Below, one piece after another: positions 1 through 64,000 of a DNA stretch of 64,000 nt (position 1 is its first letter; each line of letters opens with the position of its first letter). The notes beneath the pieces are model-generated. The model was not told where the DNA came from. It did not search any database and saw only the letters and a list, made by a program, of their open reading frames with translations. The translations under genes were made by a program, and so were the position numbers. Source of the DNA: Malacoraja senta (Eukaryota); assembly GCA_038087875.1 (NCBI GenBank), contig CM075977.1:310496001-310560000 (forward strand), written 5' to 3'.

Positions 1-215
1 TAAACGAATCTAACTTTTCAATATAATGAGAGTGGGCAGAGAGGGAAACAAAAAAACCTGAGAGTTGCATTTGAGGGTTTAAATTCAGAAGTCTCTTTCT
101 CGAATTGGTTAATCCTGAAGAACAGGAAATACCAGCAGTAAAAGAAAATGATTCCTTCAAAACAGCAGCTTGATTGGTATTAATGCATCCTGAGCGAGAA
201 ACAGCACTGTACATA

Positions 216-1346
216 TCGTAATTCCCAGCAATGAAGACGCATTTTTTACCCCAAAATAAGGCATGAAAATTTACCTGCGTCTTGGAGGCAGAAGGTTAGG
301 TTGTTAGTCAAGAAAGATATACTTGGCTACCCTCAGTACAGCAACATCAAGAACGGGTGACCCGACCTTTTCCCTGTCGGGTCTCTGTTGTCGTTGGGGC
401 CTAGCACCGTGGAGCGGCCTCCAACCGGAAAAACCTGGAGGCTCCAGTCGCGGAGCCTGTGGACTTACCATCGTGGGGCTGGCCGGCTTCGGAGCGTGGA
501 CAGCTGCGGTGGCACGCGGCTGTGACCCGACTCCGGAGCTTGGAGGCTCCAGTCGCAGGTTCGGTGGACGGAGACATCGGGAGCTCGCGGGTCTCAGATG
601 GGAGACCGCTTTTCGGAGCTCCCGTAACGGCAACTTCTCCCACCCGAGTTGCGGGGTTGAAAATGACCTAGAGCGGGGCCTTGCATCGCCCGGCGCGGCT
701 TTAACGGCTGCGGGACTTGCCATCGCCCGCCGGGGGCTCCAACATTAAGTCGGAATTTAAGGATTTGCAGGAAGCGGCTGACATGAGCGAGGCCGGCAAG
801 CGGCAGGAGAGAGGTGTTCAGACGGAGACCACTGCCAGAGGTGAGTGGGCCGGCAGAAGGCGCTGAGGTGGCGGCTGCTTGCAGCCACCCGAGCTACTTC
901 CCCCCGGCCACAATGCGGTGGCTCCGCGCCCGGAACGCCGCGGCAGTGGTGAGTGAGTGAGTTACTGGCATGATCCCCGACCCCCTCCTTCTCAACGCTC
1001 CTACCCGTGCTGATCCAGGCCAGACTCCCCACAGGCGATAAAAGGAACTCTCCCCCCAATTGGCCAATTGAACTAGTATTGTCATTCAATAATATCACAA
1101 CTGATTCAATTTGTCCCGGTGTGCTCCCGTTTTCCCCACCATCTCTCCACCTGCCGTCACCCTCCACCCCTCACCCATTCAGTAATTCAGAAAGAAGGAG
1201 ATTTGGAAGCCTTGGGCAAATTGAATTGTTCCTTTCTTTATTTTTACTTTTTATTTTATGTCCCGCCAGCCTTTTTTCAAAATTTAGCAACTCGAAATGG
1301 GGGTGCGTCTTCGACGCAGGTGCGTCTTCATTGACGGGGAATACGG
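216..1346. mobile_element. Non-autonomous Tc1/mariner-superfamily (pogo/Tc2-like) element
   Basis: Imperfect TIRs: left TCGTAATTCCCAGCAATGAAGACGCA versus right (revcomp) CCGTATTCCCCGTCAATGAAGACGCA; TA on both sides (214-215, 1347-1348); no transposase ORF. Confidence 0.6.
355..745 (+). repeat. GC-rich interspersed repeat (unclassified), nested in the Tc1/mariner element
   Basis: Shares GACCCGACCTTTTCCCTGTCGGGTCTC...GGGAGACCGCTTTTC with the copy at about 23740-24008. Confidence 0.6.
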
Positions 1347-1943
1347 TAACTGCAGTTGAATTTGAGCATTCAGCATCGGCACCAGCACAAATGTTAAATC
1401 CAAATGCAGCATTTGGGAGAGGGTGATGCCTTTAAATTAAATATTTTTGGAGCATTAAATTATGCAAAACAACATGGACAGGTAGGTACAGACATAAAGG
1501 TTTAGAGGGATATGGGCCAAATATAGGTAAATTTCTCTGGTGTAATACTCTACGACTCCAACTAACGACTATGAAACATGATTTCAATAATCATGAAATG
1601 TAACTATTTATTTTCTTCCCCAACTCTGTTCATATTAAATGCAGTTAATAAATAAGCAGCACAATGAATAATGAATAATTTTCTGCATAGTTAGGAATAT
1701 GAAAGCAATGTAAAGAGAAAATACGTATATTTATACACGAGGAGGCAACACAGAGCAGAAAGTGGGCATTCAGCTTAATATAACTTTTCCAGGTCCTTGA
1801 AAGACTTCCATGTAGTCGCGGTCCCTTGCTCCTTTCCGCTACACACATTTCTTCCTCAGTGAGGAAGCCAATTACCTTTCATATATTTCCATCAACTCTG
1901 CTTTTATCTCAGTCCATATCATAATCATTGGCTCCATAAGGAA

Positions 1944-2074
1944 TGTGTAGGAAGGAACTGCAGATGCTGGTTTAAACCGAAGATAGACACAAAAAGCTGG
2001 AGTAACTCAGCGGGACAGGCAGCATCTCTGGAGAGAAGGAATGAGTGACGTTTCGGGTCGAGACCCCTTCTTCA
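1944..2074 (-). mobile_element. Penelope-derived short element with minimal hammerhead motif
   Basis: Minus strand reads TGAAGAAGGGGTCTCGACCCGAAACGTCAC followed by the family tail CCTTCTCTCCAGAGATGCTGCC...CATCTGCAGTTCCTTCC. Confidence 0.7.
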
Positions 2075-2139
2075 ACAATAATATGGTGGAATTCTGCATT
2101 AAGATGGAGAGTGACACAGTTAATTCCGAGACGAGGGTC

Positions 2140-2710
2140 CTGAACTGAAAGAAAGGTAATTTTGATGGTATGAGATGGGATAGACTGGCAAATGATATTG
2201 AAAGGGTTGACAGTGGATATGCAATGCAAAGATTTAAAGATTGCGTGGATGAATTACAACAATTGTTCATCCCTGTCTGGCATAAAAAATAAAACAGGGA
2301 AGGTGGCTCAACCGTCGCTAACGAGGGAAATTAGGGATAGTGTTAAATTCAAGGAGGAGGCATATAAATTGGCCAGAAGAAGCAGTAAACCGGAGGACTG
2401 GGAGAAATTTAGAATTCAACAGAGGAGGACAAAGGGGTTCATAAGAGGGGGGAAATAGAGCATGAAAGAAAGCTTGCCTGGAATATAAAAACTGTCTGTA
2501 AAAGCTTCTTTAGATATGTGAAGAGGAAAAGATTAGTGAAGCCAAAGGTGGGTCGCTTACAGTCAGAAACAGGTGAATTTATAATGGGAAACAAGGGAAT
2601 GGCAGAACAGTTGAACGAGTACTTTAGTTCTATCTTCACTAAGGAAGACACAAACAATCTTCCAGAAATCTTCCAGGGACCGAGGATCTAGCGTAACGGA
2701 GGAACTGAAA
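2140..2710 (+). mobile_element. CR1 LINE ORF2 linker fragment
   Basis: Translates to ...SSKPEDWEKFRIQQRRTKG...KSFFRYVKRKR...AEQLNEYFSSIFTKED, with frameshifts. Confidence 0.85.
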
Positions 2711-3761
2711 TGATGTTAGATAAACACCTCCAGGACTTGTAGCCCATGTTTCCCTGGGCTGCAGAAGTGGGCAGGAATAAATTGACAATCAACAATAAAA
2801 TGTTTGCAGTAAGTAGGTCTGAGCCAATTCCTGGCAACAGCCCTACCTCCACACTATATTTTTGTAAATGACTATTAAAATTGTAAATAATTAAATAACA
2901 ATACTTAAATATTTCTCATAGAGGCATTGAAGAGACTTTTGGATAAGCACATGGATATACAGGGAATGGAAGGATATGGGTTATATGCAGGCAGTTAAGA
3001 GTTTGTCTTGGTGTCAAGCTCAGCACAGACTCTGCGGGCTGAAGGGCCAGTTCTTGTGCTGTACTGTTCTATGTTCTAGGATTTAATTAAAATCCTTAAA
3101 TGGTGAAAAAGAAATAGTTATATTTATCTTAGTTACTTTTGTCCAGCTAGTCAATAGGGCCAGGAATACCCTATCAAATCAGCAGCACCAACACTCCCTT
3201 GACCACGTGACATTCACTTGACCACAAGTCCAGCAGCAGAATGAAGACACAGACCTGGTGGCTTCTGTCACTCTGCATTATAGCAGGCCCACTTAAATCC
3301 AGTATTAACTACCTCAGAGAAGCTTATTGCAAACAGCTCCCTTCAGAGCAGCCTGTCTCCACCAGCTTCGTTCGATGCTTTACGTCTTTCTGGTTTGCAC
3401 TCTATCGTGCTTAAATCATTACCTGCTTCCTCATGTCCATTCTGACATTGAGAGCAGTTTCTATTTACTCTCTCAAAATGGCGTTACATTTTAAACATAA
3501 TGAGTATCTCTGTTTCCTAAAGTTGAACAAAGTTACATTTTTCACTTATGTATTAGACGGGGCATTTATTTTAAGCATTCTCTGCATTATATTTATGTGA
3601 TGAGCACCAATATTGAAATGTTGTGTAGGATGGAACTGCAGATGCTGGTTGACACTGAAGATAGGAACAAAATGCTGAAGTAACTCAGCGGGTCAGGCAG
3701 CATCTCTGGAGAAAAGGAATTGATAGCTTTTTGGACAAGACTCGTTTCGAGTTACAATTGA

Positions 3762-3997
3762 CAATAGACAATAGACAATAGGTGCAGGATTAGGCCATTC
3801 GGCCCTTCGAGCCAGCACCGCCATTCAATGTGATCATGCCTGATCATCCCCAATCAGTACCCTGTTCCTGCCTTCTCCCCATAACCCCTGACTCTGCTAT
3901 TTTTAAGAGCCCTATCTAGCTCTCTTTTGAAAGCATCCAGAGAACCTGCCTCCATCGCCCTCTGAGGCAGAGAATTCCACAGACTCACCACTCTCTG
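3762..3997 (-). mobile_element. CR1 LINE 3' end
   Basis: Same 3' UTR and short-unit tail (GACAATA)n as other CR1 copies in the window. Confidence 0.8.
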
Positions 3998-4069
3998 TGA
4001 CAGACTCACCACTCTCTGTGTACAAATTAGTGAATCCGAAGGTCGAACCTAACTTGTGCAATGAACATG

Positions 4070-4520
4070 TACGGAGGCTTGGCGATCGTTTCGCCGAACA
4101 CCTCCGGTCGGTCCGCAATAACCAACCTGAACTCCCGGTGGCTCAGCACTTCAACTCCCCCTCCCATTCCGTATCTGACCTCTCTGTCCTGGGTCTCCTC
4201 CATGGCCACAGCGAGCAACACCGTAAATTGGAGGAAATGCACCTCATATTACGCTTGGGCAGTCTACATCCTGGGGGCCTGAACATTGAATTCTCCCCAA
4301 TTCTGCTAGCCCTTGCTGTCCCCTCCCCTTCATCAGCCATCTGGTTGTCTCCTCCCCTCCCCCAGCCCTCGGGCTCCTCCTCCGCCTTTTTCCTTTTTTC
4401 CTTTCTTCTCCCCACCCCCTATCAGTCTGAAGAAGGGTTTCGGCCCGAAACGTTACCTATTTCCTTCGCTCCATAGATGCTGCTGCACCCGCTGAGTTTC
4501 TCCAGCATTTTTGTGTACCA
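4070..4520 (+). mobile_element. Penelope-like element 3' fragment: GIY-YIG endonuclease C-terminus plus hammerhead-bearing pseudo-LTR
   Basis: RRLGDRFAEHLRSVRNNQPELPVAQHFNSPSHS...RKLEEMHLILRLGSLHPGGLNIEF is a typical PLE endonuclease C-terminus; followed by CTGAAGA-AGGGTTTCGGCCC-GAAA-CGTT. Confidence 0.85.
4427..4454 (+). ncRNA. Minimal type I hammerhead ribozyme motif
   Basis: CUGANGA box, stem II GGGUU/GGCCC, GAAA box, palindromic CG stem III, GUU cleavage triplet; stem I only about 2 bp. Confidence 0.6.
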
Positions 4521-5524
4521 TGTAAAATTACTGATGGGTTGAAGAAAAGACAGGCAATATTGCTAATGAGTAACTTTTACTTTTATTAATTGCAGTTATT
4601 TGCAAAAAAAAATCTGGGGTGGTGGGGGGGGGGGGGGGGGGGGTTGCAGGTAAATGCTTTGTGCACTGCAGTTCAATTTTTCAATGTGGTTAGTTTGCTT
4701 TACAGGATATGATGGAAAAACAGTTGTGGTGGGTGGCCTGATGCAATTCCTGGGTGTGGCCAAGATGGAGGCCAGAAACCCCAGAAGCTGAGGCAGGTTG
4801 AATGATGTGCATCATTGCAATAGGAGCCCAGGGTTGCATGATTCGAGATATTGCACTTTAAGTAGAAACCTTATCATTTGTTGCAAATAATCGTTGCAGT
4901 GCATTTTACTTCATTAAATGTTATTCATTGCATTAAAATATTACAAATATAAAATGACCTAAAATGATCGTAAAGTATTATTTTAGCAAAACAGATATAC
5001 CTCAATTGCAGGCACTGGGAGGTTCATTTAATAAATGCAGGTTAAATAAGTTGAGTTACCTTTTCACAAAATTCTGAAGATTTTTGAAGCTATTTTCAGA
5101 TCAGATTTAAGAAAAACAATTCTGAATGCAAAATTGAGACAATAGTGGGTTGATTCTGATTCATTCATCCTTTCAGCTTGGGGTTAGGCTTTTAGATAAT
5201 CATTCCAAATTGTATTCCCTTTGCAGCATCACAGAGACAAAGAAAATATTAATTGTGAAAAGAAATAGGAATAGGCATACTTTATTGTCACATGTGACTG
5301 GGCACAGTGAGATTCGTTGCTTGCATAAACAATGTATACAAATAGCAACCACCCACGGCACTGACAAAGTTACAAAGCATGCCGGCTCCTCCTTTTGTCC
5401 CGTCCCCCACGCCCCCACCCACCACAGCAGTTCCCCCACGCCGGGTCCCCATTGTCCTTTGTCCCCCCCCCCCCCACCGTCCCCATTGTCCATTGTTCTT
5501 CCCCTCCCCCCTCACGGTGGTTAA

Positions 5525-6146
5525 AGGCTCTGTCTTACCTGTTTGCGGTCATCGGCGGTGAAGCGCGGCGTCGCCGGTAGCGAGGACCGCGCGGCAACGG
5601 CGAGAGCGTCGAGCCTATCCACCGGAGCGCCGCACGGATGTTGCGCGGGGGCCGAGTAATTCAAACACGGCGGGTCCCACGTGCTTGCGGTAAGTAAAAA
5701 AAAGGGCGGGCCGACTGCGATGACGTCGGCCCGCCGCACGTGACTCACGAGCGGCGGCTGTGGCAGCGGCCGCCCTGATCGCGGCGCTGTAGCGGTGGCT
5801 GTGCCTGCGGCCGTGCTGCACACGTGCCTCACTGGCGGAGGCACGTGCCTCACTGGCGGAGGCTGTGGCAGTGGAGGTTTGACGCACGGCGCTCGAGCCA
5901 CACTGGCGGCGGCCCGTGCGGGCGGCCGTGCCGCACTCGTGCATCACTGGTGGAGGTTGTGCGGTGAGTATATAGTTTTCGACATTGTCGGTTTTATTTT
6001 AGCACCGTGCGGTGTTGGGAACACCATGCGGTGTTGGGAACACCGCCGCACGGCCCTGGAATTGTACGTTCTCACGAGTGCGCGGTCTATGGCGGCAGAT
6101 TCTTCCCGTTTCGCCGCCAATGACCGCAGACTCGTGAGACAGGCCT
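5525..6146. mobile_element. CpG-rich MITE with about 40-bp TIRs flanked by TTAA (Kolobok- or Harbinger-type)
   Basis: TTAA|AGGCTCTGTCTTACCTGTTTGCGGTCATCGGCGGTGAAGCG ... CGTTTCGCCGCCAATGACCGCAGACTCGTGAGACAGGCCT|TTAA. Confidence 0.75.
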
Positions 6147-6829
6147 TTAAGACTTAAGTTAAAAAAAGGGCACCAGGCTTTGTTGAGGTCTTAACTTCCA
6201 CCAAGTCATTCAAGAAAATGCCCCCAGCAGTTGTTGTCAGCAATAGCATAAATTAGGTTATAGTTAAAGTTAATGTAGTACAATTCTAAATTCTAAATTC
6301 TAAAACGAATACAACGAGGTAAAAGTTATTCTTTATCGATGAAGAATCCTGGACTGTTTAGCATCATCAAGCTCCACAGATGCAGCATGACCAGCTGAGT
6401 TTATCCAGCATTTCTGTTTTTTTGTATTTCTACATTGCCGGTTCTGAAGACTGACCCGAGTGAAATGGGGAAGAAAACTAATGTACGGGATCATTGGATT
6501 ATTGCAGAATGCTACAGTATTCTCTCCATTGTTCCTGGGAGAAGAGCCTCATGTGTTCCACATAGACGATAATTGGCCTGAATTGTATTGAAATCCATCA
6601 TGCGCATTGAAATAAATGTTATCCCAGTGTAGGTGGCAGACTGTGAAGCCTTCCGGGAAAACGTCACAAAATCCAGGTTCTGGAAGCTGAGTTGACTGCT
6701 GAGTTCTGTAAATTAAATAAAAACTATTCTAAATTATTGGAAAATCAATAGCATCCAATTGAATTTAAACAAAACAGAGAGATTATTCCTGAGAATTAAT
6801 TTTGCTTTGAAGATCATAATGTCAAAAGC

Positions 6830-7139
6830 AATGAAATTTCCTGTTAAGGCAACAAAGCAAGAATTTTAACCAAAAAAATCATAAAGTGAAACTCAATAAT
6901 ACATTTTTGAAGTATGTGTGATACATCGAAAAGGCGCCTTTGAGGTTGAATTAGAGTTAGTGAATAAAGGTACTATTGTGTTCTGTTATTCATCAAAAAT
7001 ATCAGAAGGTATTTGGCAAAATTTCTTTACAGAAACCTGTAACTGTGGTAAAAGTTCTTGGGATAAAGGGGGAAGACGTAAATTGGCTAATAAATTGGCT
7101 AAATAATGAGAAATAAGGAGAATTGATTTATTTTGCAGG
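6830..7139 (+). mobile_element. Ancient CR1 RT remnant, interrupted by the Gypsy element and resuming at about 10061-10140
   Basis: Decayed match to FE.V...VD.....FQKAF.K / LGIKG...NWL motifs; GVP.DSVL-like sequence after 10061. Confidence 0.5.
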
Positions 7140-7374
7140 TTTGGCGAGTCAAGATGATGAGTAAGTAAAATTGTTTTATTTTGAAAACGAAAACAACAAA
7201 ATTAATCAAATCGCTAGAGACAGCCAAATACACGATGTTGATTCCACACGTGTTGTGCTAGAATGAATCAATGTAGCAAAAAAAACCCGCGAAAACAAAC
7301 ACCCACGCTCATGTGGCTTCTCCAGCCAATCACGAGGGTTTGATTACCCAGGGCCACCACCAGGTATCGCTACA
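7140..7374 (-). repeat. 3' LTR
   Basis: Direct repeat of 9828-10060; minus strand starts TGTAGCGA; preceded by G-rich PPT GGTTCTGGGGGGGTCC. Confidence 0.9.
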
Positions 7375-7599
7375 GGACCCCCCCAGAACCCGAGGTACGG
7401 AACCATGCAGGGGACCGGACACGGCGACCAGAACGTGTAGTAACTGGAGATGGGTCGGCGTAACAGAGGGGACTGGCGGAACAAAGCCAGGGGACCTTAA
7501 CAGGGTAGGAGGAACAGAATTAACTGGGTCAGGGGAAACAGGTACAACAGGTGCCGCTGGATCGGCCGGTGGACGATCTCTACTCCGAGGCAGCGCCAC

Positions 7600-8765
7600 A
7601 ACCACCGGGATGTCGACATCCACGTGAGCAGGCTTGAGCCAGGCGATGGAGACAATCTCCTCCCGGCCCCCCAAGGTGAAAGCTGCGACGCCAGAGCGCA
7701 ACACCCGGAACAGCCCCTTGTAGACGCGTTGCAGCGGGGACCGGTGCGAATCCCTGCGGACAAAAACAAACAAACAGTTCTACAGGACCAGAGGCATGTG
7801 TACCGCGGTCGTCCCGTGTCGCAAGGTGTGCACCGAAGCCAGGCCGCTCACCCGCTCCCGGAGAGTCGCCAACACTGCCGGGGCAGAGTCCGACTGCCCC
7901 CGAACTGCAGGGAGAAAATCCCTGGGCACCCGCAAAACCGATCCGTACATTAACTCGGCGGACGATGTGTCTAAGCGCTTTGGGTGCCGTGCAGATGCCC
8001 AGTAACACCCAAGGCAACTGGTTGACCCAGTCTGGACCCATGAGCTGAGCCTTCAGCGCCGACTAAAGGTGGCGGTGGAAGCGTTTGACGAGCCCGTTGG
8101 CTTGGGGGTGACAGGTGGTGGTGTGGTGCAACCGCTCCCCGTACAATTGTGCCAGTGAAGTCCACAAAGAGGACGTGAACTGTGCCCCCCAGTCGGTAGA
8201 GATGTCTGATGGAACCCCAAACTGGGCAATCCAATTGGCCGCAAGGGCCTGAGCACAAGACGCGGCGGAGGTGTCCAAAAGCGGGATAGCCTCCGGCCAC
8301 CTCGTGAACCTATCCACCACGGTGAGTAGGTGAGTGGCGCCTCGGGATGTCGGTAACAGGTCCACTAAGTCGACGTGGATGTGCAGAAACCGGGTCAAAG
8401 GGTCAGCGAAGTTCTGTACCGGGGCCGTAAGTGCCGCTGCACTTTGGAAGATTGGCAGGGGAGGCAGGCATGAGCCCAGGCCGCAACCTGCTTGCGGAGT
8501 CCGTGCCACACAAATTTGTCCACCACCAGAGCGGAGGTCGCCCGGATGGACGGGTGGGCCAGGCCGTGGATGGCGTCGAAGATCCGATGGTGCCACCGCA
8601 CGGGAACGATGGGACGAGGTCGACCAGTGGAGATGTCACAGAATACTACCGTGCTTGAGGGCCCGCACGGGACGTCGGCCAACTGCAAACCAGAAGCAGC
8701 AGTTCGGTAGCCCGCCATCTCATCATCCGCTCGCTGCACCGCAGCCAGCTCTTCGCAGTCCACAC
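7600..8765 (-). pseudogene. Gypsy integrase (frameshifted)
   Basis: IHGLAHPSIRAT...CLPCQSSK (HHCC); HIHVDLV, LLTVVDRFTRWPEAIPL, STDWGAQFTS, HPQANGLVKRFHR; C-terminal VFVRRDSHRSPLQ. Confidence 0.9.
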
Positions 8766-9800
8766 ACATCGACCAGGAGGGAGAAAGCTCGGAGGAAATC
8801 GGCGCCCAGGAGCGGTTGCTCGACATCCGCGATGATGAAGGTCCATTCATATGGGCGGGAGTCAAAGGACAGGGAGAGGATCCTCGTGCCATAGGTTTGG
8901 ATCGTACTATGGTTGACGGCCGTGAGCACAGGGCCTCGCTTACCAGCACGGGTGCCCCGCCCAGTCGGGGGAAAGATGCTCACGATGGCCCCTGAGTTGA
9001 CAAGAAAACGTAGCCCAGAGCAGCGGTCGCGCATGTAGAGACGGTTCGCGATCGCATCTACTGATGATCGGCTGAGGCATTTCCCGAAAACGAGCAGGGT
9101 TGTCGGCATTGGTGGGCCTCAGCGCCCCAGCGCAGATGGTTAAAACACCATTGTCGCTTACCCCGGTCTCCAGCGTGTGGCTGTGGCTCTGCGGCGGTAG
9201 TGGTGGGCGGGGCGTCTCCGCTGTTGCATCGAGGCGATTGGCGAGCGGGTGCAGAGACCCGGTTGATGGCCCCGCCATCCTGTTGTTTTGCGAGCTAAAG
9301 CTCGTCGGCCCGTTCAGCGAGCTGCATGGGTTTGTTGAAATCGGACCCGGCGAGCATCAAGCGGATGTCATCCGGCATCTGCTCCAGGAATGCTTGCTCG
9401 AACAGGAGGCATGGGCGGTGGCCATCCATTAAAGCAAGCATCTCGCTCATTAGGGTGGCTGGCTTGCGGTCGCCCAGACCGTCCATGTGCAGGAGGCGGG
9501 CGGCGCGCTCGGCAGCTGAGCCCGAATGTACATAGGAGGAGGGCTTTGAGGCCGTCGTACTTCATGAGCGCCGGTGGGTCCTGCAAGAACGGCAGCAACC
9601 GCGAGGCCCTCCTGAGTCAGAGCCCTGACGACGTGGAAATATTTTGTGTCATCGACGACAATATTCCGCAGGTGGAACTGTGTCTCGACATCCGCGAACC
9701 AGACCTGTGGTTGCTCGGCCCAGAACATGGGCACCTTGAGGCCGACGGCATTTTGCTGGGCATCGGAGATGGTGGCGGCTTGCATGTTGTATGTCCAATA
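8766..9800 (-). pseudogene. Gypsy gag plus aspartic protease (frameshifted)
   Basis: VGLKVPMFWAEQPQVWFADVETQF...TKYFHVV; GLGDRKPATLMSEML; CFNHLRWGAEAHQCRQPC knuckle; RFLVNSGAIVSIFP...LLGADFL. Confidence 0.85.
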
Positions 9801-9810
9801 TTCGGTTGGA

Positions 9811-9826
9811 CGCGTCGGGGTCATCT
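9811..9826 (-). other. Primer-binding site, tRNA-Trp type
   Basis: Plus strand CGTCGGGGTCATCT resembles the vertebrate tRNA-Trp 3' end CGTCGGGGTCACCA, next to the 5' LTR. Confidence 0.7.
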
Positions 9827-9827
9827 G

Positions 9828-10060
9828 TTTGGCGAGTCGAGACGGTGAGTAATTAAAATTGTTTTATTTTGAAAACAAAAACAACGGAATTACCCAAATC
9901 GCTAGAGACAGCCACATACACAATGCTGATTCCACACGTGTGGTGCTAGAATAAATCAATGCAGTAAAAAACCCGCGAAAACAAACACCCACGCTCATGT
10001 GGCTTCTCCAGCCAATCACAAGGGTTCGATTACCCAGGGCCACCACCAGATGTCGCTACA
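9828..10060 (-). repeat. 5' LTR
   Basis: Direct repeat of 7140-7374, ending TCGCTACA on the plus strand. Confidence 0.9.
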
Positions 10061-10244
10061 TAGGTCTAATTAGACATTTGAGTCCAGGGGAGTACCTCAT
10101 GATTCAGTCCTGACAATTCACAAACTATTTATCTCTAAGACCGGCTTATTTTTTATTTATTTATTTTTATTTATTTTTTGTCCTTTAAAATAGTTTATTT
10201 TTGGATGGTTTTCTATTTAATCAAAGTTATATACTCAAAAAATT

Positions 10245-11570
10245 CCAAGAGATTTGTCGAGCATGATTTCCCCTTCATAAATTCATGCTGACTTTGACCG
10301 ATCCTGCCACTGCATTCCAATTGCGCTGCTATTACATCAAAAATAATTGACAACCACCTTCCCCACTACCAATGTCAAGCTAAACTGGTCTATAATTCCC
10401 TGTTTTCTCTCTCCTTCCTTTCTTAAAATGTGGGGTTACATTGACTACCCTCCAGTCCACAGGAACTGATCCAATCTATAGAACAATGGAAAAAGATCAC
10501 CAATGCATCCATGATTTCTTGGGGCACCTCCTTGAGTACTCTGGGATGCAGACCATCAGGCCCTGCCTTCAGTCCCAACAGTGTACCTAACACCATTTCA
10601 TGACTAATGTGAATTTTCTTCAGTTCCTCCATCACGCTAGATCTTTAGTTCCCTAGTATTTCTGGGAGAATGTTTGTATCTTCCTTAGTGAAGACACAAC
10701 CAAAGTACTTGTTTACCTGGTCTGCCATTTCCTTGTTTCCCATTATAAATTCACCTGTTTGACGCGTTACAGGGGCTTTGCACAACAAGATCGCTAACTA
10801 ATCCTTCTTCATTACATAATACCCAGTCTAGGATGGCCTGCCCTCTAGTTGGTTCCACTACATATTGGCTTAGAAAACTATCCCGTATACACTCCAGGAA
10901 ATCCTCCTCCTCAGCGATGTTACCAATTTGGTTGGCCCAATCTATATGTAGATTAAAGTCACCCATGATAACAGCTGTACCATTGCCACACGCATCACTA
11001 ATTCCCTGTTTTATGCTATCCCCAACCTCACTACTGTTATTTGGTGGTCTGTATACAACTCCAACAAGCGTTTTCTGCCCTTGGCTATTTCACAGTTCTA
11101 CTCATACAGATTCAACAGCATCCAAGCTAATGTCTCTCCTTACTATTGCATTAATCTCCTCTAACCCTACCACTACCCTACCTCCTCTTCTTTTCTGTCT
11201 ATCCTTCCTGAATATTGAATATCCATGCATATTGAGCTTCCAGCCTTGGTCACCCTGGAGCCATGTCTCTGTAATCCCAACTATATCATATCCCTTAACT
11301 ACTAACTGCGCATTCAATTCATCCACCTTATCACGAATGTTCCTTGCATTAAGGTACAAAGCTTTCAGGTTTGTTTTTCGTTTCTCCCTTCTACCTTTTG
11401 CTTCTTCCCTCATTTTACAGCCCTCTCTCTCCCTGCATTGGTTCCTATCCCCCTGCCCTGTTAAACGTGACCTATCCTGCACTCTCTTTCCCGTTAACTG
11501 CACGCATACACTTCCACGTTATTGACCCCAACCACCCCACACTATTTAGTTTAAACCCACACGTGTAACA
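10245..11570 (-). mobile_element. CR1 LINE, APE endonuclease to RT start, with internal deletions
   Basis: LKALYLNARNIRDKVDEL...GITETWL, MGDFNLHIDW, GPDGLHPRVLKE. Confidence 0.9.
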
Positions 11571-11574
11571 CTGA

Positions 11575-11949
11575 CTTTTTGCCACAAAAGAACAGCCAGA
11601 TTAAATATTGGTTCTTCTAAATAGTTAAATGTCCACACTGTGACTACCTAAAACAATATACCTGGGGATTTTCAGAATTTATAAATAGCGTTATAAAAAT
11701 ATTAAAATTAGAATATCTTAATTTGCAGATGCCCCAAATAAATAGTTTATGGTCAGAACAGGGGAAATACATTGTCCTATGGTTTGTTTTTGACAAAAGG
11801 ACCCAGGAGACACACCTGCAGGACTGAGTTGCTTTCTTTAGCATCAGTTGAGGTGGAAAAACGCCCAAGTAATTTCAAGGGAATTAGTGAGAAGCACCTG
11901 GAAAAATACAACCTGATAAGGAGAGAGAGGGAGGGCCTGGATTCTGCAA

Positions 11950-11985
<36 letters not shown>

Positions 11986-12085
11986 CCTCAAACTAATCTG
12001 CTGAAGTTTGTCACAGGCCATTCCGCCATGATGAACAACTGTGGTGCAGCCAAGTTGTCTACACAGAGTTATTAAAACTTCACAA
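11575..12085 (+). mobile_element. Highly decayed CR1 RT fragment (copy 1 of a local pair)
   Basis: LSLASV...KHLEKYNLIRRE...TNLLKF; alignable with 18285-18835. Confidence 0.6.
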
Positions 12086-12087
12086 GG

Positions 12088-12395
12088 TTTAGTTTAGTTG
12101 AGAGACAGTGCTGAAACAGGCCCTTCAGCCCACCGGGTCTGCACCAACCCTGCACATTAACACCATCCTGCACACATTAGGGACAACTTACACTTATACC
12201 AAGCCAATTAACCTACAAACCTGTTCGTCTTTAGAGTGTGGGAGGAAACTGAAGATCTCGGAGAAAACCCACGTGGTCACGGAGAGAATGTACAAACTCT
12301 GTACAGACACCACCCATTGACGGGATTGAACCCAGGTCACCAGCGCTGCAAGCGCTGTAAGGCAGCAACTCTACCGCTGTGCGACTGTGCTGCAC
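12088..12395 (-). mobile_element. tRNA-derived V-SINE (HE1-like)
   Basis: A/B-box head (GCACAGCGGTAGAGTTGCTGCC...GGGTTCAATCC), V domain GAGTTTGTACATTCTCTCCGTGACC...TTTCCTCCCACA, CR1-like tail with (AAACT)n. Confidence 0.85.
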
Positions 12396-12624
12396 CAGAA
12401 TATTAATAGCCAGGTAATTGTCATGGAGTCTATAGTATGAGCATATTGGATATAGAATTGACTCAAAGCTGACCAATGTGTAAAAGGTTTTCAGGCTAGA
12501 AGAAAGAATACCCTGCAAATTAATTATAGCAGATAGGCCTGATTGAAGTTAGAAGTAACACATTCATGATTCCAAGTACAAGATCATGGAACTTCCTTTA
12601 AAATGTTCAGTCAGAACTGGATTA

Positions 12625-13305
12625 ATTCAAGATTCAAGAGATTCAAGAGAATTTATTGTCATGTGTCCCAGATAGGACAATGAAATTCTTACTTTGCTTC
12701 AGCACAACAGAATATAGAAGGCATGAATACAGAACAGATCAGTGTGTCCATATACCATTATATAAATATATACACACATGAATAAATAAAACAGATAAAG
12801 TGCAAATAAACAGATAATGGGCTATTAATGTTCAGAGTTTTGTTTGAGTTGAGTTCAATAGCCTGATGGCTGTGGGGAATAAGCTGTTTCTGAATCTGGA
12901 CATTGCAGTCTTCAGGCTCCTGTACCTTCTACCTGAAGGTAGCGGGGAGATGAGTGTGTGGCCAGGTTGGTGTGAGTCCTTGATGATGCTGCCAGCCTTT
13001 TTGAGGCAGCGACTGCGATAGATCCCCTCGATGGTAGGGAGGTCAGAGCCGATGATGGACTGGGCAGTGTTTACTACTTTTTGTAGTCTTTTCCGTTCCT
13101 GGGCGCTCAAGTTGCCGAACCAAGCCAAGATGCAACCGGTCAGCATGCTCTCTACTGTGCACCTGTGGAAGTTAGAGTCCTCCTTGACATACCGACTCTC
13201 CGTAATCTTCTCAGGAAGTAGAGGCGCTGATGTGCTTTCTTTATGATTGCATCAGTGTTCTCGGACCAGGAGAGATCTTCAGAGATGTGCATGCCCAGGA
13301 ATTGG
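12625..13305 (-). mobile_element. Rex1/Babar LINE 3' fragment
   Basis: LTGCILAWFGNLSAQERKRLQKVV...LPSGRRYRSL; CAATAAA plus (TCTTGAA)-type tail. Confidence 0.9.
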
Positions 13306-13934
13306 TTTAGTAAAGATTAAATAGTTATGTAATTGGGTATAGAAAAATAATAAAATCATGGTGACAATAGGTCTTGAACAAAATATAATAACATGCCCAT
13401 GATTTGTAGGATCTTTTCATATTCCAAAATTCTTAAGTCCAAAATCCCACTTGAGATGAACTACCAATAAGGCATGAACGTTAGTGTCTTTGTTAAACTT
13501 AAGGTATTCAGATATCTATCTCAAGGTCTGCAACTGTTCCACCTGGGTGCAGACTTTGATGTTAAACTGATACCACTGAATTATAAGGCAAGGGTTGGGG
13601 CACTCTGCTGTTCAACTACTATAATTAACACTACCGAGTCCCCTAGTTTAGGTAGAGTCAACAATGTTTCCATCAATGTGCAATTACAAGTAGCACAATG
13701 CAAGATGGACTTCTTCCTTTCTGGAATGTCATTTGCAATCATAAAGTTTTCATTCTTCATAAAGATTAGTTTAAGTTTTTTGGTTTAGTTGATTGTCACT
13801 TGTACCAAAATACGGTGAAAACATTTGTTGTGTGCTAACCAGTTAGCGGAAAGACAATACATGATTGCAATAGAGCCATCCACAGCGTACAGATCTATCC
13901 ACAGTGTACAAAGTCAATGACTTGATCATCCTTT

Positions 13935-14550
13935 AAAGGAATGGAATTTATTACTGAAAAGTGTGAGGTGTTGCATTTTGGGACATCGAACAAGGGCAGG
14001 ACCTACACAGTAAATGGTAGGCCTCTGGGTAGTGTTGTAGAGCAGAGGGGTCTAGGATTACAGGTGCATGGTTCCTTGAAGGTCGAGTCGCAGATAGATA
14101 AGGTGGTCACAAAGGCTTTTGGCACTTTGGCCTTCATCAGTCAAAGTATTGAGTATAGAAACTAGGAGATCATGTTGCAGTTGTATAAGACGTTGGTGAG
14201 ACCGCATTTAGAATATTGTGTTTAGTTCTGGGCACCATGTTATAGAAAAGATAGTGTCAAGCTTGAAAGGGTTCAGAAAAGAATTACGAGGATGTTGCCA
14301 TGACTAGAGGGTGTGAGCTATAGAGAGAAGTTGAGTAGGCTGGGTCTCTCTTCCAGGAGGATGAGGGGAGATCTTATAGAGGTATGCAAAATCATGAGAG
14401 GAATAGATCGGGTAGATGCACAGAGTCTTTTGCCCAGAGTAGGGGAATTGAGGACCAGAGGACATAGGTTCAAGGTGAAGGGGAAAAGATTTAATAGGAA
14501 TCCGAGGAGTAACTTTTTCATACAAAGGGTGGTGGTGTATGGAACAAGCT
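13935..14550 (+). mobile_element. CR1 LINE 3' part; host of two nested insertions, resuming at 15201-15265 and 17999-18145
   Basis: KCEVLHFG...VRPHLEYCV...RTRGHRFKV; continuous once the nested elements are removed. Confidence 0.85.
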
Positions 14551-15200
14551 TTACTCAAATCCTCTTTCATAGCAAGAGGATTTGAGTATAGGAGCAGGGA
14601 GGTTCTACTGCAGTTGTACAGGGTCTTGGTGAGACCACACCTGGAGTATTGCGTACAGTTTTGGTCTCCAAATCTGAGGACGGACATTATAGCCATAGAG
14701 GGAGTGCAGAGAAGGTTCACCAGACTGATTCCTGGGATGTCAGGACTTTCATATGAAGAAAGACTGGATAGACTTGGCTTATACTCGCTAGAATTTAGGA
14801 GATTGAGAGGGGCTCTTATAGAAACGTACAAAATTCTTATGGGGTTGGACAGGCTAGATGCAGGAAGATTGTTCCCGATGTTGGGGAAGTCCAGGACAAG
14901 GGGTCACAGCTTAAGGATAAGGGGGAAATCCTTTAAGACCGAGATGAGGAAAAACATTTTCACACAGAGAGTGGTGAATCTCTGGAACTCTCTGCCACAG
15001 AGGGTAGTTGAGGCCAGTTCATTGGCTATATTTAAGAGGGAGTTAGATGTGGCCCTTGTGGCTAAGGGGATCAGGGGGTATGGAGAGAAGGCAGGTACGG
15101 GATACTGAGTTGGATGATCAGCCATGATCATATAGAATGGCGGTGCAGGCTCGAAGGGCCGAATGGCCTACTCCTGCACCTATTTTCTATGTATCTATGT
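14551..15200 (+). mobile_element. Young 5'-truncated CR1 insertion
   Basis: Open ORF2 C-terminus [15 protein letters not shown]...GIRGYGEKAGTGY*; TSD AAGCT (14546-14550, 15201-15205); (TCTATGTA)-type tail. Confidence 0.92.
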
Positions 15201-15265
15201 AAGCTGCCAGAGGAGGTAGTTGAGGCTGGGACTATCCCATTATTTCAGAAACAGTTAGACAGGTA

Positions 15266-17998
15266 GTCAAGAGTCAAGAGTGTTTATTGTCATATGTCCC
15301 GGACGGGACAATGAAATTCTTACTTCCTGCAGCACAACAGAAAATGTGAATATGTGAACATTGTATATAACAGGAAAAAAAAGAAAATGTTCAATAAATA
15401 ACAAATATAGTGCAAATAACAATATAGTCTTTTGCAGTTCAGAGCTCATAGCTTATTCGTTGTGTTTAATAGCCTGATGGCTGTGGGGAAGTAACTGTTC
15501 CTGACTGTGGACGTTACAGACTTCTGTACCTTCTTCCTGATGGCAGTGGTGAGATAAGTGTGTGGCCAGGATGGTGTGGGTCCTTGATGATTTTGGCTGC
15601 CTTTTTGAGGCAGCGACTACAATAGATCCCTTCGACGGTGGGGAGGTCAGAGCCGGTGATGGACTGGGCAGTGGTCACAACTTTTTGTAGTCTTTTTTGT
15701 GCCTGGACGTTCAAGTTGCCGAACCAGGCCCCGATGCAACCAGTCAGAATGCTCTCTACCGTGCACCTGTAGAAGTTTAGGAGAATCCTCTTCGACATGC
15801 CGAATCTCTGTAATCTTCTCAGGAAGTATAGTCGCTGATGTGCCTTTTTTACAATTGCATCGGTGTGCTGGGTCCAGGAAAGATCTTCTGACATATGCAC
15901 GCCCAGGAATTTGAAGTTATTTACCCTCTCCACCATCGTCCCGTTGATATAAACAGGATTGTGGGTCCTCATGCTTCCCCTACTAAAGTCCACAATCAGT
16001 TCCTTGGTCTTACTGATGTTGAGAGCCAGGTTGTTGTGCTGGCACCATTTGGTCAGTCGGTCAATCTCACTTCTATACTCTGACTCGTTCCTATCTGTGA
16101 TTCGTCCAACCACAGTGGTGTTATTGGCAAACTTGATGATGTAGTTCGCACTATGACCGGCTACGCAGTCATTGGTATAGAGTAAGTAAAGCAGGGGGCT
16201 GAGCACACAGCCTTGAGCTGCTCCTGTACTAATTATTACTGAGGATGAAGTGGTTCCTCCAATTCGATCAGACTGTGGTCTGTGGATGAGGAAGTCAAGA
16301 ATCCAATTGCAGAAGGACGCGCAGAGGCCCAGTTCCGTGAGCTTGGTAACCAGCTTGGAAGGGATGATGGTATTAAACGCCAAGCTATAGTCTATAAACA
16401 ACAGCCTGACGTAGGTGTTTTTATTGTCCAAGTGGTCCAGTGCAGAGTGGAGAGCCAGTGAAATTGCATCTACCGTTGAGCTGTTGTGGCGGTAAGCGAA
16501 CTGTAGTTGGTCGAGGTTCTTTTCGAGGTAGGAGTTGATGTGCACCATTACCAACCTCTCAAAGCACTTCATCACCACAAACGTTAATGCCACTGGTCGA
16601 TAGTCATTGAGGCACGTCATCTTACTCTTCTTGGGCACCGGTATTATTGATGCCCTCTTAAAGCAGGTGGGAACCTCAGACCTCAGAGGGTTCACCCTCC
16701 TGAAGGATCTTCTGACGTCGGCCTCTGTGACTATGACTGTAATACCGTCAGGGCGAATAGGGGCTCGGGAAGGCTCATCAGTGTTCTCCCTATTGAACCG
16801 TGCATAGAACGCATTGAGCTCGTCAGGGAGTGATGTTTCGCTGTCGTTTGAGCTGCCTCCAGATTTCGCCCTGTAGGAGGTGATTGCATTCAAGCCCTGC
16901 CACAGTTGCCCAACATCCGTCTCATTCTCCAGCTTAGAGCAGAAGTCCCTTTTGGCCTTTTTGATGGCCTTACCAAGGTCGTATCTGGACTTCGTATAGA
17001 CCTCTGCATCGCCAAACCTGAATGCCCGGGATCTGGTCTTCAGAAGAATGCAGATCTCATGGTTCATCCAAGGCTTCTGGTTAGGAAACACTCTGAAGGT
17101 TTTTGTTGGAACGCAGTCCATCTGCCTGGGGTGGGATGTAGACCGCAGTCAGGATGATGGAGGTGAATTCCCTCAGTAGGTAGAAGGGACGGCACTTCAC
17201 CGCCAGGTGTTCCAGGTGTGGAGAGCAGGAGTTGGATAGGACTGCCACGTCTGAGCACCACGAAGAGTTGACTATGAGGAAGACGCCCCCTCCTCTCCCT
17301 TTCCCAGATGCCTGTGTACGGTCCATACGGTGGATGGAGAATCCTTCAGGCTGGACCATTGAGTCTGGGAAGCTGGGGGTGAGCCATGTCTCTGTGAAAC
17401 AGAACACAGAGCATTCCCTCAGCTCCCTTTGGTAAAGCAGCCTTGACCTTAAGTCCTCCACTTTGTTTTCTAGTGACTGTATGTTGGCCAGTAGGATGGT
17501 AGGGAGAGGGGTCGAAGTCCCCTGCGCTTCAGTCTTACTTGTAGTCCTACCTGACGACCACGTTTTGTACAACATGAAGCCCTCCTCGGTGTTTAAATGT
17601 ACAGTACTTGCGAGTCTCCGTGAGGTCGGGGATTCCCCTGAGAGCAGGGATTCCCTTACAGTCGGCACCTCCAGCTCCGTTGCTGCTGGGAGATCCTGCC
17701 CGATGGCCTCGATTCCAGACTCCATGAAGGCCTCCCTGGTGTTTACAGGTACCGTACCTACTGTACCTCCACGCCTCCGCGAGGTTGGGGATTCCCCTCC
17801 GATCGGGGATTCCCTTACAGTCGCTATCTTCAGGAGTTCGCAGTAGTGCTAATGCATTTAAATGCGTTAGCAGCTTGTTACTTACATCGTTGATTTCTGC
17901 AGATTCTTTGATACAGGTGAGCTCGGAAAAACTGTATTTGAAGATTTTCTGTTGTGCCGCTGGCAAAATGTCGCCACAGGTAGGCACCATCTTAGGTG
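15266..17998 (-). mobile_element. Rex1/Babar LINE with both ends present and internal deletions
   Basis: APE (LPTILLANIQSLENK, FTETWL, TAVYIPPQA) and RT (NDYRPVALT, QFAYR, GAAQGCVLSPLLY, KFANNTT); TSD CAGGTA (15260-15265, 17999-18004); 5' end AAGATGGTGCC; (CTCTTGA)n tail. Confidence 0.92.
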
Positions 17999-18284
17999 CA
18001 GGTACATGGATAGGACAGGTTTGGAGGGATGTGGACCAAGCACAAGCAGGTTGGACTAGTGTAGCTGGGACATTGTTGGCAGTGTGGGCGAGTTGGGCCG
18101 AAGGGCCTGTTTCCACATTGTATTATTCTATGACTCTCTGACTATGAATGTAAATTACCAATTATTATCATCTACCTGGAGTCCATGATTTACAAGTACT
18201 TGCATTTATCAGGCTATAGTTTATAGTTGGTCTCAGGATGCATTTATTTAGAACTTTCTCCCCTCCCACCCCACAGGAAATATC

Positions 18285-18835
18285 TGAGCTTTGTCATGAA
18301 GAGAACAAACAGATTACATACAGATTTCTCGAAGCAGTTAAATGTTATAACCATGCCCAGATGGTAACGGTCCTAAACAATGTACCAGGAACATAACAGG
18401 GATTTATAAATAGCCTTAATAAAAATATTAAAATTAGAAAGTTTTAATTTGCAATGTGGTCAGGAACCCAAAATATATTGTTTACAATCAGAACAGGGGA
18501 AATGCATTGGTTTGTTTTTTTAACAAAAGGAACGGGAAACGCACCTGCAGGTCTGAGATGCTTTCTTTAGCATCAGCTGAAGTAGAAAACAATCCAAGTA
18601 ATTTCAAGGGATTTAGTCAGGAGCACCTGGAAAAATACAGCCTGATCGGGAGAGAGAGGGAAACAGCTTGGATTCAGCAAAGGGGGTCACGCTTAACTAA
18701 TCTGTTGAAGTTTGCCGAAGATCATTCTACCACAATGAACAACTGAGATGCAGCAAAGTTGCCCACACGGAGTTACCAACATTTGACAAGGCTTAACTCA
18801 GGAGATGAATAGCCAGGGAGCTGTCATGGAGTCTG
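18285..18835 (+). mobile_element. Highly decayed CR1 RT fragment (copy 2)
   Basis: LSLASAEVE...EHLEKYSLI...RGSRLTNLLKFAED; alignable with 11575-12085. Confidence 0.6.
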
Positions 18836-18849
18836 GATTTAAAGAGAAT

Positions 18850-19630
18850 CTAGGATTCACTGCCATCAGGTTGTGCACTAGATGTGATCTTCAGCATGTT
18901 GGCAAGTTCAAGGAAAATGCATGTGGCTGCACCAATGCACAGCCGTTTTTGATCTTGCAAAATCCGTTCAACTGATGGAGGTACCCCCAGTGCTAACTCT
19001 ACACCATCCTGCAAATCCACTGGCTGTATAACAACACCATTGTCTTTCCCAAGGCGAAATAACCAAGAGTAAGGTCCCATTTGCACACTGTGGGTGAGTG
19101 GGTCAGATGGGGCCCGCAGTGGCTGTCGGTGGTGGAACTGGAGGGTGGTGGATGCAGGAGGTCGGTCGAGGACGTGCTGCCGACAACAAAGAGGGACCAC
19201 TGGGACTACATTGAACACATTGTAACTCTGACCGCGCCCTATACACGGCAACTCTTTGCGTACTTTGTGTGTGGTATGCAAAACAAAGAATTTCACTGTG
19301 ACATGTCACATGTGATAATAAAGTACCATAACTTCATTGGACAGCCCTTGACATTCATAATGGGCAACATCAGATGTCCAAAGCAGACATTCTATAGGAA
19401 TCCATGACAGAAAGTGATTGGCAGGTAGGCAAAGGCATTACTTCAAGGGCATTGACAAAGCTTCTGTGACAACATGTAACATCCTCCCTAATTTGTGTGA
19501 ATCCCTGGTTAATGGCTGCTCAAAATGGAGACGGTGCATCCGGGACGGCACTGAGACCTGGGAATCATATGCAAAAGCCCAATAAAAACAGGGTGAGAAC
19601 ACACAAGCTCCCAACCTACTCATTCCACTG
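18850..19630 (+). mobile_element. Ancient RTE (BovB-like) LINE remnant, with a short LINE 3' tail inserted at about 19090-19325
   Basis: Decayed ALDVIFS..QVQGKC...FDLAKS (cf. DMIF..RQLQEKC...DL.KAFD) and RCPKQTFY...GRQRHYFK...KAS...CNI...CESLV...SKWRRCI (RTE C-terminus). Confidence 0.65.
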
Positions 19631-19654
19631 TCTCATCAAGCACATCCTCTCCAA

Positions 19655-20390
19655 AGTCATAGAGTCATATTGCATGGAAGCAGGCCCTTCAGCTCAACTT
19701 GCCCATGCCGAACAAGCTGTCGTATCTACACCAGTCCCACCTGCCCGCATTTGGCCCATATCCCTCTAAACCTTTCCTGTCCATGTACCTGTCCAAATAT
19801 ATTTTAAATGTTGTTATAGTTCCTGCCTCAACTACCTGCTCCAGCAGCTCATTCCATATACCCACCACCCACTATGCAAAAAAGCTGACCCTCAGATTCC
19901 TATTAAATCTTTCTCCTCCCACCTTAAACCTTTGTCCTCTGGTTCTTGATTTCCCTACTTTGGGTAAAATACTCTGTGTATCTACTCTATCTATTCCCCT
20001 CATGACATTATACAGCTCTATAAGATCACCCCTCATCCTCCTGCGGTCCAAGGAATAAAGACCTAGCCTGCCCAACTTCTCCCTACAGCTCAGGCCCTCA
20101 AGTCCTAGCAATATTTTCATACATCTTCTCTGCACTCTTTCCAACTTAACAATATCTTTCCTATAGCAGGCTGATCAAACTGAACACAATACTCCAAATG
20201 TTCCCTCACCAACATCTTCTCCAATTGTAACATAACATCTCTACTATACTCAATATCCTGAGTGATGAAGGTCAATGTGCCTTCTTAACCACCTTATCTA
20301 CCTGTGAGGCCACTTTCAAGGAACTATGTATCTGCACTCATAGATCCCACTGCTCCATAACAACACTCCCTAGAGCCCTGCCCAGAGTTT
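19655..20390 (-). mobile_element. CR1 LINE 3' part
   Basis: ERVQRR...LGLYSL..RRMRGDLIE...RTRGQRFKV; (ACTCTATG)-type tail. Confidence 0.85.
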
Positions 20391-21349
20391 ACACTTCAAA
20401 TGTACAATGTTGATTGTAAAGGACATAGGAGATCCCTGAGGTTATGAAAGGTGCATAGATCTATGTTCTTTTCCCAAAGTTCACAAATGAGACAATGATA
20501 CCAAATAAACTTGTTCTGAACCTAACAATCTGGCTGAATTTGCATGACTGAATTATAATGTCATACAGCATGGAAACAGGCCATTCATACCACCATGTCC
20601 AGTTCATAAGTCATAGGAGCTGAAATAGGCCATTTGGTCCATCAAGTCTACTCCACCATTCAATCATGGCTGATCTATCTTTCCCTCTCAAGCCCATTCT
20701 CCCCATAATCCTTGACACTCTTACCAATCAAATATCTCTCAATCTCCGCCTTAAAAATACCCAATGACGTGACCACTACAATCAATTCCACTGATTCACC
20801 TCCCTCATTCCTCCTCATGTCCTTTCTGATGGTACATCCATTTACTCTAGGACCAGTCAATGTTGACCAGTGGTCACCCATCTCTATTAATTCGATCAAT
20901 CGGCATTTGGCCCTTAGTTTTCTATGCCCAGGCAATTCAAGTGTTTGTATAAACACTTCTTGAATGCTGTCAGCAACTCTGCTTCCACAAACTATGATCT
21001 CATGTCATGTACCTCAGGTACTCACCATTCTCTGCGTGCACAAGTTTCATGTTTGATGAAGGATTTGAACCTGTGGAAAATTGAATCACTTGAGTATTTA
21101 GCACACTGCTTATAGAAGTACATTCTTCTGCTGATTTATGTCCAAGCAAGGAGGGACAGGGGAAAGATTTGTCCAGCCATGGTAGAAAATGACAACAAAA
21201 GCGAAATATAGCAGATTTGTGGCAGAAGCTGCTTCAGTTTACTTCTCCTATCAATTCTAACAACGCTTCCAAACAGTGGGCATATTTAATAACTTAATAC
21301 CATGTTTTCCAGTTACACTATTCAAATCATATGAACAATTGGAAGACAA

Positions 21350-23551
21350 ATTATGAAGTTAAAGGGAAAGAGTATAGGAAAGATTAAGAAAGACACCAGA
21401 ATTAATGGGGCAGAAAGCTCACGAAGGGATAGGAGAGTATGGCCAAGTGAAATAGGAATCGATGTGAAAGGTGAGGTGAGTAATGGATTAAAAGTATTAT
21501 ATATAAATGCGTGAAGTATAAGAAGTAAAGTGGATGAGCTTGAGGCTCAATTAGAGATTGGTAAATATGACATTGTGGGGATTACAGGGACATGGCTGCA
21601 GGAGGATCGGGGCTGGGAACTGAATATTCAGGGTTATACGTCCTACAAAAAGGACAGGCAGGTGGGCAGAGGAGGTGGGGTAGCTCTGTTCGTGAGGGAT
21701 GAAATTCGGTCCCTTGCGAGGGGTGACATAGGGACTGACGATGTAGAGTCGCTGTGGATAGAATTGAGGAATTGTAAATGTAAGAAGACACTAATGGGAG
21801 TTACCTACAGGCCCCCAAACAGGAGCCTGGATATAGGGTACAAGTTGCACAGGAGTTAAAATTAGCATGTAACAAAGGTAATGCCACTGTGGTTATGGGA
21901 GATTTCAATATGCAGGTAGACTGGGAAAATCAGGTTGGTTCAGGGCCCCAAGAAAGGGAGTTTGTAAAGTGCCTCCGAGATGGATTCTTAGAGCAGTTTG
22001 TATTGGAGCCTACCAGAGCAATGGCAATTCTGGATTTAGTTTTGTCTAATGAAGCAGATTTAATAAGGGAACTCAAGATAAAGGAGGTAGTGACCGTCAT
22101 ATGTTATGTTTTAATCTGCAATTTGAGAGGGAGAAGGTTAAATTAGAATAGTCAGTGTTGCAGTTGAACAAAGGACACTATGAAGGCATGAGAGAGGAGC
22201 TGGCCAAGGTCGACTGGAAAATAATCCAAGCAGGAATGACAGCGGAACCGCAATGGCAGGAATTTCTGGGCGTAATCAAGAAGATACAGGATCATTTCAT
22301 TCCAAAGAGGAAGAAAGATTCTAAGGGGAATAAGAGGCAAACGTGGCTGACAAGGGAAGTTAAGGACGGTATAAAACTAAAAGAAAAGGTGTATAACACA
22401 GCAAAGAGTAGTGGGAAGCCAGAGGATTGGGAAACTTTCAAAGGACATCAGAAGGTAACAAAAGGGCAATACGGGGTGAAAAGATGAAGTACGAAGGTAA
22501 GCTCGCCAAGAATATAAAGAAGGATAGTAAAAGCTTCTTTAGGTATGTTAAGAGAAAAAGATTAGTAATGACAAATGTGGGTCCCTTGAAGGCAGAAACA
22601 GATTAAATTATTATGGGGAACAAGGAAATGGCAGAAGAGTTGAACAGTTACTTTGGTTCTGTCTTCACTAAGGAAGACACAAACAATTTCCCAGATGTAC
22701 GAGAGTACAGAGGATCTAGGGAGTCAGAGGAACTGAAAGAAATTTGCATTAGGCGAGAAATTGTATTGGGAAGGCTGTTAAATACCCAGGGCCTGATGTT
22801 CTGCATCCCAGGGTGCTTAAGGAGGTAGCTCTAGAAATCATGGACGCATCATTGGTGATCATTTTCCAATGTTCTGCAGATTCAAGATCAGTTCCTGTGG
22901 ATTGGAGGGTAGCTAATGATATCCTGCTTTTCAAGAAAGGAGCGAGAGAGAAAGCGGGGAATTATAGACCAGTTAGCCTGACATTGGTGGTGGGGAAGAT
23001 GCTGGAGTCAATTATTAAAGAAGTAATAATGGCGCATTTGGAGAGCAGTAAAAGGATTGGTCCAAGTCAGCATGGATTTATGAAGGAGAAATCCTGCTTA
23101 ACTAATCTTCTGGAATTTTTTTAGGGTGTGACAAGTAAAATGGATGAAGTACAGCCAGTGGATGACATCTGGACTTTCAAAAAGCCTTTGATAAGGTCCC
23201 ACGGGAGATTAGGAGGCAAAATTAGAGCACATGGTATTGGGGGTATGGTATTGACATGGATAGAGAATTGGTTGGCAGACTGACAAAAGAGTAGGAATAA
23301 ATGGGTCCCTGTCAGAATGGCAGGCAGTGGCGAGTGGAGTGCCGCAAGGCTCGGTGCTGTGGCCGCAACAATTTACAATATATATTAATGATTTAGATGA
23401 TGGAATTAAAAGTAACACTAGCAAATTTGCAGATGACACAAAGTTGGATGGCAGTGTGAACTGCGAAGAGGATGCTGGGAGGTTGCCGGATGACTTGGAC
23501 AGGTTGAGTGAATGGGCAGATGCATGGCAGATGCAGTATAATGTAGATAAA
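21350..23551 (+). mobile_element. CR1 LINE ORF2 (APE plus RT), decayed
   Basis: DIVGITGTWL, YRPPN, MGDFN, NYRPVSLT, SQHGF, SGVPQGSVL, KFADDTKL, with stops and frameshifts. Confidence 0.92.
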
Positions 23552-23552
23552 T

Positions 23553-24008
23553 GCTCAGAGTAGTGGCAGCGCGACCGACGTTGCAGCGGCCTCTGCAGTC
23601 CGTCTATCTTTTTTATTTTTTTGTCCCGTTGAATGTATAGTTTGTACTGTTTTTTTAAATTGTTTTTAACTGTGTATGTGTGGGGGGCGTGGGGGGGTGG
23701 GGGGTGGTGGGGGGAACTTTTAAATCTCTTCCCTGTACGGGGGACCCGACCTTTTCCCTGTCGGGTCTCCGTTGTCGTTGGGGCCTAGCACTGTGGAGCG
23801 GCCTCCAACCGGAACGATCTGGGGGCTCCAGTCGCGGAGCCTGCGGACCTACCATCGTGGAGCTGGCCAGCCTCGGAGCGTAGAGAGCTGTGGTGGCGTG
23901 CTGCTGCGGCCCGACTTCGGAGCTTCGGAGGCTCCAGCCGCAGGCCGGTGGACGGTGACATCGTGAGCTCGCGGGTCCCCTGGTGGGAGACCGCTTTTCA
24001 GAGCTCCC
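23553..24008 (+). repeat. GC-rich interspersed repeat running into the gap
   Basis: Abrupt junction with CR1; homologous to 355-620. Confidence 0.6.
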
Positions 24009-24208
24009 NNNNNNNNNNNNNNNNNNNNNNNNNNNNNNNNNNNNNNNNNNNNNNNNNNNNNNNNNNNNNNNNNNNNNNNNNNNNNNNNNNNNNNNNNNNN
24101 NNNNNNNNNNNNNNNNNNNNNNNNNNNNNNNNNNNNNNNNNNNNNNNNNNNNNNNNNNNNNNNNNNNNNNNNNNNNNNNNNNNNNNNNNNNNNNNNNNNN
24201 NNNNNNNN
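24009..24208. other. Assembly gap (200 N)
   Basis: Run of N of fixed length. Confidence 1.
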
Positions 24209-24255
24209 TCAAGCACTTTCGGGGACCAGACCCAACGGGTCTGCACTTGGTCTAG
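24209..24255 (+). mobile_element. Helitron 3' end
   Basis: Hairpin CAGACCC-AAC-GGGTCTG (24227-24243) then CACTTGGT-CTAG|T; same end as 30314-30360 on the minus strand. Confidence 0.75.
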
Positions 24256-25438
24256 TTATAATATAAAACTCTGATCTTGGTTGTGGATGTATTTATTTAT
24301 TTGTGTGTGGATTTGTGTGTTTTTCTGTGATTCACATCTCCTCGAAAACCCAACGCGCTAATGGTGAAATTTTTACATATTCTGGTAGAGATTTACTTCA
24401 TGATCTCGAAAATCACCTCATCTGAAAATTTGATTCATTATTTCCCGAGTTTTTTATTAAAGTTGTTAAAAGCTAATGAGCTGATGATGTCACAATGGCT
24501 CTGCTCCTCGCGGCCAGCTGCGCAGAGTTTTCAACGCGCAGCCTGCTGGGTACAGTTTTGCACGAGCTGCGAGTTACATTAACCCCCCCCAGCTCGGAGT
24601 CGACTCTCACTCGGCCGAGGGCTTCAGAGGTCCCGCAAGGTCCCGAGAGGTCCCGCAAGGTCCCGAGAGCAGCCAAGGCCTTTTGCCCGCTCGCAGTTGG
24701 CCACATCCGCGCTGCGTGCTCGCCGACTTCAGGTCTTCCCTCTGCCTCTCTCTCCACCCTCCCCCTCCTCCCTCTTCACCCCCCTCTCCCCCCTCCTTTC
24801 CCACCTCCTCCCCCCACCTCCCCCCTCTCTCTCCCCCCACTCCGCCTCTCCCCCTCCCTCCCCCTCTACCCCCTCCCCCCTCTCTCCCCCTACCCCTCTC
24901 CCCCTCCCACCCCCCTTCCCCACTCTCTCCCCCTAACCCTCTCCCCCTCCCTCCCCCCTTCCCTCCTCTCTCTCCCCCCACTCCCCCCTCTCCCCCTCTC
25001 CCCCTCCCTCCCCCTCCCCCCTCTTTCCCCCATCTCCCCCCTCTCCACCTCCCTCACCCTCCCACCCTCCCCCTCTCTACGCCTCCCCCCTTCCTCCCCT
25101 CTCCTCCCCCTGTCCCTCCTCCATCTCCCTTCTCTATCTTCTCCCCACTCTCCCCACTCTCCCCCTCTCCTCTCCCCCTCTCCTCTGCCCCTCTGCCCCC
25201 TCCATCGCCCCTCTCCACCCCTCCCCCCTCCCCTCTCTCTCCCCCCTCTCCCTCTCTCTGCCCTTTGAGATAGGGCAGGGATGGGGTAAAAGGAGCCAAT
25301 GAATAATATTAATATAATATCAAGGGGGGTGGTTAGTGTGTGTGGGAGGGGGGGGGGTGGTTAGTGTGTGTGTGGGGTGGTTAGTGTGTGTGATGCCACA
25401 GGCCGCCCTCCCCCCCCAACCCCAACCCCTTAGTCTAG
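24256..25438 (+). mobile_element. Non-autonomous Helitron with C/T-rich low-complexity core
   Basis: Starts TATAATATAAAACTCTGATCTT (cf. TATATTACTAAAAGTCTGATCTT at 48980); ends CTTAGT-CTAG|T; hairpin degenerate. Confidence 0.6.
24735..25265. repeat. Polypyrimidine (C/T) low-complexity tract
   Basis: About 530 bp of almost only C and T; source of the Pro-rich and Gly/Glu/Arg-rich pseudo-ORFs. Confidence 0.95.
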
Positions 25439-26539
25439 TCGCTTTTAAAGTCGTTTGCTCAGACTGGTTTTTTAAAAAGATTGAATGATTGATGGTTTAA
25501 GTTGCTAACAAGCTGGTTTTGATGTTATTTCACTGACTGTGAATGAGCAATTCATTAGTACGTCTCGCCGATTGAAAAACATTCTCCCTTGTTTTATTGG
25601 AACGTTTTTGTTTGTCATCTATAAACAGTGAGCTATAAATTGGACACCAGTGTGCAGTGAAGATGGAAGCAAGATGTTTGCAGCCATTCAGATTTTCAAG
25701 GCGTTCTTCCAAGCAATCCTTCTGGCAGAAAGTAAAGCTCTGAATGTAGTGCTGGAGGGGTGATTGTGGCAGGGGAGGGGGTTGGTGAGGGCTTGTTGAG
25801 AACCAGGGACATGTGGTGGGTGAGGCGGTACAGGGAAATCAGGGGTGGTGTGGAGAGAGTGAGAGGCAATGGAGGTAGGGGGAGGGCAATGTAACCACTG
25901 GCTTCCCATGACAAGCTGAAACTTTAACTGCGGACAGAAGATTTCCGTAAAATCAGTGGAGGCTTTCTTCAAGTATATTAATCAGGTTTCAATTATCCTG
26001 TCATGAAGGACCATGTTTAACTATGGGCCTGAGCAGGGTAGTGATGATGGAAGTAAATGAGGGACAAGAAAAGAACGTGCATTCCAAAACGTAACTTGAA
26101 ACTCCTTTCACCTTGCGAAACCCCACAATTCCTGATCGATTCCTTTAATGTAACATTAAGTACTGAGGCCGCTGAATTCTGTTGGTATATTTTCAACAAT
26201 CAGGGAACCACTTTCTGCTGTCTTCGAGTTGTAGAGTCAAACAGCCTGTTGGTCCAACTCATCCAATGCCAACCAATCAGACATAAAAACAGCTTTTTCC
26301 ATGAGTAGTAGCTCTACTAAATAACCAAAAATCTGTAGCCTCCTTTTGCCCTGGTATTTTATTTAATTCACATGTTTAATCAATAATGTTGATTAATGCA
26401 AATTCCTTGTATGTGAATACTTGGCCAATAAACTTATTCATTCATTCATTCATTCAACATGCCACATTTACCTGCAAATGGCCCGCATCCCTCTAAACCT
26501 TTCTTATCCATGTACCTTGTACACGTTGGAATTCAGAAG

Positions 26540-26945
26540 ACTGAGGGGGATCTTATAGAAACTTACAAAATTCTTAAGGGGTTGGACAGGCTAGATGCAG
26601 GAAGATTATTCCCGATGTTGGGGAAGTCCAGAACTAGGGGTCACAGTTTAAGGATGAGAGGGAAGACTTTTAGGACCGAGATGAGGAAATCATTTTTTAC
26701 ACAGAGAGTGGTGAATCTGTGGAATTCTCTGCCACAGAAGGTAGTTGAGGCCAGTTCATTGGCTATATTTAAGAGGGAGTTAGATGTGGCCCTTATGGCT
26801 AAAGGGATCAGGGGGTATGGAGAGAAGGCAGGGATGGGATACTGAGTTGGATGATCAGCCATGATCATATCAAATGGCGGTGCAGGCTCGAAGGGCCTAA
26901 TGGCCTACTCCTGCACCTATTTTCTATGTTTCTATGTTTCTATGT
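26540..26945 (+). mobile_element. Young CR1 3' end
   Basis: Near-identical to 14805-15200; (TTTCTATG)n tail. Confidence 0.9.
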
Positions 26946-28799
26946 TACCTCGCCAAATATTTTTTAAATTTGTTAAAAAATCAAACGGGTCATCTCCAAC
27001 GGGTCTGCACTTGTCTCCCTTAAAAGTAAAATGCTCACACCACTAACAAGGTGAAGCAACATCAGAACCAGTTGTCTGTAGCAGACCATAATTTTCAAAT
27101 GTACGTCAAGTCTACAAACTTTGCCCATGAAGATTCTGGAAATTAGAAGTGTAAACAGAAGATTGTCAACGGCGCTTTATCATCACATGTGTAAACTCAA
27201 ATTCTTTTTTTGTTTTGCATAAAGATCAGTAAAGTATTGCCATACCTAAGCACAATTCCCAATTAACAAAGTGAACAAAAATAGTCCACTGAGACCACAT
27301 GCAAAGGCGATTAAGCATAGGCAGCATCTGTGAACAGAGAAATTAAGTTAACATTCCAGGTCAAAGACATGACTCAGTGGTGGCATTTTGAATATGTTTT
27401 GACCTGTCTTTGGATATTAAGGTAATTTTACAACAAATGATTCTTATTATGCGTTCCAATAAATAAAAATATATATACCTCCCATTTAATTAGATCCATA
27501 TTAACATCAATCTATTTGCTAGTTTGCTTTAAAAGTTCTGAGAATGAAAACCATTTAAAATTCGGCTTAGTTACATTTTAAGTCATATTTAAATTTGTAA
27601 AAGAGACCTAAACAGTATCATACAACAGTTAGAACAGCACAATGTCTTTCCATTATTAATTCATCCGTTATTAATACTTAATAGATTGTTTGATCTATTC
27701 GTGAGTGAAAGATAAAATGGATGCTTGATTCAGATGCAAAATAATTACTACAATAAGTAGCATTGTAGTCGTGGTGGTATTGTAGTAGTAAGTGAAAAAA
27801 AAGCACAAGTTTCCACGTTGTTTGTTCTTTCCATATGAAAAGGCTGTCAGAATTTCATGGGTGGCCTTGCTCAAGGAATCCATTAATCTTGAAGCAAAAG
27901 TTCAGTGAGGTCAATGGGGATCAACATGAGTCCAAAAGTCAAACCCTGCAGCTTGAGTGAAGCACCAGACACATGCACTCTTATTGAAATTCAATGCAGA
28001 AGCTCTAAAATCAATGAGATTAACAGATCTTCCTGAAGGATGATACAATGGGGGTTAAACTTTCATTAGTAAAGCAAAGCTGTTGATGATAACTCAGCAA
28101 TCCGTAGCACACCTCAGCTGATTTACGTTCCAGAGAAAACAAAGAAATAGACATTTGTGCGCAGGGCAAAACTGATTGCTTCTTCTTATCGAGTCCACAT
28201 GACAAGATTAGAAATTGTTCAGCCAGAGCTGAACACACTTCTTGGCATCCGCCTACAATGGCGTCTTGCGCTTCTTGTGCGCAGTGGTGGAAAGATTGGT
28301 GGAAACAGGGCCGCGACGTGTACGCCCTTGACCACAACTGACTGCTGATTTAGACTCATGTTATCCATCTGCAGGAAAATATTGTTATCTCACATCTTTC
28401 GAAACTCAATCTTTTCCTCAGTGTAAATCCTAAATATTTGTTGCTTATGTAATCTTAGTTTATTGCATCACATATATTTTTGTAAGATTTATAATAATAA
28501 CTAGACTAAGTGGGACCCGTTGGGTCCCATGTTCACACGGGAGGGCTGGTCCCCCGACGCAATATTCTACCTCTCCACCAATTCCAATATTGGTGGCCAG
28601 TGGGGGGGGGGGGGGAGGTTTCTGGAGCGCTGGTATGGGTGTTGTTGGCTGCAGGGACTACTGGTCCCCAGAGGGCTAGTATGGACATTGTGGGCCAAAT
28701 GGATTATTGGGGTGGCAGCTCAGTCCCTCAAGCATAATGTGCTGGCAGCTCACTCACGGCTGGTGGGCTGGCAGTTGACTCACGGCTATTCCTTGAAAT

Positions 28800-29195
28800 T
28801 CCATTTCAAGCAGAGTGCAAGGCCACCAAATTCAAATCCATTTTGCTACCATTTCAAGCAGGGTGCAAGGCCACCAAATTCAAGTGCAGTTTCTTACCTC
28901 TTCGAGCAGGGTGCAAGGCCACAAAATTCAAGTGCAGTTTCATACCACTTCAAGCAGGGTGCAAGGCCACTAAATTCAGGTTCAGTTTCCCACCACTTCA
29001 AGCAGGGTGCAAGGCCACCGAATTCAAGTGCAGTTTCCAACCACTTCAAGCAGGGTGCAAGGCCACCAAATTCAAGTGCAGTTTCATACCACTTCAAGCA
29101 GGGTGCAAGGCCACCAAATTCAAGTGCAGTTTCATACCATTTCAAAGAGGGTGCAAGGCCACCAAATTCAAATGCAGTTTCATACCATTTCAATT
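28800..29195. repeat. 48-bp minisatellite, about 8 copies
   Basis: Unit CAAGCAGGGTGCAAGGCCACCAAATTCAAGTGCAGTTTCATACCACTT. Confidence 0.95.
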
Positions 29196-29561
29196 GGGGT
29201 GAAACCACCATAAAAACCACCATAAAACCACACAAAACACCACACTCACAGTTCAGTAGACATTCAGTGTGTTCAGTTGATACACAGCTCAGACAGAGTC
29301 GTGACCTCTCCCTCCCCCATCATGCAGAGACTGAGCCCCACCCACACATCCGGGTTTTATAACCCCATGGCGTGATTGACAGGAGAGAGATTCTCAACAT
29401 TTTTTAAACACTAATAACACTTTTGTTTTTCATTGATGGGAAGAATCCTCTGCACCTGATGAGCGGAGGGGAACTGAGTAAGATGGCCAAATATCACAGC
29501 CGTAAGTTGTAGCGTTTTATCTAAAATCAATATAGTGCAAACAGGGAGTTGTCAAGTTTAG

Positions 29562-29940
29562 ACAAACAACCATTTGCAGGCAGTGCCTTTTCACTTCAAC
29601 CCAAACCCCCCAAACAACCATTTGCAGGCAGTGCCTTTTCACTTCAACCCAAAACCCCCAAACAACTATTTGCAGGCAGTGCCTTTTCACTTCAACCCAA
29701 ACCCCCCAAACAACCATTTGCAGGCAGTGCCTTTTCACTTCAACCCAAACCCCCCAAACAACCATTTGCAGGCAGTGCCTTTTCACTTCAACCCAAACCC
29801 CCCAAACAACCATTTGCAGGCAGTGCCTTTTCACTTCAACCCAAACCCCCCAAACAACCATTTGCAGGCAGTGCCTTTTTACTTCAACCCAAACCCCCCA
29901 AACAACCATTTGCAGGCAGTGCCTTTTTACTTCAAACCAA
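29562..29940. repeat. Triplet-length minisatellite of about 50 bp, about 7-8 copies
   Basis: Unit ACAAACAACCATTTGCAGGCAGTGCCTTTTCACTTCAACCCAAACCCCC-like; in-frame repeat in all ORF translations. Confidence 0.93.
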
Positions 29941-30313
29941 CCATATTTTCATTTTCAAACCACATTAAGGGCACTCACAGTTGAGTAGACATGTGTTCAG
30001 TGTTATTCAGAGCTTAGAGAGACGTGACCCTCTGGCTTCCTCCAGCTTGCAGAGACTGAGTGAGGCACACCACTTCCTGGTTTTATAGTCCCTCCCCCTC
30101 CCTCCAGCAGGGGCAGCAGAGAGAATGGCAATTTTTTAAAAAACATTAATATCTCTCTGATTTTTCATCGATGGAAAAAATCCTCTGGTCCAGGAAAGCG
30201 GAGGGGGGCTCTGAGCAAAGTGGCCAATAATGATGGCCATAGGTGGCGGCATTCTCTCGGAAATCCCAGCACAGTGAGCCAAAAGCGGTCACGATCAGAC
30301 TTTTAGTAATATA

Positions 30314-30770
30314 CTAGACCAAGTGCAGACCCGTTGGGTCTGGTCCCCGAAAGTGCTTCACACCCCGGGGTGTTGTTCCCGAAGGTGCTTCAGACCCCGG
30401 GGTGAAAATCTACGTAAAAAAGATGGCGTCGTTTTCGGAAGAAATCTGAGAAATCGGCAAAAAAAAGATGGCGTCGTTTTCGGAGAAAATCGGAGACAAT
30501 CGGAGAAAATCGCGTGGGGGTGGGGGGGGGTGGATTTTATTTAAAAAAACGTGTACATAAACACGACCGAATTTAATCAGGAGTGGCTAATCGTAAAGAT
30601 AAATGTCATCTCTTTGGAAATGGTAACAAATATGGGCCTTTCCGCACGCTGTGTGGGCCAGGGGCGGTATGAAAGGGGATTTGGTGAAAGTCAGGCAGAC
30701 ACAAGTCAGGCAGACACGTCAGGCAGCCACAAGTCAGGCAGCCACAGAGTTTTATAGATAGATAGATAGA
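30314..30770 (-). mobile_element. Short Helitron joined head-to-tail to the preceding Helitron
   Basis: Minus strand 5' A|TCTATCTATC...TATAAAACTC; 3' CAGACCC-AAC-GGGTCTG-CACTTGGT-CTAG. Confidence 0.75.
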
Positions 30771-31188
30771 TATACAATAAATTGTATATATTATAGGCAT
30801 TGTTATATACAACAGTTAGAACATCACAATATCTTTCCATTATGAATTCATCCATGATATTATTATTATATATTTTTATATACTGTATATTGTATATATT
30901 ATAGTTATCATTACTGTTAATGCTTAAAAAGCACAAAATAAACCTCTGAGCCAGTCCACAGAAGGAAATGTTCAAAAATGTTTCCACTATATAGCTCCTT
31001 GAACAACCCTGGATGCTCCAAAAGATTTTACACCGTTTTTTTACACAATGTTACAGTTCTAGTGTTAGAAATTTATTTAAATGCACTGGGCATTGAATAG
31101 TTTGCTTCTGATGGTCAGTGTTGCTAAAATGATTGCCATCCTTTCATTGGTGACCTGGTGTGTACCAGGCAAAACAGTCTGAGCTCAG

Positions 31189-31280
31189 AAGATATACACA
31201 AAATGCTGGAGTAACTCAGCGGGACAGGCAGCATCTCTGGAGAGAAGGAATGGGTGACGTTTTGGGTCGAGACCCTTCTC
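31189..31280 (-). mobile_element. Penelope-derived short element
   Basis: Family sequence with partial hammerhead; TSD TCTGAGCTCAG/TCCGAGCTCAG (31178-31188, 31281-31291). Confidence 0.7.
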
Positions 31281-31572
31281 TCCGAGCTCAGTGTGATGTC
31301 TCTGTGGGGTTGGTTAATCTCTGCAAGGGTCACTGCCAATGGCTTCAGTGAGTACTGCCATCAGCTTCACAATTAATCTAATCTGCAAGTAGCTCTGAGG
31401 CTCTGCGGTAGCCACGTCTATGTCTCCAAGCAATCTTTTCTCAATCTGGCGGATCCTTTAATGACAAAAGAAGGTTGCTCCAGTCTGTTGCTTTAGTTAA
31501 TGGTTCTAAGCCATTATCCCCTGCAAATGAGAGGGAAGACTATTGCTGAACACGTTGCAATGTCTGCATACA

Positions 31573-31752
31573 ATGACTAGTATTTAAAGTGTGTGAACAA
31601 AGATCATCCACCAATGACCATGGGATAAATGGAGCCTGGTCCCATAGCATCTTTCCTCTCTCTTTTCAGGAGGTAATGGGTTGGAATAGTTAACTAAAAC
31701 AGCAGAATGGAGCAAGCATCTTCTTTCTTCAGTGGGTCAGCCACTTAAATAT
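31573..31752. repeat. 180-bp local direct repeat, copy 1
   Basis: Aligns end to end with 32509-32688 with few substitutions. Confidence 0.9.
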
Positions 31753-32117
31753 GTGTGACTGTTGGAATAGTCATATATTTGAGGTCAACTATTTTGCACC
31801 TTCAACTAAACTTGATCACATTTATTTGGACATTAAATTTCTTCCAACCCTGGGACCAGATCCCTGGGACATTCCCGTGGACATTGAACTCTCTGTCCAC
31901 ATCTTTTCAAATGCTTTATCTCAAACTCTGTGGTTTGCTGGGTTTCCTGTGTGCCAGACCTCTCTGCTGTTGTCTACCTCTTCACGAGGCTATCTAGGAC
32001 CTCGTTAGGGGCACAAAATGACTATTTCTTGCATATATTTCTTTCTGTATTTCTCTTCCATTTGAGGGATGTGGCATGACTTTGGTCAGCACCAGTTAGT
32101 TTCAGCAGATTTATTTT

Positions 32118-32457
32118 TATTTAGTTTAGAGATACAAAGCAGTAACAGGCCCTTTAACCCACCGAGTCCACCCCGACCAGTGATCCCCGCACATTAACGC
32201 TATCCACACACATTAGGGACAATTAAATTTATACCAAGCCAATGAACCTACAAACCTGTACGTCTTTGGAGTGTGGGAGGATACCGATGATCATGGAGAA
32301 AACCCACGCAGTTCACTGGGAGAACAAAAAGTCCGTACAGACTGCACCCGTAGTCAGGATAGAACTACGCTGGCGTGGATCATATACGGTGGTGCAGCGG
32401 TGGAGTTGTTGGGTCTCTGGCGCTGTAAGGCAACAACTCTACCGCTGCACCACCGTA
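32118..32457 (-). mobile_element. tRNA-derived V-SINE (HE1-like) with internal inverted duplication
   Basis: A-box head, V domain, CR1-like tail. Confidence 0.8.
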
Positions 32458-32508
32458 TATGATCCATGGAAGAACTAACGCTTACTGTGCACCAAAGGGG
32501 AAAAAAAC

Positions 32509-32688
32509 ATGACTAGTATTTAAAGTGTGTGAATAAAGATCATCCACCAATGATCATGGGATAAACGGAGCCTGGTCCCATAGCGTCTTTCCTCCCTCTG
32601 TTCAGGAGGTAATGGGTTGGAATAGTTAACTAAAACAGCAGAATGGAATAAGGATCTTCTTTCTTCAGTGGGTCAGCCACTTAAATAT
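32509..32688. repeat. 180-bp local direct repeat, copy 2
   Basis: See 31573-31752. Confidence 0.9.
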
Positions 32689-33177
32689 TTAGCCTATAGT
32701 GTTTCGGAGCTGACGGGTGCTACTACTTTAACCTATGAGGCACCAGTTCCTATGAAATCAATGTTCTTGGCACTATTTTCACCCCTGTGATCTGTGAATT
32801 CAATTTGCGTCTCTTCTATAGTCCTTCCGTTCTACTCAAGGTTCTTTGGAGAACAAGGAAAGCGTGGAAGGTATTCCCAAGATCTTCCTTTTGTTATGAC
32901 CCTCTGCTGCATGCAAGGGACTAACCTGAAGGGATGGACACACCAACCTTCCTTCCCCCTCAGCTACCAATACTTTGTTCAGTACTACCTTGTGGTAGCA
33001 CAGCTGCGGTCAGGAATTAGTCAGCAGAGAAAGCAATTGCCAGACATCAACATTCTGCTCCACTGAGAGACCAATCTGACTGCCCTCAAGTCATTTCTCT
33101 ATAAACAAGAGCTTTTGAACACAAGGCTGAATTGATTCAGTGAAAGCTAACGTCATTTTCTTAAGAAGTACACTTAA

Positions 33178-33447
33178 CTAGTTTAGTTTAGTTGTGAGAC
33201 TGAGACCGAGCCAACCAACGTTCCCCACACGCAAGCACTATCCTTCACATTAGGGATAATTTACAGTTCTTACCAAAGCCAATTAACCTACAAACTGTAC
33301 GTCTTTGGAGTGTGGGAGGAAACCGGGGAAAACACACGCAGTCACAGGGAGAACGTACAAACTCCGTACAGACAGCACCCGTAGTCAGGATCAAACCCGG
33401 GTCTCTGGCGCTGCAAGGCAGCAACTCTATGCAGCACCACTGTGCCG
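33178..33447 (-). mobile_element. tRNA-derived V-SINE (HE1-like)
   Basis: GCACAGTGGTGCTGCATAGAGTTGCTGCC...GGGTTTGATCC head, V domain. Confidence 0.85.
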
Positions 33448-34733
33448 CATCTGAAAACTGGCAAACTGTTTTCAAACAGTTGCAAACTGTTTCAAAATTG
33501 CAAACTGGCAGAACAATTGAGTCAGGCAGTTGGGCCAACTTAGTATGCATCAAATCCAATTTTTTTTTAAGTCAAAAATCTGATTCAAGTAAAAGAGATA
33601 GCCTACTGGATTCATACAAATTGCTTATATTGGAAAGATAAATATCATCAAATTATTCCTGGTGGAGAATATGATGTCCCGTGAATTCAGGATTAAAGCT
33701 CAGTATTTCTTAGTGAATGGAGTGATACTTAAGTATTCTTTGAAAAGAGAGTCCCATTTAATTTTTTGGCTTGAGGACCATAGAATTGACATACATGACA
33801 GTGGCAGCCGAAAGATAAAATGCAATACAATTTACCATACATTGTGATCTATTGTAATGCAAAGCTAATGTGCATATGGTGGCCAACACTGACCTTAATT
33901 TACCAGATCAGTTTTATGATGAGCACATTTGTAGCATGACCCTTGATTTAAGATTACCCTTAAACAATTTGCGTGGGAGGGTTTGTTGATTACAGGATGT
34001 TTTCATTTGACTCCCAAGAAGGTAAGATGAACATTTTATTTATGTTGCAATGGCTATAAAAAAACACTGCTTTATGATCACTCTTGTTCCAGCCAGCATA
34101 GCAGTTAGTTAAACATTCCAGTCTCCATAGGAAGAAGTATGAAATTTGAGTAGTTGAAACATTTTGGGAAGCAAAAACTATAGAAACAAATACAAATTTA
34201 AAAATATCTGGTATGAGCAGTGAGCTGCCAAAATAAATACCAGGAACGTAAAACTAGAAATGTGTCAGTTTAGAATGAATAGCTCATTCATTCCTTTGTG
34301 TGACACGTACAGATCGTACGTTAACATTTGATGCCGATTTTTAATACTCAGACATCAGAAAATATTAAGGTACTTTTATCCTGTTCCAGTATTTTGTTAA
34401 GAAACCATTCAGGAGCAATTGTCTCGACCTGTAATAAAAACTCTTCAGAAAAACTAATTGTTTTGCTTCACATTTTTTACTTTTTTTTATTTGAAGGCTA
34501 TTTTATAAAAAATGTTGATTAAAACAAAATCCACAATAGTTTACTTCTGATCTAGAAACATTTATTCAGAGTACTGAAACATGTGAATGGATTTCAATTT
34601 AAATGCTTCTTAATATTTTCTACATTCATTCTGAAATAATGTTTTCTACATTTCATCCAGAAACAAGGCAAAGGAAGGATAGGAAAAATTTGTCATTTAT
34701 TTTTTGCAGCATTTATATTTATATATAAGTATG

Positions 34734-34735
<2 letters not shown>

Positions 34736-34772
<37 letters not shown>
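34736..34772. repeat. (TA)n microsatellite
   Basis: Direct reading. Confidence 0.95.
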
Positions 34773-34775
<3 letters not shown>

Positions 34776-34999
34776 CAGTACGAGATGGACACAATGCATC
34801 CTGTAAAGATTACATTGAAGTTATTTTATCGGCTATGATGACACCACATACACATGTAAATTGCATATCGGTGAAATTGAGAAATGTTTAAATGGAAATC
34901 CGTTCAAATATCTCAATACTCTGAATTAATTGTTTTCAATTGAAGAGAAATCAGATGAGCTCTCTAAATTCTTGAAGATGCATCCACAGCAGCGCTGAT

Positions 35000-37315
35000 G
35001 AGTCGAGTCGAGTCAAGTCAAGTCAATTTTATTTCTATACCACATTTAAAAACAACTCTCGTTGACCAAAGTGCTTTACATCAGTGCAGGTACTAACGTG
35101 CTACATACAATGGTACACAGATCTAACAATACATACATAAATACATACAACGCTCCCTCAGAGGACCTCAAGAAACGCTTGTGAGTAGAAATAGGTTTTA
35201 AGTCTAGACTTAAAGGAGTTGATGGAGGGGGCAGTTCTGATGAGAAGAGGGATGCTGTTCCACAGTCTAGGTGCTGCAACCGCAAAAGCGCGGTCGCCCC
35301 TGAGCTTAAACCTGGACCGTGGGATAGTCAGTAGCCCCAAGTCGGCCAACCTGAGAGACCTGGAGGTAGAATGGTGGGTTAGCAGATTTTTGATATAGGT
35401 GGTGGCAAGCCCATTAAGGGCTTTGTATACATATAGGAGGAGCTTCAAATTGATTCTGTACCGCACTGGGAGCCAGTGGAGAGAGGCCAGAATCGGGGTG
35501 ATTTGGTCCCTTTTACGGGTACCTGTCAGAAGTCTCGCTGCGGCGTTTTGGACCAATTGCAGGCAGGACAGGGATGATTGGCTAATGCCAGTGTATAGGG
35601 AGTTGCAGTAATCAAGGCAGGAGGAGATAAATGCGTGGATGATCTTTTCAAGGTCGTCGAATTGGAGGAATGGTTTGATTTTAGCAATCGTGTGAAGCTG
35701 GAAGAAGCTAGCTTTTACCACAGCATTGACTTGTTTGTCAAACTTCAATACGGAGTCAAATATCACGCCAAGGTTTTTGACGTGCGCTTTGAGTAAGGAG
35801 GTTAGGCTTCCAAGGCTGCCTGCTATCGTTTTGATGGAGTCCGAGGGGCCGAGTAGGATGACCTCAGACTTGCTTTCATTTAGTTGGAGGAAGTTCAGCG
35901 CCATCCAACACTTTATATCCTCGAGGCAGTGCATAAGGCTGAGTAGATTTGATCGGTTCTTGGGTTTCAGGGGGAGATAGAGCTGTGTATCGTCTGCATA
36001 GCAGTGGAAGGAAATGCTGTGCCTTTGAATGACTTGGCCTAGGGGGAGCATATACCGATAGAAGAGAATGGGGCCTAGGATGGAGCCTTGTGGAACCCCG
36101 CAGCAAAGGCTAGCTGGGGAAGAGAAAGAGTTGCCTATGTTTGTAGAGAAACTCCTATCTTTGAGGTAGGAAACAAACCAGCTCAGGGCAGTGCCATCAA
36201 TACCAACCCCATACCGGAGACGGTCAATTAGGATGGTATGGTCCACTGAATCAAACACTGCGCTGACGTCGAGAAGGAGCAGGATTGCACAGTCGCCGGA
36301 GTCGATGGCGAGAAGCAGGTCGTTTTGTACCTTCAACAAGGCAGACTCTGTGCTGAGGAGGGCTCTGAAACCTGATCGGAAACTTTCCAGGATGATATTT
36401 TGTTGTAGGTAAGGCATTAGTTGATTTAGAATTACCTTTTCGAGGACTTTTGAAAGGAAAGGCAGTTTGGAAATAAGTCTGTAGTTGCTAGGCAAGGTGG
36501 GGTCTAGGTTAGGTTTTTTCAGGAGGGGCTGGACCACCGCATGCTTGAAACAGGAACAGTGCCAGTGGCCAGAGAACTGTTGATGATAGAGAGGATGCTG
36601 GGACCAGCTATTGCAATGACATCCTGCAGAAGGGCAGTGGGGACAACGTCGAAGGGGCAGGTTGCAGGTTTCACAGTGGAGACCAGCTTTACAAGGGAGG
36701 GTAGAGTAACGGGTTGGAAACAGTCTAATTTAGAAGAACAGACCAATGAGACAGCTAGGTTGCGGATGGGAGGGGAAATATTTGTTCTAATGTTCTCAAC
36801 TTTGCTGGTGAAAAATGTAGTAAATTCTTCGCACTTAGCAGGGGACCCAGCTAAGCTGGTACTGGGGGAAGGACACATGACAGAGGTAATGGTACTAAAT
36901 AGGACCTTGGAATTATGGGCGTTTTTGGAAATAAGGTCAGAAAAGTATTGTGTTCTCGCAGACTTTACTGCTTCCTGGTATTTGAGAAGATTTTTCCTCA
37001 GAATTTCAAAGGAAATTTGAAGCTTATCAGATTTATACTTCCGTTCTGATTTTCTGCACTCTCTTCTTAGGGCTCTGGTGGTGTCATTGAGCCAGGGCCA
37101 ACCTTTAGGCGTAGGCTTTTTCATTTTAAGAGGAGCAACAGAATCCAGGATGGAAGAGCAAGTGGTATTGAATAAATAAATGAGGTCGTCAGTGCTGAGA
37201 TGGAGGGGAGATGCCTTGATGGTGCTGATGTCGGGAGCAGCTATGAGAGCCTCAGAGAACTTAATGGCAATCGAAGAGTTTATGTAGCGGGAGTAGTGAA
37301 CAGGGAGATGGGATT
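35000..37315 (-). mobile_element. L2-clade LINE, 5'-truncated, RT region largely open
   Basis: PLLKKPNLDP..NYRLISKLPFLSKVLEK, GVPQGSILGP, CYADDTQLY, LASLHWLPV; 3' AAGCACTTTGGTCAAC...AATAAAA plus (TTGAC/TCGAC)n tail; frameshift near 36540. Confidence 0.93.
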
Positions 37316-37352
37316 TTGAGGGATAGGGAGTTCCTATATTTTACTAGTCTGT

Positions 37353-37640
37353 ACAGCGGTAGATTTGCTCCCTTACAGAGACCCAGGATCGATCCTGACT
37401 ACAGATGTGTGTACGGGGTTTGTACATTCTCCCCGTCACCACGTAGGTTTTCCCTGGATGCTCCAGTTTCCTCCCACACTCCAATGACGTACAGGTATGT
37501 AGGTTAATTGGCTTTGTTAAAAATTGTATATTGTCCCTAGTGTGTAGGATAATGCTGGTATACGGGGATCGCTGGTCGGCGCGGACCCAATGGGCCGAAT
37601 GGCCCGTTTCCGCGCTGTATCTCTAAACTAAATTAAACTA
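37353..37640 (+). mobile_element. tRNA-derived V-SINE (HE1-like)
   Basis: CAGCGGTAGA...GATCGATCC head, V domain, GGCCGAATGGCCCGTTTCCGCGCTGTATCTCTAAACTAAA tail. Confidence 0.85.
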
Positions 37641-38279
37641 CTGTTAAACTTGCTTTCATTAAGCGATTTATGTTTCTAAACTACTAAACTTAACTCTCTC
37701 ATGTGAGCTTCCCCACTGTTGGATCTCCATGGGTTAAATACAGGTTCACATCAGGTTTCCAACCCACCAATAATTCACTCCCCATTACAAAACCCTCCAC
37801 TCAGAGGTTATAATATGGCCCCTGTACATGCAAATATCACATTTCTTCAAGAAGCTTGGAAAATGCTACACATCTTCTTCCAACCTATTTGGGGCTATTC
37901 TCAGTGTTAAATTTAATCTCTTGATATTGTAATGTATTCATCTCCAAGGTTGAAAATAATGGATTCTGAACTATTCTCTTTCCCACCAACAGGTGAAGAC
38001 ATAAATTAGATCAATTGATCCCATTTTTGGGGCGGACAGATTAGTGAAATGTAGGCTCAGTGCATCTGCCACACTACATGCTTCTTTCAGGTGTCCTCCC
38101 TTTCCTTACAGATTGACTAGTGTAGAATCAATTGATCCATACATATCTAATGGGGTTATATTGTTTGAGATGCAGTCTCATACTGAGTTGTTAAACTGTT
38201 GTGCCTGTTTGGATGGATAAGAAATAAACCATGGCACTATTTAAAGGAGAGCTGAGGCTTCAGAGGAAAGAAGAGGAGA

Positions 38280-38625
38280 GACACTTCACATTCCTCACGC
38301 TGCCTCAGCAAGGCCAACAGCATATTCGAGGGTGAGTCGCATTCCAGCCATTCCCTCTTCTCCCTTCTCCCATCGGAAAAAGGTTATAGAAGTGTGAAAA
38401 CGCACGCCTCCAGATTCAGGGACAGTTTCTTCCCAGCTGTTATCAGCCAACAGAAGTATCTTTGATTGATCTTACTGGACTTTATCTTGCACTAAATGTT
38501 ATTTATGTTACCGCTTTTAGTGTGGATGGCTCGATTGTAATCATGTATTCTCTTTAAACTGACTGGTTAGCACGCAACAAAAGCTTTTCCCTGTACCACG
38601 GCACACGTGACAATAAATAAACTCA
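38280..38625 (+). mobile_element. Rex1/Babar 3' fragment; the same 3' UTR recurs at about 40230-40465, 41905-42060, 59965-60140 and 13785-13900 (minus)
   Basis: RCLSKANSI...HSLFSLLPS..RSVKTHASRFRDSFFPAVI; UTR CTGACTGGTTAGCACGCAACAAAAGCTTTT...GTGACAATAAA. Confidence 0.8.
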
Positions 38626-38807
38626 AAATTCCCAGGCCAACATATCAACCAATTGTGCCATCGAATACATTGTCTCAATTGTATGTTGGATTATAAGCAA
38701 AGACCTACTGTGGTTGCCTCAAATATTTGTCTGCTTATGTGCACCATGTTATCTTCTTCAGCAGTTGGCAATTCAGAATCAATCTTTGCTGGCGCGAAAG
38801 ATAATGA

Positions 38808-38988
38808 GTAGGAAGGAACTGCAGATGCTGGTTGAAACCTAAGATAGACACAGAAAGCTGGAGTAACTCAACAGGCAGACAGCATCTCTAGAGGAAAGGA
38901 ATAGATGACATTTTGGGTCAAGACACTTCTTCACACTTCTTCAGTCTGAAGAAGGGTCTCGACATGAAACGTCACCTATTCCTTTTCT
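38808..38988. mobile_element. Palindromic Penelope-derived element with hammerhead motif
   Basis: Antisense arm then sense arm (CTGAAGAAGGGTCTCGACATGAAACGTC at 38946-38973); exact 13-bp TSD CGAAAGATAATGA (38795-38807, 38989-39001). Confidence 0.85.
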
Positions 38989-40038
38989 CGAAAGATAATG
39001 ACGTCCATTTCCAAGTCATGTTGTGTCACTTTGGAAATTAAACTGGGCACAGATCATCCACATTGACGATCCATTTTTTCTGCTGGGGTCTGTGGGACGT
39101 CAATTTTCCTTCTCCCACACCCTATTTGGAGCAGCATGGAAGAACTTGGTTTAATTGCCCTGAGACAGACCATCATTGACTATCGTCAGGGATGCTGATC
39201 TTCCCAACTGTGCTAGACTAAAACGTATGCTAGATCATCAATTAATCCGTCCATCCTCTGGCCGTCTCACTGCCATCCCCACATTCCTTCAATCCCTCCA
39301 GCAACTCCCCATCTCATCATTGCCCATCACCCATCCCCACACCATCGACTTTCTGCCCCACCACCATACATAGAGTCATAGAGTGATACAGTATGGAAAC
39401 AGGCCCTTCAGCCCAACTTTCCCACACCAGCCAACATGTCCCAGCTACACTAGTTCCACCTGCCTGCGCTTGGTCCATATCCCATCAAACTTGTCCTATC
39501 CATGTAGGTCATACCCAAGACGCCCATATCTATGTAGACATCATATCCATCCATCCATACGTCATAACCAAAGTTTTGAACAGAGTAGCATTTACAAATT
39601 CAAAAGTGTGAGTTTGATCTTCCAGTCACTGGTAACCCGGTTACTAGGCCTCAGATAAAATTAAAGTAGCAGCTAACAACAGGGGATAGTCTGCACTAAC
39701 AGTTGCCCCATATAAATTTCAAAGCATTTTAGTTTGAGTTGTGATAGATATAAATAATCACTTTTTTTTTGCTTTATTTTAAAATACAATCAAACAATTG
39801 TGTTAAATCAGAACATAGGAAATTTGGTTTGAAAGAAGATAAATTGCCTAAACAGCGAGAAAGATGGCATAACATGTGCACTGATACATTGGGGGAACCG
39901 CTTTGTATTTGGTCACTAGCACTCAACACATGTGAAAATGCTGGGCGCATGTTTTACTCAATGTTCTTCATTCAGAACCTTTGAAGTCTACAGAGCTGAA
40001 CGTGTGGCAGTGACCACAAGGAACAGATGATATTCTCA

Positions 40039-40504
40039 GACACAACGTGCTGCAGATGCTGATTTACAAAAGAGACACAAAGTGCTGGAGTAAATCAGCG
40101 GGCCAGGCAGCATCTCCAGAGGACATGGATAGGTGACAATTTGGGTTGGGACACATCTTCATACAGATTGTACCAGAGGGTCCTGGCCCAAAACATCTGT
40201 CCATTCCCTCCACAGATGTTGCCTGGCCTATTATCAGTCCTGAACTACTATCTACCTCATTGGTAACTCTCGGACTACCTTTGATTAGACTTTACTGGCT
40301 TGAACTTGACCTTGCTCCAAACGTTATTCCCTTATTGTGTATCTATACACTGTAAATGGCTCGATTGTAAATATGAATTATCTTTCCGCTGACTGGTTAA
40401 CAAACTGTATACATGCCTTTGTACACGTGACACGTGACAATAAACTAAACTGAAACTTAAATTGAAACTGACCCATTGAGTTCCTCCAGCATTTTGGGGT
40501 TTGC
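40039..40504. mobile_element. Palindromic Penelope-derived element interrupted by a Rex1 3' UTR
   Basis: Inverted arms; TSD-like AACAGATGATATTCTCA/AACAGGTGAAATTCTCA. Confidence 0.65.
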
Positions 40505-43440
40505 AACAGGTGAAATTCTCATATACATCCAGCAGTCATGAACAAAATATGCATCCAGCAGTAATGAGTGGAAATGTACTTAATTAAAAGAACGGGTAGC
40601 AAAACCTAATTTGCATCTGAGCAGGTCTGAATCAGATCAAACTGGAATATTTGTGCAGTAACTGAGACTACCATGATTTAAGACTATTCAGATTTGTACT
40701 TTGAACTCAACACTTGTTCATTACACCTGCCTGGCTATAGTGGTCCTAAAAAAGTGATTGAGGTTTTTATGAATTTATGTCTGAATCTGACATCTGTTTT
40801 GTGGAACCAAACTCAAAGTCACCGCTTTCCTTACCCTTAGACATGCATCCAGCTGAGATAAGTACAGTCAAGCAGACTTCAGCATGTCCCACCTCTTTCA
40901 AGATCAGAACTGCTGACACACAAGCTCCTGGTGTCTGCTCACCTTTCTTTGAAGCAGTTGAAAAACAAGCCAACAAATTTCCATGAATCTACAAAGATCA
41001 AAATGATGTCTCGTCAAACATCACCTAACTAGTAGGGGATGGAGACAAGCAGATGGCGACTGTGGTTAAATGCTGCCTTGATGTTTTCATTTTGATCCCT
41101 ATACCTAACATTGACCACATGGATACAAGTGGGCATAGCAATTCTGGACTGAGGCCTCTCTATTAGACGCACCACAGATCATGGGGAGTGATTGATTCCT
41201 GGAATTACTCATCTCCTTAGTGTAGGGTGAACAAGTGGAAGAGGAATTACTACCGTTCAAGACAAGTGTTAATTCAAACCAGTCCACCCAGTCATAAGAA
41301 TGAAAGGTTTATGGCCATGTTATGTTATATTTAGGATACAGGGTCCTGAATAAATCCGACTACTAACATGTATTTAATTTTCAACTTTTACAACCGAGCC
41401 ACTATACAAGGGCAGATTTGTTTATTGATTAGCATGTGGAATTTGGGTAAATTGTGTTCAGCCAGATGGTGATTACCATTAAAATTAATTGAATGTAGAT
41501 CCTGCAGGGCATTTTAACTTTCTAATCCAGAATCTTAAAGTGCTCTCTCAATGCATAAAGAAACTTTCACAGGAGATACAATTAGTAAACTCTATCACAG
41601 CTTTATATATAATATATATAAAATTAGAATGTCAGTTTTGTTCTTCTGTAAATAGAGGATGTCAGCACATTCACACAAGGTTAACGGTAGTAGGACTGTT
41701 AAATTACAATAATCATAGTTAATTTTACTGAAGGAAATTATAGTTATTGCAATTGTTATGCTGTCATGCATTTTACCCTTTGCTACGATTTCCAGTGTTT
41801 GGATCTTATCACCAGTCTGAATTTTTGTACAAAATAAAACTCTTCAATGCCAGTTCAAGGAATGTGATTGTCAATCATTTTGTGGGCATGGGGTGGAAAA
41901 ACTGTCTTTACCTTGCACTAAACGTTATTCCCTTATCATGCATCTATACAATGTAAATGGCTTGATTATAATCTTGTACTATATTTCTGCTGACTGGTTA
42001 CCATGCAACAAAAGCTTTGCTCTGAACCTCGGTACATGTGACAATAAACTAAACTGAAACTAAAGGGATTTGAGATGCTTCTCCATTGTAGATCTGGAAT
42101 ATTTGGACCTCAATCAAAAAATCCATTTAAGGTGCAGGTGAAAGTGGCTTGTATCAATGCCATGCTGTTCCACTTGCCCATGGATGAGGTAGGACTGGGA
42201 ACCCTGCCTCTGAACCCCAATGAATCAAGTAGAAATTTCAGGTCAGGTCAGAATCGCAACCTGGCATCATTGAACGAGTAGCTGATTGAAAAGTTGGCTC
42301 TCCTTGCACGATTGGAGAGACATCTTCAGCTGAACATAAGAAAATCAGAGCAGAACCAGGAAGTAGGCTGCCCCAGGCCTCATCTCTTCTTCTGTGCCAG
42401 TAACATGCAAAACAATCAAATACTCAGTCCCCATTGGGGTGGGTGCTCCACAAATTTTGTGGACTGCTTCCAATAATTATTTCTTTATCTGGTTGGCACA
42501 ACGTCACCATTTCCATCTATAAATATTTCTGCAGACAGTGAAAAGCCTTTGATTCAGCAAACGGATGGTCTCTACTTCACACTGATTTGAAAAGGAAATG
42601 CTTTGAATGTCAGAAGTTTGCAAATATGCATTTACTGTAAAACGGTTAATATTTTGGTGAAGCATCAACCTGTCTTAGCAACAGTTCATCCAATCCCATC
42701 TCTTCAAAGAAAGCTATTTTTAATTCTCAGATTAGTGCATAACCTTGACATTTACTTTATTTTTACAAATCCTGTTCATTTTAAGTGTGCTGATGACTTC
42801 ATTGAAGTGGCATGTATGAATTCAGTATTAACATGCTACATTCTACTCAAAATACCACATAAAACACCTCTATGTTTAGCTATGCCAGGCCCATAATAAA
42901 TTAGTTGTTTGGTGAGCAGTTTTGCCCAGCATTAAAAGGAGATCGGTTTCAAATTTAACCCTCACAATTTAGTTAAGCCTTTAATTGTGATTTTCAGTGC
43001 AATAAAGACTTACTCAAAAGTATTCCAGCAGATTTATTTGTGATGAAGGCGCAAGTGGAAACTGTATGAATAGACTGTCAATTCATGTGAACTTGTATGT
43101 TGTCCAACATTTTATTTCAGGGAAGATCAAGACATCCTCGAGATAGAAATGCATTTCTTGGTTTGTTCCTCAAGTACAGAATTCATGACCATTGTTTTAC
43201 GCAGTCTCCTTGGATTTCTAACTGAAGTACTGGGACACACAGAGGTCCCAGACGTCACCTGCGCTCCTGTGATTGATGTACTATTTGGAAACAACAATTT
43301 ATGAGATGAGGGTTGTTTAAAACTATGGTATTCAAGAAATGTTGGTGCTTACAAAATCTTAAAAATAGTAAAAATATTTTAACACTGTTAAAATTGAAAA
43401 TACCAACGCTTGAATAAGATTAAAACAGGCACTCTTAATA

Positions 43441-43672
43441 TGTAAGAAGGAACTGCAGATGCTGGTTTAAACCAAAGATAGACACAAAACGCTGGAGTAC
43501 CACAGCGGGACAAGCAGCATCTCTGGAGAGAAGGAATGGGTGACGAAGAAGGGTTTTGACCCGAAATGTTACCCATTCCTTCTCTCCAGAGATGCTGCCT
43601 GTCCCGCTGAGTTACTCTAGCATTTTGTGTCTACCTTCGATCTTACCAGCATCTGCAGTTCTTTCTTACACA
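43441..43672. mobile_element. Palindromic Penelope-derived element with arms of about 100 bp
   Basis: GTAAGAAGGAACTGCAGATGCTGG...CCAGCATCTGCAGTTCTTTCTTAC, with a hammerhead remnant at the centre. Confidence 0.85.
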
Positions 43673-44419
43673 TAGAACTGTGCAGCACAAGTTCGGACCA
43701 CAATGGTCATGCCAAACATGAAGTCAAGGTATATTAATCTCATCTGCCTGCACGTGATCTATATCCCTCCATTTCCTGCATCCTAAGTGCCTATCCAAAA
43801 ATATCTTATATGCCATGATCATATCTGCCTCCACCACCACTCCTGGCAGCACGCTCCACTCTCTGGGTAAACAAAAGACTTGCCTCGCACATCTCCTTTA
43901 AACTTTGTCTCACTCACCTTAAAGCGATGCCCTTTAGTCTTTCGCATTTGGGAAAGATGTTCAAAAGGTTTACGCAGTGAGGTCAGAGTTGATCTGATCT
44001 TGGCTTCAGCTTTATTTTCCTGTTCACTCCTTGTTTTCTTTTCTGAGAGGACCAATTCCCAATAGAAACACTAAGTACTAGTGCCACTAAGTACTTCAGT
44101 TCCTAAACCAAGGAGACTGGGTAAAACAATGCTTATGAATTCTGTGCTTGAGGAACAAACCAATAAATGCATTTCTATTTCTAGTGTTTTTGTTCTAAAA
44201 ATACACTAACGAAGCACTGGACATGTACAAGACAATTTTGCTTTTGGAAGCCTATAACTATATATTCTTACAGCATTAAAGGAGGTGGTCAACACTATGC
44301 CAACAGTCACCGCATTCCCATTTGTCTGATTGCCTGCAACCTCTTTACATTCGCATCCTCCCATATATATAGACCTTCAGTCAATGCTCTTGAATATCTG
44401 TGGATAGTCAGGAACAGCT

Positions 44420-44690
44420 TGGAAACAGACCCTTCAGCCCATCGATTCCATGCCGACCATCGATCACTCAAACACTAGTTCTATCCTACATACTAGGGTA
44501 AATTTATAGAAGCCAATTAACCCACAAACCTCACGTGTTTGGAATGTGGGAAGAAACAGGAGCACCCGGAGAAAACCCAGGCAGTCACAGGGACAACGTA
44601 CAAACTCCATACAGACAGCACTCGTAGTCATGATCAAACGCAGGTCTCGGGCGCTGTAAGGCAGCAACTCTACCGCTGCGTTACTGTACC
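44420..44690 (-). mobile_element. tRNA-derived V-SINE (HE1-like)
   Basis: CGCAGCGGTAGAGTTGCTGCCTTACAGCGCC head, V domain. Confidence 0.85.
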
Positions 44691-44959
44691 GCAGTATTAA
44701 ATGTTCTGGCTGAAATTATAGTTGATGGAGAATCAACAACATTTCAAAAAGGAATTTCACATGATAAGATTTGCCAAACTCTGTAGAAAAAGCCGTTTGA
44801 GAAAATTGTTGAGTCATTTCAAAGAATCGGTTTAAATTCTGAGTAGTTCTGTTTTCTGTAACAATAGGACATTCTTAGTCCAAAAGACATGCTGTGCATG
44901 GCATCAAAAATTCTCAAGCATATCCATGAAAAGCAGAGGAGGTCTATTTCTTAATTTAC

Positions 44960-45480
44960 GAAAAGCAAGCTAGGTTAGATGAATCCATGATGAATCCAGG
45001 ATGGTGTAGGAGCAAGGGCTTTAGACTCTTTCTTCACTGGGAAGATGTGTGAGGAGAGTGGGACCTGTACAAGCAGGACTGAATTGGAATGAGTTCAATG
45101 TCCTTGCAGGGAGGTTTGCTCATGCTGTTGGTGGGAGGTTATACTAATATTGCAGGGAAATGACACAGAGCAGATGTATAATCGAATATAATAGAAAAAA
45201 CCAAGGACAGTCCAGCAGGCAGACAGAAATGGACTTGTAAAAGCACATGGGAGAATTGTAAGGCTAAATTACATCCACAGTATTTTAATGCTAGAAAGCT
45301 AACTCGTTAGATTGCAGGGAATAGAAACCAGACATGATAGGGGATGAAGAAGCAAAGAGGAAGATGCAATGCAATATTCATCAAGGAAATTAGCAAGAGG
45401 GGCAACCAGGGACGAAAATAAGGACATTAGGATCAAACAACAATTAATGTGTGGAGCCTAAGAACCTGGGTGAGGTCTTA
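44960..45480 (+). mobile_element. Old CR1 ORF1-end/ORF2-start remnant
   Basis: LNWNEFNVLAGRFAHAVG resembles the CR1 ORF1 esterase C-terminus. Confidence 0.55.
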
Positions 45481-45699
45481 ATTGTGTATACCTTTATAGC
45501 ACACACAGTGCTGGAATAACTCAACAGGTCAAGCAGCATCTCTGGAGTACATGGATAGGTAATTTTTCAGGTCCGATTTCTTCTTCAGACTGTCAGGTTC
45601 TTCACCAGCCTCCTCTGCTCCAAAGAAAACCAACCCAACCTATCCAACTTCAGCCCATAACTGAAACACTTCATGCCAATACAATCTTGGTAGAATGAA

Positions 45700-45904
45700 G
45701 AAACAAAGAACTGCAGATGCAGATTAATAAACAAAAGAACACAAAGTGCAAGAGTAACTCAGCAAGTCAGGCAGCATCTCTGGAGAACATAGGTAGGTGA
45801 CGCTTTGGGTTGATTCCCTTCTTCAGACAAAGAAGGGTCTCGACCCGAAACATTACTTATCTATGTTCTCCAGAGATGCTGCCTGGCCCGCTGAGTTACT
45901 CCAG
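45700..45904. mobile_element. Palindromic Penelope-derived element; a further single-arm copy lies at about 45500-45590
   Basis: Inverted arms with GAAGGGTCTCGACCCGAAAC core. Confidence 0.75.
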
Positions 45905-46599
45905 TCTTGGAAAATCTCCTGTGCAGTGTAATCACTACCTTCCTATTGTGTGGCAACCTAAATATATCTAATTCTCCAGCTGTATTCTAACCAAGGTTTT
46001 ATGAAGTTGTATCATGACCTCCATACACAGACGTACTCCAAGATCTCTCTGTTCCTTAAAACTCTCTAACAATCATGTTGTATGTACCACTTATATTATA
46101 TCCCCCAAAATGGATCACCTTCCCCTTTTCAGGATTAAGTTCCAAACTCCCATTGCTCTTGCCAATTTACTCGAACTACCTATTTCTGTACTCAATGACC
46201 TTAAAGAAGTACAGGTACATATAGTGAGTATTAAAGTAGGTGCAGGAAGAAATACAACAGGTTAAATGTTATCACAATATACTGTATTTTAAAGGAGATT
46301 GAGTCCAGGGAGGATCCAATGTGGCATATCAAAATAAAAGAAACCCTGTGCTCAGATCCAAGCAAGCAATTGACATATTACAAATTATTTGCATGTTAAG
46401 AAAGTGAATGTCTCAGGAACCTTTTATTTCTGATGTCAACAATTCCTATTCATTTAACATATCACCAAGTGTATAATAGAAATCTGACCATGCATTCATG
46501 TTTGCTACTTTATTTCATAATTTACTTACTTACTCACACATATCAGCACCATTTAACACCCTTCTAAGCACTTAAGATAGCCGGTCCATGATGGAAGTT

Positions 46600-47500
46600 T
46601 CATTAAGCCCCATTTGGAGAATTGTGTGCAGTTCTGATTGCCCCATCACAGGAAGGATGTGGAGGCTTTGGAGAAGGTGCAGAAGATGTTTACCAGGATG
46701 CTTCCTGGATTTTAGGATATTAGCTATAAGGAGAGGTTGGACAGACATATTGATTTCCCTGGAGCATTGGAGGATGACAGGAGACCTGGCAGAGGTTTAT
46801 GAAATTATGAGGCATAGTTAGGGTAGACAGTAAGAATCTTTGTGGAGAGGATACTTCCACAAGTGGGTGAGTCTAGGACTAGAGGTCATAGCCTCAGAAT
46901 TAAAGGACGTTCTTTTGGGAAGGAGATGAGGAGAAATTTCTTTAGTCAGATGTGTGGTGAATCTGTGGAATTCTTTGCCACAGAAGGTTGTGGATGCCAA
47001 GTCAGTGCATATTTTTAAGGCAGAGATAGATAGATTCTTGATTAGTACAGTTGTCAGAGGTTATGGGGAGAAGGCAGAAGAATGGGGTTAGGAAGGAGAG
47101 ATAGATTAGCCATGATGATTGACGGAGTAGACAATGGGCCCAATGGCCTAATTCTACTATTCCTTATGACCTTATAACCTTTCTCCCAAGGTAAAAATGT
47201 TAAATACTGGAGAACACAGTTACTGTATAAGGACAAAGGGACAAGGTTCAACGGAGATGGGTGTGTGAAGTAAGTTTCTTTTACAAAGAGGGTGAGAGAT
47301 GCCTGGAGCGTGCTGTCAGGTGTGCTGGTGGAAGCAGATGCTACAGTGGCACTTAAGAGACTTTTAGATAGATACATGATTATTCAGGAAATGGGGGGAC
47401 ATGGAGCATGTGCAAGCAGAAGGATTAGTTTAAGTTGGTTACATGTTTGGCACAGACATTGTGGACCAAAGGCACTGTTCCTTTGCTGTGCTCTTTTATA
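46600..47500 (+). mobile_element. Nested CR1 3' fragments
   Basis: PHLENCVQF, GDLAEVYEIMR, RTRGHSLRIKG, CR1 3' UTRs. Confidence 0.75.
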
Positions 47501-48057
47501 GAGACACAAGAGACTATGGATGCTGGTGTCATGAACTAAAAACAAAGTACCTGAGGAACTCAGCATGTGAGGCAGCACCTGTGAAGAAAATGGATGTTTC
47601 AGGTCCAGGGCCCTTCTTCAGACTGATCAGTGCTGTTCTATGTTCTATGTTCTCTCCAAATGTTCAGGGTTAAACTCCCGAGTTATCTTGCTGTGGAACA
47701 TTATATCATTTTTCAAATCGATTTCTTAACATAAAATCTAATGCAACAAATTAAACTTCAGCTACTGTACAATTCAACGGGAGGGATCATTTTAGCTGAA
47801 ATGGGAAGCCAAGTGTAAGCAGCATATTTTGGGAACCTAAGAGCAAAATGCTTTATAATCCAAATGGTGTAAATAGGCTCATTTTAAGTCTGAGTGTGTT
47901 TTAATTGTTCATTGTGAAATTTTGTGCGATTAACAAAATGGAAACAATGTACAATTTGCAGTCATCCCATTACACAAATAAAGCATGATGTAAATTATGA
48001 AGTGTTTATCACAATTTGTTTATCACAAATTCATTTTATGTAGATGAAGGAAAGATT

Positions 48058-48141
48058 CAAAGTGCTGGATTAACTCAACAGGTCAGGCAACATCTCTGGT
48101 GAACATGGACAGGTGATGTTTTAGGGTCGGGACCCTTCTTT
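48058..48141 (-). mobile_element. Penelope-derived short element
   Basis: Family sequence; exact 10-bp TSD AGGAAAGATT (48048-48057, 48142-48151). Confidence 0.7.
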
Positions 48142-49189
48142 AGGAAAGATTGACTGGAATTGAAAATCATTTGAATTTGGAAATTCATTTTTTTAAACTG
48201 GCTTTGCATCATATGACACATGCTGTGAAACTGGCCTCTCTTTTGGCACAGGTTTCATGCCAGAAAGTGGGCTTTTGCGATTCTTCTCAATAATGATCTG
48301 CTTCATTGCCAGACAGGCAGACAGTGATTGGCGCATAATTGGTGGTAACATTACTAATCTGTTGTCATTACTGCCACGTTTCTGAATTCTGAGCTCTGAG
48401 CCTGGCAGTGTAAAGGGGGCCACCCAGGGGAAACAATGCGAGGCCAAAAAGAAACAATCTTCAGTTGCAAGGCAGCTGGAAAGTAAGCTTTCGATTCACA
48501 GTTGGCATCTAATCCCTACTTGGCTTTAGCTGATGTTCTCTTTGTCCATTGCAACACAAATTGTGGACAGGAGCATTGACAATGAGCACTGAATCTTCTC
48601 AAAAGTGTGTGAAGGCTGATTTTAAAATGTTGAGCACATACAGTAATTAAAAACTACAGGTGAATTGATATGAAATCTGTCTCAATATACTGTAACTGTC
48701 AACGTAGCTGATAGGAAGCAACACTGGAAATAAAGATGCTGGGGCACACCTTAGGAAAATTGCTGCTTTGGACATAAATGAGGAATTTCATAGCAATTGT
48801 ATAATATGCTCCTACAGTATTCCTTTCTCCCCCATGTTAACAAATAATCAATCTATTTGAAAGTCATCCATTTATTTAAAATACTTAAGTTAAATTATAA
48901 CTAAAACATTTCACAGCTGATTAAGTACTTTGGAAACGTGGACATTTTTAGAATAGAACAGTTCTTACATAGATACATCTATATTACTAAAAGTCTGATC
49001 TTGACCACTTCCTGTTGTTCTGTATATTGATTTTAGAAAAAACGCTGCCACTTCCGGCTGTGATTTTTGGCCATCTCACTCAGAGTCTCCCCACGCTGTG
49101 CAGGACAAGAGGATTTTTCCCATTGATGAAAAATAAAAGAGTTATTAGTGTTTAAAAAATGTTGAGATTCTCTCTCCTGAAGGCCAGGC

Positions 49190-49256
49190 CCCTTCCGGAG
49201 GGACTATAAAACCTGGAAGTGTTGAGTGCCTCAGTCAGTCTCTGCAAGATGGGGGA
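49190..49256 (+). promoter_or_regulatory. Putative Pol II core promoter inside the Helitron cassette
   Basis: TATAAAA 49205-49211, GGAAGT just downstream, TCAGTC Inr-like about 30 nt downstream, CAAGATGG YY1-like; spacing kept in paralogous cassettes. Confidence 0.45.
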
Positions 49257-49377
49257 AGCGAGAGGGTCATGTCTCTCAGTCTGAGCTGTGAATAACACTG
49301 AACACATGTCTACTAAACTGTGAGTGTGGTTTTACTGACCTTGAGTGCACTTAATGTAGTTTGAAAATGAAAATAGT

Positions 49378-49840
49378 GTTGCTTTGAAATACTGCACTGC
49401 AAATGGTTGTTAGTGGTGGTTGCTTTGAAATACTGCACTGCAAAAGGTCGTTGGTGGTAGTTGCTTTGAAATGCTACACTGCAAAATGTTGTTAGTGGTG
49501 GTTGCTTTGAAATGCTGCACTGCAAATGGTTGTTGGTGGTGGTTGCTTTGAAATGCTGCACTGCAAATGGTTGTTGGTGGTGGTTGATTTGAAATGCTGC
49601 ACTGCAAATGGTTGTTGGTGGTGGTTGCTTTGAAATGCTGCACTGCAAATGGTTGTTGGTGGTGGTTGCTTTGAAATGCTGCACTGCAAATGGTTGTTGG
49701 TGGTGGTTGCTTTGAAAAGCTGCACTGCAAATGGTTGTTGGTGGTGGTTGCTTTGAAATGCTGCACTGCAAATGGTTGTTGGTGGTGGTTGCTTTGAAAT
49801 GCTGCACTGCAAATGGTTGTTGGTGGTGGTTGCCTTGAAA
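49378..49840. repeat. 41-bp minisatellite, about 11 copies
   Basis: Unit GGTGGTTGCTTTGAAATGCTGCACTGCAAATGGTTGTTGGT. Confidence 0.95.
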
Positions 49841-50409
49841 TGGCAAATGATTAAAAGTCTAAACTTGACAACTTCCTGTTTGCACTGCATGTTGATTTTA
49901 GATAAAATGCTACCACTTATGGCTGTGATTTTTGGCCATCTTACTCAGTCCCCCTCCGCTCATCAGTTGCAGAGGATTCTTCCCATCAATGAAAAATAAA
50001 AGTGTATTAGTGTTTAAATTTTTTGAGAATCTCTCCCCTGTCAATCACACAATGAAGGCCATGCCCCTTCCGGTAGGAGGGGGGAGGGAGAGGTCACCCG
50101 GAAGTGTGGGTGTGACTGAGTCTCTGCAAGATGGGGGAGGGAGAGGTCACGACTCTGCAGGGCTCTCACTTAACTTTTTTTCCCTTTTGCCAGCCAGGCA
50201 ACCTAGGCAGCATTTTAGGTTGCCAAATGATAGTTTATGTGGTCATTTAAGAAGGTTTGCATGACGCGTGCGATAATGTGCTTGGACGAAGTACGTAGTT
50301 ACCAGTCGGAATTATGCTCAATAAAGCATTCACATATTATTTCTGCTTCAAATAAAGTCACAAACTAAACATATTCACCAATCAAGACATGATATATACC
50401 ACAATGACG

Positions 50410-52310
50410 GTGGAACAGCAATGGCAGTAATTTCTGGGCATAATCCGGAAGACGCAGGACCATTTCATTCCAAAAAGGAAGAAAGATTCTAAGGGGGAGT
50501 AGGAGGCAATCGTGGCTGACAAGAGAAGTTAGGGATAGAATAAAACTAAAAGAAAAGATGTATAATGCAGCAAAGTGTAGCCGGAAGCCAGAGGATTGGG
50601 AAACTTTCATAGGACAACAGAAGGAAACAAAACCGGCAATACGGGCTGAAAAGATGAAGTATGAAGGGAAGCTGGCCAGGAATATAAAGAAGGACAGTAA
50701 AAGCTTCTTTAGATATGTTAAGGGAAAAAGAGTAGCAAAGTCAAATGTGGGTCCCTTGAAGGCAGACACGGGTGAAATTATTATGGGCAACAAGGAAATG
50801 GCAGAAGAGTTGAATAGGTACTTTGGATCTGTCTTCACTAAGGAAGACACAAACAATTCCCAGATGTACTGGGGGACAGAGGATCTAAGGGGGTAGAGGA
50901 ACTGAAATAAATTTTCATTAGGCGAGAAATAGTATTGGTTGGCTAATGGGACTGAAGGATGATAAATCCCCTGGGCCTGATGGTCTGCATCCCAGGGTCC
51001 TCAGGGAGGTGGTTCTAGAAATAGTGGATGCATTGGTGATCATTTTCCAATGTTCAATAGATTCAGGATCTGTCCCTGTGGATTGGAGGATAGCTAATGT
51101 TATCCCACTTTTCAAGAAAGAAGCGAGAGAGAAAACGGGGAATTACAGACAAGTTAGCCTGACTTCGGTGATGGGAAAGATGCTGGAGTCAATTATTAAA
51201 GAGGTAATAACGGTGCATTTGGATAGCAGTAAAAGGATTAGTCCAAGTCAACATGGATTTTATGAAAGGGAAATCATGCTTGACTAATCTTCTGGAATTT
51301 TTTGAGGATGTGACAAGTAAAATGGATGAAGGGGTGCCAGTGGATGTAGTGTATCTAGACTTTCAGAAAGCCTTTGATAAGGTCCCGCACGGGAGACTGG
51401 TGACTAGTTTGCGGATGACTCAAAGCTGGGTGGCGGTGTGAACTGTGAAGAGGATGTTAGGAGGTTGCAGGGTGACCTGGACAGGTTGAGTGAGTGGGCA
51501 GATGCGTGGCAGATGCAGTATAATATAGATAAATGTGAGGTTATCCACTTTGGTGGCAAAAACAAGGGGGCAGATTATTATCTCAACGGGGTTGGGTTAG
51601 GTAAGGGGAAGGTACAGTGAGACCTGGGTGTCCTTGTACACCGGTCACTGAAAGTTGGCGTGCAGGTATAGCAGACAGTGAAGAAAGGTAATGGAATGTT
51701 GGCCTACATAACAAGAGAATTTCAGTATAGGAGTAGAGAGGTTCTTCTGCAGTTGTATAGGGCTCTGGTGAGACCACATCTGGAGTATTGTGTCCAGTTT
51801 TGGTCTCCTAATTTGAGGAAGGACATCCTTGTGATTGAGGCAGTGCAGCGTAGGTTCACGAGATTGAAAAGACTAGGCTTGTATTCACTGGAGTTTAGAA
51901 AGATGAGGGGGATCTTATAGAAAAATATAAAATTATAAAAGGACTGGACAAGCTAGATGCAGGAAAAATGTTCCCAATGTTGGTCGAGTCCAGAACCAGG
52001 GGCCACAGTCTTAGAATAAAGGGAGGTCATTTAAGACTGAGGTGAGAACAAACTTTTTCACCCAAAGAGTTGTGAATTTATGGAATTCCCTGCCACAGAG
52101 GGCAGTGGAGGCCAGATCATTGGATGGATTTAAGAAAGAGTTAGAAAGAGCTCCAGGGGCTTGTGGAGTCAAGGGATATGGGGAGAAGGCAGGCACGGGT
52201 TATTGATAGGGGATGATCAGCCATGATCACAATGAATGGCGGTGCTGGCTCAAAGGGCCAAATGGCCTCTTCCTGCACCTATTTTCTATGTTTCTATGTT
52301 TCTATGTTTC
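50410..52310 (+). mobile_element. CR1 LINE (RT to 3' end) nested in the hAT element
   Basis: [51 protein letters not shown]; (TTTCTATG)n tail. Confidence 0.92.
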
Positions 52311-53038
52311 TTTGACACTCTCGCTTCCCACATAATTTATCCATAACAAAATATACAGGTTGCATGGAAATTTCTAAAGGCATTTTATGATACTAGCTGT
52401 TCAAACTGACTATACACATGTGACAGGTTAAACATTACACTAACTGACAAGAGATAGCCAAAGGACATAACTGCAGCAAATGTTCTTTTGGTAATATGTT
52501 TAAAGGTGTCAAAACACCACATTACCGGACATTCAGATTAGATGTCCGTGTTGTGAACAGCAATGAAGATACCCAGTTTGTACGCACCAGATTTTAAAAA
52601 AAATTATTGAGAAACGCTGTTTCCATCATTCCCACTTGAGAATTAACGTTAAAATTTCAACTGAAATATCTCCTGACCAAATTTGTGATGTATATGATCG
52701 ACTGTAGAAGTAAAACCTGGATAAATCCAATGTATAGTTGTGAATGTTGCTCATTAAATAACTACAGTACTGAGACTCCATATTAAAGGGCATTGATTTA
52801 CCGTTAAAATGAATTCTGTAATAACGTGTCAACGGTAGCAGTGACAATCGAACACTGCGGTTTTAATGTTTCACGTGTTCACAATTTAATTAATCCATCT
52901 TTATGGACTAAAACAAATAATAACATTGGGAATTAAAACACATTTGGTTGCATTCCATTATCAAACATAGTCAATGTTCGCTCTGAAGACATTTCCAGCA
53001 CAATAGGGTCAGGGAGGGGGGTTGTGTGAATCAGTGCG

Positions 53039-53238
53039 NNNNNNNNNNNNNNNNNNNNNNNNNNNNNNNNNNNNNNNNNNNNNNNNNNNNNNNNNNNNNN
53101 NNNNNNNNNNNNNNNNNNNNNNNNNNNNNNNNNNNNNNNNNNNNNNNNNNNNNNNNNNNNNNNNNNNNNNNNNNNNNNNNNNNNNNNNNNNNNNNNNNNN
53201 NNNNNNNNNNNNNNNNNNNNNNNNNNNNNNNNNNNNNN
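53039..53238. other. Assembly gap (200 N)
   Basis: Run of N of fixed length. Confidence 1.
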
Positions 53239-53821
53239 CTCCCCTCCTCCGCCAGCCAACAGCAAGGTGCGGGGCCGAGCGGTGCAGTTCAAAGAAGGAG
53301 GCCTCCCCCTCCCTCCCTCCTCCTGGCCTCGGCGTGCGAGAGGGTTTGTTTGAAAGAGGTTATCACCGTTAGCGGATTTGCAATCAGCAGCCGCTATCAG
53401 AGCTGGCGTGGTGGGGGAGGAGGAGGTGGAGCCGCTGTCGCGGCTGCTGCTGCTGTTGTGTGGGGCCCGTCATTCACTCCGACCCTTCGTCACCCCGCAC
53501 GTGGAATCTTTGCCCTGCACTACAGCTGTCGCCCACACGAAACGTCACGTTCCTTTTCTCCAGAGATGCTGCCTGACCCGCTGAGTTACTCCTGTTTTTT
53601 GTGTCTATCTTCGGTATAAACCAGTATCTGCAGTGCCAAGCCGGGCAAAATGACTCAGCGTTGAGGTGCCCGGCGGCACTTTGGGTGGTCATTGGCACCC
53701 GGGCAACCGCTCATTTCGAACCCTGCTCTGTCTGAGCTGTGAATCAACTGAACACACTGAATGCCTACTGTAATGTGAGTGTGATGTTTTGTGTGGTTTT
53801 ATGGTGGTTTTATGGTGGTTT

Positions 53822-54215
53822 CACCTTGCTTGAAATGGTATGAAACTGCACGAATTTGGTGGCCTTGCACCCTGCTTGAAGTGGTACAAAACTGCACTTG
53901 AATTTGGTGGCCTTGCACCCTGCTTGAAGTGGTATGAAACTGCACTTGAATTCGGTGGCCTTGCACCCTGCTTGAAGTGGTCGGAAACTGCACTTGAATT
54001 CGGTGGCCTTGCTTGAAGTGGTAGGAAACTGCACTTGAATTTGGTGGCCTTGCACCCTGCTTGAAGTGGTATGAAACTACAATTGAATTTGGTGGCCTTT
54101 CACCATGTTTGAAGTGGTAAGAAACTGCACTTGAATTTGGTGGCCTTGCACCCTGCTTGAAATGGTAGGAAACTGCATTTGAATTTGGTGGCCTTGCATC
54201 CTGCTTGAAATGGAA
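53822..54215. repeat. 48-bp minisatellite, about 8 copies
   Basis: Reverse complement of the 28800-29195 unit. Confidence 0.95.
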
Positions 54216-54502
54216 TTTCAAGGCATAGCCGTGAGTCAACTGCCAGCCCACCAGCCGTGAGCGAGTGAGCTGCCAGCACATCAGGCTTGAGTGACTGAGC
54301 TGCCACCCAAAGAATCCATTTGGCCACAATGTCCGTACTAGCCCTCTGGAAACCAGTCCCTTCAGCCCAGAATACCCATACTAGTGCACCAGAAAGCCCC
54401 CCACTGGCCACCAATATTGGAATTGGTGGAGAGGTGGAATATTGCATTGGGGGACCAGCCCTCCCGTGTGAACATGGGACCAACGGGTCCCACTTAGTCT
54501 AG

Positions 54503-54930
54503 TAGATACATAGATACATAGACAATGGGTGCAGGAGTAGGCCATTTGGCCCCTCGAGCCAGCACCGCCATTCAATGTGATCATGGCCGATCATCCACAA
54601 TCAGTACCCCGTTCCTGCCTTCTCCCCATACCCCTTGATTCCGCTAGCCCTTGGAGCTCTATCTAACTCTCTTTCGAATGCATCCGGTGAATCGGCCTCC
54701 ACTGCCTTCTGAGGCAGAGAATTCCACAATTCACAACTCTCTGTGTGAAAAAGTGGTTCCTCCTCTCAATTCTAAATGGCTTACCCCTTATTCTTAAACT
54801 GTGGCCCTGGTTCTGGACTCCCCCCAACATCGGGAACATGTTTCCTGCATCTAGCGTGTCCAATCCCTTAATAATTTAATAAAATTATTAATATATGTTT
54901 CTATAAGATATCCTCTCATCCTTCTAAATT
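54503..54930 (-). mobile_element. CR1 3' end (host of the Helitron)
   Basis: LDAGNMFPMLG...GHSLRIRG; tail repeat continues on the far side at 48968-48977. Confidence 0.85.
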
Positions 54931-55420
54931 CCAGTTGAGTATTCTAAAATTGAATACAAAGGAAGGAAGTAGATGAATATCAAAATGTTATACAGACAAC
55001 AAATATTCAAGGCATGGCAAGACAATGGAAAGCCTGAGGTGTCAATCTTGGCCGAGTATTGCAGCGTTCTCACCTGCAAGTTAGCAGGATTGATTTCAGG
55101 TCCCAATCTAATAGAAAATACTGTATGCACTGCTAAAACACTCCAATAAGCTTCTGGAAATAAGTTCCTGGAGCTCACTCTTTGAAAATTGGAAGAAATC
55201 AGGGCAGAGTAGAGAGACAGAATTGCCTCCTTCTGTGCTGTGCCTTCAACAATCCTAAGTAGATTGTTCTCTGCAGAGCCACATTTTTTTCTTTCTGAAA
55301 TTATCCTACATAATACATACCATAATAACATTTGAAACATGGCATTATCTTCATTCAATGTGCCAACCCAATGCAACACTCCCTCGCATTACAAATATTT
55401 TAATAGTATTTAATCCTTAA

Positions 55421-55523
55421 AAAAGATAAATGCTTCACAATTTTGCATGCCATCCTTGAGTAAGGGTCAGGCTAATCTTCTCTATATTGTTCCCATTTGG
55501 TGCACGTACTGCAGAAGTGAGGA
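55421..55523 (-). pseudogene. RNU6: U6 snRNA pseudogene
   Basis: Minus strand CTCACTTCTGCAGTACGTGCACCAAATGGGAACAATATAGAGAAGATTAGCCTGACCCTTACTCAAGGATGGCATGCAAAATTGTGAAGCATTT aligns along the full length of U6; ACAGAGA box changed to ATAGAGA; CpG decay. Confidence 0.88.
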
Positions 55524-55972
55524 TTTTTTTTTACAAATGTATATATTATTCATAGTATATACAGTAAATAAAGAGTGCGTCTTTTACTGAGTTGATGATC
55601 TTCCAGCAGCGGCTGATGTTTGTATCTGTACACATTCTGTGAGTAAATATTGATTTTGGACTTGCCACATTGTTTGCAACAACAGTCTTTCCTCAGATAG
55701 ACTTCCTCTTAGACAGGCAGTCTTTTTTATTTTTTTATTTATTTTTTATTTTTTATTTATTGGAAGTACATTACATTACAACCACATACATTAGTACTCG
55801 TCACTTATATCTTCTTACAATTAATGTACTCCGTTTGTTAGGCAGTCTTAATCACATCAAGCAGCAAGTGAATATGACGGATATTTGAGGGGAAAAAATC
55901 CACCTTCTTACACATCCCACAAACCAACATAGAGATTTATGTTTTCAGTCATTTATTCTCGTGTGCACCATT

Positions 55973-57013
55973 TAGCAATGTTACAAAATTTTGAGATTTA
56001 AAAAATAAAGTCTGCAATTTATCCCATCAGATAAAGCATAAAAAGAAGTTTAATTTGACACTTAATTCACTTTCATATCTTCAGTATTAAAAAAGTTATG
56101 GCCATTATCATACTCAGAAATTAGCATCTAGTTCCCTATTGCTTTTCCATTGACTTAACACAAAAGCTGTGATCGAGGACAGTTAAAAGCCCATAACTTT
56201 CTTAAAAATTATGGTAACTGAAAGAAATTTTCAGGTATTATAGATTGAAGCATTCTGAAACAAATATGAAACAATCTTACTTCGAAGACATGAAAGTAAA
56301 GCATATAATTAGTTAGTTACCTAATTGTAGCTAATTACAAAATTCAATTACTAGATCTAAACATCTATCAATTTCTTAAGAATAGATTAACATTTTTAAA
56401 TAGCCTAAGTGTCCAAAATAACATTCACACAATAATTCACAATATAACATAATTTTTTAAATCTAATTTTCCATGAATTTACAGGCCAAATGGAAGGAAT
56501 TGAATGTTTAATACCTGTAAATTAATGGGGATTTAATTCATCTTGCGAGTGAGAATTACTGGAACGCGATCTTTTGGAACGTTCATTTGCGGTGAATTTA
56601 ACCCCGTATTGGCATGAAAAATACTGCCGTTAATTCGGGGAATAAAATCACCGTGTCGCATGACAAAATGTGAATTAAAGGCTTCTTAAGAAGCACTTTT
56701 ATACATTTAAAGAAAGCACTTTTGTTTACCTGTCCATTGTGTGAAATCCGTCCCCGTTATTGGCGTTGACGCTTCAGGAGCTGCTTTTAAAATGACTCTA
56801 GCGCTGACATTGACGATTTAATGTAAAAAAAAAAATCACAAATCGCCGGTAGGAACGATTTTGTCAGCGAAGTTTTGTACTCCAACAAAATATTTCCAGG
56901 ACAAGGGAGAAACCCGCGTTTTAACCCCGTCCCCCCTTAAAGGCGCCAAAATCGCGCACACGGCCAGTGGCAGAATTACAGCGCGACTGAAGGTAAGTTT
57001 TGTAACATACCTA
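55973..57013. mobile_element. Non-autonomous DNA transposon with 7-bp TSD (possibly hATw-type)
   Basis: CACCATT|TAGCAATGTTACAAAA...TTTTGTAACATACCTA|CACCATT. Confidence 0.75.
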
Positions 57014-57149
57014 CACCATTCTAAAATATAAATTGAGCAATGATGATTAAATGAGTAGTTGGAACTGATTGATGTACTTTTGAACTAAAATACCTGTATC
57101 TATGTATAATCATTTGATATCCGCTCTACTTTACTCCAAGAGATGAGGG

Positions 57150-57280
57150 TAGATACGAAGAATTGCAAATGCCTAATTCACAAAAATGGATACACAGTGC
57201 TGCAGTAACGCAGCTGATCCGACAACATCTCTGAAAGACATGGATTGGTGATGTTTCGGGTCAAGCCCTTCTTCAGACTA
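57150..57280 (-). mobile_element. Penelope-derived short element, degenerate
   Basis: Minus strand GTCTGAAGAAGGGCTTGACCCGAAACATCACC. Confidence 0.65.
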
Positions 57281-58625
57281 AATGTCAGTTTTAAACTTTT
57301 CCAATAAAATTGGTAAATGATAATTAGTCACGTAATTAGTCTGATTAGTCCAGAGGCCATTGACACCTCAATGTTACCATCCATTATCATATTTCTTTTG
57401 AATTTTGCATCATTCAACACTTGGAGACACACTCAAGTTCATATACTTATAGGCCCACACCACACATACTCTCTTACTTACATATATCCTGTGGGACTGC
57501 ACAAAAGGAGGAAGAATCAGAGTAACTAAATTGAAATAGATAAGGTGGGACGGTGAGAGGATGCAGCAGGGTATCTAGGAATGAGCATAGGTAAAGAAAA
57601 GAGAGAGGGTGAAGAACAGATGAAGGACTGCAGGAAATACCACAGCAGTAAGGTTAGTTGGGAAGGGGCTTTGAGGAAAATGGAGAGATAGAGGTGAAGA
57701 ATGGAATGGACATGATAGCGAGAATGAGATTACTAGACAAGGTGGTGCTGGGTTAAAATTCCACCTAATGTGGCAATGAACTGAGCAAAAGCATCTTTAT
57801 TACCCCAAAGGGGATAGAAAGAAGTGGTAGAGAGAAGATTACTATAGAGGGGCAACTGTTAAGGAAAGGCAGAGAAAACAGTGATGGAAAATATGGAATA
57901 ACTGCTTCGACAATGAAAGGTGACCGGCTCGCAGGAAGGGAGGTGAGGTCACCTTTACTGTGCCAAACTTGATCCTTTTTCAATGTGGAAGGGAGGGATT
58001 TGCATTCCATGCATTTTTCTCTCAGTATTGGGTAGATATTGTAGGTTAGTCTTGGAACTTTTCCTGAAGGAACATGCCAATCCCCTGAAGTATTATATGC
58101 TCTACAGGGCTCCATTTATCTCTGCATAGTGTTCCGTGAGCAGAGCATTCCAGTGAAGGTGTCAGATTTGGATCAGAATATGACACCCTATCTTCTGAGA
58201 ACAAAGATATTGAGTTCCTGCTCCAATCCGAAAACTTGCACACATTGCTTGAACTATCAATGCTGGGGTTTTTCCGAACAGAATGAATGCAAATATCTTT
58301 TCCTATTACCCACAGAAGAGCAGAAAGTTCTCCCCATTCATTATGGAACATAAAAAGTTTGGTATCATACCAATAGTGAAAACAATACAAATCTACATCG
58401 CAGTATCAGCATATGGTATCTGAGCACTCCTGTGGTTATCACTCAACAACACACACACAAACATGCGTAGATGTATATGCAACCATGTACACACACACAG
58501 AACACCTTTCTCTACAATGAGAAAAACCTTCCACATTACAAGTGAAAATTTGAAATTTTGATATTTTAGTAAATGGTCCCAGAGATACATCAGTGCCGAT
58601 TAGGATTTTGCTTTTATTTTGGACA

Positions 58626-59181
58626 TCAATAGACAATAGGTGCAGGAGTAGGCCATTCGACCCTTCGAGCCCATCACCGCCATTCAATGTGATCATAGCT
58701 GATCATCTCCAATCAATACCCCGTTCCTGCCTTCTCCCCATATCCCCTGACTCCGTAATCTTTAAGAGCCCTATCTAGCTCTCTCTTGAAAGTATCCAGA
58801 GAACCGGCCTCCACCGCCCTCTGAGGCAGAGAATTCCACAGACTTACAACTCTCTGTGAGAAAAAGTATTTCCTCGTCTCCGTTCTAAATGGCTTACCCC
58901 TTATTCTTAAACTGTGGCCCCTGGTTCTGGACTCTCCCAACATCGGGAACATGTTTCCTGCCTCTAGCGTGTCAAATCCTTAATAATCTTATATGTTTCA
59001 ATAAGATCCCCTCTCTTCCTTCAAAATTCCAGAGTATACAAGCCCAGCCGCTCCATTCTCTCACATATGACAGTCCCGCCATCCCGGGAATTAACCTTGT
59101 AAATCTACGCTGCACTCCCTCAATAGCAAGAATGTCCTTCCTCAAATTAGGGGACCAAAACTGCACACAATACTCCAGGTG
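58626..59181 (-). mobile_element. CR1 3' part
   Basis: [16 protein letters not shown]...GVRGYGEKAGTGY*. Confidence 0.9.
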
Positions 59182-59465
59182 CAAAGACCATTAACAGTTT
59201 TCAAAACAAATCACACGAGGGTAGAAACTAGTCTTCTGATTAATTTTGGTAAAGCTTTGTCATTTCCATCACAAATTCGATTGTGAACGCCATTGAATAT
59301 TACAACCAGTAGTTAAAAGTAAATTCCAACTTATCAGTGTACTGCATTGTATCACAGCTTTTTAAGAGTGTCGAGAGTCTAGAGTGTTCAATTATCATTT
59401 GTACCAACAATAGAACAATAACATTCTTACTTGCCTAAACTGATGAAGACATTAGGAAATGTAGA

Positions 59466-59830
59466 TGTGTAGGTAGGAACTGCAGATGTTGGTTTAAACC
59501 GAAGATAGGCACAAAAAGCTGGAGTAACTCAGCGGGTCAGACAGCATCTCTGGAGAAAAGGAATAGGTGACATTTCAGGTCGAGACCCTTCTTCAGACTG
59601 AGAGTCAGGGGAAAGGAAAAAAAAGAGATAACTTTGCTGACATCTTGAGCAAAACAGAAATTGCTGGAATAAATCAGTGGGACAAGCAGTATCTCTGGAG
59701 GGAATGGATAGGTGGTGTTTCCAGTCAGGATTGAAGGGTCACAACCCAAAACATTGCCTATCCGTTCCCTCCACAGTGCTGGCTGTCCCATTGAATTACT
59801 CCCAGCACTTTGTGTTTTGCCTTCTTGATG
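59466..59830. mobile_element. Two adjacent Penelope-derived short elements (one palindromic)
   Basis: Family arms at about 59466-59605 and 59650-59825. Confidence 0.7.
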
Positions 59831-60986
59831 ATATGCTGACCACCTCAAGCATCCAGTCAGAATTTTTATTTTTAAGAAATTAAGTTCAAATTATACATGA
59901 CCATCCCTGCAACACAGCTACCTTCAACATTCCTTCAATTTGAAAACATAACACCAGGTATAAGCAGTCGGACTTTACTAGCTTTACCTTGCAAAAAACG
60001 TTATCCCCTTATCATGTATCTATACACTGTCAATGGATCGACTGTAATCATGTATTGTCTTTCTACTGACGAGATAGCACACAACAAATGCTTTCCACTG
60101 TACCTTGGTACACGTGACAATGAACTAAACGGTAAACTGTAAGTGAATACAAGAAAATAAGATATATGTGCTATTCAAAGATGCTTTGCAGGCATAAAAT
60201 GCTACTTTACTGGTAGAAAGAGAATGCATGAAACAGCAAAGTTACAATTTGCAATGTTATTCAATCCAGAAACTATATTATGTTTTGGTACTTGGAGATC
60301 CAAAAAATCCTAGTTATGTCCAATCCTGCTAACCTCAAACCAGACCAAACAGCCTGTACTACAAAAACAACCACACGTGCATTCTTTACATCTGCCCACC
60401 AGGAATTGTTTTAAAAAAACACCCATTAGTAGACCAAACGAAACAACGTGCTAAATTGGACTTTGGAGATCAAATATCTCAAACTAAACCATAAAAGGGA
60501 TGGTCTAAGTTTTCATTTGTCAAGCAATTCACAGAAACTGTTCAATGTCTTCTTAAACTCCCAACCACTCCCAAGCTGGTCAGAGTTCCAACATGTTTTT
60601 CATACCTGGGCAAACTAATGAAACAGTAGTCTGGTTCTTTCATAATGGATCGATGTCTGTATAAATAAATATGCTTGAACACTTGAAACTTTCTAAAAGT
60701 GTGTTTCAAAAAGTCTCATTTCTCACTTAGAGACACCGATTCTCCTTGGACACTGCTGAAGAATTCACTCTCTTCCCTGGACTTCGTCCACTTGTCTTTA
60801 CAAGGTCAATTATTCAAATGACCAGAATTGTCCCTGTCAGGCACAGGCCCACCCTTGAGAGTGCTAGAATCAATGACAAAGCGAGCTGTTGAATTGTCCC
60901 TCTCAGGACCATTGCGGTTGAGCAGAGTTACAATTAACCTCTGATTAATATCCTGTTAAGGGAATAAAAGACTCAAATTCTAGTGT

Positions 60987-61863
60987 TTAAGAAGGATCTG
61001 CAGATGCTGGAAAATCAAAGGTAGACAAAATGCTGGAGAAACTCAGCGGGTGAGGCAGCATCTATGGAGCGAAGGAAATAGGCAACGTTTCGGGTCAAGG
61101 CCCTTTTTTAGACTGATGTGAGGGTGGGGTGGGCGAGAAGAAGAAATGAAGAGGCGGAGACAGTGGGCTGATGGAGAGCTGGGAAGGGAAGGAGAAAGCA
61201 GGCCCTACCTGAAATTGGAGAAGTCAATGTTCATACCGCTGGGGTGTAAACTGCCCAAGCGAAATATGAGGTGCTGCTCCTCCAATTTACAGTGGGCCTC
61301 ACTCTGGCCATGGAGAAGGCCCAGGACAGAAAGGTCGGATTCGAATGGGAGGGGGAGTTGAAGTGCTGAGCCACCGGGAGATCAGGTTGGTTATTGTGAA
61401 CCGAGTGGAGGTGTTGGGCAAAGCGATTGTCAAGCCTACGCTTGGTCTCACCGATGTAGATCAGCTGACACCTAGAGCAGCGGATGCAATAGATGAGGTT
61501 GGAGGAGGTGCAGGTGAACCTCTGCCGAACCTGGAAAGACTGCTGGGGTCCTTGAATGGAGTCAAGGGGGGAGGTAAAGCAACAAGTGTAGCATTTCCTG
61601 CAGTTGCAAGGAAAGTGCCAGGGGAGGGGGTGGTTTGGGTGGGAAGGGACAAATTGACCAGGGAGTTATGGAGGGTGCAGTCCCTGCTTTCTCCTCCCCT
61701 TCCCAGCTCTCCCTCAGCCCACAGTCTCTTCCTCTTCCTTTCTTCTTCCCGTCCCCCACCCTCACATCAGTCTGAAGAAGGGTCTCGACCTGAAACGTTG
61801 CCTATTTCCTTCGTTCCATAGATGCTGCCTCACCCGCTGATTTTCTCCAGCATTTTTGTCTAC
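60987..61863 (-). mobile_element. Penelope-like element: GIY-YIG endonuclease remnant between inverted hammerhead-bearing pseudo-LTRs
   Basis: Minus strand NLIYCIRCSRCQLIYIGETK (61441-61500)...KLEEQHLIFRLGSLHPSGMNIDFSNFR*; inverted terminal arms; TSD CAAATTCTAGTGT/CAAACTTTAGTGT. Confidence 0.9.
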
Positions 61864-63699
61864 CAAACTTTAGTGTGACTCCTTTTAACTTTCACATCTA
61901 CAGGACCTCTCTGTGTTCCAAAGGGTACTCTGTTTTTTTTAAATAAATCTAAGATTCAGTTCTCCCATATGAGAATTACTAAATTATTAGGGGGTCATTC
62001 TGCTTTGGAAGACCTCATTAAACATTTGTACCTTTGCAGCATAGATCAAAGAAATGAAACCTAGTTCTTGAAAGACCTTGAAGGATATACCACCGTCCGT
62101 GTCCTATTTCCATGCTCCTGATCAGAGGCACTTTCAGCACATAATGAGCCAAAGCAAAAAAAGTGATTGTTTTTACACAGATGTTGAAATATTCTACTTA
62201 GTCAAATTGCACAACTTATTATGGTAATCAAATTGGAATAATATATTTTTAACTGCTTTCAGGGTTAAAAAAAAATCAGAAGAAGGAAGGAAATGAGAAG
62301 TTGGATACAAATTTACAATGAAGTGCGAAACCTAAGAGCGAAATGAACAGCTATGTGGCAACTCAATCTAAATGTGGAGAACAAACTGATATATTTTGGC
62401 AATGATGAGAGGTCATGTAAGCTCAATAGTACAATGTTAAATAGGAACAGAGATACCCGACAATGTATATTGAGATGATGATCTCTGAAATTTGTACCAT
62501 TGCATATCTGGGATTCCTATAATATTGATCATCCATTTTGAGGGATCATTGTTTGGTTTTCCTTGCACTATAAAATCATATCCTTTAGGATCTGACAGCC
62601 CCAGGAGTTAGATAAACTTGTGAAGCAACTGTGCATGTGTTATTAGCACCAATCTTGCAAATAAGTGGTCTGACAATTATTAAAAATCACCAATAAATCT
62701 TCCTGGTTCAAGAAATGTTTAAAAAACATTTAAAAAAAAGACCCATTGGTTTTAGAATTCTTACTTTTCTTAAATGTCCCTTTTCTTTCTCCTTCTCTCT
62801 CTCTCCTGCCACTACCACATAAACAAACCTTCCCTCATCTCACTCTGTAATCCTGATTTAGATTCTATTTCAACCACATCAGTCCTTCCTCTTGTATTTC
62901 TAATCCCGTTGGTTAAGTGGATATACTCCAGGTGCCACAGACCTCTGCTGTGCTCAACATCCCACTATCAGTTTACACTTTCACTAGCTCCTGCTTTAAT
63001 GACTCTTGAAGCTGATGGGTATGGGAGAAGGTTGCTGATAGAGCAGGCATGAGGAGCCAAATGGCTTCCTCCTGCTGCTATGTCCTATGTTTGTTTCATG
63101 GAGAGGACCATGAGATGTCTTGCCCCAACAAAATTTAGAACACATTACCTCTTAAGCAATTAAATTAAATCAAAATGTTAAGACAAATATAACTCATATA
63201 TAGCTTGATAACTATGGCTACAACATACACGGGAGTCAGTGAAAAGAGTAAATATTACACTTTATAAATTCTTGGCTATGTTAACAGCTAATGTTGCCTT
63301 GTTTGACGTTAAACACAGTGAACAGGTTGGAAAGGAGTCAATAGGGCTATGGCAAACAACAAATATGGTTGCTATGATATGAATGTTGTGATTGTTTAGA
63401 TTGAAGTTAATTGTTTGTGAAGCATTGCACTTTCATACAGTTAGGGCACATATTCTGTGAAATCTGTCACGGTTAGATATTCTTCAGAATTATGAGAATC
63501 TCCACTTCAATTGAATGTTCAGTGTAACGTGCCGCAGAGGATATTTAGGCTTTGGATGGACAATTAATGACGATAAAATAACTGATTGGGATTTGACACA
63601 ACCGATAGTGTTTTGCTCAAAATTCCAGTATCTGCACTACCTTGCATTTCCATTATTCATTGCTAATGCATTTATGTATCTAACCTAATTAGTAAGATG

Positions 63700-63853
63700 G
63701 GTAGGAAGGAACTGCAGATGCTAATTTAAACCGAAGATAGACACAAAAAGGTGGAGAAGGTCTGAAAAAGGGTCTCGACCCGTAACGTCACCCATTCCTT
63801 CTCGACAGAGATTCTGCCTGTCCCGCTGAGTTACTCCAGCATTTTGTGGCTAT
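63700..63853. mobile_element. Penelope-derived short element with inverted arms
   Basis: 15-bp TSD CTAATTAGTAAGATG/CTAATTATTAAGATG (63685-63699, 63854-63868). Confidence 0.8.
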
Positions 63854-64000
63854 CTAATTATTAAGATGTTCACACAAGTAGTATGAAAACAAGTCAGTGA
63901 CTAACATATTGCAATATGTAGTCATATTGAGATTCTATTACTTTCCACGCAAAGAATGATGTTAGTTGGTAATCAAAAGGTCACAACTGAAAAGGGAGAG

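What the first reader, a model, noticed from the sequence alone, without database searches (positions are those of the whole stretch)
28501..30313. Helitron built from repeated 'core promoter + minisatellite array' cassettes
Seen: this element and its sister (48978-54502) each consist of two paralogous modules of about 300-350 bp, each followed by a tandem array. In three of the four modules a TATAAAA box is followed directly by an ETS-like CC(A/T/-)GGA(A/T)GT, a TCAGTC initiator-like motif about 29-32 nt downstream of the TATA, and a CAAGATGG-like YY1 motif (49205 plus; 30081-30087 and about 29355-29361 minus). The spacing is kept although the surrounding module sequence has diverged. Established: TATA at about -30 plus Inr is the canonical Pol II core promoter, and Helitrons are known to carry minisatellites and spread regulatory motifs. 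Inference: a mobile leader-plus-array unit that could transcribe repeat RNAs or seed promoters across the genome. I know of no description of this layout.
Basis: partly seen in the sequence, partly recalled or inferred. Interest (0 to 1): 0.78.

Follow-up and report, generated by a model that had tools for sequence, protein, structure and literature searches.

The report
Helitron with duplicated promoter-like leader
These are two old, decayed copies of a rolling-circle transposon (Helitron) in a skate-like fish genome; each body is a doubled "leader plus minisatellite" unit, and the leader looks like a gene's promoter, short first exon and splice donor, much as in a well-known bat Helitron, but nothing here shows that it is active.

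Summary
Window 28501-30313 (minus strand) and 48978-54502 (plus strand) are two copies of one non-autonomous canonical Helitron: 5' TC, a 3' hairpin followed by CTAG, and insertion between A and T. Each copy reads leader 1, array 1, leader 2, array 2, 3' tail. The four leaders are homologous at 68-89% identity. Three of them carry TATAAAA, then CC.GGA(A/T)GTG, then TCAGTC with its A 28-32 nt after the first T of the TATA, then a GCAAGATGG-like motif.

That gives an exon of about 80-87 nt ending in a start codon, four codons and a splice donor. This is the layout of the bat element HelibatN3, which carries the NUBPL promoter, six codons and a donor.

Leader 2 begins with a copy of the family's 5'-terminal motif, so the "cassettes" are one tandem duplication of the 5' unit. 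They are not independently mobile.

The promoter span is no better conserved than the rest of the leader. One copy has lost its TATA and has a 3.6-kb nested insertion in the putative exon. No expression data could be consulted, and the source gene could not be sought.

Other first readers of this scan noted the same layout elsewhere in this genome. It is a new member of a known kind, of modest interest.

The parts
28501..28528 (-). Element A, 3' terminus: 8-bp stem / 3-nt loop hairpin, then 10 nt ending in CTAG, followed by host T
   Evidence: pattern match; DNA fold -8.6 kcal/mol, z -2.4
28529..28800 (-). Element A, 3' tail (unique sequence with about 30-bp repeats and a G run), about 90% identical to the tail of B
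   Evidence: A 1016-1813 against 53726-54502, 89.7% identity
28801..29193 (-). Element A, array 2: 48-bp minisatellite x 8.2, 91% matches
   Evidence: monomer 46/48 identical to that of B array 2
29194..29562 (-). Element A, leader 2. TATAAAA 29355-29361, CCCGGATGTG 29345-29354, TCAGTC 29329-29334 (A+1 at 29332), GCATGATGG 29317-29325, ATG...GTGAGTG 29243-29263, short 12-bp repeats 29202-29243
29563..29940 (-). Element A, array 1: 48-bp minisatellite x 7.9, 98% matches
   Evidence: monomer homologous to the 41-bp monomer of B array 1 (score 39 against null maximum 19)
29941..30313 (-). Element A, leader 1, with the 5'-terminal motif TATATTACTAAAAGTCTG at 30296-30313. TATAAAA 30081-30087, CCAGGAAGTG 30071-30080, TCAGTC 30054-30059 (A+1 at 30057), GCAAGCTGG 30042-30050, ATG...GTGAGTG 29972-29992, palindromic block 30161-30183
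30314..30758 (-). Separate small Helitron C of the same family (5' TCTATAAAACTCTG, 3' hairpin plus CTAG). Read as nested between nt 4 and 5 (A|T) of the 5' end of element A
   Evidence: Joining the TCTA at 30759-30762 to the sequence at 30313 reproduces the B 5' end TCTATATTACTAAAAG exactly
30759..30762 (-). Probable displaced first four bases (TCTA) of element A. Ambiguous, because the host flank is a (TCTA)n run
   Evidence: sequence; inference
48978..49377 (+). Element B, 5' end (A|TC) and leader 1. TATAAAA 49205-49211, CCTGGAAGTG 49212-49221, TCAGTCAGTC 49231-49240, GCAAGATGG 49244-49252, ATG...GTGAGTG 49306-49326. Upstream ACTTCCTG 49007, ACTTCCGG 49050 and GGCCATCT 49069
49378..49842 (+). 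Element B, array 1: 41-bp minisatellite x 11.3, 95% matches
49843..50157 (+). Element B, leader 2, 5' part. It starts with AAAAGTCTAAACTTGAC, a copy of the 5'-terminal motif. The TATA is replaced by GGAGAGGTCA; CCCGGAAGTG 50097-50106, TGAGTC 50117-50122, GCAAGATGG 50126-50134
50158..53725 (.). 3.57 kb of nested unrelated interspersed repeats (including an N gap at 53039-53238) interrupting the putative exon of leader 2 of B
   Evidence: break in collinearity; pieces match other repeats across the window
53726..53821 (+). Element B, leader 2, 3' part, with ATGCCTACTGTAATGTGAGTG at 53761-53781 and 11-bp repeats
53822..54213 (+). Element B, array 2: 48-bp minisatellite x 8.4, 87% matches
54214..54502 (+). 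Element B, 3' tail, hairpin and CTAG (54499-54502), followed by host T. Removing 48978-54502 restores an uninterrupted (CATAGATA)n run
   Evidence: sequence read directly

Best explanation
Both loci are old, inert copies of one subfamily of non-autonomous canonical (Helitron1-type) rolling-circle transposons. The family is abundant in this skate-like genome. Copies are moved in trans by a Rep/helicase that recognises about 25 nt at the 5' end (TCTA..TAAAAGTCTGATCTTG) and the 3' hairpin plus CTAG.

The internal body arose when the 5' unit was duplicated in tandem once, in an ancestor of both copies. That unit runs from a few bases inside the 5' end, through a leader of about 350 bp, to the minisatellite that follows it.

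The leader most likely derives from the 5' end of an RNA polymerase II gene. It has ETS-like and YY1-like sites, a TATA box, an initiator 28-32 nt downstream, a largely non-coding first exon of about 80-87 nt ending in ATG plus four codons, and a GTGAGT splice donor. The minisatellite sits where the intron would begin. I judge capture from a host gene more likely than inheritance from the autonomous partner.

If it worked, it would work like the NUBPL fragment of bat HelibatN3. A fresh insertion could start transcripts that run into the array, or splice from the donor to downstream host exons. The arrays themselves change by replication slippage, which explains 48-bp versus 41-bp monomers in array 1 and 98% internal identity in array 1 of A.

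- **Shown:** Helitron identity, the doubled architecture, the motif positions and the decay.
- **Inferred:** promoter origin and any activity.
- **My odds:** Helitron with a duplicated leader-array unit, about 0.95. Leader descends from a real Pol II promoter and first exon, about 0.55-0.6. These two particular copies are active today, below 0.1.
For: **Helitron identity**
- The termini match on both copies.
- The 3' hairpin folds at -8.6 and -7.7 kcal/mol, 10 nt from the end.
- B lies between A and T, and removing it restores (CATAGATA)n periodicity.
- Three other Helitron ends in the window share only the first 25 nt or so and the 3' end. The leader is therefore internal, subfamily-specific sequence.

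**Single duplication**
- Leader identities group as ((A1,B1),(A2,B2)).
- Leader 2 keeps TAAAAGTCT.A.CTTGAC.
- Array 1 monomers of A and B are homologous. Array 1 and array 2 monomers are weakly similar.

**Promoter and exon anatomy**
- The distance from the first T of the TATA to A(+1) is 28-32 nt in three leaders.
- All four leaders keep ATG(T/C)CTACT followed five bases later by GTGAGTG.
- A Markov null gives 2.75 TATA-plus-TCAKTY pairs per Mb. None of these in 4 Mb also had GTRAGT at +40 to +160. My calculated expectation is about 0.16 per Mb.

**Precedent**
- HelibatN3 carries the NUBPL promoter, six codons and a splice donor, and acts as an exon trap (PMC4778049).
- Bat Helitrons preferentially carry and amplify gene 5' ends (PMC4224331).
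- Unchecked notes of this scan report ALG13, HTRA2 and SAC3D1 first-exon captures by Helitrons in this same genome.
Against: - No source gene was found or could be sought, because no tool here holds this genome.
- The putative exon has an upstream ATG with an early stop, and the final open reading frame is only four codons, so it cannot be matched to any protein.
- With four copies, the promoter span is at the median of leader conservation. The best-kept block is an unrelated palindrome-like GGATT.TT.CCAT..ATGAAAAA.
- One leader lost its TATA, and the copies differ by 10-30%.
- The leader has few CpGs now.
- The motifs were picked after the fact from an abundant repeat that many readers saw.
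- No transcription, accessibility or reporter data exist here.
Confidence: 0.6

Rival explanations
1. The leader is ordinary internal Helitron sequence with no promoter ancestry. TATAAAA, TCAGTC, GGAAGT, AAGATGG and GTGAGT are short motifs that came together by chance in one ancestral sequence. They are seen several times only because that sequence was duplicated and transposed.
For: - All occurrences trace back to one ancestral leader.
- There is no excess conservation of the motif span.
- One copy lost its TATA without any other visible consequence.
- Loose TATA-plus-initiator pairs occur three more times in this window alone.
- At about 0.16 per Mb, the triple motif is expected hundreds of times in a genome of this size.
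Against: - The strict combination is rare per kilobase.
- It comes with further features typical of gene 5' ends: flanking ETS-like and YY1-like sites on both strands, and a start codon just before a conserved donor.
- It occurs in a transposon class known to capture gene 5' ends (PMC4224331).
Confidence: 0.3
2. The leader is the element's own promoter and 5' untranslated region. It was inherited from the autonomous Rep/helicase-encoding partner when the coding part was deleted, and was not captured from a host gene.
For: - The leader starts immediately after the 5'-terminal motif and points inward, where a transposase promoter would sit.
- A Xenopus autonomous Helitron has a presumed promoter at its 5' end (PMC12001565).
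- A note of this scan reports an intact Rep/helicase reading frame elsewhere in this genome (unchecked).
Against: - Other Helitrons of the same family in this window share only about 25 nt at the 5' end and then differ completely.
- A splice donor about 85 nt after the start is not needed for the reportedly intron-less Rep/helicase frame (unchecked).
- I could not inspect the autonomous copy.
Confidence: 0.12
3. One reading: the leader-plus-array unit is a functional, selected transcription unit that makes repeat RNAs (for example small-RNA precursors), or is kept because it seeds promoters for the host.
For: - The unit was duplicated as a whole, and both halves kept the motifs in three of four cases.
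- Arrays persist next to the leaders in both copies, with similar copy numbers.
Against: - There is no conservation excess.
- The copies are decayed, nested into and interrupted.
- Neither the arrays nor the exon fold better than shuffled sequence.
- There is no covariation and no Rfam match.
- Array 1 changed its monomer length between copies.
Confidence: 0.06
4. The TATA box belongs to a polymerase III type-3 promoter (as in U6 genes) driving a small RNA of about 100 nt that ends at the T runs just after GTGAGTG.
For: T runs (TTTT) lie about 95-105 nt after the predicted start in three leaders. A U6-like sequence lies 0.9 kb from element B.
Against: - There is no Rfam match, even at E up to 5.
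- There is no stable or covarying structure.
- No proximal-sequence-element-like block is evident at about -55, a region that is the least conserved and full of insertions and deletions.
- The nearby U6 copy shares no similarity with the element.
Confidence: 0.02

Closest known systems
HelibatN3 and other promoter-carrying Helibat subfamilies of vespertilionid bats (PMC4778049, PMC4224331)
   Same: A non-autonomous canonical Helitron whose internal sequence is a promoter, a very short coding start and a splice donor, followed by intron-like sequence. It has the potential to act as a portable promoter or exon trap.
   Different: In the bats, the source gene (NUBPL) is identified and activity was shown experimentally and in transcriptomes. 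Here the source is unknown and activity is untested. Here the unit is also duplicated inside the element, and each copy is followed by a minisatellite. The host is a cartilaginous fish.
Minisatellite-carrying Helitron-type elements: DINE-1/HINE of Drosophila, Cg_HINE/Pearl of oysters, Heli2Xen / Helitron-N2_XT of Xenopus, Helitron-N1_DR of zebrafish (PMC4067079, PMC7492417, PMC12001565)
   Same: Modular build of element-specific flanks with central tandem repeats. Some oyster elements carry two consecutive arrays. Arrays diverge between related subfamilies while the flanks persist.
   Different: Most of those are Helentron/Helitron2-type elements with subterminal inverted repeats and T|T insertion. 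This one has canonical Helitron1 ends. Here the two arrays are separated by a repeated promoter-like leader rather than lying side by side, and the monomers are short (41-48 bp against about 140-180 bp).
Tandem and composite Helitrons produced by rolling-circle replication or end bypass (discussed in PMC12001565 and PMC4778049)
   Same: Head-to-tail repetition of Helitron sequence that begins close to the 5' end.
   Different: No 3' terminus (tail, hairpin, CTAG) lies between the two units. It is therefore not a simple read-through dimer of complete elements. The junction runs directly from array 1 into the 5' motif.

Membership tests
Canonical Helitron (Helitron1), non-autonomous | 5' end begins with TC (TCTA...) | tested here: met
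   B begins A|TCTATATTACT at 48978. A has TATATTACT at 30313; its TCTA is probably displaced to 30759-30762 by a nested Helitron.
Canonical Helitron (Helitron1), non-autonomous | 3' end CTRR preceded by a short GC-rich hairpin about 10-12 nt upstream | tested here: met
   CTAG at 28501-28504 (-) and 54499-54502 (+). The 7-8-bp stem hairpin ends 10 nt from the terminus.
Canonical Helitron (Helitron1), non-autonomous | Insertion between host A and T without target-site duplication and without terminal inverted repeats | tested here: met
   B...GATACA|TC...CTAG|TAGATA. Excising it restores the (CATAGATA)n register with no duplicated bases. A: CTAG|TTATT on the 3' side.
Canonical Helitron (Helitron1), non-autonomous | No Rep/helicase gene inside (non-autonomous); an autonomous partner exists in the genome | tested here: inconclusive
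   The only reading frames within A and B are translations of repeats. There is no Rep/helicase frame in the window. A partner is reported only in unchecked notes of this scan.
Helentron / Helitron2 (DINE-1, HINE) | Short subterminal inverted repeats at both ends and insertion between T and T | tested here: not met
   The ends are TC...CTAG with an A|T site. No inverted repeat between the termini was seen.
Promoter-capturing Helitron (HelibatN3 type) | Internal fragment homologous to the promoter, first exon and intron start of an identified host gene | not testable with these tools
   No collection available here holds this genome or its relatives. A protein search and DNA pattern scans were blank.
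Promoter-capturing Helitron (HelibatN3 type) | Core-promoter anatomy in sense orientation followed by a short exon and a splice donor | tested here: met
   TATAAAA, an initiator at 28-32 nt, an exon of about 80-87 nt, ATG plus four codons, and GTGAGT. The donor is present in 4 of 4 leaders and the TATA in 3 of 4.
Promoter-capturing Helitron (HelibatN3 type) | Transcripts that start in the element or are spliced from its donor | not testable with these tools
   No expression data are available.
Pol III type-3 small-RNA gene | Match to a known small-RNA family, or a conserved structure downstream of the TATA | tested here: not met
   Rfam at the gathering threshold and at E up to 5 gave nothing relevant. 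No covariation was found. Fold z-score +0.84.

The most novel reading that the evidence does not exclude
The leader is a live, portable Pol II promoter that the Helitron subfamily duplicated together with its minisatellite. Young copies would transcribe their arrays or splice into host exons, giving cartilaginous fishes a genome-wide source of new transcription start sites and repeat RNAs. Transcription through the array might itself promote array turnover or element mobilisation.
Probability: 0.07. Interest if true: 0.6.

Novelty: new member of a known kind. Interest (0 to 1): 0.27.

Why it matters
If the leader is a real promoter with a first exon, this family would be a second vertebrate example, after vespertilionid bats, of Helitrons spreading ready-made promoter and splice-donor units. 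It would be found in a lineage for which my literature searches turned up no description of Helitron biology. It would also link promoter capture to minisatellite birth within one element. As it stands, the two copies are decayed transposon relics. Their main value is as annotation and as a lead for a genome-wide family study.

Tried and rejected
1. **Further copies through protein searches.** I searched the 280-residue reading frame that spans the tail, array 2 and part of leader 2. 5915 word candidates were collected and none was significant.
2. **Further copies through DNA pattern scans.** I scanned for a conserved leader block outside the tested motifs in the metagenome, prokaryote-genome and viral collections, and for the 3' terminus in metagenomes. 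All were blank, as expected for collections without fish DNA.
3. **Look-up of the leader by sequence in this scan's notes.** Blank.
4. **Small-RNA gene reading.** Rejected: there is no Rfam match, no covariation and no fold better than shuffles for the exon or the arrays.
5. **Protein-coding cargo.** Rejected: only repeat-derived reading frames are present, and the ATG after the initiator stops after 11-16 codons.
6. **Simple read-through dimer of complete Helitrons.** Rejected, because no 3' terminus lies between the units.
7. **Terminal inverted repeats or a target duplication for the 3.57-kb insertion in B.** None convincing; it is a mosaic of other repeats.
8. **Link between the nearby U6-like sequence and the element.** There is no sequence similarity.
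Full report
**What is there.** The window is repeat-rich eukaryotic DNA. Its interspersed repeats, and earlier notes of this scan, point to a skate- or ray-like cartilaginous fish. I did not identify the species myself. Region 28501-30313 (element A, minus strand) and region 48978-54502 (element B, plus strand) are collinear in BLAST. The one exception is 3.57 kb at 50158-53725 that is present only in B.

**Helitron identity.** Both elements have canonical Helitron ends.
- B starts A|TCTATATTACTAAAAG at 48978 and ends with a hairpin followed by ACTTAGTCTAG|T at 54502.
- The hairpins fold as 7-8-bp stems ending 10 nt before the terminus, at -8.6 and -7.7 kcal/mol.
- B sits inside a (CATAGATA)n run. 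Removing 48978-54502 restores the 8-bp register exactly, with no duplicated bases. This acts as an internal empty-site control.
- The 5' end of A reads CTAG|TATATTACT, because a second small Helitron, C (30314-30758, minus strand), abuts it.
- The four bases just beyond C are TCTA. Joining them to 30313 reproduces the 5' end of B exactly. C therefore most probably inserted between A and T at position 4/5 of A.
- The host flank there is itself a (TCTA)n run, so this last point is not certain.
- More ends of the same family lie at 24209-24255 and 24256-25438, with a fragment near 26990.

**Architecture.** In element orientation each copy reads as follows:
1. leader 1, about 375-400 bp;
2. array 1 (A: 48 bp x 7.9; B: 41 bp x 11.3);
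3. leader 2, about 350-400 bp;
4. a few 11-12-bp repeats;
5. array 2 (48 bp x 8.2 in A, x 8.4 in B);
6. a tail of about 300 bp, then the hairpin and CTAG.

The four leaders align throughout. Pairwise identities:

| Pair | Identity |
|---|---|
| A2-B2 | 89% |
| A1-B1 | 79% |
| B1-A2 | 77% |
| B1-B2 | 74% |
| A1-B2 | 69% |
| A1-A2 | 68% |

This gives ((A1,B1),(A2,B2)), so the doubling predates the split of the two copies.

Leader 2 begins with TAAAAGTCT.A.CTTGAC. That is the motif forming nt 11-27 of the Helitron 5' end. It is also the only part of the 5' region shared with the other Helitron subfamilies in the window.

No tail, hairpin or CTAG lies between array 1 and leader 2. The body is therefore one internal tandem duplication of the 5' unit, starting a few bases inside the 5' end. 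It is not two complete elements, and it is not an independently mobile cassette.

Array 1 monomers of A and B are clearly homologous despite their different lengths (score 39 against a null maximum of 19). Array 1 and array 2 monomers are only weakly similar, about 2-3 sd above shuffles.

Between A and B, the first unit has diverged about twice as much as the second unit and the tail (21% against 10-11%). This suggests the two copies come from different sub-lineages, or from a recombinant master copy.

**The promoter-like motifs.**

| Leader | TATAAAA | Motif directly after it | First T of TATA to the A of TCAGTC | YY1-like motif |
|---|---|---|---|---|
| B1 (+) | 49205-49211 | CCTGGAAGTG | 28 or 32 nt | GCAAGATGG |
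| A1 (-) | 30081-30087 | CCAGGAAGTG | 30 nt | GCAAGCTGG |
| A2 (-) | 29355-29361 | CCCGGATGTG | 29 nt | GCATGATGG |

Leader B2 has CCCGGAAGTG, the form from which the others differ by CpG-type changes. At the TATA position, however, it reads GGAGAGGTCA.

From the predicted +1 this gives an exon of about 80-87 nt. The exon ends with a start codon, four codons (M-S-T-K/Q/E in three leaders, M-P-T-V in B2) and a splice donor whose intron side is a perfect GTGAGT.

An upstream ATG inside the YY1-like motif is followed by a stop after 11-16 codons.

Upstream of the TATA there are further ETS-like sites and an inverted AAGATGGCC. The ETS-like sites are ACTTCCTG, ACTTCCGG (in B1) and CTTCCGG.

**Is it more than chance?** Of the 19 TATAAAA sites in the window, only the three leader sites have TCAKTY 26-33 nt downstream. 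In 4 Mb of first-order Markov sequence modelled on the window, such pairs occur at 2.75 per Mb on both strands together. None of them also had GTRAGT at +40 to +160. My calculated expectation for the triple is about 0.16 per Mb.

For about 0.4 kb of leader this is unlikely by chance. Three cautions apply:
- It is a single ancestral event.
- The motifs were chosen after the fact.
- A genome of this size should hold hundreds of chance instances.

**Is it conserved beyond its surroundings?** No, as far as four copies can tell. The 48-column span from TATA to the YY1-like motif has mean pairwise identity 0.73, and 176 of 333 equally long leader windows do as well or better.

The best-kept block is a palindrome-like GGATT.TT.CCAT..ATGAAAAA about 80-100 nt upstream of the TATA. 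The stretch just upstream of the TATA is the most variable and is full of insertions and deletions.

**What it is not.**
- Rfam finds nothing in the element at the gathering threshold or at E up to 5.
- The putative exon shows no covariation.
- Neither the exon nor the arrays fold better than shuffled sequence.
- The only reading frames are translations of repeats, and a search of the large protein collection with the longest one was blank.

**Best reading.** This is a non-autonomous Helitron whose 5' unit was doubled. Its leader probably descends from a Pol II promoter with a first exon and splice donor.

The close precedent is bat HelibatN3. It carries the NUBPL promoter, six codons and a splice donor, and it behaves as an exon trap (PMC4778049). 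Bat Helitrons preferentially carry gene 5' ends and amplify them to high copy number (PMC4224331).

Minisatellite-laden Helitron-type elements, including some with two arrays, are also well described (PMC12001565, PMC7492417, PMC4067079).

Unchecked notes of this scan report first-exon captures (ALG13, HTRA2, SAC3D1) by Helitrons in this same genome. Several first readers also saw this same promoter-exon-donor leader elsewhere in the genome, once duplicated within one element. These notes raised my prior, but they are not independent evidence.

My odds:
- About 0.55-0.6 that the leader has true promoter ancestry. Host capture is more likely than inheritance from the autonomous partner.
- About 0.3 that the motifs are fortuitous.

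The two copies in this window are decayed: they differ by 10-30%, one TATA is lost, the exon of B2 is split by 3.57 kb of other repeats, and A is nested into by another Helitron.

**Limits.** No tool here holds this genome, so three things were out of reach: the copy census, the search for a source gene, and comparison with the autonomous partner. No expression data were available either. My literature searches found no paper describing Helitron families of skates, rays or sharks in any detail.

Noticed in passing
window 55419-55524 (-): Full-length match to U6 spliceosomal RNA (65 bits), 0.9 kb beyond the 3' end of element B. It carries many CpG-to-TpG-type changes relative to what I recall of vertebrate U6, so it is probably a decayed copy or pseudogene. 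It shares no similarity with the Helitron.
   Followed up: partly
window 30314-30758 (-): Small Helitron C of the same family, nested in the 5' end of element A. Its cargo includes two 45-bp repeats containing AAAAAAGATGGCGTCGTTTTCGGA (a textbook YY1-type AAGATGGCG core) and a 15-bp array at 30688-30746.
   Followed up: partly
window 24209-25438 (+): A Helitron 3' end (hairpin plus CTAG at 24255) comes straight after an assembly gap. It abuts a further Helitron-like element that ends in TTAGTCTAG at 25438. That element carries a 500-bp C/T-rich low-complexity array (24737-25263) and a 20-bp repeat. This is a second head-to-tail Helitron junction in the same window.
   Followed up: partly
window 30161-30183 (-), 29426-29448 (-), 49111-49133 (+), 49974-49996 (+): The best-conserved block of all four leaders is palindrome-like, GGATT.TT.CCAT(C/T)(G/A)ATGAAAAA, centred on ATCGAT/ATCAAT. 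It could be a dimeric factor site or a hairpin in the single-stranded transposition intermediate. It is unexplained.
   Followed up: no
window 48960-48977 and 54503-54560: Element B inserted into the (CATAGATA)n tail of a very common interspersed repeat (core ...ATGGGTGCAGGAGTAGGCCATT...). Other copies of that repeat are at about 26516-26946, 51887-52304 and 58629-59181.
   Followed up: partly
window 29563-29940: Array 1 of element A is 98% homogeneous internally, while the surrounding leader differs about 21% from its counterpart in B. The array has therefore probably been expanded or homogenised in place after insertion.
   Followed up: no
window 15514-17725 (-) and 35158-37124 (-): Long reading frames that look like reverse-transcriptase and endonuclease parts of LINE-type retrotransposons. 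I did not run a family search on them.
   Followed up: no
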